A stretch of 64,000 nt of DNA from Trichosphaerium sp. ATCC 40318 (GCA_038496445.1 JALMLS010000354.1:124001-188000); one strand, 5' to 3'; counted from the stretch's first letter, positions 1 to 64,000 are shown. The notes: generated by a model from the letters alone, not told the origin. Translations and numbers: made by a program.

Positions 1-3000
1 ATCTCTCCAGGACGAGCTATCGCGTGAGACATCTACTGACATTGTAACGGGTATGTCCACCATTATTACCCCTTTTTTTTTTTGACATATTTACCGTAGT
101 TGTGATATCATACGCGATCATGTTTCTTTATGTTGCCGTCGCTTTGGGAAGCATACGGTCACCATTTGGCGTGCACACTAAATTTTTACTCGGGCTTTGG
201 GGTGTTCTAATGGTACTCATGGCTCTTGTCATGGCACTAGGTACATATCAACGGCAACTCCTGCAACCCAATCGCGCTAACCACAGCCAACCTAGGTGTC
301 GCTGGATTTGCTGGGATACATGCCACTTTGATCATATCTGAAGTTATACCGTTTTTGGTGCTGGCGATTGGTGTTGACAATATCTTTATTCTTGTCGAAA
401 CATTCCAATCAACAGGTACCACCATCTTAGTTTTGTTATTCTATCCCTATTGTATTATTAACTGATTCATAGACTCGTCACTTTCTCCTCAAGACAGAAT
501 GGCGGCTACAATGGAAAAGGTAATCCGCCAAATATCATTTGTTTCAAAATCATTTTTGTATTTACTTTTGGATGGTTAAATAGGTTGGAACATCAATCAC
601 TATGGCTTCCATGTCTGAAGCCCTAGCGTTTTTACTTGGTATTTTGACGCGAATGCCTGCGGTAGTAGGTGCGAAAAAACCCAAAAAGATGAAAAAGTAG
701 TAGTGGTAGTTGGCTGACTGCCTGTTAGCGTTCTCAATGTACTCCTCATTGGCCATCTTGTTTGACTACTTGCTGCAAATCACCTGCTTTTGTGCAATGA
801 TGGCTATCGACGCACGTAGAACCAGTGCCAATCGCATTGACTGCGTGCCATGCATCCGTGTACGCTAAGGAACCATTTAAGCCTGGTTTTTAGTCCGCTT
901 CCTATTAATCTCGGTGTAGCTCAAAGCTGAAGAGTCGTGGCAGTCACGTGAGACCCTGAAGGCAAAGGAAGAAGCTGGCATTATAAGATCTGTGTTCCAT
1001 AGATTCTATGCACCATTCATCTTACATCCAGTTGTCAAGTTCGTTGCAGTCATATTGTTTGTTGGTGCGCTATTTACCAACAATATCCCTTTTATTGTTA
1101 GAAAAGAAACGAAAGTTGTGTACAACAAAATCCTTATTTTGACATGTAGGTCTTTTTGTCATGTGTGTCAATATTGTTGGGAATGGCGTACCTCAAGGTC
1201 TAGAGCAGCAAATTGCGTTGCCTCAAGATTCATACTTGCAAGACTACTTTGACGAACAGGCTGATCTCTTCAAGGTACGCATCTACAACTCCTTCACACG
1301 CAAGGTAGTGCTAACTGGCCCGTCGTTAGGTTGGCGCGCCTATTTATTGGGTGATAAAGGAGCCATACAATTATTCAGCGATTGCGCTACAAAACAAGTG
1401 CGTTCATACATTATTTACAAGTATGCTGTATTGTCATTGAGGCTAATGTGCGTACCTCGTGTAGATTGTGTGCGCTGGGCGCTGGTGTAGACGGCTGTAA
1501 AGCAGGCTCGTTGAGGAATAAATTGGGTGCAGGCACGTGATTTGCTTTATAAAGACACAACAACCACACTGCTTTCCTACTGGCTAATGTCTTTTTGTAG
1601 AAGCACTTATACCAGATCGCTCTTACTTGAGTGGCGCTATCAGCTCGTGGTTAGACACGTACATTGAATGGCTACATGCAACACGAACATGTGCGTCAAG
1701 AGGGCGGGGAGGCCAATTTTGTTGGCATAATTAAAGCAACTCTGAGACTAAATGCGACATATAGGTTGTAGACAATACAAGAACACAGCAGAGTTCGAGT
1801 TCTGTCCTCCTGAAGAAACGGACAGTAGTTTATGTGAACCATGCATAGATCCTTCCGAATTGAATAAACTCGAAATTCGGCTGGGTAGACCTCCTCCACA
1901 AAAGTTTTACGATCTATTTCCAATCTTTTTGCGAAGCACATGCACGGCAGTACGATAGAATTCGTGGTTGAAAAAAAAAAAAATATGGAGCTGATTCAAT
2001 TGATAGGCTTGCGCTCTTTGCGGTGAAGGTTTTCAAGGAGACACTACCTACTTTGATGGTAACTATGACATGCCCCAACTAATGGTGAGCTAACTTTAAT
2101 TGATAGCTTCTGGCAACAATCTGACTATGCCTCTGAATAAATCCGGACTTGGGCTGAATGTAACCATTGGCGCAACTCGATTCATGGGCTACCACACAAC
2201 GCTACGGGACCAGAATGAATTCATTGCAGCACTCAAAGTACGAGACTAATCCTTCTTCTGGTTTTTTTGTGTATCTATATCATCACACCCAACTAAGTAA
2301 TAATAGTCGGCGCGCAAGATATCAGACACTTTAAAGGAGACGCTCAATATCGAGATTTTCCCATACTCGGTATTTTATATTTTCTTTGAGCAATACCTCT
2401 ACATCAACAGAGTAACGCTCATGTGTCTTGGTCTAGCACTTGGTACGTCTCACCATCCCCTATGTGCAATCTGACAAGTACTCTAGCCGCAGTTTTCGTT
2501 GTGACACTATTGCTCATGGGTAATGTGGCAATGTCTGTCATGGTCACCCTCATGATGGCAATGATTGAAGTCGACATAATCGCTATCGTTAGCCTTTGGG
2601 GAGTGCGTCTCTTGTTAATTCAAAATCTACATTCACCAGAATATCTATTAATCTTATCAATTAGGTCCATCTGAACGCGGTATCTGTTGTCAATTTGGTT
2701 ATGGCTATTGGTATCTCGGTTGAGTTTTGTGTGCACATCGCCGTAAGATAACAAAAAATTTATATTACGTGTAATCTCATGCTTTGCAATAGAATTCCTT
2801 CATGTCACAGGTGGGTACTCGACAGTCCCGTGCCCACAAAGCACTCGTGGACATGGGTAGTGCCGTATTTAAAGGTATCACAATCACGAAATTTCTTGGT
2901 GTTGTTGTTCTAGCGTTTGCGAATTCAGATATCTTCAGGTACCTCTTTTTTTTTTTGTAAATATTTGATGAGAATTTTTTGTTAACAACACATACAATAG

Positions 3001-3127
3001 GGTTTATTACTTCCGCATGTATTTCATGATAGTTATTGTTGGTGCAACACATGGCCTGTTGTTTTGGCCAATTGTATTAAGTTTAATGGGTCCAAACACT
3101 AAAAAGAAAGTGTGCAGTCTCTTTTGA
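1..3127 (+). CDS. NPC1: Niemann-Pick C1-like sterol transporter, 5'-partial, multi-exon
   Basis: Spliced exons give SLQDELSRET..ISYAIMFLYVAVALG, EVIPFLVLAIGVDNIFILV (sterol-sensing domain), GLEQQIALPQDSYLQDYF, FPYSVFYIFFEQYL, LNAVSVVNLVMAIGISVEFCVHI, HGLLFWPIVLSLMGP; TGA at 3125-3127 followed by AATAAA. Confidence 0.95.
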
Positions 3128-3194
3128 ATTGTTTGTGTAAAATAAACACCCTATTGTTGCACTTTGTTACAAATCCTTTTATTTAGATCTTTAG

Positions 3195-6091
3195 CTAGTT
3201 TACTGCTAGGCTTGCTAATTGCCTTGCCAAGATATCTTTTTTGTACATGCCACACACTTGGATGGCGTAATTTAACACCAGGCTCTTTTCTGTAATACCT
3301 CCTTTCACGCTTTCCAAAGCCTCAACCACAAATGTAGAGTCACCTCTGCCCGGAGTACGTATAGCCTTGCGTAAGGTTTCTTTTACCGTGCGGTTGTGCT
3401 TCTGTTCCTTTTGTTGTACACGTCGTTTTATGGTTGAAGGTTTTACGCTAGGCAGCTCAGCGCTACCGTTGGCATCTGGCAAGTCCTCTTCGTCCACTGT
3501 GGAGTCTGAGTCGGGTTCTGATTCTACATCAACCGGCTCATCTACCGTCTTTTGCTTTTTGGAAGGCGGTCCACCCTCCATTTTGGGCGCTGCTCTTTTG
3601 TTACCACTGATATTATTGGACCCTTGTTGATTAATGAGGTCGGCTGCCTCGTCCACAGCTTGCAAGTGGTGGCGCATTCCGCTTTTTTTTTTCTTGAGGA
3701 AAGGATTGCCAAACGTCATCCGCAATCCTTGTGCATTCGGATCCAGTGGCCGGAGGGTTTGTTTTTTCAACAAGACTTCTTGGTAGTTGCCCATTTGCGA
3801 TATTGGGACAGAATGCTTTTGATCTACATTTATGTGTTATTTCTATGTTTGAAAAAAGGTAAATGGAAACGCCATTTCTGGTGCGCTGCTCATCTTACCT
3901 ACAGCACGTGATGCCTTTGGATTGCTTATCCGACCGCGCAACATTTGCAGTACATTTATCAACTCGGTACGGGGGATATCAAACGGGTTACGTATGCGGC
4001 CAACATCGCCTTGAAACACAAATGTCAACAATTCTTTTTTTTCGGATTTGGGGTTGTGTTGGATGGGTACGTACCTATCACATCGCTCTTGCTCCCACTA
4101 AATCGTTTGGTTGTATAGTCGTAGTGCGGTGGCACGTGGGGCGTTCTCTTATCCTTGCGTTGATCTTCTACAAATTTGGCATACAGCTTAGCATCTGACG
4201 CACAAGGCATGTCGTGGTTAGTCGGGGAAGAATCAAGTGCTTTACAAAGAGGGTCGTACCTTGCGTTATGGCATTCAGCCGCTGCCCAAGTTCGTAGCTC
4301 ACACCAACATCTTGGAACTTATCTAGTGTACTCTGAATGCCATGGTACCGCTTCAAGACTAGTAACAGCTCCGGTTTAGTACTTCCATGGCCCACCTACA
4401 AAAGTTTCTGTGGCGTACCGTTTTTAAGGTATGGTATGTAGTAGAACGGGGCTGTGTGCATGTAAACGTCGAGCTCTTGTCTCAACTGTGAAGTTCCTCT
4501 TCCTTGAAAAGGATGGAGCTGATGCAAAATTGAAAAGAGGCGCGGGTAGTCGTAAGGTAAGATAAACATTGTCACGCTCTTTCCACTGCCCCTCAAATAC
4601 CCAAATGGCACTAGACCGTGGGCTGGTGAGCTAGAGCCAGCTATGTACACCTAAGCGCATAATAAATACTAGGTTTAAACGGAAACTCGTACGTGCCTGA
4701 TAGGCCTTTGTGGAATTGCTCTTTAGTATCCAATCTGTGATTGAGTTTTTTTCTATGAGGTATTTGTCCACAGGAAACCCTTCTGGTATGCGGGGATCTG
4801 ATCCGCTGCGGGATACTAATATATTGGGGTACGCACTGCGGGGTGGCTATACAAACTTTAGTAACAACAACAACGCACATTCTCTAAAAATTGTGTTGCA
4901 AGGAGGAAGGGGGTGTGTGGTACCAGTGTCGATGATTTGGATGTTAGGTAAAATTCCTCAGGTATTGGCCAATGGCAAGGGTTCTGCCCGTTTTGAGGAT
5001 AAATTGTTGATTTTGGCTAAAGGAGTACAATGACGAGTTAGTCTACAAGGTACATGTAAAGTATAGAGGAGCACGTACCACAGACAATGGTCTAACACTC
5101 CCACGCTCACGCTGTGTGAAGGCGACTGTTAAGCCTTGTTGTGCTGATACTTTGCGCAATATGGCTTCAATCGCCTGTTGCACCTGCTGCATCGAACCGC
5201 ACGCATGAATCTTAGCGCCAATCTCTTTTGCAATACCAGCGTGCAGTGGAGGTATAGTCATGTGCGGTTTTCCGCCACGCAAGCCTGAAAGTCTGAGTAG
5301 AATGCTAAATGCGTGTTGATCCCATCGCACGATCCCTCAAAAACGCGTTAGCAAACTATCACAACAGTCCTATTCTAGAAAATACAGGGTGATGGCTGCA
5401 AAAGTGAGTACCTTTAAAAAAATCGCCACCAGGCAATTTGGACTGTTTGTGAAAATTAGCACGTGCAACAAAAAAATAAAAAACACAAGAAAATAGAGCG
5501 ATTAACTACTGCTGTACCTCAGGAATGTATCCACCCGTTGCATCTCCCTGTCCTGATGTGAACCCCCCACCGTTGCTCAACAGTATGACGCAACCTGGCT
5601 CTGCTATCCATGGAGCCCTGCCCTGGAGTTGCATGTAAGTTAATTAATGTCTTGGCAACCCCATGCGAACACGTACCTGGGAGAAGTTATCGATACCTAC
5701 TTCCATACGATACAAGTTGAGTAAATCGAAGCCGCTTCTTAGGGCAGCACCAGGATCGCTAAGACCACTTGCACGCAAATTTTTTAGTTTGTCTAGAAAC
5801 ACGGTAAACGTGTCCTTCCAGCCAACCTATGTGGTTTGAGCATCGTAACGTTGGTATCACGCACCTTTATAGCGTTAGCGCCCTTATCGGATGTAACAAG
5901 CAAATAACGATCATTACGCGCGCTTTGATCGCGTGCCCGAAGCTTTACAAACATTTCTATGGCGCTCTTCGCGCAATCAAGAATTGTCATGCCTAAAATT
6001 GTTTTAATAGTATGTAAGGCGTCCAATACGTACCACTCGCAGACCGCTGGTTCATTGAGCCTGATGTGTCTACTACAAAAACAAATATCAT
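3195..6091 (-). CDS. INTS6: Integrator complex subunit 6 (vWA domain, INTS6/DDX26 family)
   Basis: N-terminus MIFVFVVDTSGSMNQR (ATG at 6091), RWDQ, PFGYLR, FILPYDYP, MGNYQE...FGNPF motifs typical of INTS6. Confidence 0.9.
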
Positions 6092-6219
6092 CGCAGCGCA
6101 TTAAAAAAAACCGTTAGAAGACTATTGACAACTGGTGTGACGTTGCGTTGGTTGAGTACGAATTGTAAATTTGGTTGTTTTAAGTCTAACTGCTCTTCCT
6201 TAAACACACTCTACGTGCG

Positions 6220-8677
<2,458 letters not shown>

Positions 8678-8735
8678 AAACACCACATCAAACACGTGTC
8701 ACCTTTTTACATCATGAAACGCTTCATGTCGCCAT

Positions 8736-10538
8736 CTAGTTGGTAGAGACATCGTCGTCGGCTTCCACTTCTAAAAGATTGTAGTAGTGAGCGAAAGACC
8801 AGATATATATAAAGTGATAAAAACAGTGTTACCTAGAAGTCCATCATTGAAGTCAGTTGAAATAAAATTCTGCAATCTAGGATCATCCTCCGTAGTCTGA
8901 TCTTGATTTCAAGTGTTAATAAAATGACATGACAAAGTATGGTAATAAATACCTTTTGTCAACAGCGATCGTTGCGTCAAAAGGGAAATCACACAGCCTG
9001 TGTGCACAAATACAATCTTTGTGTTGGTATTAATGCTCAGCGCTCCATTTAGCAGTTGTTCGCGAAATGCAAAATAGGCCGGTGCAGATAAGGCCTATCA
9101 GACATAAACTACCGAAAACATATCCAAAAAAAAAAAGGATTATGTCCTCATTTCATTTGAAGAGTCACGCACTGGATCTAAAACGATACCCTCTGCTTGT
9201 GCCAAGTGACGCATTGCACGATTAATATCTATCAATAACGTTGTAAGCTATATTCGTCGGTGCTGAGTGACTAGTATACTGACCTGGTCTGTATGACTCA
9301 TCACGATATCTATCTAGCAGTACGTAGTGACCAGCATGATAATTAGTACCATACGCTACCGTAAGGTGTAAGATACTTTATTACTTTAAGGGCCCTAAAG
9401 GTTGTATGGTTAGACACGTGCCTTTGTTAAAGTCTTTGTGAAGTCGTTGGATTGCATGTCGGACTTGTTGCTCAGTGTGCTTAATGCTAACGCCGACTAC
9501 CTTCAAGTGCTTACAGTTGAATACTTGTCTACCGATAAGAATACCAGCTAAGGCGTGCGCACGGTTAGCGTGGGCTGGGATGAGAAAAATTGTTACCAAG
9601 GCTAGTTCCTGTATCGACTGGTACGATAACGTGGGTAGGTTTTATTTTACTCAAGTCTACAAGCTCTCTGACCTAGAGCGCAGGATTTAAATAAATTAAA
9701 CACGTGCGCCATGGTAATTTTGAAACAAAATAAAGAATTGTATTGTAGCTTACCAGATCCACGTAGCCCCACAACCCCGCAGGCGTGCTTCCTCCCTCTG
9801 GGATAAAGTAAGGAATCTCTCTAATGCGGCGTGTTACTAAGGTTCGAAATGGATTTTGTGTTGGTACCCTTTTCTGAGTAATCGAGTACAGAGACTGTCT
9901 ACACGTTGTGCTATTCTCGTGTATTGCGATTTGTCAAGATACTCTATCGCAGCGCCTACATACCAATTCAGTGGTTTCTGTAATGCGGCAATTGAGAGTG
10001 CTTCACGTACCGCACATTTCCATCAAGAATAAATTTGGTTTCGGAACACCGCTGGGTTTTTCTCCTCGCAAGAACAAGTAGCAATCCATGTTCATTTGCC
10101 TGGCTGTGATGGCACATGTTCTGTTCAAGAAAAAGATTGTGACATTTCAACTACAACAGCTTTCTATGACTACCACAACTGTACCTGCACCAATCAGAAT
10201 CTGGAGAATCACCGTATGTGATAATGACAGTTGCCTGCTTCGTTTTGGCCTCATGCATGATAAATTCAAGTTTGCGCACCTAGTTAGAGCGTTTACCATC
10301 AAATGTATGACACTGTGTTATATTTAATTAAATAGATACGTACAGTACAACCATCAGCAGCACTAGCTCCCACGTTATCATCTCGCTTTATGTAGAGCTT
10401 TTCTTTTAAAGACTTGCTGACATTGTCCAACGGTGCCAATTGAGAAGGTAACGAACATAAAGATACCTTGTGGGGCCGTATAAGATCTGGGAAAGCCTTT
10501 TTAGCAGTAGACGAGGCGCCACCGCCAAAACTGAACAT
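8736..10538 (-). CDS. D-cysteine desulfhydrase / ACC deaminase-like PLP fold-type II protein, lacking the PLP-binding lysine
   Basis: LYIKRDD...VRKLEF, YFIPEGGS..GLWGY, LAQAEGIVLDPV, IVFVHTG motifs; the GGNK motif reads DGCT. Confidence 0.8.
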
Positions 10539-11276
10539 GCTTCTGTATCAACAGTAATGTGTCACTTAATGCCGAACTCTTAACAAGGAACTAGGCGATT
10601 TTACTCGCACGTGACTTTAAAAAAACCCGATAAATTGTGCTTGGATGCCCAGTGGTGCAGATCTGACATTGTTATGTAGCCAGAAATTAAAGTAGCAAAA
10701 GCAAAATTACGTTACTTATACCAAACTTGGAACTGAGGAGCAGTTTATTATACAAGCAAGGTATTAGGTGTAAGACTGTAAGCTTCGCTTGGGTAGGCTG
10801 GTAGTACCTTGATCTCCGGTGGTATTTTCCTTGGTTTGCAAGCACTTACGCCGCCTGCAACGACAAGATTCCACGTATGTTTAAAGCTGGGATGTGTCAA
10901 ATCTGTGTCTATAAGGTGTATTAATCAGTAGTGTACTCTAATCAACCATTTCAATGAAACTAGAATAATTTACTTGTGGCTGGATGGACATCTTTTCCTC
11001 TATCACCATATTCTTTCGCTAAGTATTTTACACTATGGCGAGTAAGAGCTATGTTCTTTGGTTTACAGTACTTACCTGTAAAACACGTGTGGTTATAATA
11101 CTCAAAAACACATTCCAAATACCTTCGTATACTCCGTGCGTGTTCAAAAGCGATGTAAGTTTGTTTTAAAAGTCCAACTAATCTTATCCGCAAGAAAAAG
11201 TACCCAAGTTGGTGAATTATCAAGTTTATTCAGAAAGCCTTCTTTTCGAATACCTACCAGTACATTGCATGACGTT

Positions 11277-14200
11277 ATGAGTGAAGCGGACAAGTACGTT
11301 TTGTGATGCGTTAGCAATTTATAACAAAAGGTCGCACAGAATACGCAGGAAAAATCCACACATATGGCTACGGGCAGAGCTAAACCCAGAAGAGACAAGT
11401 ACATACATTTTTACGCTTTTTACGACTTTTCTCACTCTTTTTCGCGTAGGAGCGCCTCTGACGCCTGCACACGCTAAAGAATTGATTGGCCTCGGTTTTA
11501 AAGGTTGTTTTAGATGATTTCTCCAAGTTCATTCTTAATGTCAACCATTAGTTACCGTAGAACATTCACAAACGCGTACTTTTACAGACGCAGAATACAA
11601 AGAAGCAGGGTGCGCACAGCTTACAGCGTTTTGTTAAATGTTGCCAGCTGCTCGCTTGTTGGTAGCGGGGAATGGAAGGATGGGGATCCACATGCCGTAA
11701 TTCTAGGCCTTGGCGCACTTCCTGCTGGCGGAAATGTACGTGACAAGCAGCACAATTTAGTCAGTTGCTTGCGAACACTCTAATTAAGAGTGCGATCAGT
11801 GGTAGAGTTCTTACAAGCGGTAGGCTGATTCACCACTTTTACATCGCCATTTGTACTTTGGCTACGCCTTTAAAAAGCAGCATGCCTGGCGCGAGCTCTT
11901 ACTGCGCTATCTATTTGGAGGTGGTAAGTTACACAGTCTGCAATATTTTTGTTTACCGTAGTAACGTTGTGCGGCAGGTACACTACTTGACATTGAGTAT
12001 TTGGTCGATGACAACGGCAAACGCCTTACATCTTTCGGTAATATGGCGGGTTATATTGGTATGGCCGCAGGTGTGCTCGCCTGGGCGAGACAAGAGCTCT
12101 CACAAGTACGCAAAGAAAATGTCACAACGTCCAAGTAAGTGCATGTTTTTGACATTCACATGTAGGTAAAAATCAAAATCCCGAAAAACATGTTAAAGGA
12201 CATGGACGACACACCATTTTTTGACTACTTGAAAACATTACTTCAAACGGCTGTTACGTTCGCCAAAAGAGAACCAAAGGTTGTTGTAATTGGAGCGAAT
12301 GGATTGGTTGGTACAGGTACTTACTGACAGTCTCCAGGCTATCTCTCTGTTTGCAACCCAAATTATTATTATGCACGACTCTAAATCGTTTTCGTTAAGG
12401 CGCTGTTCTGATGGCTAACAAACTGGGCATACATGTGGACAAGTGGACTCGCAAGGAAACAAGTGAGCCAGGGCCATATCCTGTATTGTCAACAGATTAT
12501 GACATCTTGTTGAATGCAATCAAACTCGACAAGACTTGTGATACACCCTTCCTCACTGAAAATCTTGTTCGTGATCCTGCGCGATCTTTATCCGTTGTAG
12601 TGGACGTCAGTTGCGATTTTAAAAATGACAAAGTACGCTTTCATTAATATTAGAGTACGACCAGATACTAATGTAACCGCGTCCTTTAGAATCCTTTGCC
12701 AATCTACCACAAATCCACAACATTTGAAAATCCAACGCTTCGTATTTTGGACAGCGAAAAGAGACCATTGGATGTAATCGCTATCCCTACACTCGCACGG
12801 CTTTTACCCAAAGAATCTAGTCGCAACTTCTCTGGTTTGCTTATCCCACAATTGAAAGAGCTCGCCAACTACGAAACTAGCGCCGTTTGGCGTCGAGTAG
12901 TTAACGTATTTGAAGCCTCTACAAAGGGCATGAAACCACATGTAAGTCTTTTTAATTTAAAGAAAATTTTGGTGAGGAGTACTAAATATTTGATATTAAG
13001 CCGCTACCACGTGCACTGCCTCCAAGAAATCCGCTATCAGGACTACAAACCACTTTAAATCAAAGGCGTATTTGGGATTTGCATAGAACTAACAAAGCTG
13101 CTTTTAATCTGTGTCGTGCAGTGTCTATTGAAGGTACACAGCTATAACAACTATAACAAACCAAATCATCAAGCGTGTTAATCGCTTACATGGCCTTAGG
13201 CACCATCGATCCTCATAAGCTCCAAAAAGCCGCACAGAATGTGGTAGCCTCATCTGAGATTTTGCGCACTACTTTAGCGCTTGATGTTGACAACAAATTG
13301 ATACAATTGACGCAGCAAGATGTGCCAATCACTATTGCAAACAAGGACTTTAGCAGCGCCAACGATTGGGCTTCCAAATTGGACGAGCTATGCGCAGCAG
13401 AGCTACAAGTACTTTGTTCATCACGATCAATCCCAACTGTGCCCTAACACGAATAATAGAAACCATTCGATCTGTCTGTGCCACCACTCATTAGATTAGT
13501 GCTGGTTCGCAAGCCTGGAGGTCACGTACTCGTTGTTGTTGTGCATAGAATCATAGCCGATGATATCAGCGCTGATTACATTTTATTGACTATTCTCAAC
13601 GCCCTTGCTGGCCACCCGAACGCTACCTCCAACGTACCCAGAATACAACTTGTTTGGTAAAAGTTCTAAGTGCACTAAAACCATTTGATAGATACAATTC
13701 GCTGACTTTGCGCACTGGAACAGACAACGTTGGGTTGACCGACAATTGCCACGCAAGGAAGAACAGTCTCCTGTCGTCGCTAAGCCTACTGGAGAAGAAG
13801 AGGGTGTACAGCACTGGAAAGATCAACTCGGTGGCAGTGTACACATATTGCAAGTACCAATGGATAAGCCACGTTCTGCAGACCCAACATATGCTTGCAC
13901 TCGGCAGCGATTTGCTCTATCGATGGAACTTACCAAGAGCATACAACAACTTGCCAAACGAGTTTCCGGCAGACACGTACGCAGCTTGCTAGCTTTCTAA
14001 TATCACGGTACATATTAAGTGGTTATTGAAGGCGCTCTACATTACTTTGTTGTCTGCCTTTAAAGTCATGCTTTACCGGTTTACTCGAGAAGAAGACATT
14101 ATTATCGGGACTCAAGTCGATGGACGTATTCGCCCTAGCTTGCGTAACGTTATTGGCCCTTTTGGTACGTGTTATCACCCTACATACTATTTTTAATGCT

Positions 14201-17200
14201 GATTGCCATTGCAGCCAACTTGTTGCCTCTTCGCACTTTCTTGCGGGATGACATGTCTTTCCATGAGTTGATGGAAAAGGTAACAGACACCGTTGAAGCA
14301 GCATTCATAAACCAGGATGTTCCATTCGAAAAGATACTTGGCACAGTACGCGATCAAATTAAAGACGCCAACCAGGACTCTGCCTTGTTTCAAGTTGTTT
14401 TCAATTATGAACAACATAATGAATACCCTCTCCCATCTTCAGTTAGATCCTTCCAAGTGCGTCATGAACATATGCCTCTGAAGCCGTGTTGGTGCTAACC
14501 TTACCATTAAAAGGTGAAACGCCTTCCTTTGAGCGTTGGCCATTCAGCATTTGATCTATCCATGTCTGTATCTGTAGATCACCAAATTCAGTACGTTTGT
14601 CAATACTGTGGAATATACTGACACAAGACAACAGTGTGGATTTGCAGTACAATAACCAACTCATCAATGGAGCACGTGTTGAAGAGATTGGTCTTCAATT
14701 TCAATTGTTGTTGAAACAAATTGTACAAAACCCAGAAGCCAACATCTTGGAATACACACTCATTACTGGTACACCACCAATTCACACTGGTTTTCAAAAA
14801 ACTAATCATTGCTCCAGACGCTGCAAAAAGTAAACTTTGCGATCCAACTACACCCCTCGACAGCACGTGGTTGGGTTCTATTCAATCTTTCCTCACCAAA
14901 AATGTGCGCATGTTCCAATGGCTTCTCAGTCTAACATATTCTCTAGGCTAAGAAAGCAGGAAAGCGTATTGCTATGGCATACCAAGGTAAAACCTACACA
15001 TACTCTCAGTTGGAAGGTTGGGCAAACCAACTTGCAAACCTCCTTATCAAGAAGGGCATAAAAAAGTCTGACTTTGTGGGCATTTACGGTCACCGCTCGC
15101 CTCCTGTAGTTATTGCAATCATTGCTATCCTCAAAACAGGTGCAGGATACACCATGATGGATCCTGCTTATCCTTTTGAAAGGATAAAGGCATGCTTGGG
15201 CATCGCCAATCCAAAAGGGTATCGTCACTGCAAAATGTTGCATGTAGGTTTACAGTACCACTAGGTGGCTCGCCATTGAAGAAGCTGGACAAGCACCAAA
15301 ACAACTTTCTCGCTTCTTGGATGAGAGTGTGCGTACTGCAACGATTAGTCGGTATATATTTGTTAGCTAAAGATTACGTTCCCAGGGACTGCTAGCCAAC
15401 ATTTCGTTACCTCCTTTACATAAACTAGAAAAGAGTGGTTTGTTCAAGGACATTCCTATCACATGCCCAGACGTCACCACAGGTAAACTTTACTCTTCTA
15501 TTCCTTTTCATCGCTTGTACACACAACTTACCCGGTTCATCAAAGGCCCTGATGACGTAGCTGTTGTTACATTCACTTCAGGCTCAACAGGAGTGCCAAA
15601 GGGTGTTATGGGAAGACACATTTCCTTGACTCACTTTTATCCTTGGATGGGTGAGAGATTTGGCATCACTCAAGACGACAGGTAATCCTTTTATAGCCAT
15701 TAATGTCTGGATTACTAAGCAAAGAAATTAGATTCTCCATGGTCTCAGGTATTGCTCACGATCCTCTTCAGAGAGATATATTTACGCCATTGTATTTTGG
15801 CGCACCAATATACATCCCAACACAGGACGACATTAACAATCCTGGACAACTCGGAGAGGTATCTTCATAAAAATTTGTTGATCGTAATACTAATCATTGA
15901 CAAGTGGATGCGCGATAACAAAATCAACGTTACATGTATGACACCTGCTCTTGGTCAAATATTGACAACTGTGGATAACCCATCATTCACTATCGACTCA
16001 TTGAAGCTTTCCTTCTTTGTTGGCGATTGCCTCATTAAACGTGACGTATACCGTTTGATGAAGCTTGCACCAAATGGCAAAGTCATCAACATGTACGGCT
16101 CAACCGAAACACAGAGATCAGTTGGTTACTTTGAAGTACGTGCAATAATTGTGTAGCTAAAAGAGTCACTAACTATCCATGATAAGGTACCAACAGGTCC
16201 AGCTTTGGCTGCTTTGAAAGAGGTCATTCCTTGCGGTGTAGGTATGAAGGACGTGCAATTGGTTCTTCTTAACAACGCTGGACGCCTTCTTGGTGTCGGT
16301 GAAACAGGCGAGATTTACGTGAGAAGTCACCACCTCGCCAAGGGTACGTACTAGCTTGTTTTACCTCAGTTCTGACTTGGGTTTGTTTGTAGGATACATC
16401 GGTCTTGAGAAACAAACAAAGGCGAGATTTATTCAAAATCCATTCTCTACTGTGGATGGAGACAGATTTTATAAGACTGGCGATCTTGGTCGCTACTCTA
16501 ACGAAGGCATCATCGAATGCTTGGGACGTGCCGACGATCAAATTAAGATTAGAGGATTCAGGATTGAGCTTGGAGAGATAAACGCCACGTTGAGCCTCCA
16601 TCCTTCCGTTAAGGTTTGTCATTATTTCGAAGCCTAAAAACCAGGTATGTGGGGCTAATCAAATACCTCTAGGAAAATGTGACTATTGTGCGTGAAGACA
16701 TACCTGGTCAAAAGAGAATATGCGCATACGTCGTACCTAGCTCGTTGAACGAGAAGGGTATTCACCAATCAGGAAGCATTGACATCCAGGCGATCACAGA
16801 CAAACTTAAAACTTTCTTGAAAAAGAAACTGCCACATTACATGGTGCCAACACACATTATCATCTTGCAAGCCATGCCGCTCACACCAAACGGTAAAATC
16901 AACCGTCGCATTCTCCCATCCCCAGAGAAACGACAAAGCTCGTACGATCTCGCAATTCTCTCTAATACACAAGAGAGACTAGTCAAGATTTGGGCTAAAG
17001 TACTTCAATGCGAGATTGAAAGCATTGAAGACAACTTTTTCGACCTTGGAGGTACGCCAGCCTCGCAGATTTAAGGGTAGTTTATTGACTAATTACCATT
17101 TCCAGGACACTCAGTGCTGGCTACACGCCTAACCTTCGAAATGAAGAACGCCTTCAAAATCAACATTCCTATGCAGTTGTTGTTTCAAGCGCCAACAATT

Positions 17201-19069
17201 GGCGAACTAGCAAAGGCTATTGACGCTTTAAAGGTAATAAATATACAAAGTTGTTTCCCAGCACTAACATATGTCATAAACAGAAAGGTAACGTTGCAAC
17301 TACCAAGCCACAGGCTGTTATCGACTTGGAACGTGAAGCACAACTTGATGAATCAATTCATCCAGCCAAGAACATCCTTCCAGCTGTTGAAAAGAGTAAA
17401 ATACGTAATATTCTTTTAACTGGTGCCACTGGTTTCCTCGGCGCCTTTTTGTTACAAAGCCTCCTTTTACAAACAAAGGTACGTTCCTAGAACATAGTAG
17501 CAGTGAGGGTGTACCCATAATACTTACACAAATGATTAAGGGAACAATCATTCATTGCCATTGTCGAGCCAAGAATGAAGAAGAAGGTTACAAACGCCTA
17601 GAGAAAAACTTGAAAGCACATATGATTTGGCAAGACGATGTACGCAATCTAACACTATGTTACTGTTTACTAACGTTTGTTGTAGTTCGTTGGCAGATTC
17701 CGTGCTGTACCTGGTGATTTGGGCTATCCTCTACTGAGCTGGAGCCAAGAATTGTTTGACAGCCTCGCTGAAAAGATTGACCTCATCATCCACAATGGTA
17801 CCAAAATTGCACTTATAGTTATAGATCACTGGTGTTGACGTTGTTTGTTCCTATCAGGTGCTCTTGTCCATTGGATACTACCATACGATAAATTGAAGCC
17901 GGTGAACGTAGTTGGTACCGTAGAAGTATTGAGATTCGCCTGCACAACCAAACTCAAGCCTGTGCACTACGTATCTACAACCAGTGTGCTCGACACGCTA
18001 CACCACAAGAAATTGAAGGTAGTATACGAGAACGACATGTTGCCGAGTTGCGAGGGCTTGACTGGAGGATACCCTCAAACAAAGTGGGTCGCTGAACGTC
18101 TCCTGATGCAAGCGAGAGAGCGTGGTGTCCCTGTATCATGCTACCGACCTGGTTACGTTGTTGGTGATTCCATTAACGGTGTATTTAACACTGACGATTT
18201 TCTGGCCCGTCTAATGAAGGTACTGGACGGAACCCGTCTTTATTTTGTCTAACTGTCTAAATTAGGGTTGCGTACAATTGAAGTGTTACCCTACACTATC
18301 CAACACATTGGACATGAGCTCTGTACGTATAATATCAACCACCACAGCATACAGTGGCCGTTTGTTACTGATGCTTGTACATAGGTTGATTACGTATGTC
18401 AATCCATTGCCCACCTTGCTGTATCCGGTCCTACGAGCAACAAGGTATGCCTATTACCACCCCCCCCATTTTGATTACCATTAACTGGTTGTTTCTTTGT
18501 TTAGACGTTCCACACTGTCAATCCTAATCTGTACTCATTCGCAAGTCTGTTCAAGACGATAAAATCTTTCGGCTACGAGCTGGAGGAAGTGCCTTTCAAG
18601 GAATGGACAGAAAAGCTAATTGCTGTTTGCGAAGACAATAACGAGAACAATGCCCTGAGCTCTATGCTCGGTCAGTTCACAGCAGATTGGGCCGATATGA
18701 CCAAGAACCCAATTTACGATTGCAGGTACACCACCCGCTTTGATTATACCAAAAAAAACCACCACACTTACCCAGCACTAACGCGTTCTCGAAGCAACAC
18801 CAAGGAAGGTATAAAGGAAGCCAAAATAACATGCCCTCAAATGGATGCGCTTGTAGTGACATTCTTCTCGTACTTTATTGGATGCTCGTACGTGACGTGG
18901 TTCACAATACCCAAAACAAAACTTGGATTGCACATACTAACTTAGCCCTAGATTCATTGACCCTCCTCCAAAGAGCCCTAACAACGCCCTAAACATCAAC
19001 TGGAATAAAATCAAAAAGGGAGTACAAGCGTTAACTAGAACAAATAGACACGACGCTTCTAAAAAATAA
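11277..19069 (+). CDS. LYS2: Multidomain alpha-aminoadipate reductase: degenerate saccharopine dehydrogenase (Lys1-like) - condensation-like - adenylation - thiolation - reductase
   Basis: Lys1-like HIWLRAE..RAPLTP, LLDIEYL..GKRLTSFG, VVDVSCD..NPLPIY; C domain QRRIW..HRIIADD..QDVPFE; A domain FTSGSTGVPKGVMGRH, SGIAHDPLQRDIFTPL, NMYGSTETQRSV (Lys2 signatures), YKTGDLGR; T domain NFFDLGGHS; R domain LTGATGFLG, GYPQTKWVAE. Start codon inferred. Confidence 0.9.
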
Positions 19070-19159
19070 GCCAACTGTCAAATTTAAACCAAAGAGTGTT
19101 TGAAAATAAACCAATTTTATGCGAATTTTGGTTCCAAGACCTTTATTTTCAACACAAGT

Positions 19160-22100
19160 CTAGACATAGCTATAAATCATGCTTGGCGTGTACCTGAGCT
19201 CAGTTAAATATCCTTTCATGATCTGCGAAAAAGAAGGGATTGTTAACCACGCCACCATATTATTTGAAAACGCACCTTTATCATAACTGGCGGTCCACAA
19301 AGCACGATAAGCGTGTCGTCTGCTGGTGGAGGCATATGCTTCTCTATCATCTCTTCGGTAATGAAACCAGTGCCCATTGTCCAATTACGAGGAGGCTGGC
19401 AAAGCGTCAGATGTGACAATGGTATTAGGTTAGCGATAACATCTTACCTCAGACAACGTGATGAACATGTCAATGTTTGTCCGCGTCATAGTGTAGTACA
19501 TTAAAACGTCACGGCAAAGGATATCCTCTTCTTTTAGGTTGCCATACAACAATGTAAATTGTGTTGTATCCTCAGGGTGCCTTGCAGCTGAGTTTATAAT
19601 CTATAGAACAATTTAACACGTGTTTTTCACAAAACAATATTATTTTGTAGTTACCTGAACCATTGGAGAAATACCGGTGCCACCTCCAACAATAGTTAGG
19701 AGACAAGCTTGGTAAATATATGGGCGTACCTGCAATCATGCCAACGTTTTTCCACTTTAACCTGTGATATTCCAAGCCACCTAGAGGCCCTTTCAAGTCA
19801 AGAGTGTCACCCACCTTCATGTTGTTAAAATGAGTGCACATTGAGCCTGGTGTTAGTTTATCTTTTTCAATCTATGGTGCAAGTGAGTTTTACCAACCTG
19901 CAATATAACACTAGAGTATACCTTCACAAGCAAGCTTATGCTGCCGTAATCGGAGTTGCGCGAGATGGGCGAATAATACCTAACTACCTCTTTGCCTTCT
20001 AATTCCGCCCTAAACAACTCGAGTGAGCCATTGTCTAATCTACCTCCTTTTGTCATTAAAATAGAACTGCAAGTACCTAACAGCAATGTACTGGCCAGTG
20101 TACATCCCAGCGTGATTGGCTTCCTCAGGAAATGCGAATGTGAATACTACGTTGTGCTCATTCATCGCAACCTTGGAGCGCAGTGTCAAAGGTACGAACT
20201 TATCGGGATGCAGTGCTACAAGGCGGCGAGTTTTAGTTGTACGTGATGTAAGAAGTGACATTGTACCTCGCTTGTGCAGGACTCCTTTTTCATCAACAAA
20301 GTCAGGTTTTACATTGGTACTTCCAATGCCTCTGTCTCCAACGTGCTGCGCTGCTTCATTGCCCGCAATGCGTCCAAAAACAACGCACTGAGCGGCAGAA
20401 TCTGGTTAATACTAGGCACTAAAAACACAGCAATCTTGTCAATGTACCTCAAGCAACGAATTTCCACCAAGTCTATTATTCCCGTGAAGACCGCCAGTGG
20501 CTTCGCCAGCTGCGTACAAACCTGATATAACTTTGCCATCCGTATTGAGTACTTGTGTCTTTTGATTAAACTGTACGCCACCCCTTTTCCAATGGTTAAA
20601 ACTATCGGCTCCACTTAAAAATACATAAACTGAACGTACATAGTGTAGTGAATAGATGGTGTTGTCATGACAACATCTCAATAATTAAAGAAGAACACGT
20701 GGTGAGCAGGTTTTAGAAAAAAATTGACAAAGGGGTGGTGAGGATACAAATCTTTTTAGCCGGATCGAAAGTTAAAGGAACATCGTCGATGGCATAAAAC
20801 TGGCTCTTTCCAAACGGATCGTTGCCTTCTTTCGCTGCCTTAGCGTGTTGACTCAGCGTTTCTTTGATGCAAGTCTCTTCGCATCCAATAAAGGCTGCGG
20901 TTGCAGTAGCATCAGCACACTCGGTGATCAAACCTATCCTGTCTGGTGGGCTAGATATTAGTTGCCAAGTTTGAAGCGTTATTTTGGTGCCTTTGTAGAA
21001 GGAAAATAGCTTCTGGCCAAATGCGGCTGCCATTTCTTCAGTGAGCAGAAGATAGCACACGATTGGAACGATCTGTCCTTCACCAGGTTTAGCGTCAGAC
21101 TTGTCATACTTGGCACAATTCTTGAAAATTGCATTGGATACTACATCTCTGTAGGTAAGTTCATCCACAAACCGATTTCCTTTGTTATTTACCAGAATCT
21201 AAAACGCCTATTAGTGCTCGACTGTCATTAAGAGCAACGTACGCCACCATATCCGCGGAAAGCCTCCGGTGCTAGGAACTTTTTACGCTCGAAAGGTTTT
21301 TTGGGATGAACCTTGGTGCGTCACATTAGGGACGATAGCCTCATCCGAGGAAAAAATGTAAAATGGATTTTTAATTGCGTACAATTCCAGTTGGGTGCAC
21401 TTGTATCTAGGACAATTAGAAAAAGAGATGACTGTGAAATACATTACCTCCTTCATGTCTACAACATTTGCTCCAATTTGTTGAGCCATTGTTACGCCCT
21501 AGCAGTTTATGAGCCAAATCCAACCCAGGCTAGCCAAACTACTTTACCTCTCCGAGTGCAAAAGGACCATTTGTAGTAGGAAGTTTACTTACTTCCTCGC
21601 TAGCGTACTTTCCCAAAAGCGCATCTGACGCTGAAAATCTACGAAGACAAAGTGTCAATAAAGGAATCATCGAAACAGTTCATACCCTCCCGTAGTTAGT
21701 ACCACACTGTCCGCGAACAAATTAATCTTTTTGAGATGTTAGTTGTAGTTGACAGATTTGTTCTACCGTACGTTGAGTGTATGCACTTCAAATTTCTGAG
21801 TGCATCTCACGCCGACCACCTAGCGCCGCCAATACATTAGTGATAAATAACCTATCGATGGCGTACTGCGCCTTTGTCGTTGATCAAGAGTCTGTTTGCC
21901 TCAGTATTGAGTAATACGCGCATTCTTGACTTGTCCAGCGTGTCAACGTGCGTGATGAGCGCTTTCATAATGTGTCCTCCCATATTCTCTAGTCTTCCGT
22001 CTGCTCTTGGCTTCGCTCTGTGTGTGCGGGTTGCCTATAATTAGGTTAATAACATACAAAGGCATGCGATAAACGCTGTGGAGAAGTATACTCACCGAAT

Positions 22101-22724
22101 GCCCTCCACACAAGCTAAGCATTGACGTATCTACGCCGTATTTCTCCAAAAAATCTAACGCCTCTGCGGATTTGTCTACTAACGTTGAAACGAGTTGTTG
22201 GACGCATTTTCCTCTGCCCGCCCTAAAAAATTATTAAATCACGTTTTAGCAATCAGCAAGCGCACTTGTTCGTGTCCTCCTTGAAGAGGTCGTTTGTATC
22301 GTTTATTCCTTGTGCCTTTTGAGCTTTTGAATTAACGGCATTTATGCCTGAACTTGCATACTGCGAGTTTCCACCGAGCCTATGTCGTTGTGGGCGAAAA
22401 AATGATACAGAAAACTTTTGGATAAAGGCGTTTTGTACTTGGCATTTTTTTCTACTAGAGTCACTTCTGCTCCGTCGTTGTACGCTTCAATAGCGGCACT
22501 CACACCTGCCAAGCCACCTCCTATTATCAAAACGCTCTGTACAGCTTCATAGAATGAGGTGAGAAGTAACGTTAAATTATCGAACTGTACGTACACATGC
22601 TTTCACGTTGAAATAGACCAATTGTCTGGTCAGATACAGTAAACAAAGAAATGAGAACGACTAAGAAAAAAATAAAGCTAAGCGGCATCCCGGCACTGTA
22701 ACTTATGAAAATGGCTAAGAACAT
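19160..22724 (-). CDS. Fumarate reductase (flavocytochrome c/Osm1 type) fused to an NADH-cytochrome b5 reductase domain, N-terminal hydrophobic segment
   Basis: IIGGGLAGVSAA (FAD), FLAPEAFRGYGG, RFVDELTYRDVVS, GLYAAGE..GGLHGNNRLGGNSLLE, then RYYSPIS, LKGPLG, MIAGGTGISPM, LCGPP. Confidence 0.9.
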
Positions 22725-22856
22725 AGTCCAAAATAGTATACAAGAGCTCTTGGTTCTGTTAAACCGTTCTGCACGTGTATTGGTATTGAGATTTAAGAGA
22801 TAAAAATGTATTTTACACGTGTTCTCTACGATGTTGTACAACTTGCACAAGCAAAC

Positions 22857-25743
22857 CTAACCAAATATTTTGAGGGCGCCTGCCATCAAAGTTCTTTGTA
22901 CAGATCGCTTGTGGGTGTTTATGGGCGTAAACTCAAAATCTAATGTAAAGTAAGAAAGCCCACAAGGAAAATTGAAGAATAGCTTACCTTTGTAAACAAC
23001 AGACAACACAGACGGCCAGTACGGTGCCAATCCGCCACCGCCACAATCCTGCACTTGGCGGTACGATATGCGGTTCCAGTCATGTGCACAGCGTACACGC
23101 AAATGCTGTGCTATGCTTTCCAAAAATTGTAGCGTATTGCTTTTATTGTGCCAAAAATATCTACCAACCTTTGCTATTAAACAAAAAATTCAGTAAAGTC
23201 ACTACATTCTAATAATATCTAAGTACCATGAGCACATCTAAATTTTGTGATATCCCAGGGAATATCCGGGTAGAGGGTTGTTAACATGCGTTGCACTGTC
23301 CCAAAAGTTCTACAAAACTGGTCAACATAACTACTTTAGGAGGTTGTATTTCAGCGAACTTGATAAATCCAGAGCCACCTTGGGCGAGTATGTCTTTGTA
23401 AGTGATATTGTACCACATGTCAACCGTCATGACGCGTAGCGCTACCTCTAACTATTTTGTGTGTAAACAATAATGTACATTATACCAGAATCAGAAAAAA
23501 AGAAAATGCAATAAAGTGCGCACATGTTGAAGGTAATGGCGTGTGTTGATATTATCCATCCAATACCCTCTAGCAACGCTTTCTAGAATACTGTTAAACA
23601 ACATTCCTCATTGGTGACATACTGAAGTGCCATGAAACCCAATCATAACTCGGGTACACGCCACTTAACAAAGCCTGCAGTGAACCACCATAGTGCCTGG
23701 CGTATTGATTAGCTTGTTTTGTAGTGGTGGCGGTCTGTTCGTACCCCAAGACCGACCCTGCTCCATAAACCACTGCAAGAGTTACTTCTACAGAGTACCA
23801 ATCATCCATTGTGTATACGGATAATGCAGGTGCTAATTGTGTTTCGACAAAGTGAACTTGATTGGATGTATTGGCCCAGTAGTGCTGGGGAACGAATCCT
23901 AACACCAGGTCGGTATTTAAAGTAGCAATTTTCTAAAAAACAAAGTACGAAATTGGTATGGCTTCCAATCGAAATCCGGATATACTGATGTTATGAAGGC
24001 CTGAAATGATCTATCTGGATAGTTTCTAAATGCGAATTAAATAGGAAACGTGAATAGGCGTCGTACTGCAACAATCCTCCTCCACCTAGTGCTACAAAGT
24101 CTGAGCCACTAACATTGTACCAACCCTCAATCTCTTCAATATTTAAATGCATCTCCGCCTACATATAAACAGTTAACCCAAATACTGTATCCAATGATTT
24201 TTGTCAAGTACCTCACGGACAAACATATTTACATTATCGATGGAGCTCCAAAAGTTGTTGGTAGTCTTACCTTTAAGCAGAGTTGGTTAGTTTTGCAACC
24301 ACCACGTTAACAGCGAGGCGTACCGAATTTCCAAGGGATCCATAATGTTTGAGGGTAGACATACTTTAATAGTGAGATTAAAGAAAAGTCAAACATCCTG
24401 GCAGACTATAAATAGCGTAACTGATGTAACACTTGCGCACGATAATAGAGACGATACTCCCAGTTTGATGAGCGGCTCAACTCTGACATTGTACCAATCA
24501 TCTAACTCTTTAACTTGGAATTGTCGCTCTATCTGGTGGCATTTATCAGCATTGTTAACAACAACGGAGGACCTGTGTACGTCAATTATGAAGTCAAATA
24601 TGTTTTGAGCGTTATGCCAGTGCCCTTCAGAAATCCTATCTATAAAGTGTTACAAACAGCTCGAGAAAAGCAAAATGCACTCACAAAACATCCAAGCTAT
24701 CCATTTGTATTCGGGATAAAAGAATCGTGTTAACTGAGCAACAGAATCACCAAACCTTGGCTGTATTAGTAACACTTATACAACTCATTATATAAACGCA
24801 TGTACAATCTAAGAATGGCAGCACTGTGATGCAGTGCCATGGTACGTGGTGAGACGTTATACCAGTCGTCAATGCTCTTTATTGAAGCGCTATTTTCAAA
24901 CCTTCTTATGCTGTAAAGAAGGGATTCCTTGCTTGGTTTTGGTCCATACACTAGTAGAAAACACAATGAGCACAGAACACTGTGATGAAGTTAGGTGTAC
25001 CAAATTCCCAGGGATACCATTGTTGTTCAGGGTAAACACTTGAGAGCATGGCTTCCATTGACCCATACAGGCTATAAAACACTCAGACTCAAAACTTGCG
25101 GTTTTCAAATCTGCTTTGTTAAGTACGCACTCTAACAATGTGTGGGATGTGACATTAATAAAACTCAAAGGAGTAATGCTTCGCCAGTGATCGATAGTTT
25201 TGATTTGAAACTTATCTTCTGCCTACGCATGGTACACGTGAGCGTGTCAACAATAATGGTGTACTTCGTACGTATCTGATCGCCTGTCCTATGATATCAG
25301 CAGACCACGTAAAGGGCTGGTTCTCTAAACGTCTTTTAGCGGGAGGTTACATTTCACGGTTTACACTAACCAAATCGCCAAACCATGCATGTTTTCTCGC
25401 GGTACGCTGCCTTTACTAGCTTGTACACGGAGCTGTCAAAATTTCTACAAAATGTTGATTGTTGATTACAGATGCCTAAATGTACCTCTGCAGTGATACC
25501 CACGCGTCAATTTTATAAAAATCAGCACCATCAACGCTGTACCAATCATCGAAAGTGAAAACGTTTAATTTTGGTTCTACCTGCTCGCTTTTTAATCTAC
25601 GAATTGCCACATGGTAATTTTACCTGCTTTGCAAGCGCTGTAGCAATCTCACATTTGCTTTTTGATGAAGTTACGCTGTATCTACGTAAACTATTGCCTT
25701 CATGACTTGAGCGACACCTGACGCCAATTGGGCGCAGATACAT
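22857..25743 (-). CDS. DWY-repeat protein (~8 repeats of ~65-70 aa) with a putative mitochondrial presequence and no complete C-terminal nuclease
   Basis: Repeated (D/G)WY.V....GG..LL..Y..SL...L..VYP...W..W.F units near 25535, 25190, 24860, 24490, 24120, 23800, 23415 and 23070; N-terminus MYLRPIGVRCRSSHEGNSLRRYS. Confidence 0.75.
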
Positions 25744-25882
25744 GCATAACAAGGCTAAAAGACAAAGTAGCACGTTGCAACTTAAAAAAAAGTTTTTCTG
25801 CGGGTCTGACTTAATAATAAATAGTACAAGGTTGTATTTTCTACATGCAAGAGAAACTTCTCATAAATACAATTTAAGGACT

Positions 25883-28800
25883 TTAAAGCCTTGGTGCATG
25901 GCGAGCTCGTTTGGTTTTGCTGCCTTTTCTCTTCTTTTTTTTCCCTTTTTCTTTGCGCTTATCAAGAGGCTGTCCTATTGTTGTTATGATTTCATCAAGC
26001 TTGTCAACTTCTCCATTGGTCAGACTTGCTGTAATAACATCAAACTTGGAGAAGATGTGTCCATGCAAATAAGCTAAACAAGACCAATATAACGGTTCAG
26101 GGACTACAGGATCATCGCTAAATGCAATTACTTCTGTATCTTCAATATCCGTTTCCTAGCACGTGTTAGAGAGGACGATATCTTTTGACGACTTCAAAAA
26201 ATCGTCAAATACATAGTTGGGCTGACGTACGCATACTGAGTCGATGAACTGTACGAGTCGCTCTTGATTTGTTAAAACGAATTCATTCATTTTCTCCATG
26301 TAGTCTTCTTTTATGCCAGGAAGTGTAAAGTTGGCCAGATTCTGAAGTGTCTTGGAAATGAGTACATAATACCTCTGAGACATATCGTTCGGTGGTCCTG
26401 GTAGTAATCCATACACTTGAGGTGTCATTATCGAAGGACATAGGAATCGGAGGAATATAAAACCGCCAACACCCTTGTAGTCTGTGTTATTTGAAGGGAA
26501 CTTCTTGGACACTAGAGATTTTACTTTCTTAGCAATAACGTGAAACTCACTAAAAAGGTGAAACAATGGTTAGTACGAAATAAACAAACAACTTTCTAGT
26601 GCGTACTCTCGCATAAAATCTGAAGATGTTGATATGCCTTTGAAAATGATTTGCGTGGTGAGAAGGAGTTGCAGTTGGTTAATTTTAATATCCGAGTCGA
26701 GATCTAGACCTCTCATATCCATGTTTTGGTCCAAATACGCATCTTCCAATCTCTCACGATCCACTTCCATAGTTCCTGGCTACATTGCATGTAAATAACA
26801 AAAGGTAATTCGGGTTTAGGGCAACACATGTAAAAATAAAACTTGAAGGAATAAAACAAGGATCGTACACTGAAGAGGCCGGTGGCAGATGAGGTTGGGG
26901 CTGTGTCTTTGCCCAATTCGGCAAGTACATTAACGTTCACGGCTATTAAATAGTGTAAGTGCATTAATTGTTTGATAAATGAGTACCCAGCGTGTTCCAC
27001 AGGTATTTGAGACCTATTTGAAATAATGTAAGTTTTGGTTTTATTAAAAGTGGCTAATGTACCGATGATGCGAGCGTAATAAGAGAACATCTTAACTGCT
27101 ACAGAATCTGAACGGAAAAGGACAGCAGCATTGGCTAGTAGTAAAACGTTAGCATGTTCCTGGCAACTGCAAGAGAGAAGGAAAGCATACAGGAGTTCTC
27201 CACCTCCTTAGTGATAAAGTGAAGCAGCAGTTCTAAGGCTTGGCCACGATGATAGAAATAGTACAATAATGCTTTGGAAAGCACATCAGATTCTCCAGCA
27301 CGCGCTTGGTCGCACATTTGCCACACCACTGGGCTCGTAGGGTCACTTAGGAACTAGGCAACAACATTAAAAAACAAGAGATGAAGGTTGTTGAGTTACC
27401 TTTTCAAGTTCTCTTAGATTTTCCTTGTGCCCAGTGACGTTGTACCTCAGACTGCGAGCATGGGCAAATGCGTAGTTATTCCAGTCAGGTTCAACAAGAT
27501 TTTTCTGGTGGGCAGGTTATCAGTATTAACTAAAATGGGAAAAAAGTACAAGACATACCTCAACACGTTTAATGATTCTATCCAAGCGACGTTTGTACCT
27601 TGCAAATCGCCTATTGTGCCATAGATATAAGGCTAGAATGATAGCAATGATGATCAAGAGTACAATTATTACAATAGCCGATATGATACCCTTTTACAAG
27701 AGAAACCAAGATAAGTACAACAACAAATATTATAGTGGCTTACCGCGCCAATGCCTTCTGTTTCAATAGGCACATTATCTTCAAAAGTGAATTGGACATT
27801 TTGCTCGACAAACTTGGTGTCAGTGCCAATCAACAGGGTTAGCTCTGTAGTTTGTGTTCCTGAAGCAGGAGCAACGCACAATATGTGCGTATCATTTTGT
27901 ACTTGTGCAGGAACATTAACACCTCCGAACGAACACATCAAACTTGGATAAGGTGCAAAGTTGCTACCAATCAAAACTATTACTGATCCACCCGCGGTGG
28001 GCGTAGATGAAGGGTTAACACTTGACAAACCTAAAATACAGGTGAGCTGGCAAAGCTCTAAAAAAAGAAACAATACTGATGATTTTCACGTACGTGGGCA
28101 CGAGGATAAATTGACAATAGTGTTGTTACACAACGTAGATGTGCTACAACCTTGGGATGTAGCACACCAGCCACATCTGTCGTCATTCTCTTGTCGTTCA
28201 CATCCTGTAAAGCAGGACTGTCTACAAATGAGTTTAGATTACAACAATATCGTGTTTAGTAGAAACGCACTGTGGTTGACTTGCAAACGTATTGCGGCAT
28301 ACTACAAAATAGTTTAGTACAACAACAAAGAGCAACTGAACGCACTGATAGGAGATATAGAAATGTCTAGTGCTCGCAAGTTAATGAAGAGCATCCTATT
28401 CCCGTTTTCATAGAAAACCGTTAGCCGATCCAAGTCAGCAGATATAGGCGAAGGTGACAAACACGTGATTTCATCGTTGCTTACAATCTCGCCTCGAGTT
28501 TGAAGGCCACCAAAGTCACAAATTAATTGTAGATTAAGCTGTTCCTTGGCACGTTTCCCCAAAGAACATTGAGGACAAAAATTTTGTCCCTGTATCGTTA
28601 TGGGAGTAGGCGTGTCTCCATCGACGTGGTCTGGCGTAATCAACCCTTTATCGAAGACAGGACACTCTGGACTAAATGGTGTGCAAGTACTAGCCAAATA
28701 GTTTGGTGTGCACTCGTTACTGGAACCACACCAACCGCACAGTGGGTTTTCGTTACAATCCCCACAATCAAATATCGCCTTACAATCTGGATTTGACGTG

Positions 28801-31800
28801 TTAGGTACCTCATGTCAAGTTGCAAGCAAACACTACTATAAATGCTTTATAAACAAAAACGTACCAACAAGGGAGATTGGGAAGGCATTGGAATATACTG
28901 CATTATCAAGTACTATAGCCACAGCTAAAGGCTGAATGGCAGCAGTTCCTGGATAATCACATTTAAATGAATTTCCAACAGGCTCTGCTCTAGTTCTATT
29001 GAGCTGAAACGATATGCCTGTCAGTGTCCATTCGCAATAATATTCGACAGACGATCCTAAAATCTTAACATTGTCGACGTTGAAGGACACCTCAACAGGT
29101 TGGTTAAACTGCAAAGGTGACGGATCAGAGCCAGTAATAACTAAATATATTGATGAGTATTGGAAGTAAGTGCGACAGTAACTCACCTGGGCACGGATTG
29201 TCTATTGTAGATTGCGTAGCACCATTGACACAAGGCTCCGTTATCTCAAGGCAGTTGCTGAAGTCACACCATTTACAATTGGTAGTTTCTGCACACGACT
29301 TGCAATCTGGTAGAGTCGAGCATGCTAAAAACTATTAGTAGCGAACAAAAAAAATGATTCCACGCACCTCTATAGGCAAATGGTAACGTGTCATTTGCAA
29401 ATTCGGGTGAGCCAACTACCTTCAATTCTATATTCTCCGAAAACAATACCTAGTCACATATTAGCCAGTGATTTATACCTCAACTCATAACTTACGCTTG
29501 GTGCGACGCATTGCAAGATTGATGAACTCGACGTTCTAACTGCATCAACCTCAGTTGCACCAAACAAGCATCTATAACAGCATGTTAATCATTGGAATAC
29601 TAATCGCCAACAAACGCACGTGTAATTTGTAGATTCGAAAAATACAGTGCTCTCTACAGATACGTTGAAGCCTCCGCTTACTGATCCCGCCGTGGGACTG
29701 ATACTAACTAGTCTAGGACATGCATTTATCGCAGAGCCAGGAGGGCACGAAGCTGTTATATCAGCAACAAGTCCACATTCGCTGTTGGTGTAACAAAAGC
29801 TACAAGCCGGTCTGGTATTACCAACACAAGTGTCACATGCCTTTGATGTGCTACAATCTACGATAAATATGAGAACCTGAAATCCATAAAAGTAATTGAT
29901 TACCATAATACTCTACTGGTTCCTTAGCTCCAGCGTAGAGTACATCATCTACATACACTTCTACTGTGTAAAATCCAACAAGTGATATTACTGGTTCACA
30001 GCTAACAGTTTTATTGGATTGGCGCACAGCAGAAACGGTTGTAGATTCGGAACCACCTGAAACCACACACTAAAATAAACGTCAATTTGCCTTAAAGATA
30101 ATAGAACCGTACTGTATAGGATGGTCCTTCCAGGAACGGAAAAGAATTGTCTGTGAGGCTTAGTGCTGTAGATTGACCTAACAATACGCCACGGGGTTCA
30201 GGTTCTACCACAGGACAAGAGGCAGTATTACGTCTTTGGTTGATTGAAGAACAACTGCTATCTTTTTTGACGTTAGCAACAAATTGCGGTGTAACAATAA
30301 GTCGTACCAAATGCAGTTTGGCACGTTAATCCATCTAAACACCAAACACACGAATCTTTTGACGCTGTACATTCGCCGCAACTTCCATTCAACATACTGC
30401 ATTCTATAATAAATCAGTGTATTTACAACAAATCACCTAGCGTACCAAAAAATGACACAGTAAAAGATTCGACAAATGACGGGCTACTAGCAAACTGCAA
30501 AGAGAGCGTCCAATCACCTAGCTCTGGAGATGGTGGTAATGGACACCTCAATGAGGTCCTTGTCGTAGCAATACCACGTGTTGTATTACTCATACCAGAG
30601 CGCATCCATACACACGAATAAAAGACACGAAGAAAAGGGGAATCCTCTGGAAGAATGAACGCATCTGAAGCAGCGGTAACAGTCACTGCTTCAATTGGTC
30701 CATTGATGAGCACAGAGGATGGAGAAACGCCCTCAAGTACTAGATATTACCGTTAGATGGATACATAAGATGAAATACGTACCTGGGCATTCAGCAGAAG
30801 GTACTCTTAAAGGACCAATGCATACATCTTTAATATTTTTGCACTTATTCTCTAAGACACACCAGTTGCATTCACCGAAATTTGCGCAGGTAGTACACTC
30901 GTCTTGAGCACCACAATCTTGTAAAGTTAGACTTATCAGCAAATATAATAAAGAGCATACCATAGTAAGAGAAGTTTGTAGCATTCGGGAAAACAATGTT
31001 AGAACGCACAACTCCTATCGTAATATTTGCAACTGAAGGCAGTTTTGGCGATCTGCATGTTGCAATTGCTCCTGTATCAATAAATTTGGCCTCAGAGCAT
31101 GTAATATTGTCCCCTACAGCAGTAGGGCATTCGTCCATATCCGGTAAATCAGCTGACCCTGTAAAGGTACAGAACACATCAAGCCCAAGAACAGCTAAAT
31201 AATGTTAGTCTTAAGAAACACTTGTACAAGAGAAACACGTGCCTGGTCCTTCAACAGAAATACTGGTACCTCCAGCTATATCACCATTGTTTGGCGATAC
31301 AAAAAACTCCCCTGGGCATTCATAATCGAAAGCAACTGTCGAAAAATTACAAGAGGCAGTAGAGCTCACACAAGACTGTTCGGTCGTATTAAGGCACCAA
31401 TAACATGTGCCAAATGAATCTGAGCCAACGCATGATGAGCATGATGTGAATGTTCCGCAATCAGGAGGTGTTATAACATTCACAAAAGGTATAACAGAAG
31501 AGAATGTTTGAAACAAATCAACATAAATGATTGTAGAATCGACAAAGCCTGTATGTAATAAGTGTGAAAGCAGTTAACCTCTTGAAAAAAAAAAATACAA
31601 ACCGATTGCTAATCCACGAAACCGTCCATCCCTTGGATTAAAGTCCGGGTGTGCTTCGATTTCATCCCCATCCACGGCACCCAACTCAAATGAAGCCACG
31701 CTTAATACATAATTAAACAATGCAATGATAGAAGCAAACAAACCTTCTGAGCTGTTCTTTGTATTTGAATATGCGCAATGTGTCCGCCACGCCAATATAT

Positions 31801-32926
31801 GGTTGCTCTTCTTCCCAAAACATCACGGCAAGATTGTTTCGAGGGCTGAACCCTGCCGATACGATATCGAGTGGTTGTAAGGCACTGAACTCAACAAATG
31901 GCACTAACGTATATTATGCAAGAAAACAGCAGATTTAGCGAAGTGGGTACCTCTCAACACGTTTTCAAGGTTGCCCTGCATAATGTCATATTTTAAGACA
32001 ATCCGAACAGTGATCAGACGTTCCATGTAAACGAATAAGAACCCGTCAATAATGCGCATTTGGCGTATGACAGGTATCACGTCAGCAACCATAACTGGTT
32101 CTTTAGTGAGGAGATCCATAGATAACAACGCATATCGCCGTAGTTGAACTACTCTACAGGCTATGAAAGCTGTTTGGTTAAAATCAGTAATCTCCACATC
32201 GATGATTACTTCACATGTGCCATTGTCGACAGCAAAAGACGCCGCATTACGATCCTACGATAGCTGAGACCGGTTGTTGAGGAAAGAATTAGACGTACAA
32301 CCACAACAACACCTGTTTCCACATTTACTACAATAAATCGTGTATCATCCACTTGTACATCTACAAGCGCTGCTAATGACGAACTTGCACGCAAACTGCG
32401 CAGAGAAGTCTAAAAAAGGTGAGTAAGTGTCATTTATTAGGTACAAATATTTATTGTACCCCATTGTGCAAAAACGTCTTTGTTGTAGTTGAGAAGTCCA
32501 GCAATGCTAGATATCCTTTATTTAAGCGCAGAAAGCGATCATCATCAATAACCGCCAACTGCTCACAAGCTTCAGCCGCGTTGTTAGGGATACCAGCGAC
32601 ATCGAATGCCGTAGTCATGTTTCGCGTTGTAATAGTACTGGTCGCGTCGATCTTAAAACAGCAATTAGTGTTTACAGGCATCTTTCGAACCATTAGAGTA
32701 CCATGAGCATAAAGTGCGTATGAGATGTAGCGTTTGCTTCAAAATAGTACAAATACGCGTAACCATTCTGTACTGTAGCGCACAACGCTTCAGTAAAGTT
32801 TGTGCCTGAAGGTACAGCAACCGCATCGAGTTGTGACGAAGTTATATTAAACGAGGAAGCAAAATCAGCGGCATACGCAATTTGTACGCACAAAGAAATA
32901 GCAACAATAACCAAAGGGGTTCGCAT
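25883..32926 (-). CDS. Single-pass receptor: signal peptide, beta-rich N-region, ~7 PSI plus several IPT/TIG domains, TM helix, cytoplasmic RasGAP domain
   Basis: Signal MRTPLVIVAISLCVQIAYA; PSI motifs CxxxxxCxxC...CxWC; IPT (SISPTAGSVSGGFNVSV, VNPSSTPTAGGSVIVLIGSNF); TM GIISAIVIIVLLIIIAIILALYLW at ~27620-27690; RasGAP arginine finger VLFRSDS and GGFIFLRFLCP, ISKTLQNLAN. Confidence 0.88.
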
Positions 32927-33064
32927 TGGCTCACGCTTTCTAAGCGTGATTTATGTCACAGAAAAAATTTCTGAGTAGACTAAAGTCAACGCCGCGAATT
33001 ATTTGTACACGCATCTGCATCAGGCACAAGTCACGCCCCTGTTTGAACTAACGTAGCTAACCAA

Positions 33065-33973
33065 ATGAGTGGAAAAGGTAGAGGTACGAAATGGGCACCG
33101 CATTTACTTTTGTAAAAGCACCGTATGTCCCTCTTTAAATGTAGTGCTCCACCAAAATACGCGTGGGAAGCGTCAAAGCACTGGGGGTTCTATTGAATTT
33201 CTTCTTTTGCTTTACTGCTTAATTTCGTGTATTGTATGGCAACTAGTGTTGCGTTTATATAGTACTCGCTAACACGGCATTTTAAACGCTTAAACGCAAC
33301 TAAAACTGATCTCTTGTCTAGGAAATCAAGGTAAGAAGGAGGCAATCGCCAAAGCCAAAAGGTCTGGAAAGGTCCAAAAGAAAGGAAAATCACGCGTACA
33401 GAAGCTCCGCAAATTTTTCAAACCATCTTTCCACCGCCCACGCACCCAAAACCAAAGAAGACAACCTCTCTTCCCAAAACGCGCCATCCAAAGGACCCCA
33501 GCTCTTGATGAAGTACGCAAAAATCGAGTTTCAATAGTTTCAAGTCTCGCCCTATCACTGTTTTTCCTTTGCCCTCTATCTCACACGCAACCGCTTTGTA
33601 ACACATGTTAGTTCTCCATCATCCGTTACCCTTTGACAACTGAACACGCCATGAAGAAGATTGAAATGAACAACACATTGGTATTTATCGTAGACCGAAA
33701 AGCCTCAAAATCTATGATCAAGCAGGCCATCTGGAAGCTTTACGAAATCAAAGCTCTTAAAGTTAACACACTCATTACGCCTAAAGCTGCCAAAAAGGCT
33801 TACGTCCGTTTGGAACCTGACTTTGATGCGCTTGATGTTGCCAACAAGGTACTTGTCTTTTTTATTGTTTTGCACTCTGCCACCGTTTAATTTTTTTTTT
33901 ATTACCATTGTTTAACGACAAAACCCCTTGTACATTTTTTACTTACGTTTGTGTGTAGATTGGAATCATCTAA
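33065..33973 (+). CDS. RPL23A: 60S ribosomal protein L23a (uL23)
   Basis: [53 protein letters not shown]. Confidence 0.97.
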
Positions 33974-34201
33974 AGAGCTTGTGTAAAAAATAAAATTCAT
34001 CTTGGGTCACCACTCGTCTTTCTTTCTCTTTTTTTATTGTTATCGTTGCAATTTTTTCTGAGTCGCAAAATGGAGTTTGGTATGCTAGCATAAGCTAAGT
34101 AAAATTCAGAGGGTCAAAATGTTGTTAAGTTGTACCTTCCAATTTGCAATAATCCAATGTGGCGCGAAATACCTGTTTCCGCCGCCAAAACATAACTTTT
34201 T

Positions 34202-36435
34202 ATGCGCCACGCGGTCTCGACTGCTTATTGTAAGTTATTTAACCGTATTGGAGCGAAATTACGTGTTAAATTGCTCGAAGACTGGTATAATGTGCGCACA
34301 GATGATGTAGTGCGTCACGGGGCGCGATCAGTACTAAAGTGCGTTTGCCTCGATGTAAACACAATCAATTCAACTGGTACGCTAGGGCCGAGTCTAATTC
34401 GCTGCATGATTGCCTAGTAGCGGCGTTTCCAAAACACACGTGGTTACGATTCCGTTTCAGGTACGTGTCACCTTTTTTTGTGTCATCGCGCTTACTATCC
34501 GCGCAGACACGCAAGGGATGTGAATTGGAAGGATAACAAAGTACAGACGGACTTTCTGGTTTGGGCATCTCATGTGCTGGATATCAAGGCTTTGGACGAT
34601 TGGTACACTGTAGTCACCGATGACATCGCTTCCCTCGGTGGTGCTAGTCTACTGTAGGTGGATTAATAGCAAAGCCTTGTGCTGTAATTTAATGGGGTTC
34701 TAGGCTTCAATTTGACAACTCTGTACAAGCTTGTCTGCAAAGAGCTTTCCCTACTTATGGTTGGCTGCCCTGGCACTTCAAGTGCGTAGTTTTGGACCTG
34801 CTTTTCTAACATAGATGACCTTCAGGCGTGCGCCACAGGGGCATTGGAGCAACGAGCAGAATCAACGTCATTTATTGGATAAGATTGCTGAAAGTGTTGG
34901 CGTTAAGGTACTCGAAGACTGGAGGCGAGTAGAGGGTCCAAGTGTAACTGCACAAGGAGGTTGGAGTATCGTGTACGTCTGCAACGGAATAATGAGTCCC
35001 AGTAACACGATTAAAAGCGGTCGTTATGGATCCCTACACAACTGTTTGCGTTCAGTCTACACCGAATATAACTGGGATGACTTGCTATTCAGTGTGGAAA
35101 CTGCACCGGTGGTGAGTCGATAGATTCTTTGCTCGTATTCGCCGTTAAATGATATTGTCTAGAACGGAGCACGTCGGCGACCAAGCCATAAAGACACACT
35201 TGAAAGAATTGCATGTGCTCTCAATATTAAAGATCTAGGGCAGTGGTATGACATATCTTACGAGCGCGTTGCTGGTAATGGTGGTAATCATTTACTGAGG
35301 CACGACCAACTTTGGATTTGTTTCTGAACCGTTTCAGTACTCTTACAACTTGTTTTAGCAAACACTACAATAAGTCGTTGACGCTGTGCCTTTCTACAGT
35401 ATATCCCAACTATAAATGGACACCGCACTCTTCTGAGTATGTTTTGTAGTTAAAGCAGTACTCTCTCGCTAACATCAACCGCTTAGTTGTGTTGGACGGG
35501 AGTATTGGGATAAGCCATCCTATCACAAGCTCTTTATAACTCTAGCACCCAAATACTTTGATATTGGGGATCGACAGGATTGGTAAGGGTTATCGTTGAC
35601 AATTCGAAGCCTGACATTGGGTTAGGTACCGCATATCAACAGGTCAAATCAAACAATTTGCATGTGCTGGTTTTTTGAAATTTTGGCCACGGATTCTGAC
35701 AACACTGGATAATGGGTATTTGTATAAAATTACACATCTTTTCTACTCACAGTTGTGTTCAGATATTGGGAATGGGAACGATTTGGATGTCCCACAGCAA
35801 AGTTATCAACTCAAAGGTACCTCTTTTTTTTTGACTTTCAACCGCCATGATATTCAAACAACCCATTACAAGGCAATTATATTACCACATAAAGCGCATG
35901 TTCCCACGCAATACGGTTTTGGAAGAACATGTCATTGACATGCGTGGTGCCAGTGAGCATAACCTGTCAGTAGATGTCTTTATTCCAGACCAGAGCATAG
36001 CAATTGAGTACCAAGGTATCACGCAACACCAACCTCTACCCAGTTTAGGTATTCATGTGCTTACCTCGTGTATAGGAAAGCAGCATTATGATGACGGAGT
36101 GTTTTTTAACGACCAGTATTCCCTCGTGCAGAGGGAACGAGACGAAGAAAAGTTGGTGCATTGCCAAAAAATAGGTAAATTGTGCCATGAGGTAACCTTG
36201 ATAGGGACTAATTATCATTGTAGGCGTGTCGCTAGTTATTATTCCATACTGGTGGGACCCAAATGATGTGGATGGCCTTGCTGCAACTGTACGATATTAC
36301 GCACCACATGCCGACCTGGTAGCAGAATGTGACACATCCACGAAACCGTTGCTGTCTTTGCCTACCGAAAACGTGCCAACACGGCTCATGAAACCAAAGA
36401 GTAACCAGACACCACTAGTCACACGGCATCATTAA
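34202..36435 (+). CDS. DWY-repeat protein (~5 repeats) with a C-terminal PD-(D/E)XK-like (Vsr/DUF559/RAP-like) nuclease domain
   Basis: Repeats EDWYNV, DDWYTV, EDWRRV, GQWYDI, QDWYRI; C-terminal SVDVFIPDQSIAIEYQGKQHY...QRERDEEK..CQKIGVSLVIIPYWWD; start uncertain. Confidence 0.8.
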
Positions 36436-36522
36436 CAACCGGTAAGCTAGAGAAGAGAGACTGTGTTTTGTACATTAAATTCTTGTATTTTATTGGTTTT
36501 TTTTGGCGCCCCTTGTATGATG

Positions 36523-39500
36523 CTACTTTCTATTGTTTTGCTTGTCAAATACCACCGTACGACTTTTACCCGGCCGCTTGCCTTTGTATGTGAACCTAAA
36601 AATAAAAAGTTAGCCACGTGGTCTGAAAGTGACAAAAGAACCACAAAGGTACGTACTTGTCTGCAACAACGTCTTTTCTTGTACGGACTTGACCCAACTT
36701 TTTTGTGAGATTCTTTTTCTTGATTCTCGCGCTCAACATTTCCTTTTCTGATTTGAGGTCTGATTTGACGTCTTGATTTGCAAATGTAGTCAATGGCAAT
36801 TGTTTCAGTCTTCTCATATTCTTATCAGCACGTTCCTTAGGCTCTAGACCATCGACTTGTATCTCTCTTCTTGTTTGCTTCTTCCATCGAGTATAAAACT
36901 TTCCAGTCTTGTCGTTTGTGTCACTGACCCATACACCAGCCTCATTACGGACTTTTCCATGCTTCTTTGTGACACCACCTGATAGTGACACGTATTTTTT
37001 TTTAGTACGATCCCAAACTTGCAACTGCCTGTTATTGAACAGTGTCTTGTCGTCATCTCCAGTAATATCGAGAACCATGTCAGTAAGAGATCGTTTGTTC
37101 AAGTTCTCATTCGTCTGAGCTGTTAACCTGAATGAAAACGAAGAATTAGAATAACACGCTCACTTCTCTAGGGTAGAAATTGAGTTTGATGGTAAGACGT
37201 ACCCATCCTCAGCACGTTCTTGTTTTGGAGCCATAGATAGAAAGAATGGGTTTTCTTTGTGGTTTACAGGCTTCTTTAACTTGGAAACGTCTACTGCTTT
37301 TTTCCTGCGTTTTCTGCTTCGTGCTTTAGGTTCTTGTTTTGGAGGCCTTTGACGCTTTGCTGGCACTATTGGTGCTGACTGTTTCTTTTCTTGTTTCTCT
37401 TTAGGTTCCTCTGGCTCTGCGTTCTTGAGTTTTTCTGCTTGTTCCATTTTGTGACGTGTTCGTGCAGTGTCAATGACGAGTCCATGTTTGGATCGCTTTT
37501 GTAGCATTGCCTCAGACGCCTCCGGACCTAATCATGCACTTAGTACTAACCTGGTCACTGCACTGATATGATGCGTACTGGAATAGCCACGGATTTCGAA
37601 AATAGTTGCAGCAGGTCGGAAGTTAGTGATACCATCAAAGAATCCGATTTGATCTTTCCCAGTCACATCACAAAATCGCACTGGTAATAGTAAGCAACCG
37701 TTTTTTGTTCATGTCATCGTACATAGCTGAGGATGTACTTTTGTGCTTTCTAACTTTTTGGAGGCTCTAGCACCAGCACCTGTCGCTCTACCTTTGGTTT
37801 TGAGGTATAACTTATGAGAGTTAACAGCATGTTGCATCATTAGCGCCTAGTGTACATTTAGAATTGCAAGGCTTGAGCGGAACAGTACCATGTCCGGATT
37901 TTTGTTGAGCTTCCTAAACGATAACAGTGTCAGTCTATATTTGACTACTATGTACATAATTGCTCAAAATCACGTACTCTAGGTACTCTATGTTAGGTTC
38001 AAGCAATTCTCTTGGCATTTGTCCATAATATACAGTCTCTGGTGGAGGTGGAGCGACATAGTTATTCTTACTTTTTGTAGCTGTTGCCTTTTTTAAATCA
38101 GAAACCGACAACTTTTTTATGCGATAGTGGTCAACGTACTACTGGTTTCGCTGTTGTTTTCTTGTCAAGGAATGACATCAAATCTACAAAATAAGGGAGC
38201 TCATCATTACCTACAAGAGCGAGGGCTTGTCCAGTTCTACCAGCACGTGCAACACGACCTGATCTGTGAACGAACAACTTGGATGTTCCAGGGAAATCGT
38301 AATGAATAACTGTGTCTAGCAATGGTATATCGATACCACGTGCAGCCAAGTCGGTTACTATCATAATATTCACACGTCTATTACGGAACATATCCAAATT
38401 GACACGTCTAGCCCAATTGTCCATACGACCATAGGCGTAGCAGGTTTTGAATCCTCTACTCTTTAGAATTTCATGCAAAAACTCACAATGAGCTCTGTTG
38501 GAGGGAACAAAATAAGCCACAAAATTGACCTTGAAGCGGTTGAGCGTACTTTGTAGGTGTAAATATCATGGTTTGTGCATTTGCACCAACAACGTGATCC
38601 AAAAGAGATATGATTGCAGCGTATTTTTCCTTTTCTCTTACCATGAAGAATGACATCTAAAGCAAAAAAAAAAGTTATTTCACAATGTTGACATGGAGAT
38701 CTGCCTACTTGTAAATTCTCGGATATCTGTGTATCTGTGTTGAGGCGAACCACTTGAGGTTCCTTTAATCCCGCACGAGCAAAATCAACAAGCATGCTTG
38801 GTAATGTAGCAGAGAGGAGTAGTGTCTGTCTATCAGGTGCACAACTCGCCATAATCTCGTCTGTACAACAAGTCAGACCATTTATACATTAGGACATCAT
38901 TACCTAGATCGTCCTTGAATCCTCTCAACTCAAATAGCCTATCTCCTTCATCAAAGACGAGGTACTGAAGTTTCTTCAAATCGAAACCAATCTAAGTATT
39001 TCAAACTACATTTAGCAAACAAGGGTGTTGTTGCGTCGACTGATGACGCACCTCCTTTATCATGAAACGCAATCGACCTGGTGTAGCAATGATTATATCT
39101 GGGTTATTGTACAATGACTCGAATTGAGTATTCTAGAGAAGAGATGTAAGCGGTGTTATACGAGAAACACCAAATTTGTAAAGAAATTTAATAAATGTGT
39201 CACTTGACAACTCATCAAAATCGACGTACAAGAGCGATACCACCTGAAATAAAGGCGATGCGCAGATCTAATAATTGATGTAAGTGAAAAGCAAGTGTTT
39301 TGAGTGGATTTCATGGAACCTGTGTGCGTTGATAATTCATAGCAAAAGTTACGTGTTTGTAACGCCAGTTCACGCGTTGGAGACAAAACCAAAGCTCTTG
39401 CGCCAACCTTTTTGAGAATAAGTATGAGAAAAAAACCACAAAAATTTCTAGGGTAATTCTCATTGCTTGTCATACCTCCTGAGAGTGGCGTTGTAATTTA

Positions 39501-39813
39501 TGTACAAGCGGAATTAAAAATGCAGCTGTTTTACCTAGATAGAAATTAAAATTAAAGTTACGCGTCTATATGGCGTTTTACACGCATTCAGGGCATTGAG
39601 GTGCCATTACATACCAGAACCAGTACGAGCCATCGCGACGACGTCTAAACCTTGCATAGCGAGTGGAATTACCTTCCTTTGTATAGGTGTAGGCACTTTG
39701 TAGTTCAATTTGAAAATGGCCTTCATTATGAACCGTGGGAGCCCAAAGGCATTAAACCCGCCTTTTTTGGTCTTTGTGACCACTTTCTTTTCTTCCTCGT
39801 CGTCACTGTACAT
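36523..39813 (-). CDS. DDX54: ATP-dependent RNA helicase DDX54/DBP10
   Basis: [64 protein letters not shown]-terminal DBP10CT-like WDRTKKKYV...NEAG. Confidence 0.93.
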
Positions 39814-39893
39814 GGTTGAACTGAAAACGTGTTTAACAAAAAACCACTGAAACTTTTTGACTTCATTTACTGTCCCGTGACAAGTTGCTAGCC

Positions 39894-41457
39894 ATGAATA
39901 CAGCTACAATCGTGGCACTGCTACTTTTTCTATGTTTGGGCGCTATAAAAGCAGCTAAACGAACAGAAAATCTTTTTTCTGGCTCAAAACACACAAATAA
40001 CTGGGCTGTATTGGTAATGCGCGTAGTGAGTAACTTGCGGTGCTGACTAGCTTAGGTATCAACTTCTCGCTTCTGGTTCAATTACAGACACAGTGCCAAT
40101 GTATTGTCGATATACCGTACAGTAAAGCGTCTTGGAATACCAGATAAAAACATTATTTTGAGTACGTTGGCAAAACTTTAACTTTAATGTCAACGCAACG
40201 TAGTGTTGGCTGATGATATGGCGTGCAACTCTAGAAACTCGTATCCTGGCGAAATATTTAACAACGCCAACCACAACATCAACCTCTACGGTAACTACAG
40301 AGTTCATCGATCCATTAAATGACACTTGACAGGTGATGACATTGAAGTTGATTACAGAGGCTACGAAGTGACAGTAGAAAACTTCATTCGTGTACTCACA
40401 GGCAGACACGAACCTAATACTCCCGCTAACAAGCGACTCCTGTCTGACGAAAACTCCAACATTCTTATTTACATGTCTGGGCATGGTGGTGACGAATTTC
40501 TCAAGTTCCAAGATCACGAAGAAATATCTTCCTTGGATCTTGCTGATGCTTTTGAACAAATGTACCAAAAGAAGAGGTACAACGCAATTGTAATTAGTCA
40601 AAATTCTAACTGATTTGGATGTAGGTATAACGAAATACTGTTCGCTGTAGACACGTGCCAAGCAACGACATTGCACTCAAGATTTTACACTCCGGGTGCG
40701 CTAAAACGCAAATTAAATAATGTAATGTTGTTGTAGGTGTCATACCAGTCGGTAGCAGCAGTAAAGGAGAGAACTCATACTCGGTACTAAGAATAAAATA
40801 ACATGGAACATGCTCCTTACTAGTGCTTTAGCATCACTCAGACTCCTCAGTTGGCGTAGCTGTGATTGATCGATTCACATACTACACTTTAGAGTTTATG
40901 GAAGGGATCAAACAAGATTCTTCTAAAACCCTAGATCAGTTGGTGCGTGTTGGCGCTATCACACTTGTAATATCTTGCTTATACTATGTTAGTTTCGCTA
41001 CTATACGTACAACAAACTTGCTTCAAATGCAGGTACGCACTGCGAGGCATCATAGTCCCTAGTTAAGTTGTTGATAGGATGGTCCACAAAGAATTATGCG
41101 AGGCCTCTCAATAAAGTGAAGGTGACAGAATTTTTTGGCGCAGTCAGCCCCGTCGCGATTACAGGTACACCTGCACCTACAATTTATGGCTCACAAATTA
41201 AAAAGGGGACGCGTATCCGTTGCCTCTGGCCTCCACCAAAAAATCTGCCTCCAAGGCAACGAACGAGTACGCAGCACGACGTACGTTTACACTAACAAAC
41301 TGACAGGTGGAAAGCAAGATATGTACCAGCTTCCGAGTCTCAGTCCAGTGAGAGCGCAGTGCAAGGGTTTGAGCTAACGCCCGCATTCGTAAGCAAAGTC
41401 GTTGGGGTATTAGTAGCGCTTATTACTATGCACTTTGTGCAATCGCTTGTAAATTAA
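39894..41457 (+). CDS. PIGK: GPI-anchor transamidase catalytic subunit (peptidase C13)
   Basis: Signal peptide, [64 protein letters not shown]-terminal TM. Confidence 0.95.
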
Positions 41458-41725
41458 ATGAAGCGTGCTTGAATATTGAAGCTACACGCACTTGTTTGTA
41501 CATACGGATCAATAAATATCCGCTGCGCTCGTTACGCAAAACTATCGACTTTTTTTTGACTTTTTTTTATTCGCTACGATGCGTAAATTCAATTCTCCTT
41601 GCGATAGTGGAGTGGTGTCTGTTATCTATTACAGTTAAACATAAATAAAGAGGTACCCACTCTCGAATTACAGTGTAAATTCGCGTATTTGTGGCTTATT
41701 TTAACGGATTTACCAGCGACTTCGC

Positions 41726-43276
41726 ATGTACGCACAACAGCCTCGTATGCAGGCGCCAATTTATAACCAGGTGTCACATGTAAGCCACGGTTTTGCGCCA
41801 GCGCCTCAGTACTACACTGGGTATGTACAGCAACCACACGGTTTCGTAAACCCTTTCGAAAGTCCTGTCCCACAACAACAATTCTACTATGCCGTACCAG
41901 CACCGGTATACACCCACCAAATGCAACACATCCCCGTTTCACCAGTAGAATCGACCACAACAGTGGTAGAATCAGAGTCACCTCGACTAAAAAAATGTCG
42001 CCACTGCTCTTGCTATTACAATGACAGCGAAAAGGACGAAGGGTGCACATACCACCCAGGACAATTTAGAGGGGTACAGTCCAGATATTATTTTCACGCG
42101 AAATTTCCCTAGTGAATGCCATTAACCTTTCTCTTTGTTCTTAACCCCGATTATTTTTGACGTTTACCCTTAGGTTTACAAGTCAAGGTTCTCTGCTGGT
42201 AGCCTCATCGCTTGGTCGTGCTGTAAAAACACAAGCAAGGACGCACCAGGATGCAAACGCTTGAGATGTCACAAGGTACACTACAACCGATTTTTCTTTG
42301 CTAAATTTCTGCCTATAGGAGGACAGACGCACTAGCACAGCTATGGCACGTGTTGATTTATTAATGACAAAGTACGAAACCTTTTTTTAGCGCCTTACAG
42401 TAACCTTTGATTAGGTACAATAAACCTGAAGTTACAGTCGAAATTGCCGAGCCTTCTAATGGAGTATGTCCAAATAACTTTACAGCTCCTGGACTTTCGG
42501 ACAGAGAGATAGAGATGAAACCTCTAGTAGATTTCTCAGAGTTCGGTGAGCGACCTGGACCACTATACACGCACGCACTATCAATCAATTTGCAACACTC
42601 ATTGTACAATAGACACAAAGATGACAAACTGTATCCACAATTAGACACTAAAGAAACCGAAGACACCAAGTTGACGGAAGAAGTTGTGGCTGCGCCGGTT
42701 GGACCAAAACTTACTAAGTACAATGTTTACACTTACTGAATTGCACGTGCTTATAAGATTGTATAGGAAAATGCCTAAAGTGTCAAAGACTCAGGTAGTT
42801 GGAGAAGGTGTTATTATGCATGGTGTGGAATTGTCAGACACGCTATCTGGACTTGCTCTTTCTTACAATGTTACTAAAGCGTCAATCAAACGGTAATCTC
42901 CAAACCTTGTTTTACCAATCTCTTGACATTTCCTTGTAGGTTAAACCCGCACATTTACGGAGATAGCATTCAAGGACATGCTTACTTAAAGATACCATAC
43001 ACAGGACCACTCACAGACGTGGAGGAAACCGAGGAGGATGTCAAAAAGCGTCAAAGTGCTGCCGTTGTACAATTCAGAAGACAAGGCAGATGTGGTGCAA
43101 ATGAGGCTTTATACTACATGTCATCTAATGGGTACATTATTTTTATTTTTTCTATGCCTAAACGCATGTGTAGCTACGACATTGCAAAAGCCCTCAAAGA
43201 CAAGCAAGAAGATGAAAAGTGGGCCAAGGATCACGGACATAAGCATGATAAAAGTACTTGGTCTGTAAAACACTAA
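41726..43276 (+). CDS. Q/P/Y-rich protein with CHORD/Btk-like Zn-binding motif, LysM domain and UBA-like C-terminus
   Basis: CRHC...CTYHPG...WSCC...PGC; LysM HGVELSDTLSGLALSYNVTKASIKRLN..LKIP; UBA-like EALYYMSSNGYDIAKAL. Confidence 0.7.
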
Positions 43277-43374
43277 GCCACCACAACCAACCATGTAAAG
43301 AAAAAAAACTTTGTTTTTCATTCTAAGTCTTGTTCGCCTTAATTTGCAGAAAATCTACAAACACCAAAGAGACA

Positions 43375-44460
43375 ATGTTGTTGCGTAGTGCTTTGAATGT
43401 GAGGCGTACCTGTGCTAAAGTCAGTCGCACTAGTACTCGCAGTCAAAAGGTATAATAATGTGGTGAGTGCTATCCCTAACTTTGCCCAGCGTACCATGAT
43501 TGTACCATACGAGCCAGCAGCAGCCATGAGAAATGGATTGATCTGTGGTGGTAGAGAGAATGTATTCATGTCAGCAGAGTCAATTAAGAAGCACCACGAA
43601 CGCACACTCCATGTTGTAAACAGATTAAACGATCAAACTCAAGGCACACATCACGAGAATGTTTCCTTGTATCACTTGCTCGCTCGCTTCAGAGACGATG
43701 CCACAGATGCTATGAACTACAATTTGGCTGGTGCGCTACTTATTTTACATACAATCGCTAACAACACCACTAGGAGAAGTATTTAACCATAATTTCTTCT
43801 GGGAAGGAGTAGTTAGTGGCGGTACGCCTAAAACCTTATGAAATGCAGAGTGTGACATCACTAGGCGCGCAACCTTCAGAATATATGGAAAACGCGATTA
43901 CAGTTCATTTCAAAGACCTGGATAACCTAAAACGCCGTGTACGTGCTTAACCTACGCTCCATCTCGACCCCACCACGCACTCAGCGCTCTTTTCATGCGT
44001 GCAGCACATCAACAAGGCGTTTATGGTTAGTCTCACAATAAGCCTAGTTTAACGATTTGGCATTGGGCATGTTTAATCAAGGATGGATTTGGCTCGTAGA
44101 TGACAACGGACACATGGACGTCATAGCCACATACGGCACCCAAACAGTAGGAGGTAAAGCCACTCTTGTATCTGAGTAACGCCTAATCCGTGTGCATAGG
44201 AAGCTTTGAACTACGACCATTGCTTTGCTTGGATGTATGGGAACACGCGTTTATGTATGACTACGAATTTAAAAATAAGAAGGTACGACATCCAACATTG
44301 CAACTATTTGTTGTGATTGGTTGATAGTGCGTTGGTATGTTTAACATGGTATTAGGATTACTTGAACAACTTTTGGGATTGTGTCAATTGGGAGGAAGTA
44401 GAAAAACGTTTCAAGACGAAGAATGTCATGAATTTCGACAAGGGTTACATCCCACAGTAA
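43375..44460 (+). CDS. Fe/Mn superoxide dismutase-fold protein, probably mitochondrial, divergent
   Basis: Presequence-like MLLRSALN; KKHH..VNRLN, EVFNHNFFW, GWIWLV, PLLCLDVWEHAF..DY, FWDCVNW. Confidence 0.85.
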
Positions 44461-44638
44461 AAATAATCCGTTTTTGTGTACACAAATGCCTTCCGTTTTG
44501 AGATGTAGCTTTGAAGCGTGTACAACATGCGAAATTTTTTTTTGTTTCGTCTCGTAAATATTCTTTGCGAAGACACCGCGTTGACTTCACCAACTTGACT
44601 TCACCTTATTGTTCCGATTGTTATTCCTAGTCTCACAA

Positions 44639-47076
44639 TATGGTATTTGTTTGTTGTGTTTAATTTACGTCTCTGTTTCTCCCCTTATTAATTCTTAAAA
44701 CACAGATGCTAGCAAGGTTGAATAGCAGAAGGCTCGCTAAAGCTAATCAGGGAGCAAAGACCCAGATCACACAGGTGCGGCTCTCACAATGCCTATTAAG
44801 TTCTCAAAAGCGGAGCAAGAAACGTGGAAGCGCTAAAAACTGAATTTATAAAGTAAAAGGCGAAATCTTGCCGTGTTACACTTTCGCTCGCTTTTTGACA
44901 ATTTACGCTGGCTTTTGGTGATAACTCTGCTCTGGCTAAAACTTGCTGTAGACAAAACGCTCGTATGCTGTTAGCGACATTGGCATCGACGCAGATAAGA
45001 ACAAACACCCAATGAGAGGTTTGGATCACGGCAAGGGTGGTATTAGCCTTATGCCAGAACCTCTTGTACCAGAGGATATTACAGCTCCAGTACTTCTCCC
45101 AAAGTACTTATTGAACGCAAATCCAACAAAAATCACCACTTTGGACAACAATGTGCGCGTTGCCACTGAAGATGGCGAAGGAGAAACAGTACGCGCGAGA
45201 ACCTACTACACTAAAAAAGTCCAATCGCCTAATATTCACCGTCAAGGCCACTATTGGTATTTGGATCGATGCTGGTAGCGTTTACGAAAACGATAGCAAC
45301 AATGGTACTGCACACTTTTTGGAACATATGGCCTTCAAGGGAACAGCTACACGTTCTCAATCCGACATCGAAGAAACCGTAGAGAACTTGGGTGCTTCTC
45401 TAAACGCCTACACAAGCCGCGAACAGGTAAGCTTTATGTTCAATTGCAGATTGTAGTTTGCGCCATCAACTCTGAAAAAAAGCCACACAGTCGTAAATCT
45501 TTTTTAAAAAGCTACCAAATTATTGATGTTTGTAGACCGTATACGTTGCGCGTTGTTTCAAGGATCACGTCCCACAAATGATGGATATCCTCGCTGATAT
45601 TCTACAAAACTCCAAATACGACGAAAAAGATATCGAGCGTGAGCGAAGCGTTATCTTGAAGGAGAAGGAGGTACGATTCGGGCTTTTAAGTTACAGTCTC
45701 GAATATTCCATTTTACGCAGTCGAGAGAAAATTAGTTATTTACATTTTGATTTGCCTTCAATCAACGCTTTTACTTAAACATATCTCTCTAGGTTGTTGA
45801 ACAAAACACTGATGAATTGTTGTTCGACTACGTACATGATGGTGCCTTCCAAAGCACACCTCTTCAACGTACTATCCTCGGTCCTGTCAAAAACATTCAA
45901 AACATCAACAAAAATGACCTACAAAGTTTTGTGGATACACACTACACAGGTACACTACTTTGCCGTATTTTTGTGGCGGATCCGCCTGCCCTTATCGACA
46001 TTTATTACCTCGTGCAAAATAATTGATGTTTCATCCTTCAGGTGACCGTATGGTTGTTTCTGCTGCTGGTGCCGTCAAACATGAAGAGATTGTTGAACTC
46101 GCCAACAAAAAATTAAATAAGATCAAGCCAACTTCATCTTTCGATATCAAAACCCTCGATCCTACCTTCTGGACTGGTTCCGAAATTGTCATCAGAGGTG
46201 CGTTTGTCTAGAGACCTTTTCCGGTTTTTTTGTTAACACGGCGTTTCCAATAGATGATTTGATGTCTAACATACACGCTATTATTGCTTGGGAAGGTGTA
46301 GGCTGGTCTCACCCTGACTACTTTGTATTTTTGGTTCTTCAAGCCATGATTGGTGTTTGGGACAAGTCTATGGGTGCTGGTCATAACACTTGCTCTCATC
46401 TTGTCGACAACATGTACAGAGAGCACCTCGCTGTTGGCTTGAGCGCTTTCAACACTTGTTACAACGATACTGGTATTTTCGGTATCCAATGGTACGTTCT
46501 CTCTACAGATACCCATTCATTAATAGCACGTGTGCTTGTATTTGTGTCTAATATTCGTTCGTGTAGGGAAGTACCTGGAGAAGGCTACAATGGCGATTTC
46601 TCTGCAAACAGAGTCGTAAACGAGATGGGCCGTATTAGCAGAATCAACTTGGACCCTGGTGAGCTCCAACGCGCAAAATCTAAGGTTTGGGCTTCTGCTT
46701 TGATGAACCTTGACGGATCATACGCCGTTGCCGAAGATATTGGTAGAAACGTTTTGGCCCTTGGCCGTCGCATGTGTACGCTGTCTAGTTATTTTGTTTC
46801 TATTTAGGGCGTAGCCACCTCAAGTTTGTCTAATCGTTGTTTCTAGCACCATCTGAAGTTGCTGCAAAGATCCAAATGGTTAGCGCTGATGATATCAAGC
46901 GTGTTGCCGATGAACACTTTTATGATTCCGATCCTACTGGTACGTTTTGAAACAATTTTTTTTCTTTCGTTCTTTCTTTTTTGACACCTTATTTGTTAGT
47001 TGTTGCTATGGGTCCTACTTTCAACTGGATGGAGTATGCCAAGATCCGCGCATGGACTCGCTGGAAGCTTGCTTAA
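44639..47076 (+). CDS. PMPCB: Mitochondrial processing peptidase beta subunit (M16)
   Basis: [21 protein letters not shown]...[16 protein letters not shown] (HXXEH), [27 protein letters not shown]. Confidence 0.95.
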
Positions 47077-47208
47077 GTGTTTTTTTTTTCAATGTGTGCT
47101 CAGTATTCATTTCGAACTGTGTTAGTAAACAATCGAACAAAAATAATAAAAAATGTCGATTTAAAGCCTTCAACCCAGAATTTTCATTGTAGTTTTATTT
47201 CGTCGGTG

Positions 47209-49595
47209 ATGACTTCATGGCGCTGGTGTTTAATACTTTTGATTGCGTCCGTGCACGCAAAGATGTTGCTTAACCGTACAGGGCCACCAAAAGGCGAGCG
47301 ACAAAGCCAGGAAATGAAGGATAAGACATAACAACGCCTTTAGGTTGGTCCTTAATGGCACGTGCTTCCAAACAAGAGGTAGTACAATTTATAGTGGCGT
47401 TAACGCAAAAGAACATGCGCGCTTTTGGGGTACAGCGTGTAGATTGTTGCTGTGCTAATATTGTGGATAGCATGTCGTTTTGGATGCAGCAGATCCTACA
47501 TCGCCCAATTTTGGTACTATCGAAATGCTACAACGAACAGCTAACATGTAGAGGTAATTGGTGGTCCAGGGAGCGCATTCTCAACTTCATTGCACCACCA
47601 ACTGTTGTTGTGCGTCACTCGAGGCAACTATTAACAACTGGTTTGCTTAACAACTTTTAGGTCAATGCTGTTTACGATTGGTTGCAGGGAAACGGAGCCC
47701 TGTCTCTAGATGCAACAGGCAGAGACAATATAAGGCAATCGCAATGTCATTCCATCTTTCTGACAAGTTCTAAGATGCACAGCTTCAGTGGCCACTGTCG
47801 AAACCTTATTTGATACTCAACTATTTGTGTTTGAGCACGTGGATGGTGAGGGTTGGCCACATTTGTAGTTTATAACTTGTTCAAGGCAAGCGTGTGATAC
47901 GCCACATGGGTCCTATTTCCGTACCTCGGAGATTTGATACAGTCATAGCACTTGTTACTGGATTATCCGAGTTCATTGCAAGTGCTGTGGTGGTTCCAGG
48001 AGCGGAGATACAGGGAGATAAGGCCAGTGCTGGGTATGTCTTGTTTATGGTATTTTGTAAAACAAACAAGGTATCTTTGCAGGGTCGTCATTCCAACCGT
48101 CTTGCGCAGTCTATACAATCTACCATCCAAACAAGTTGCCAACGATCACAACAAAATTGTATTGTTTTGCAAGTAGCACAAGAGTGTAACACTGGTTTGT
48201 AGGCAGTTGTCGAATTTGAAGGCGATATCAGTTACAAAAAGAACGATACACCCGTCTTCAACACGTTGATGTCTGGTAACAACTTTGGGATGGTTTTGAG
48301 CTAACACTGTTTGCACTTAGAGCATATCCGCATAGACAAGATTGTAGGCAAGTATGATCCGAACACGAGTGATATTGAGACCAATCTCGACGTTCAGTAT
48401 GGCAGTGCTCTTTCCTTAGAGGCACAATTCTGGCTTTGGACTGAAAAAGTATGGATGTATAGCTTTGCTACATCCTTCATGAACACTGAAGACGTGCCTC
48501 AAGTTGTATCCATGAGCTGGGGATGGCCTGAACCAAGGTTCTTGATCTCTTGTATTTACTATAATAACCTATATACAGGCAATGTGAACTTGGGAACTGT
48601 AAAGGAGACACGTCCAAGGCCTATGTGCAAAGAGTCAATAACGAGTTCCTAAAAATAACAGGACGTGGTGTCACACTTGTTGCTGCATCTGGTGACGATG
48701 GAGCTCCAGGACCTTCCAATGCAGCTTGTGATAATGACGTAATTCCTATATCAACTATATTCCCTTGCGTTTCGCCTTGGGTCACATGTGTTGGTGCTAC
48801 TATGTTACAGCCACCCGAGTCAACAGGCAAGGTATTTATTTGTGATCTGTTGCTTTTATTTGTATCGCTTATGGGCTTCATTAAGGAGACTACACCGCCT
48901 ATTTGTACAAAGTACAGGTGTGCGAATACATCAGACGAGGCTGTTTGTACATATCCAGATGCATTGATTACCTCTGGTGGTGGGTTCTCTCAGTACTCAA
49001 GAATGCCTCCTTGGCAAGAAGATGTCGTGCGCGTGTACCTTGAGATTGCAAGGAACCTTCCTAAGCCCTATTTCAATCCTTCAAATAGAGGTACATCCAA
49101 CTATTATTTTGTACGACAACATGCTAAACGCTTATTAAGCTACACCTGATGTATCAGCTCTTGGTCACGCTTTCTTGACCATAATTGATGGAAAGCCACA
49201 ATCTTTAGATGGGCACGTTTAGGTTCTAGAATGAGGTATTTCTTACATTTAGCACAGGACATCTGCATCGACCCCTGTGTTCGCTGCATTGTTGTCATTG
49301 ATTAACAACGAACTATTGAACAAAGGTGAGACAACACTAGGATTCATCAATCCTACTATTTACAAGGGCGTGAGTATGATACCAGACTTGTTCAAAGATA
49401 TAGTAAGTGGCAACAATAATTGCACAGAAAGTTGCTGTGCAGCACATGGATTTCCAGCGGAGATAGGGTAAGAAACACTTACAAGCAATGTTGTTTGTCA
49501 TTAAGTTTTCTTGCAGGTGGGATGCCGTGACTGGGTTTGGTACACCTGACTATACAAAACTACTACAGTTTGTTTTAACAAGACGCACAGAATAA
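47209..49595 (+). CDS. Sedolisin/tripeptidyl-peptidase I-like S53 peptidase with prodomain, secreted or lysosomal
   Basis: Signal peptide; ETNLDVQY, VSMSWG, AASGDDG, SGGGFS, YPDVSA, DGTSASTP, GWDAVTGFGTP. Confidence 0.93.
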
Positions 49596-50447
49596 AACTG
49601 GTTCTTACGCTAGGCGTCGCTTTGACTTTTTCCATTGCTATGATGTACAAAGAACCTTGTTGTGCCTGAACCCATCGTATTTGGCTATGCCCAGCATTTC
49701 AAATTTAGTATCAAAAGTAGTCACGTGTAGATACTTTTTAATTGGTTTTTTTGGCTGTGCAAAATGTGTACCGCCATTGTTTTCAAGATTGTCTATATGG
49801 TAACGTCTCTGGTAGTTGTATTGACCTACCTAGTGGCTTTAGTAATAAGTCAAATGTTATCTTGTGATCCTCGCAGCGGTACATGTTGTATACATGGTGA
49901 AGGTATCATTACGTTTGTTTTAACCACTGTCTGCGCCTTTACTGTATTTCTTTGTAAAGTGGCTTTTTTATACTCTTCAAAGGAAGATTAGGGTGTTGTC
50001 CTCATTACATGGCAACATGCTGTCCAGATAAACAACACTGCTGTCCTAGAGGTTGGGCGTGTGTTTCTAACAACCAATGCGTGCCAACGTATCCTGGTGC
50101 TCGCTCTAAATCAATACCAATGACAGGTACACGTGGAAAATAATCAAACTAATGTACGCCTTTTAGCAATGAGTCCACTCATTTCGAATACCAAGTAACG
50201 GCGAGAAGTTTAAACACATAAGTGACATCCAAAAAGAAATCCAATAGTAAAATAATACGAGGGTTTGCGATTCTACTTTATTTGGCCATTACTTGCGTTA
50301 ATTACTTGCGTTACATACCAAAACTGAAAGCACATGTGATATTTATCTGAAACAAAAACAGCAGTGTCGGCCTCAAAGTCATATTGCGTACTATTTTTTC
50401 AAAAAGGGTGCAACAACCTCTTTGTTGCAAAGGATTTTCAAACAAAA

Positions 50448-50529
50448 ATTTTTTTTTTTGTTTTTTTTTTTTGTTTTTTTTTTTTGTTTTTTTTGTTTTT
50501 TTTTGTTTTTTTTTGTTTTTTTTTGTTTT
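50448..50529 (-). repeat. Degenerate poly(A) tract, (A8-12C)n on the minus strand
   Basis: ~80 nt of T runs punctuated by single G on the + strand. Confidence 0.95.
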
Positions 50530-50797
50530 ACATTCTTGGGCTTCCGCCTTCGAATGCCATTTTTGCTAGATCAATGTCATAGCTGGATATCATTACGATA
50601 TTTTCTACGCCTGTAGGTGGGTAGTAGAGGTCTTCTACCTGTGGGTCCCAAGTCAGAGCGTAGGTGTAGTTTGGTCTGGTGTTAACCAGGATGCTTTTAG
50701 GGACTGTGACCGTGACTTTAATCACTAATGGTCTGCCCAGGAGAGAATTGTATTTTTTACGAGCGTACTTTCGCACTGCTCGGAGTAGTCTTGACAT
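50528..50797 (-). CDS. Intronless 89-aa ORF of unknown function abutting the poly(A) tract
   Basis: ATG-initiated ORF, less AT-rich than its flanks, stop codon runs straight into the A-tract; no recognised domain. Confidence 0.35.
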   Translation of the reverse strand: MSRLLRAVRKYARKKYNSLLGRPLVIKVTVTVPKSILVNTRPNYTYALTWDPQVEDLYYPPTGVENIVMISSYDIDLAKMAFEGGSPRM

Positions 50798-52009
50798 GTC
50801 AAGCAGAAGTATAGATATTATAGTTGTAGTATTCGTATGCTTCCACTAGATAAAAAAATACATTTTGCTTTTAACCAAGTAATTTCTTGTTGCAAAAAAA
50901 TTGTGGTTTGCTATGGTTTTTGAGAAAACCGCTCCAATGCGTTGTACACGGTAATCAAAGCATATCAAGTCCAATCGGTAGTATATAAACAGATTTCGAT
51001 GCTGGGTTTTAAGATGTGGAGTTATGAAGTAAATCGGGATTGTCTTGTTGAGAAACAAATGTGGAAAAAAGTGAAATTCAAAAAAGGCTTAAATGCAACT
51101 TACAGCGGTTTCTGCGTCATGTGCGGTAAATTCCAGGCGCATTTTGAGGATCAGCTATATTTAAAATAGTACGAATCTGAAGAACCGAGAATTTGCGTAA
51201 TCAACCTTTATTTACTAGTTGTACGTTATTGATGTAAAGTAAGGCGTTTCCGTGTTGTTTTGAGCCAAAAAAAGGTTGATCTTTCTGTTGTAGCTTCCCT
51301 CGAGCTCTTGTCGCTCAAAATATGCCTCGGATTTTATAACGCAAAAGAATTATAGCGTTGGTGACGGTTTGAACAGGTAACAGCCTTTTCGGTTTCGAAA
51401 AAACGTGATCGTACCGTTACCGATTTTCAGTTGATTTTTGCTCTCAAACAAGCTTGTATGTAGTATGAGAGATAGCGTAACCTTTTTGGCCCACTCTTTC
51501 AGTTCAAAATAGTATTCCTTTCTTTTTGTTGACTCTAAACGCATTAACAAGAGCCACAACGTATGCCTCTTAGATTCACGATACTTTAAAGCTCTTTCGG
51601 GCTGGTTCTGCACCAACAACAGCGATCACTGTTGAAAACTCGTAAGCATGGCTCATCAGCTTGTTGTGACCCATAAAATAGACAGCGCTTTCCGTGATCT
51701 ACATGCTGACTGGTTTACGCCTTTGCGTATTAAAACAGCGAACTTTTACGACTTTCAATGCCAAATACTCCAATCCATCATCTTATTTTCGGGGACGTGA
51801 TTCCTGTAGTGATGTTTAAGGTTTGTCAAGTAGTAAAAACCAGATCCATTGACGTGTAAAGACGAACAAGACTGAGTAAGTGTTTCAATCCAAAGTCTGA
51901 CAACTTTGGTAGAACACGTGACTGACCAAGACATTGTTTGGAAGATTTATACTGGCAAATTCAGAAATTATACAAAAAAACAGAAATTTATTTGTTCAGT
52001 GCCAGCGAA

Positions 52010-53170
52010 ATGTATTATAAGTATTCTGATAATGGCTCAGAGAAACCAGGACTTACTTGCTGGGCAAATTGGGACGAATGGCTACAAGTCCGCCAAAAAT
52101 TGTTTCAAGACGATAAAGATGATCGATTATGGGCTAAGAAGAGAGTAAGAAATACGTACAGAGAGAAAAGCTAACAATTAAAGTTAATAACCTGGAAAGG
52201 GCGCGGATCACCAACACCATGCATAGAAATTTCTATTGGTGCGTTAATTGTTCTGTTTTAAGCAATATACACCAAACTTACACCATACAGCTCTAGTCGA
52301 TGTATTGGATCGTGTAAATAACGCCAAAGAATACGAAACAGATAAAACAGCACTTCGCGAAGAGCTTTGCTTGGTTATAATCAGGTAACATTTTTTTTTG
52401 CTTGCAACTTTCTGAAAAGTGATTTTGTAGAATGGTTAATTTGTTGGGATTTGAACGTGTTTCTGGTCATCTGGCACGCGATTTAACTGTTGGTTATCAT
52501 GTGATTGCACGTGACTTTTTGCGTATACCTCCGGCTATTATTCAAGTCAGACACAGAGTACGCCAATCAAGAATAGAGACGTTGAGTGTATTTGTTAACA
52601 AAATTGAAAGGCCACTCATGGCAAATTACCTAGTTTCTTTGAAGCAGTGGCAGTCGCCAAGATGGCATTAGAATACATTAAAGAAACCTACTGGGATTAT
52701 AATGTCAACAAGTACAATTTAGTTGCATCTAATGCAGGTCACGAGGTACAACACAAATAGGACTTTGCCATCTTTTCAACCTCGTAATGCTTATCTTAGA
52801 ATTCCACTTTACCTTCTCATATGGAACAACAAACAAAGAAGCCAGTGTGGACAAAAACAAATCAAGTGGACAAACTTAGTACGCACTAAACCACAATAAC
52901 AACAACTTGCTAACTATCATTAAGGCATCGGCGCAAGATTACCAAGTGATAGAGGCACGTCTCTTGAGCTAGATTGGGAGCTAGACTACACATCAACTGG
53001 TACATAATTTAACGTCCAATATATTCAGAGCTCTAACGCGTTTTAAATCAGATGTGTTGTACGTTAAAGGAGGATGGAGTGATATTATTATTCGTACACC
53101 GAAACGTAGCAACCAAAAAACAGAGCCTACACCAAAACGGCCAAACAGAAAAAGACGCAAAATGAAATAA
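52010..53170 (+). CDS. LAS1: Las1-like HEPN endoribonuclease (pre-rRNA ITS2 processing)
   Basis: Spliced: CWANWDEWLQVRQKLF..LITWKGRG..LREELCLVIIRMVN..IIQVRHRATHGKLPS..ALEYIKETYW (RHxxxH HEPN motif spans an intron); basic NLS-like C-terminus. Confidence 0.8.
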
Positions 53171-53894
53171 GATGATAGGATGGATGATCATCACAAAATA
53201 TTACAAAAACTGCGTAGTATGTACATTAAAACAGTCCTTATCTTTGAGGTATTTTTTTGATCAAAGTTTGTCGTTATTGTCAATAATGCTGTTTTGGTGT
53301 TTTAGGTGATATTACTACTGTAATAACTCTATATCTGACGCTCAAAAATGATAACATTGGCTACGCAGAGTTCTTCATAATTGTTAAACACAAGTAGATA
53401 CTTGCAAGTAAACCTTTTCGTTGACGGGTGAGCAGGTTTGTCCAGAAGGTGCACTACCGCATTTAAACAATAAAGAATGTCGCTTGAAAAGCTCTAATTC
53501 CTGTTTTGGATATGATAAGCGCAAGTGCTACAAAGGAGAGCGTAAGCAAGCATATTGCGAAAACAGAAATAAAAAGTGTGCACTAGTTTTCGGTTTTTAA
53601 CTATTCCAGCAATTCAAGCGATTGGGACACTAAAACGTCTTGGCCTTTAGCGTTTTAACAGCAAAACGTTGTCGGGTCTCTCTTTCTTCTGACAAAACGA
53701 AGATGTAAAAGAAGTAAAGGTTAAACAAGTTTTAAAGAATGTGCCACGCGTGCTAGTGATCTTTTGTTACAGTTTGTTTACAAATCGAAAGGGATCAGAT
53801 AACTGCAAAAATAAATATTTTAGTAGTTTTTTACGGACTTAGCCAGAAATTCAACCCAAGTTCATTTAGAAACCTCTCTGAAACTCCTCAAAGC

Positions 53895-55007
53895 ATGTCT
53901 AACGTTTACAAACTTGTGCTAGTAGGAATTGGTGCGTTATAGAGCGCCCCCAGCAGATCTTTTGAAGAAGCGTCTACTTACAATTTTAATTTACAGGTGG
54001 TGTGGGTAAATCGTGTCTCACTATTCGTACGTTACAATGATTCTTTATCTTGCTATTTATGCGTTTATGCAGAGTATATCAGCAATAAATTCGTTGATGA
54101 TTATGGTGCGTACTTACTAAGCTTGCAGGCAATATACTAATGTTTAAATAGATCCTGTGCGCATCTTACAGAACAACACAGTTTGTCTTTTAAATGCTTA
54201 CTAAATTATGCAGACCCTTGAGGATTCGTACAGGAAACAAGTGACGATAGACGAAGAAGAGTGTATCCTGGACATTTTTGGTACGTAGCGTTTGAAGCGA
54301 AACAGTTTCGATTGCGCTACTGGGCTCTAATTAACACCAAAACTGCAGATACTGCTGGACAAGAAGATTTTTCGGCAGTTCGTGACCAGTACATGCGCAC
54401 AGGCGATGGGTTTTTGTGCGTTTACTCAATTACCATGCAAGCCAGTTTCGATGAAGCTGTAAGCCTACACGAGCATATTCTACGCGTAAAGGACTCTGAA
54501 GAAGTCCCTTTTGTACTTGTCGGCAACAAATGCGATTTGGAAGAGGACAGAGAGATCCCTACAGATAAAGGCCAAAAATTAGCAGAAGAGGTGAGATATA
54601 GTTTCCCCGAGACTGGTTTTTTTCACAAAAAAAAAAATTCGCCAACACCCGTTGTTTCACGCTACGAAATATTTCGTGCACTCGAGTTTGGAACTACTAC
54701 TTTTGCAAAATTTGATTTCGAATTATGAATTAAAAAATTTTTTAATTCTGTTACCGTTTTTGTCGTTTGTATCTCGCAGATCACGTTTAGTATTCGTTAT
54801 AACTTACTTTTTTTGTGTTAGCTACGTTGCAAGTTCATGGAAGCATCTGCCAAGACACGACACAACGTCGTACAAGCTTTTGAGGCGTTAGTCCGTGAAA
54901 TTAAACGTTTCCGTAAACGTTACACAACAGACACTGAAGTCCAACCAAAAGAAGCCGACAATAAGAAAAAAACCAAGAGAAGGAGACGTCCTTGTGCTTT
55001 ACTCTAG
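53895..55007 (+). CDS. rasS: Ras-family small GTPase, RasS-like
   Basis: [61 protein letters not shown], polybasic plus CALL CaaX; PTLEDS and EDFSAVRD are as I recall them for Dictyostelium RasS. Confidence 0.9.
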
Positions 55008-55322
55008 AACAAGCTAGATGGAGCCTTTGTATTTATACCAACACTTCTATTGTACAATTTTTCTTTGAGTTACTTTTGTTACGTGTGTGTTTTTTTTGAA
55101 GCCATTTTTTTGATGGGAAAAATAGCTTGGCGCGTTTTGTGCGAGTTTTTGTGAGTCTATACGATTCGATTCCAAATAACTGCGCAGAAAGTACCATTTT
55201 ACCAAAACAAGACAATCTTTTTATCTTGGGTTCTTATCACCCATCTTCAAGATAAGGATGCCCGTGGTTAAAGTAAGATGTATCGAAACTTGAGGCACGA
55301 GGCCGATGTGTTGTCTACACAA

Positions 55323-56103
55323 TTACTTAATTGAGAGTTTTGTTTTTTGAAAGTTCGCAAATGAGGTGTTTTCGTTACGTACTTTGTGATTACGCAGAAC
55401 ATTGATTTTATAGCTAGGCGCTGTTGTGGTTTGTCCGTTGTTTAAAATACTTGATAGTGACATCTTATTGTTTTGGAGTATTTGTTTGGGTGATGGTAGC
55501 TTTGCTGTGTTGCGTTGTTGCTCATTGAGTGTCAATTGTCTCATCGGTGGCAACAAACTTGGGTAGTCGTTTATATCTGTCATTGTTTCTATAGAAAGTA
55601 ATTAAAGCGGAGGAATAGATATACAAATTTAATTGAAAGTCTGCAATAAAACAGAAATTCGTACCATCTTTAGTCTCAATTTGGTTTCGTTGTCGTTGCA
55701 TCATAGATACACCAACGTTTCGTAGGGATATAGAGCGTTTAAACGTCGGATACTGCGATAGTCTTCTTATCGGTATAAAATGTGGCGAAACTTGTCCAGA
55801 CTGCTGTGATTGTCGCATAAGCTTTGGATCAGTACCATCGAACGAGCGTGCTCGCGATCTGAACGCAGGTTTGGTTTTTCCGATCACATTGCGGTGGTTC
55901 GCGTATGGCACAAATTTTACATCTTTTTTTGGCGACCGAGATCGCCGTTCGGGGCTACGCGATGTTATACGTCTACCCCGCGTGTTTTCGTCAACTACGC
56001 TTTTTGATCTACTTCTTCGTTTTCCTAATCGCCACTGTTGAGACAGTGCTCTTATTTTATCGCGCATTGGGTCAACTTTACCAGATCTATTAGTTGTAAA
56101 CAT
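55323..56103 (-). CDS. Hypothetical R/S-rich low-complexity protein (at least 2 exons; 5' end uncertain)
   Basis: 193-aa ORF joined by a GT-AG intron (~55590-55663) to an 86-aa ORF with LLPPMRQL, LPSPKQIL and MSLSSIL motifs. Confidence 0.55.
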
Positions 56104-58345
56104 TACAACTAGGCAAAGGGGTTGTTGAAGTGGTTCAATTTACACGCGTACCTCTTCTTTTTAGGCGGTTCTTTAACCTTTACTGCACTTTTTTTTTCAA
56201 GTTTCCATTTATGCGTAAGCTTGTTCATCTCCAGCTGTCGAGGAGAAGGCGCTGCCATTTGTGCAATGAGTACAGTTTTAATAAACTGTAGTCGGTTTTA
56301 GGGTGGCTTTCGGTTTTTTTTTTTTGAAGCTTGTGGCGTTGTTTGCAATAGAGGATATAACCACCCAAACCGCTTGTGTTCGCGTATACTGCGAAGAGTA
56401 ATAACTTCCCAATCAAAAATGGTTCTGTTTTTTTGAAGACAAGGCTGGATCACTTAAGTTCTAAACTCGGTCGTAAAAAGTTTCCGAATCAAGTAAAAAT
56501 GTGCATACGATTGTACAACTATTCGTAAAACACCACAACAAGCGTACTTTTAAATAAGAGACATAATATTGCGTACCTTCTATATTCTTACATTGTATTA
56601 CTCCTCCACGTGTGGACCATGTGAGAACGTAGCAAGAATAAGTTTAATACCTTGACTCGAATACCGCGGTTTGCTTACGCATAAGTTTACCAATTACCCG
56701 AAAACGTCTCAGAATACGGCGTAGTGTTTTGTTTTTGGACAGAATGCATATCATCTCAAATCCTCCAAGCGGCATACGAATAGCGTTTTAAATATTGAGA
56801 CTACACCATGTAGGTGCCTACAGACATACAAAGCGCTACGCCAAAAAAGAACAATGTAAAAGAAAAATTCTAGTATTTGCCTTCCTTTTTTGAACACCAA
56901 TCTGCAACACATGCATTTTCATTGCAGACAAGGGTTTAACATTTTTTTAGAAGATTTGTAGTTTGTAGTTTTGAAATGATTTTGACGTGACCGAAAAAGA
57001 AAAAAACATGAAAACCCGCGAAAAGACATCACCACACAAACTCTTTGCGATGCTACAATTGAAAATAACTAAAGAATCCTCCATTTTTACGGCTTTCTTT
57101 TTTAATTTACATGCAAAACAACATGCCTGATAGTTAGTTACCCTGTGGCGACTCCGTGTTGAACGTTGTAGGAAGGGCTACTTACAATGGACAGTGTCGA
57201 AAGTTTTTGCGCTAAAGAAGTGGTTTGCATTGAGGACGTGTGCATGACCAGTACGTATACGGGTATATTGTAGTCATCTTTTCGTTTTGATCGTATAAAC
57301 AAATATTACCGAGCTTGACACTTGCTGCTTATTTCCTTCTTTAATTGCTGTCGTTGTCTGCTCGCCACTCAATTTTGTAACGTCTACAGGTTTCAGATGT
57401 TGTGGTTATTTAGAATAAATTATCATGGACCGTGCCTATGATCAACAGTGAAAGCGTCATAAGCATTATTTGGATAGAATACAGCAAGCATTTCATTTAG
57501 GAAAAAAAACAAACACCGTCAGCGAGTATGTATGACACGTGTAGTACGACAAAGCTTGGAGCTAGCGCTTCTACATTTTTAGTACCAAGGCTTGATTATT
57601 GCAAGTACTAGCTCTTGTGCAACTCTAAAAACGAATATATAGGCACTTGATTTGGTTTGCAAACGCTATGTAAATGAACCTACTACATCTGTATGCTTAT
57701 TTCGCTCAGGTGAGTGGTAGAAAAGAAACGAACCTATTTTCATTCTTCTGTTATTTTAGAGAAGACCTTGCTCTGTTTTACAAATTACGTTATGTCAAAT
57801 TTATTGTGTGATCACACTGTAAACTTTTTTTTGGTTACTGTTTTTGGCAATAAATTTTGGTAGCCGTGACTGAAACTAACTCTGGCGAGAAGTTTCAGCT
57901 TAATAGTTGTATCCCACTACTCTACTTCAAGTGTCTAGAAAGAAAATCTACGCCCAGGGTTTTGTTCACAGATGAATACTCCATGCCAGCTATAAGCACT
58001 TTTCAAAATAAAACCCCTCGCTCTATTATTATTGTCCGAGTCAGATTGTATAGCTCACGCGAATGCCAACTATCTACGATAGCTAAGCGGAAAGTTATTT
58101 CGAGTCATGTGTCAATCGACCATCAAACTTGTGAGCGGACTGAGGTGTCCTCATAAAAAATGATGACAATTCTTGCGATGCTCAAATTGAATGGCTTAAC
58201 CGCCAAAACTCCGTTGTAACCTTGTATACGAATACTACAAAGCATATAGCGCTTGTTGAAGCGATTTCGGAAGTATTGAGCGGAGATTTTCCTAGCTCTT
58301 GAAATAAGACGTTTTTTAAAATCGGTTAATTGTTAGGCGCCGCAG

Positions 58346-60438
58346 ATGTATCGTGTTGTAACACAGAAGGTACTAGCTCCTCTTTTTGCTGACAATCTGT
58401 TCTGACATTTGTAATAGTCTGCCTCTACTATCCGTTTAAAGCCATATAAGACGCAAAGAATGCGTTTAACCAGTCAAACAAAGAAGACAGATCTAAAAGA
58501 GCTCAAAAGTAACCTGGACAAGGCTGGTATTGAAGTAGAACAGCTTTACACTCCTTGTCTATCGATTGCATCGTATTGGATACGCTCTGGGAATACAGCA
58601 GCTGCCATCGATCCCTTACGCGAAGTAGAGCCCTATAGGTACACCTGAGAGCTTTAAATTGTTCTTCCAACAACGTTTCGCCAAAGGATTATTTGTTCTG
58701 TCTAAGAAACTTAGGGAGCGACTTTCCAAGTCTGATTCTTCGCTCAAGTACATTCTGGAGACGCATTTCCATGGCAAGAGTTTTTTTTTTGTTCGTACTG
58801 ACATTTTGGGTGCTAGCTGATTTCGTTTCTGGTCACCTGGAACTTGCACGTGAGTTTGGAGGCGAAATAGTATTTGGGTGCGGTGGAATTAGTTTTTCCG
58901 AGTTTTTTATGATTTGTGATATTAACATTCCATTTTGACTTGAGTTTAGACCAGGAGCTGAAGGTGAACTATCATTTGACGCTACGTATGTTTTTAGTAC
59001 TTTATTTAATTGGACTATCTTAATATTTTGCAAAGCATTCTCAAGGATGGAGATGTACTACCTATTGGTGTATGTTATTGATCAACCTTGTTCCCTCAAA
59101 TTAACATAACATAGGATGCTACTATCAAAGTATTACACACACCTGGACATACCCTAGAGTCAGTGTCATATTTGTTGCAAAGCTCTGAAGGTGCTTGTTT
59201 TTGTTGGTTTTTGTCAACCATTGTGGACAAACCTTGTTGTGGTTATTGACTGTGATATAGGAAAGGATGTCGCATTATTTACAGGCGATACTTTATTTAT
59301 TGGAGATGTTGGGCGACCTGATCTAGTAGCAGCAAAAGGATACACTAAAGAGGTGATAAAGAAGATGAAAAAGTATTCATGTTAACTTGCTTATCTTAGG
59401 TTCTTGCTTCTAAGCTATACGATAGCTTGAATAATAAGATTAAACCACTGGCTGATGACGTCATAATATTTCCTTCTCATGGGCCAGGAAGTGCATGTGG
59501 AAAAAATTTAGCACGTGTTCACCCAAAAAACCAAGTTTTTCTCTTAACTTTCTACAACAGGGCTCTGAGACATTTTCTTCGTTGGGTATCCAAAAACAGA
59601 CTAATCCATATCTACAAGATATTTCACGTGAAGATTTTGTCAAGATGCTTACAGCAGATTTGCCAAAACCACCAAATTATTTTTCATTTGATGTTAAAGT
59701 CAACAAGCAGGGCTACAAGTCCACAAAAGAGATAATGGATTCTTTAACAAGTATGAATGTATCTCAAATAGAACAAGCCATCAAGGATGGCGCAACAATA
59801 GTAGACACCAGGTACAGTTTCTCGTTTTTTTCCTCATCGAAATATCCGGTCGGAGTTATTGACAATCTCTAAAATAGGGATGACTCAGAGTTCTTAAAAG
59901 GGCATATACCGGGTAGTATCAGCATGCCGTTATCTGGAAGATTTGCAGAGTGGATTGGCAGGATTATTACTTCTTCTGAAAAAGTAGTACTCCTTACACA
60001 TGATGGTAACGAGGAAGAAGCTATAGTAAGGCTTAGCAGAATAGGTTTTGAAAATACTATGCTAGGTACAAACCTTCACCGAATTGTGTAACTGACGACA
60101 CCGTAGGATACCTAAAAGGTGGCATTGAAGCTTGGACTACAGCTGGAAAGGAGTGTTCTGTGATTCCTGTAGTCGATCAGAAGGACATCGCTTTAAAATC
60201 TAAGGATGTTTTGATTGATGTTCGTGCTGAAAAAGAATACAATGAAACACACCTACCAAATGCTTTGAATCTACCTCTTGCTGAGTTGAGACAGAAGATA
60301 AAACAACTAGAATGTGATTCTCAAGCTAGTGTTTATGTTCATTGTAAGAGTGGACTTCGTGCGCTTATTGGCGCTTCTATTATCAAAGCTTCTGGTTTTG
60401 AGAATGTGTACAGTGTTGGTCCTGTTGTATTTGAGTAA
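58346..60438 (+). CDS. MBL-fold persulfide dioxygenase-like hydrolase with two rhodanese domains (bacterial type), probable mitochondrial presequence
   Basis: EQLYTPCLSIASYWI..IDPLR, ETHFHADFVSGH, HTPGHTLES, FTGDTLFIGDVGRPDL, PSHGPGSACG, rhodanese GHIPGS and HCKSGLRA. Confidence 0.9.
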
Positions 60439-60621
60439 TCATCAATAAAAAAAAGTGGCTATGAATCACGTGACATTTGTTAGCGAAACTTGAAAACGTT
60501 GTTTCACTACTAAGCTCAACTTTGAGAGGGTAATCAATCCCCTTACTCTCTGGACTTGGAGGTGTATTAAAGGTAATTTATTGTTGTATGTAATAGCAAC
60601 TAAATTATGGAACGGTAATTT

Positions 60622-63105
60622 TTATTGTTTCTTAGTGAATAGCTTCTTTAGAAGCCAGGCAGTTGAATCATCTTCACTGGACATTGTCTTTAATATTGCT
60701 TCAAGTTTTGAACCTTCTCTGGCATCTTCAGCGTCCAATATACGCTCGAATAGATCGCTTTGGATCTTGAGAACATCAAGAGCTTTACTGTCATCCAAAA
60801 CTAATTTATCATCTTTTTCAACGATGTAACCCTAACCCAACAAAAACATGTTTGTTAGCACGTGTTGCGTGATTACTATGGTTTTTTTTTGTCTCATTCA
60901 CGTACAGCTTTATTGTATGTTTTGTAACAATTAATAGCACTTATAGTATAAGGACGTAAAGCGCTTGAATCTAGAGAGTATGAGTAAGTACTTTCTTGCA
61001 AAAAGTTTGTTTTTTTTTTGGGCTTACCAAACATTGCAAAGCGTCTCAAGTCCTGCATTGCAAAGCTACTCAATGTACTCTGAAGCTTTTCTAATGTGAT
61101 AGCACCTTTATCGTATAAAACTTTCATAAAATGCATAGCTGTTAACTCCGCTCTAGGTTCTTCCAAGACAGATTTTGTCGAAACTGTAAAACAACGTCAG
61201 AAATGATTTGACTAAAAAAAAAAACTTGTACCTGAAATGCAATCGAGTATGTGATCCAGACCATAGATAGCATGACCAAATTCATGGGAACTGACGTGGT
61301 ACATTATTGTATCGAAAGCGTCAAGCCTAGATGCCAAGGTATTGTCTTGAAACGTCTTATTTATAAGATCTTTTGTTTGAACCATTCTCTTAGCTGTACT
61401 ATTTTTTTGAAAAAAAAGTTAACAAACTTTCCATACACATTCCCTCGTGTGGGTCCTCTTCCTTACCTGACTGGATCAAAGTACACTTTAACACCCTTCT
61501 GATTCTTTACTTCAGATCTGTTTGGAATAGATTGTCCAGCTAAATAAGGATCGGAGTAAGAAACAATAATTCTCAAAAAGCGTATCAGTTTTCCGTACAA
61601 AATCTAAAGTGGTGGCTCATGCCAGACTGGAAAGGAATGTACACTATAGCCGCAAACGAGTTCTCAAGTGCGAAAAGGCCCTTCTTTGCAAGGTCACCAC
61701 TACGCTGCTTAAAGTAGTCTACCATATGCTACAAATGAAAAAAACGACGTTAACAAAATATCACAATAAAAAAAAATCTTGATCAAACCTTTTTAACATC
61801 CTGAATAACAGCGTTTTGTTCTTTAAACTGGACATCCACGAATCTAAGAGAGTAATCTGGGATTACTTTTGTTCGTAGTGGATCACCGTAACCATATTCT
61901 AATAGAATAGAATCGTAAGAAGAAAAAATAACGAACAAACAAACAAAAAACAAAAGGCAAAAAAAAAAAAAGGTACCAATATCATGAACAACTTGAATCC
62001 AGTATTTAATATCAGACCAAATAAAATCAAGTTCTTTCCACATATCTTCAAGTTTTTCGATATCCGTCTCAGCTAAGCAAACACGGTATTGTTTAAAGAA
62101 CTCTATATATCTCTTTTGTTCATCAGATAGGTTATCTATCTATTTCATAAAAGCATAAGACAACAACAAGACAGAGAAGAAGGATTAAACATACTTTTTT
62201 TAGTTCAGAAACGAGATCATCAAAAGCTTCCAGTAGAGGCGTAAACTCGTCTTTAAAATAAGAGGCATAAGACACATGGTATAGCTCTCCTTTATCGTTG
62301 AGCTGTATAACAGTATAGTGATTGTTGAACTTGTCTGGAACCTAAAAAGTTTCCATCAAAATAAAATTTGTTTTTTTTCTGCAAGAAAAAACTAACCTTG
62401 CCGTCCTTCTGCATCTCTATGAGCGTTTCGGCTACCTTATTACCTTGCACTGCCTTGCACCACGTGATGTAGTACTTATCGTACAGGCTTGCTATTTTAG
62501 CCGAGTGCGTTATCAACGCAGCGTCGAAAGGTTCAAAGCCGTGGTCAGGTTGTTCAAGGCGAAATTGAACAAACGATCTGATGATGTCCTGGCGAAGAAT
62601 TGAAGCATCTAAACGTTCATTAGCGAGTTGAATAACAATGTTTGGGTATTACCGAGCACTTTGTAGAAGTCTGGGGTGAATTCAGGTATACCCTCCCAGT
62701 TCCCTGTTGTAATTGCGTTTACTACCTATCAGATGCGTTAGAAGTACTATTATAAAACTACTCGTTTTTACCAACGATTCTTTTTCTGAACCGAGTATTG
62801 TTCTGTAACTCGCCAAAGCGCTGTCTTTTGTGAATAAATCGACAGATTTGGTCTCCATAGCACGTAGGATGTCAAGCTTTTGGAGCTTTGAAAAATTTTC
62901 CTAGATCGTCGGTGAGAACAACAAGAGGTATTGTTTGATAAAGAATCTATCAATATGGAGCGTTTTAACGGTTTTTGAGGTTTACCTTATCGTAGAGTGC
63001 GCGTAAGTCAGCCATTGGTACTTCTTTCTGTTTGTATGGTAAGTATATTTGTATAACTACGGCTAAAACACAAGCGGCTACCAGCCAAGTTATAAAAGTG
63101 TTCAT
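60622..63105 (-). CDS. Zincin-like metalloprotein (HEFGH...EEPRAE) resembling CiaB-type proteins, N-terminal signal/TM
   Basis: MNTFITWLVAACVLAVVIQIYL; WKELDFIWSDIKYWIQVVHDIEYGYGDP; YHVSSHEFGHAIYG; VLEEPRAELTA. Confidence 0.7.
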
Positions 63106-63110
63106 CTCGC

Positions 63111-64000
63111 TTAGTTGAGATTTTTTTTCAAGTCCCGCACTTTTTGCTGTCTCTTCTTTTGCTTTTCGAGCCATCTATCCATCACTCTCTTTCGTGTCGA
63201 TGACGCCTTATAACTATCCATAGCTTTAGCATGGCTTGGTGACACAGTCTGACTATCTGACAGTGTCTTTGACGAAGCACGTGGTGTTTTAGTGCTTTTT
63301 GTTGCCGTTCTGGATGAATCATAAGTCTTTGGAACCTTTTTCAAGTCAATCTCCGTTGGTGGCCAAACCTTGTCAATAGCAGGTCCCATATACGCAGGGA
63401 ATCTAATCTAAGGCATCAGTCTACATACCAAGAGGATAATTACCTTGGTAACCCTGCGTCTGTTAGACCCTGATATCTAAATGTAATTATACTCCCTAGT
63501 AGTGTCACAGGTGAGTGCATCATTCAATACGGAATACGAACCAACTTTTGGAGGGTCGTCTCTATCTGCATCCGTGAAGCCAGTTCCAATTTTAAATTTT
63601 ATCTTATTGCCAAGTTCTACCATTAATGCTCCTATGCAACTCACTTCAGCTTTGATTTCTTGGAACGTTATTGTTTTCTGTACCTGTAGATCCTATGTTT
63701 TTACCTTTTCCTTTAACATGTGATATTACTTTAGCTTCTGTATCCTGGAATGATTTCACCTTTAACAAGTCACCAGAACGACCACCATGATATTTAGACT
63801 TTGGTCTCCTCAACATTAATCCTTCTCCACCTTTCTCTTCGATACTTGATAACTCCTCCATTAGATGTTCTTTACTCTTACCAATAATATTTAACAAGGT
63901 AAGCGAGTATTAGTCATACCTTAACAAGCTGTTGGGTTGTCAACGTGATGTGTTTGGAGTCTTTTGGTAAAATGCTCTTCAAGTGCTCCATGCGTGTTTC
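63111..64000 (-). CDS. Small ATP-dependent DNA ligase (minimal adenylation plus OB type), 5'-partial
   Basis: GGEGLMLRRPKSKY..GRSGDLLKVK (motifs IV/V), GKGK, FKIGTGFTD, FRYQGLT..GLPRFP (motif VI), followed by a K/S/T-rich tail. Confidence 0.9.

What the first reader, a model, noticed from the sequence alone, without database searches (positions are those of the whole stretch)
11277..19069. Lys2 (alpha-aminoadipate reductase) fused to a catalytically degenerate Lys1 domain: possible built-in end-product sensor
Seen: the saccharopine dehydrogenase-like region splices in frame (..KGMKPH|PLPRALPP..) into C-A-T-R, giving one polypeptide. Against yeast Lys1 as I recall it, the catalytic residues are lost (GLKEMP->GLGALP, K77/E78; FAHCYK->FGYAFK, H96; IDHLP->IPTLA, D319), while substrate-binding R18, K99, E122, R131 and the GxxGxxG loop are retained. 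Established: Lys2 and Lys1 are separate, non-consecutive enzymes of the fungal AAA lysine pathway. Inference: the domain is a pseudoenzyme that binds lysine/saccharopine and allosterically regulates the reductase, in a non-fungal protist. I know of no description of this architecture.
Basis: partly seen in the sequence, partly recalled or inferred. Interest (0 to 1): 0.85.

Follow-up and report, generated by a model that had tools for sequence, protein, structure and literature searches.

The report
Aminoadipate reductase fused to crippled Lys1
This amoeba makes one 1,941-residue protein that joins a lysine-pathway reductase (Lys2) to a copy of another lysine-pathway enzyme (Lys1) that has lost its catalytic residues; the same fusion is conserved in several distant protists, sits unremarked in databases, and its function is untested.

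Summary
RNA-derived contigs show a GT..AG splice 12941>13001 that joins the last Lys1-like exon in frame to the next exon. My 37-exon model (11277-19069, 1,941 aa) is collinear end to end with a 1,927-aa single-ORF metatranscriptome protein.

Architecture: Lys1-like, then a full condensation domain, then A-T-R of the Lys2 type.

Against yeast Lys1 the window has K13N, K77G, E78A, H96Y, D227T, I228R, D319P and H320T. It keeps R18, K99, E122, R131 and the glycine loop.

This is not a one-off. At least 11 sequence clusters (Phalansterium, Rigifila, environmental) form one well-supported clade. All of them have D319P and I228R, and none has K77. The Thr/Ser-Arg pair matches the NADPH-specific human homologue (PMC9490328). 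The domain evolves as slowly as the catalytic domains. One relative has a canonical Lys9-Lys1 gene next door.

Best reading: a conserved module that no longer catalyses the Lys1 reaction but still binds ligand and NADP(H), and regulates or scaffolds the reductase. A new enzymatic activity is not excluded. I found no paper describing the architecture.

The parts
11277..19069 (+). Whole gene: 37 exons, 36 GT..AG introns of 37-88 nt, coding for 1,941 aa (Lys1-like, C, A, T, R)
   Evidence: Gene model. Twenty introns are confirmed by spliced contigs. The model is collinear with P0157, P0176 and other relatives.
11277..12941 (+). Exons 1-10: Lys1-like (AlaDh_PNT fold) N-domain, aa 1-383, lacking the catalytic pair
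   Evidence: Exons align to yeast Lys1 structures. The family profile hits 2Q99 at E 1.4e-93 over its full length. It is 43% identical to the stand-alone Lys1 P0009.
11712..11717 (+). Codons for Gly88-Ala89, at the positions of yeast K77-E78 (GLKEMP becomes GLGALP)
   Evidence: RNA contigs cover the exon and report no differences.
11863..11865 (+). Codon TAC for Tyr109, at the position of yeast H96. This change is unique to the window within the fused clade.
12447..12452 (+). Codons for Thr238-Arg239, at yeast D227-I228: an NADP(H)-type signature like human LOR Ser266-Arg267
   Evidence: Literature: PMC9490328, PMC13763937.
12786..12791 (+). Codons for Pro332-Thr333, at yeast D319-H320. The partner of the K99-D319 inter-lobe latch is lost. 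Pro is invariant in the fused clade.
   Evidence: Literature: PMC13763937.
12942..13000 (+). The 59-nt intron whose removal joins the Lys1-like domain in frame to the condensation domain
   Evidence: Joint 12941>13001, GT..AG, in an X1 contig that also carries the 13131>13198 joint.
13001..14879 (+). Full-length condensation-like domain (aa 384-870) with a degenerate active-site motif HRIIADD (13544-13564) in place of HHxxxDG
   Evidence: Collinear Pfam Condensation hits over profile positions 39-447 of 456 across exons 12-18. P0157 hits Condensation over residues 378-845. Motif coordinates.
14947..16870 (+). Adenylation domain (aa 879-1400), Lys2-type, with core motifs intact (TSGSTGVPKG, GRADDQIKIRGFRIE)
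   Evidence: Pfam AMP-binding. The specificity-region exons hit TIGR03443 best or exclusively. Motifs.
16943..17233 (+). Carrier (T/PCP) domain with the phosphopantetheine-attachment Ser1463 (17111-17113) in LGGHS
   Evidence: PP-binding hit. Coordinates.
17284..19069 (+). Thioester reductase (R) domain with TGATGFLG (17419-17442) and YPQTK (18070-18084); stop codon at 19067-19069
   Evidence: NAD_binding_4 at 3e-30 and TIGR01746/TIGR03443 hits. The C-terminus ..LTRTNRH.. is shared with P0157.

Best explanation
The locus is one expressed gene for an alpha-aminoadipate reductase (Lys2 type). Its A, T and R domains carry all the usual motifs, so it most likely activates 2-aminoadipate, loads it on the phosphopantetheine arm and reduces it with NADPH to the semialdehyde.

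In front of this reductase sit two extra modules. The first is a complete condensation domain with a dead active-site motif; fungi keep only its C-terminal half, known as the 'ADA' domain. The second, at the very N-terminus, is a full-length paralogue of saccharopine dehydrogenase (Lys1).

This Lys1-like module belongs to an old, monophyletic lineage found only in such fusions. That lineage has lost the catalytic lysine, and in this amoeba the catalytic histidine as well. It has also lost the Asp that latches the two lobes. It keeps the residues that hold the carboxylates of saccharopine or 2-oxoglutarate, keeps the dinucleotide loop, and has switched to an NADP(H)-type Thr-Arg signature.

I infer that it no longer carries out the Lys1 reaction. 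Instead it most likely works as a ligand- and NADP(H)-binding module that tunes or scaffolds the reductase.

Shown: the fusion, the residue pattern, family conservation and purifying selection. Inferred: ligand binding, regulation, and the identity of the ligand.
For: One gene, one protein:
- The in-frame splice is seen in RNA contigs.
- The model is collinear end to end with single-ORF relatives on 5.9-kb transcript contigs and on intron-free genomic contigs.

Lys2 identity:
- P0157 scores 1139.7 bits on TIGR03443 (cut-off 1030.1).
- The window's specificity-region exons hit TIGR03443 best.
- All A, T and R motifs are present.

Loss of Lys1 catalysis:
- K77G, E78A and H96Y in the window.
- K77 is R or G in every clade member for which the position is known, against K in 49 of 51 stand-alone Lys1.
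- K77 and H96 are the accepted acid-base pair, conserved as K93 and H111 in human LOR (PMC13763937 and the Kumar 2012 title it cites).

Retained binding:
- R18, K99, E122 (Ala in P0018 only), R131 and the glycines are kept wherever the position is covered.
- Q101 is invariant in the 8-row alignment of relatives (as Q99 of P0157) and is also Gln in the window (Gln114).
- T/S/G/R-R at 227-228 parallels S266-R267 of NADPH-specific LOR (PMC9490328).

A functional domain, not decay:
- The clade has SH-aLRT support of 100.
- N-domain identity to relatives is 44-57%, against 20-35% for the C domain and 38-50% for R.
- dN is 0.127, the lowest of all domains, in one pair; dN/dS is 0.27 against 0.21-0.36 for the other large domains (A, R, C) in another pair.
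- The N-domain tree and the A-T-R tree agree in the groupings they share.

Catalysis not needed by the pathway:
- A relative's contig carries a canonical Lys9-Lys1 gene (GLKELP, FAHCYK, WDL, IDHLP) beside the fused gene.
- H96 is lost only in the window, yet the domain stays conserved there.
Against: - No binding or activity data exist for any member.
- An invariant Arg at position 228, a conserved nicotinamide-side sequence (VDVSCD..NPLPIY) and H96 kept in 10 of 11 members are also what a working NADPH-dependent enzyme with altered chemistry would show.
- The Lys9-Lys1 neighbour is seen in one organism only and is absent from the same position in a close relative. I could not check whether Trichosphaerium has separate LYS1 and LYS9 genes.
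- Sixteen of the 36 introns, including all ten after 16899, are predicted rather than read from RNA.
- By my recollection, K77 and H96 mutants of yeast Lys1 keep some residual activity, so 'dead' is relative.
Confidence: 0.5

Rival explanations
1. The N-domain is a re-tooled enzyme. Under this reading it is an NADPH-dependent reductase that acts on the aldehyde made by the R domain. It might condense it with glutamate to give saccharopine (a Lys9-like step), or reduce its cyclic imine P6C to pipecolate. The fusion would then channel an unstable intermediate between consecutive steps.
For: - The NADP-type Thr-Arg pair replaces Asp-Ile exactly as in NADPH-dependent human LOR (PMC9490328).
- The glycine loop and all three carboxylate binders are kept, and H96 is kept in 10 of 11 clade members.
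- Purifying selection is as strong as on the catalytic domains.
- Gene fusions usually join consecutive steps (general knowledge).
Against: - No residue replacing K77 is fixed in the clade (R, G), and position 78 varies (D, V, A, P). A new catalytic mechanism would be expected to fix its residues.
- The window has also lost H96 yet keeps the domain.
- One relative has a canonical Lys9-Lys1 gene on the same contig, so a Lys9-like activity would be redundant there.
Confidence: 0.25
2. The N-domain is a purely structural adaptor. It might help the A domain fold or work, as the ADA/C* domain does. Or, as a dead Lys1 paralogue, it might pair with the live Lys1 domain of a Lys9-Lys1 enzyme and so tie the last three pathway steps into one complex. 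Small-molecule sensing would play no part.
For: - Fungal ADA and ACVS C* domains are non-catalytic yet essential for aminoadipate activation (PMC7884236).
- Human LOR assembles through LOR-LOR contacts into a tetramer (PMC9490328, PMC13763937).
- A Lys9-Lys1 gene lies next to the fused gene in one relative.
- The Lys1-type catalytic pair decays while the domain is retained.
Against: - A purely structural role does not explain the invariance of ligand-binding R18, R131, K99 and Q101, of the glycine loop and of Arg228.
- By my recollection yeast Lys1 is a monomer.
- The gene adjacency is not conserved in a close relative.
Confidence: 0.15
3. The N-domain still works as an ordinary, if slow, saccharopine dehydrogenase, making the protein a bifunctional Lys1+Lys2 enzyme.
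For: - It is 43% identical to stand-alone Lys1 over its full length.
- A Planoprotostelium model (PRP80975.1) joins a Lys1 domain that keeps K77, E78, D227 and D319 (but has N at H96) to a Lys2.
- By my recollection, single K77 or H96 mutants of the yeast enzyme retain measurable activity.
Against: - Both acid-base residues, E78, K13, the NAD-ribose Asp and the latch Asp are all replaced in the window.
- The Planoprotostelium protein lies outside the derived clade in both trees, has a different architecture (C-lobe only) and is a singleton that could be a merged gene model.
Confidence: 0.07
4. Artefact: two neighbouring genes (LYS1-like and LYS2) are joined only by read-through or by an assembly or annotation error.
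For: - Only one contig of one run bridges the 12941>13001 joint.
- Contigs cannot prove a single full-length transcript (caveat stated).
Against: - The joint is a canonical GT..AG intron that keeps the frame, and there is no stop codon at the end of the Lys1-like part.
- The same junction lies inside single uninterrupted ORFs in at least 8 independent sources. These include 5.9-kb metatranscriptome contigs and intron-free genomic contigs.
- The two halves give matching tree groupings.
Confidence: 0.03

Closest known systems
Fungal alpha-aminoadipate reductase Lys2 / NPS3 (ADA-A-T-R; NCBIfam TIGR03443)
   Same: It has the same A-T-R core, with Lys2-specific matches in the substrate-specificity region. 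It also has the carrier serine and the reductase GxxGxxG and YxxxK motifs. The relative P0157 passes the equivalog cut-off.
   Different: Fungal Lys2 starts with only the C-lobe of a condensation domain, the 'ADA' domain (PMC7884236, PMC12041015). Here the whole condensation domain is present (profile positions 39-447 of 456), and a 383-residue Lys1-like domain precedes it.
Saccharopine dehydrogenase Lys1 of S. cerevisiae (PDB 2Q99, 2QRJ-L, 3UGK)
   Same: Full-length homology: family profile E 1.4e-93 and about 43% identity to stand-alone Lys1. R18, K99, Q101, E122, R131 and the glycine-rich loop are kept.
   Different: K13N, K77G, E78A, H96Y, D227T, I228R, D319P and H320T. It is never found stand-alone: every P319-type hit among the 150 best is either a fusion or a fragment of 233 aa or fewer, at least one of which (P0001) runs on into condensation-domain sequence.
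[quoted passage not shown]
   Same: It is a Lys1 homologue fused to another lysine-pathway enzyme. Its NADPH preference is set by Ser266-Arg267 at the place of yeast D227 (PMC9490328, PMC13763937). The fused clade has Thr/Ser/Gly/Arg followed by Arg at the same position.
   Different: LOR keeps the catalytic Lys93 and His111 and the latch Asp358, and it is catalytically active. Its fusion partner is a Lys9 homologue, not Lys2.
Planoprotostelium fungivorum PRP80975.1 / UniProt A0A2P6NAJ1 (1,767 aa)
   Same: It is an amoebozoan database entry that joins an AlaDh_PNT Lys1 domain to a Lys2.
   Different: Its Lys1 part keeps K77, E78, D227 and D319 (H96 reads N). It is followed by the C-lobe only. 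It falls outside the derived clade in both trees. No second example was found, so it may be a merged gene model.
C* domain of ACV synthetase module 1 and ADA domain of NPS3
   Same: These are non-catalytic condensation-derived modules in front of an aminoadipate-activating A domain, and they are needed for adenylation (PMC7884236).
   Different: Those lack the N-lobe and the HHxxxDG region altogether. Here the N-lobe is present with a degenerate motif (HRIIADD).

Membership tests
Lys2-type alpha-aminoadipate reductase (TIGR03443) | Adenylation domain with the Lys2-specific sequence in the specificity region | tested here: met
   Window exons 22-24 hit TIGR03443 best, at 64.3, 66.6 (the only hit) and 90.4 bits, against 46.9, none and 39.8 bits for the generic adenylation model. 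P0157, which is 49.6% identical, scores 1139.7 bits against a cut-off of 1030.1. The spliced window protein could not be scored as a whole because it has no reference.
Lys2-type alpha-aminoadipate reductase (TIGR03443) | Carrier domain with a phosphopantetheine-attachment serine | tested here: met
   LGGHS with Ser1463 at 17111-17113, plus a PP-binding hit.
Lys2-type alpha-aminoadipate reductase (TIGR03443) | C-terminal thioester reductase with an NADPH loop and YxxxK | tested here: met
   NAD_binding_4 at 3e-30 and TIGR01746 at 139 bits; motifs TGATGFLG and YPQTK are present.
Lys2-type alpha-aminoadipate reductase (TIGR03443) | Reduces 2-aminoadipate to the semialdehyde after priming by a PPTase | not testable with these tools
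   This needs an enzyme assay or complementation of a yeast lys2 mutant.
Saccharopine dehydrogenase, L-lysine-forming (Lys1, EC 1.5.1.7) | Two-lobe AlaDh_PNT fold, homologous over the full length | tested here: met
   Exons align to 3UGK at E 9e-10, 1.6e-3 and 8.4e-6. The clade profile hits 2Q99 at E 1.4e-93. The fold itself was not modelled.
Saccharopine dehydrogenase, L-lysine-forming (Lys1, EC 1.5.1.7) | Acid-base pair Lys77 / His96 | tested here: not met
   The window has Gly and Tyr at these positions. The role of the pair is taken from PMC13763937 and the Kumar 2012 title it cites.
Saccharopine dehydrogenase, L-lysine-forming (Lys1, EC 1.5.1.7) | NAD-type Asp227 at the adenine ribose | tested here: not met
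   Thr-Arg replaces Asp-Ile. That is the NADPH-type pattern of human LOR (PMC9490328).
Saccharopine dehydrogenase, L-lysine-forming (Lys1, EC 1.5.1.7) | Carboxylate-binding Arg18 and Arg131 plus Lys99 | tested here: met
   All three are kept in the window and across the clade.
NRPS condensation domain (PF00668) | Both lobes present | tested here: met
   Collinear hits over profile positions 39-447 of 456 across seven exons. P0157 hits over 8-455 of 456 at 195.7 bits.
NRPS condensation domain (PF00668) | Catalytic HHxxxDG motif with the second His | tested here: not met
   The window has HRIIADD. Relatives have H-[RQS]-x-x-x-D-[EDK].
Regulatory pseudoenzyme (ligand-sensing dead paralogue) | Binds the ancestral ligand and changes the activity of the attached enzyme | not testable with these tools
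   Only indirect support: conserved pocket residues, loss of catalytic residues, and purifying selection.

The most novel reading that the evidence does not exclude
An ancient dead paralogue of Lys1, found only in fusions, has been built into the aminoadipate reductase of several deep protist lineages (Amoebozoa, CRuMs and unnamed environmental eukaryotes). It would act as an NADP(H)- and saccharopine/lysine-sensing switch, or as a docking module that ties Lys2 to a Lys9-Lys1 enzyme. That would be a mode of controlling or channelling lysine biosynthesis not known from fungi. The same proteins keep a complete condensation domain, which would show that Lys2 descends from an NRPS elongation module.
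Probability: 0.4. Interest if true: 0.75.

Novelty: new variant of a known kind. Interest (0 to 1): 0.6.

Why it matters
The aminoadipate pathway is usually treated as a fungal trait with separate Lys2, Lys9 and Lys1 enzymes. Recent reviews describe Lys2 only as ADA-A-T-R (PMC12041015).

Here a different and apparently older layout is conserved across distant protists. It has a full condensation domain and a catalytically crippled, NADP-type Lys1 paralogue that selection maintains as tightly as the active domains.

If that paralogue senses pathway products or cofactor, it would be a natural case of an enzyme recruited as a regulator of another step in its own pathway. It would also be directly testable with recombinant protein.

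If instead it is a new NADPH-dependent enzyme, the pathway in these organisms has an undescribed step or a channelled one.

Either way, the full condensation domain supports the proposal that Lys2 and the ACVS first module derive from an NRPS elongation module (PMC7884236).

Tried and rejected
Gene modelling:
- A minimal-intron search skipped real exons. A pure codon-score search over-spliced; for example it cut out 13011-13121, which an RNA contig shows to be exon. I fixed the RNA-supported introns and curated the rest using frame, splice scores and Lys2 collinearity.

Searches on the Lys1-like exons:
- Pfam on single exons found nothing, and exon 5 alone found no structure. The exons are too short. 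PDB phmmer on the longer exons, a clade profile and local alignments solved this.
- The spliced protein has no reference, so it could not be handed to the database tools. Exons were searched separately, and whole-protein work was done in scripts.

Literature:
- Searches for K77/H96/D319 found nothing in the searchable library. The Kumar 2012 paper is not held. Residue roles are therefore taken from PMC13763937 and PMC9490328.
- Four literature searches and one review check found no description of the fusion.

Planoprotostelium:
- I considered its protein as the ancestral, still-active state of the fusion. I rejected this as shown, because it lies in another Lys2 lineage, has only the C-lobe, and is a singleton.

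Gene neighbourhood:
- I considered a conserved Lys2 / Lys9-Lys1 gene cluster. The adjacency is absent in a close relative and in the window.

- I could not establish whether Trichosphaerium has separate LYS1 and LYS9 genes.
- Earlier scan notes hold nothing on saccharopine.
- Read laying was given exactly 6,000 letters.

Full report
**1. What is in the sequence**

The region is an intron-rich eukaryotic gene on the + strand. It has no long ORFs; coding segments of 17-379 nt alternate between frames.

I laid four public runs on window 10900-16899, which is 6,000 letters, the limit set by the operators. The contigs are spliced. They give 20 GT..AG joints inside the gene.

The joint that matters most is 12941>13001. 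It skips 59 nt, and the same X1 contig carries the next joint, 13131>13198. Exon 10 ends ..AAA CCA CAT (K P H). Exon 11 begins CCG CTA CCA (P L P). The Lys1-like part therefore runs into the next domain in frame, with no stop codon.

A loose end (CGGACAA before 11331) also confirms the 37-nt first intron, and so the ATG at 11277.

**2. The gene model**

The first automatic models were wrong in places. I then fixed the RNA-supported introns and chose the other 16 using frame, splice-site scores and collinearity with Lys2.

- Result: 37 exons, 11277-19069, 1,941 residues.
- The model aligns over residues 16-1936 with residues 4-1926 of P0157 at 49.6% identity.
- In a multiple alignment with seven relatives, the only window-specific indels of 4 or more residues are the N-terminal tip and a 21-residue loop.
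- One X1 contig of 1,550 nt runs about 980 nt of spliced sequence past 16899 (table 8).
- The ten introns beyond 16899 were not read from RNA.

**3. Domains**

- Exons 12-18 hit Pfam Condensation collinearly from profile position 39 to 447 of 456.
- Later exons hit AMP-binding, AMP-binding_C, PP-binding and NAD_binding_4.
- Against NCBIfam, the exons that carry the specificity pocket hit the Lys2 equivalog TIGR03443 best or exclusively. Exon 23 gives 66.6 bits as its only hit. Exon 24 gives 90.4 bits against 39.8 for the generic adenylation model.
- The A3, A8 and A10 motifs, the carrier serine (LGGHS), the reductase loop TGATGFLG and YPQTK are all present.
- The condensation motif reads HRIIADD instead of HHxxxDG, so the catalytic second histidine is missing.

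Fungal Lys2 has only the C-lobe of such a domain, the non-catalytic but essential 'ADA' domain (PMC7884236, PMC12041015). In agreement with that, TIGR03443 starts matching P0157 only at residue 573, in the middle of its condensation domain.

**4. The N-terminal domain**

Single exons were too short for Pfam, but they align to yeast Lys1 structures:

| Exon | 3UGK residues | E-value |
|---|---|---|
| 10 | 287-362 | 9e-10 |
| 6 | 86-114 | 1.6e-3 |
| 9 | 215-284 | 8.4e-6 |

The spliced domain is 43% identical to a stand-alone Lys1 (P0009) over 372 residues.

Using the yeast numbering given by those alignments and by P0009 against 2Q99, the window shows the following.

- Changed: K13N, K77G, E78A, H96Y, D227T, I228R, D319P, H320T.
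- Retained: R18, K99, Q101, E122, R131 and the four glycines of the dinucleotide loop.

RNA contigs cover the G77/A78 and Y96 codons without differences.

One correction is needed. Structural work describes D319 (human D358) as the partner of K99 (human K114) in a salt-bridge latch between the two lobes, not as a catalytic residue. K77 and H96 (human K93 and H111) are the catalytic pair. R18 and R131 (human R39 and R146) hold the saccharopine carboxylates (PMC13763937).

**5. It is a family, not a one-off**

An exhaustive HMMER search with exon 10 found, among its best 150 hits, proteins of 1,275-1,853 residues with the match near their N-terminus. Further searches and cluster look-ups added more.

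- Members: P0157, 1,927 aa, on three full-length 5.9-kb transcript contigs from JGI metatranscriptomes and an SRA run.
- Members: P0176, 1,930 aa, from Phalansterium solitarium.
- Members: P0050, from Rigifila ramosa.
- Members: P0018, P0190, P0002, P0169 and P0170, from Logan assemblies.
- Members: P0152 and P0192, from JGI/NCBI/ENA, on intron-free genomic contigs.

Pfam on the full-length relatives gives AlaDh_PNT_N + Condensation + AMP-binding + PP-binding + NAD_binding_4.

In a tree of 66 Lys1-type domains, the 11 fused N-domains form one clade with SH-aLRT 100 on a long stem. In the A-T-R tree the same proteins fall inside one clade (SH-aLRT 96) that also holds forms without the Lys1-like domain. 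The groupings the two trees share agree: P0018 with P0190, P0152 with P0192, and P0157 with P0170, P0002 and P0169. The window sits next to Arcella. This fits one old fusion inherited as a unit.

Every P319-type sequence among the 150 hits is either a long fusion or a fragment of 233 aa or fewer. At least one fragment (P0001) runs on into condensation-domain sequence. No stand-alone full-length version appeared.

**6. The clade's residue pattern**

| Yeast position | Fused clade | 51 stand-alone Lys1 |
|---|---|---|
| K77 | R (5) or G (3) | K in 49 |
| E78 | D, V, A or P | E in 49 |
| D319 | always P | D in 49 |
| I228 | always R | varied |
| D227 | T, S, G or R | D in 40 |
| H96 | H in all but the window | H in 49 |
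| R18, K99, R131, glycines | kept | kept |
| E122 | kept in all but P0018 (A) | kept in 50 |

The Thr/Ser-Arg pair is what human LOR uses to select NADPH. Ser266-Arg267 sit where yeast has the aspartate that binds the NAD ribose, and they contact the 2'-phosphate (PMC9490328, PMC13763937). I therefore infer that the domain still binds a dinucleotide, now NADP(H), and a carboxylate-rich ligand. It lacks the base needed for Lys1 chemistry and lacks the lobe latch.

**7. Is the domain maintained?**

Yes.

| Domain | Window's identity to five relatives |
|---|---|
| N-domain | 44-57% |
| Condensation | 20-35% |
| R | 38-50% |
| A | 54-64% |

Between P0002 and P0169, synonymous sites are saturated. 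The N-domain has the lowest dN: 0.127, against 0.140 for A, 0.179 for R and 0.238 for C.

Between P0192 and P0152, dN/dS is 0.27 for the N-domain, against 0.21 for A, 0.24 for R and 0.36 for C.

**8. Does the pathway need its catalysis?**

On the contig that carries P0192, the convergent neighbour encodes a protein of about 780-800 residues. It has Sacchrp_dh_NADP + Sacchrp_dh_C + AlaDh_PNT_N. Its Lys1 part is canonical: GLKELP, FAHCYK, WDL, IDHLP.

That organism therefore has ordinary Lys9 and Lys1 activities as well as the fusion.

The adjacency is not conserved in the close relative P0152 or in the window. I use it only as evidence that the two co-occur in one genome. I could not test whether Trichosphaerium has its own LYS1 and LYS9.

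**9. Explanations**

The evidence best fits a module that has given up the Lys1 reaction but keeps its pockets and acts on the attached reductase.

Points in favour:
- The old catalytic pair decays stepwise (K to R to G; H to Y in the window) without any new residue becoming fixed.
- Binding residues are invariant.
- Purifying selection is strong.
- Canonical Lys9-Lys1 co-occurs in one relative.

From memory, lysine inhibits aminoadipate reductase in some fungi, so regulation at this step is not far-fetched.

The main rival is a re-tooled NADPH-dependent enzyme that takes the aldehyde from the R domain, in a Lys9-like or imine-reductase-like reaction. The NADP signature, the intact nicotinamide-side sequence and the general rule that fusions join consecutive steps support it. 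The variable residues at positions 77 and 78, the loss of H96 in the window, and the neighbouring Lys9-Lys1 gene weigh against it.

A purely structural or docking role, residual Lys1 activity, and an artefact are less likely. Reasons are given with each rival.

**10. Comparison with what is known, and novelty**

The core is a Lys2-type reductase. The relative P0157 passes NCBIfam's equivalog cut-off, and the window's exons match that model best.

The N-domain is homologous to Lys1 but fails three of its defining features: K77, H96 and the NAD-type D227. It should not be filed as a saccharopine dehydrogenase, which is how UniRef names the Planoprotostelium protein.

That Planoprotostelium entry (PRP80975.1 / A0A2P6NAJ1) is a different case. 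It has a Lys1 domain that keeps K77, E78, D227 and D319 (but reads N at H96), plus the C-lobe only. It lies in another Lys2 lineage and has no second example. It may be an independent fusion or a merged gene model.

The architecture is thus already present in public data under automatic names. I found no paper that mentions it, and a 2025 review gives Lys2 only as ADA-A-T-R.

I rate it a new variant of a known kind: real, conserved and testable, but with function still inferred.

The organism name Trichosphaerium comes from an earlier AI note of this scan. The tree position beside Arcella is consistent with an amoebozoan origin.

Noticed in passing
L005:7009-9348 (-), beside P0192 at L005:1157-6952 (+): A bifunctional Lys9-Lys1 gene lies tail to tail with the fused Lys2 gene of a relative. 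It has Sacchrp_dh_NADP + Sacchrp_dh_C + AlaDh_PNT_N, and its Lys1 part is canonical (GLKELP, FAHCYK, WDL, IDHLP). Together the two genes cover the last three steps of the aminoadipate pathway. The adjacency is not kept in the close relative P0152 (L006).
   Followed up: yes
window 13001-14879 (motif at 13544-13564): Protist Lys2 proteins keep a complete condensation domain: the fused clade, plus diplonemid and chlorarachniophyte forms with about 450-530 residues before the A domain. Fungal Lys2 has only the C-lobe 'ADA' domain. This looks like the intermediate predicted by the idea that Lys2 derives from an NRPS elongation module.
   Followed up: partly
window 11277-19069: All 36 introns of the gene are short (37-88 nt). 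The donor consensus is GTACGT rather than GTAAGT.
   Followed up: partly
window 19160-19841 (-): The convergent downstream gene has FAD_binding_6 and NAD_binding_1 pieces, as in cytochrome-b5-reductase-like flavoenzymes. It has no obvious link to lysine synthesis.
   Followed up: partly
L007:12023-13336 (-) and L008:6702-8018 (-): In two related environmental contigs, a malic-enzyme gene (malic + Malic_M) lies convergent just downstream of the fused Lys2 gene. This may simply be shared synteny between close relatives.
   Followed up: no
window 12273, 13540, 14725, 15780, 16024 and others (table 3): RNA contigs from three studies differ from the window at scattered single bases. One low-depth contig has a 2-nt gap at 15519. 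The cause is probably strain differences or contig errors. None of the differences touches the residues discussed here.
   Followed up: no
P0213 (Planoprotostelium fungivorum PRP80975.1): This database protein joins a 124-residue leader, a Lys1 domain that keeps K77, E78, D227 and D319 (but has N at H96), and an ADA-A-T-R Lys2. UniRef names it 'Saccharopine dehydrogenase'. It is either a second, independent Lys1-Lys2 fusion or a merged gene model.
   Followed up: partly
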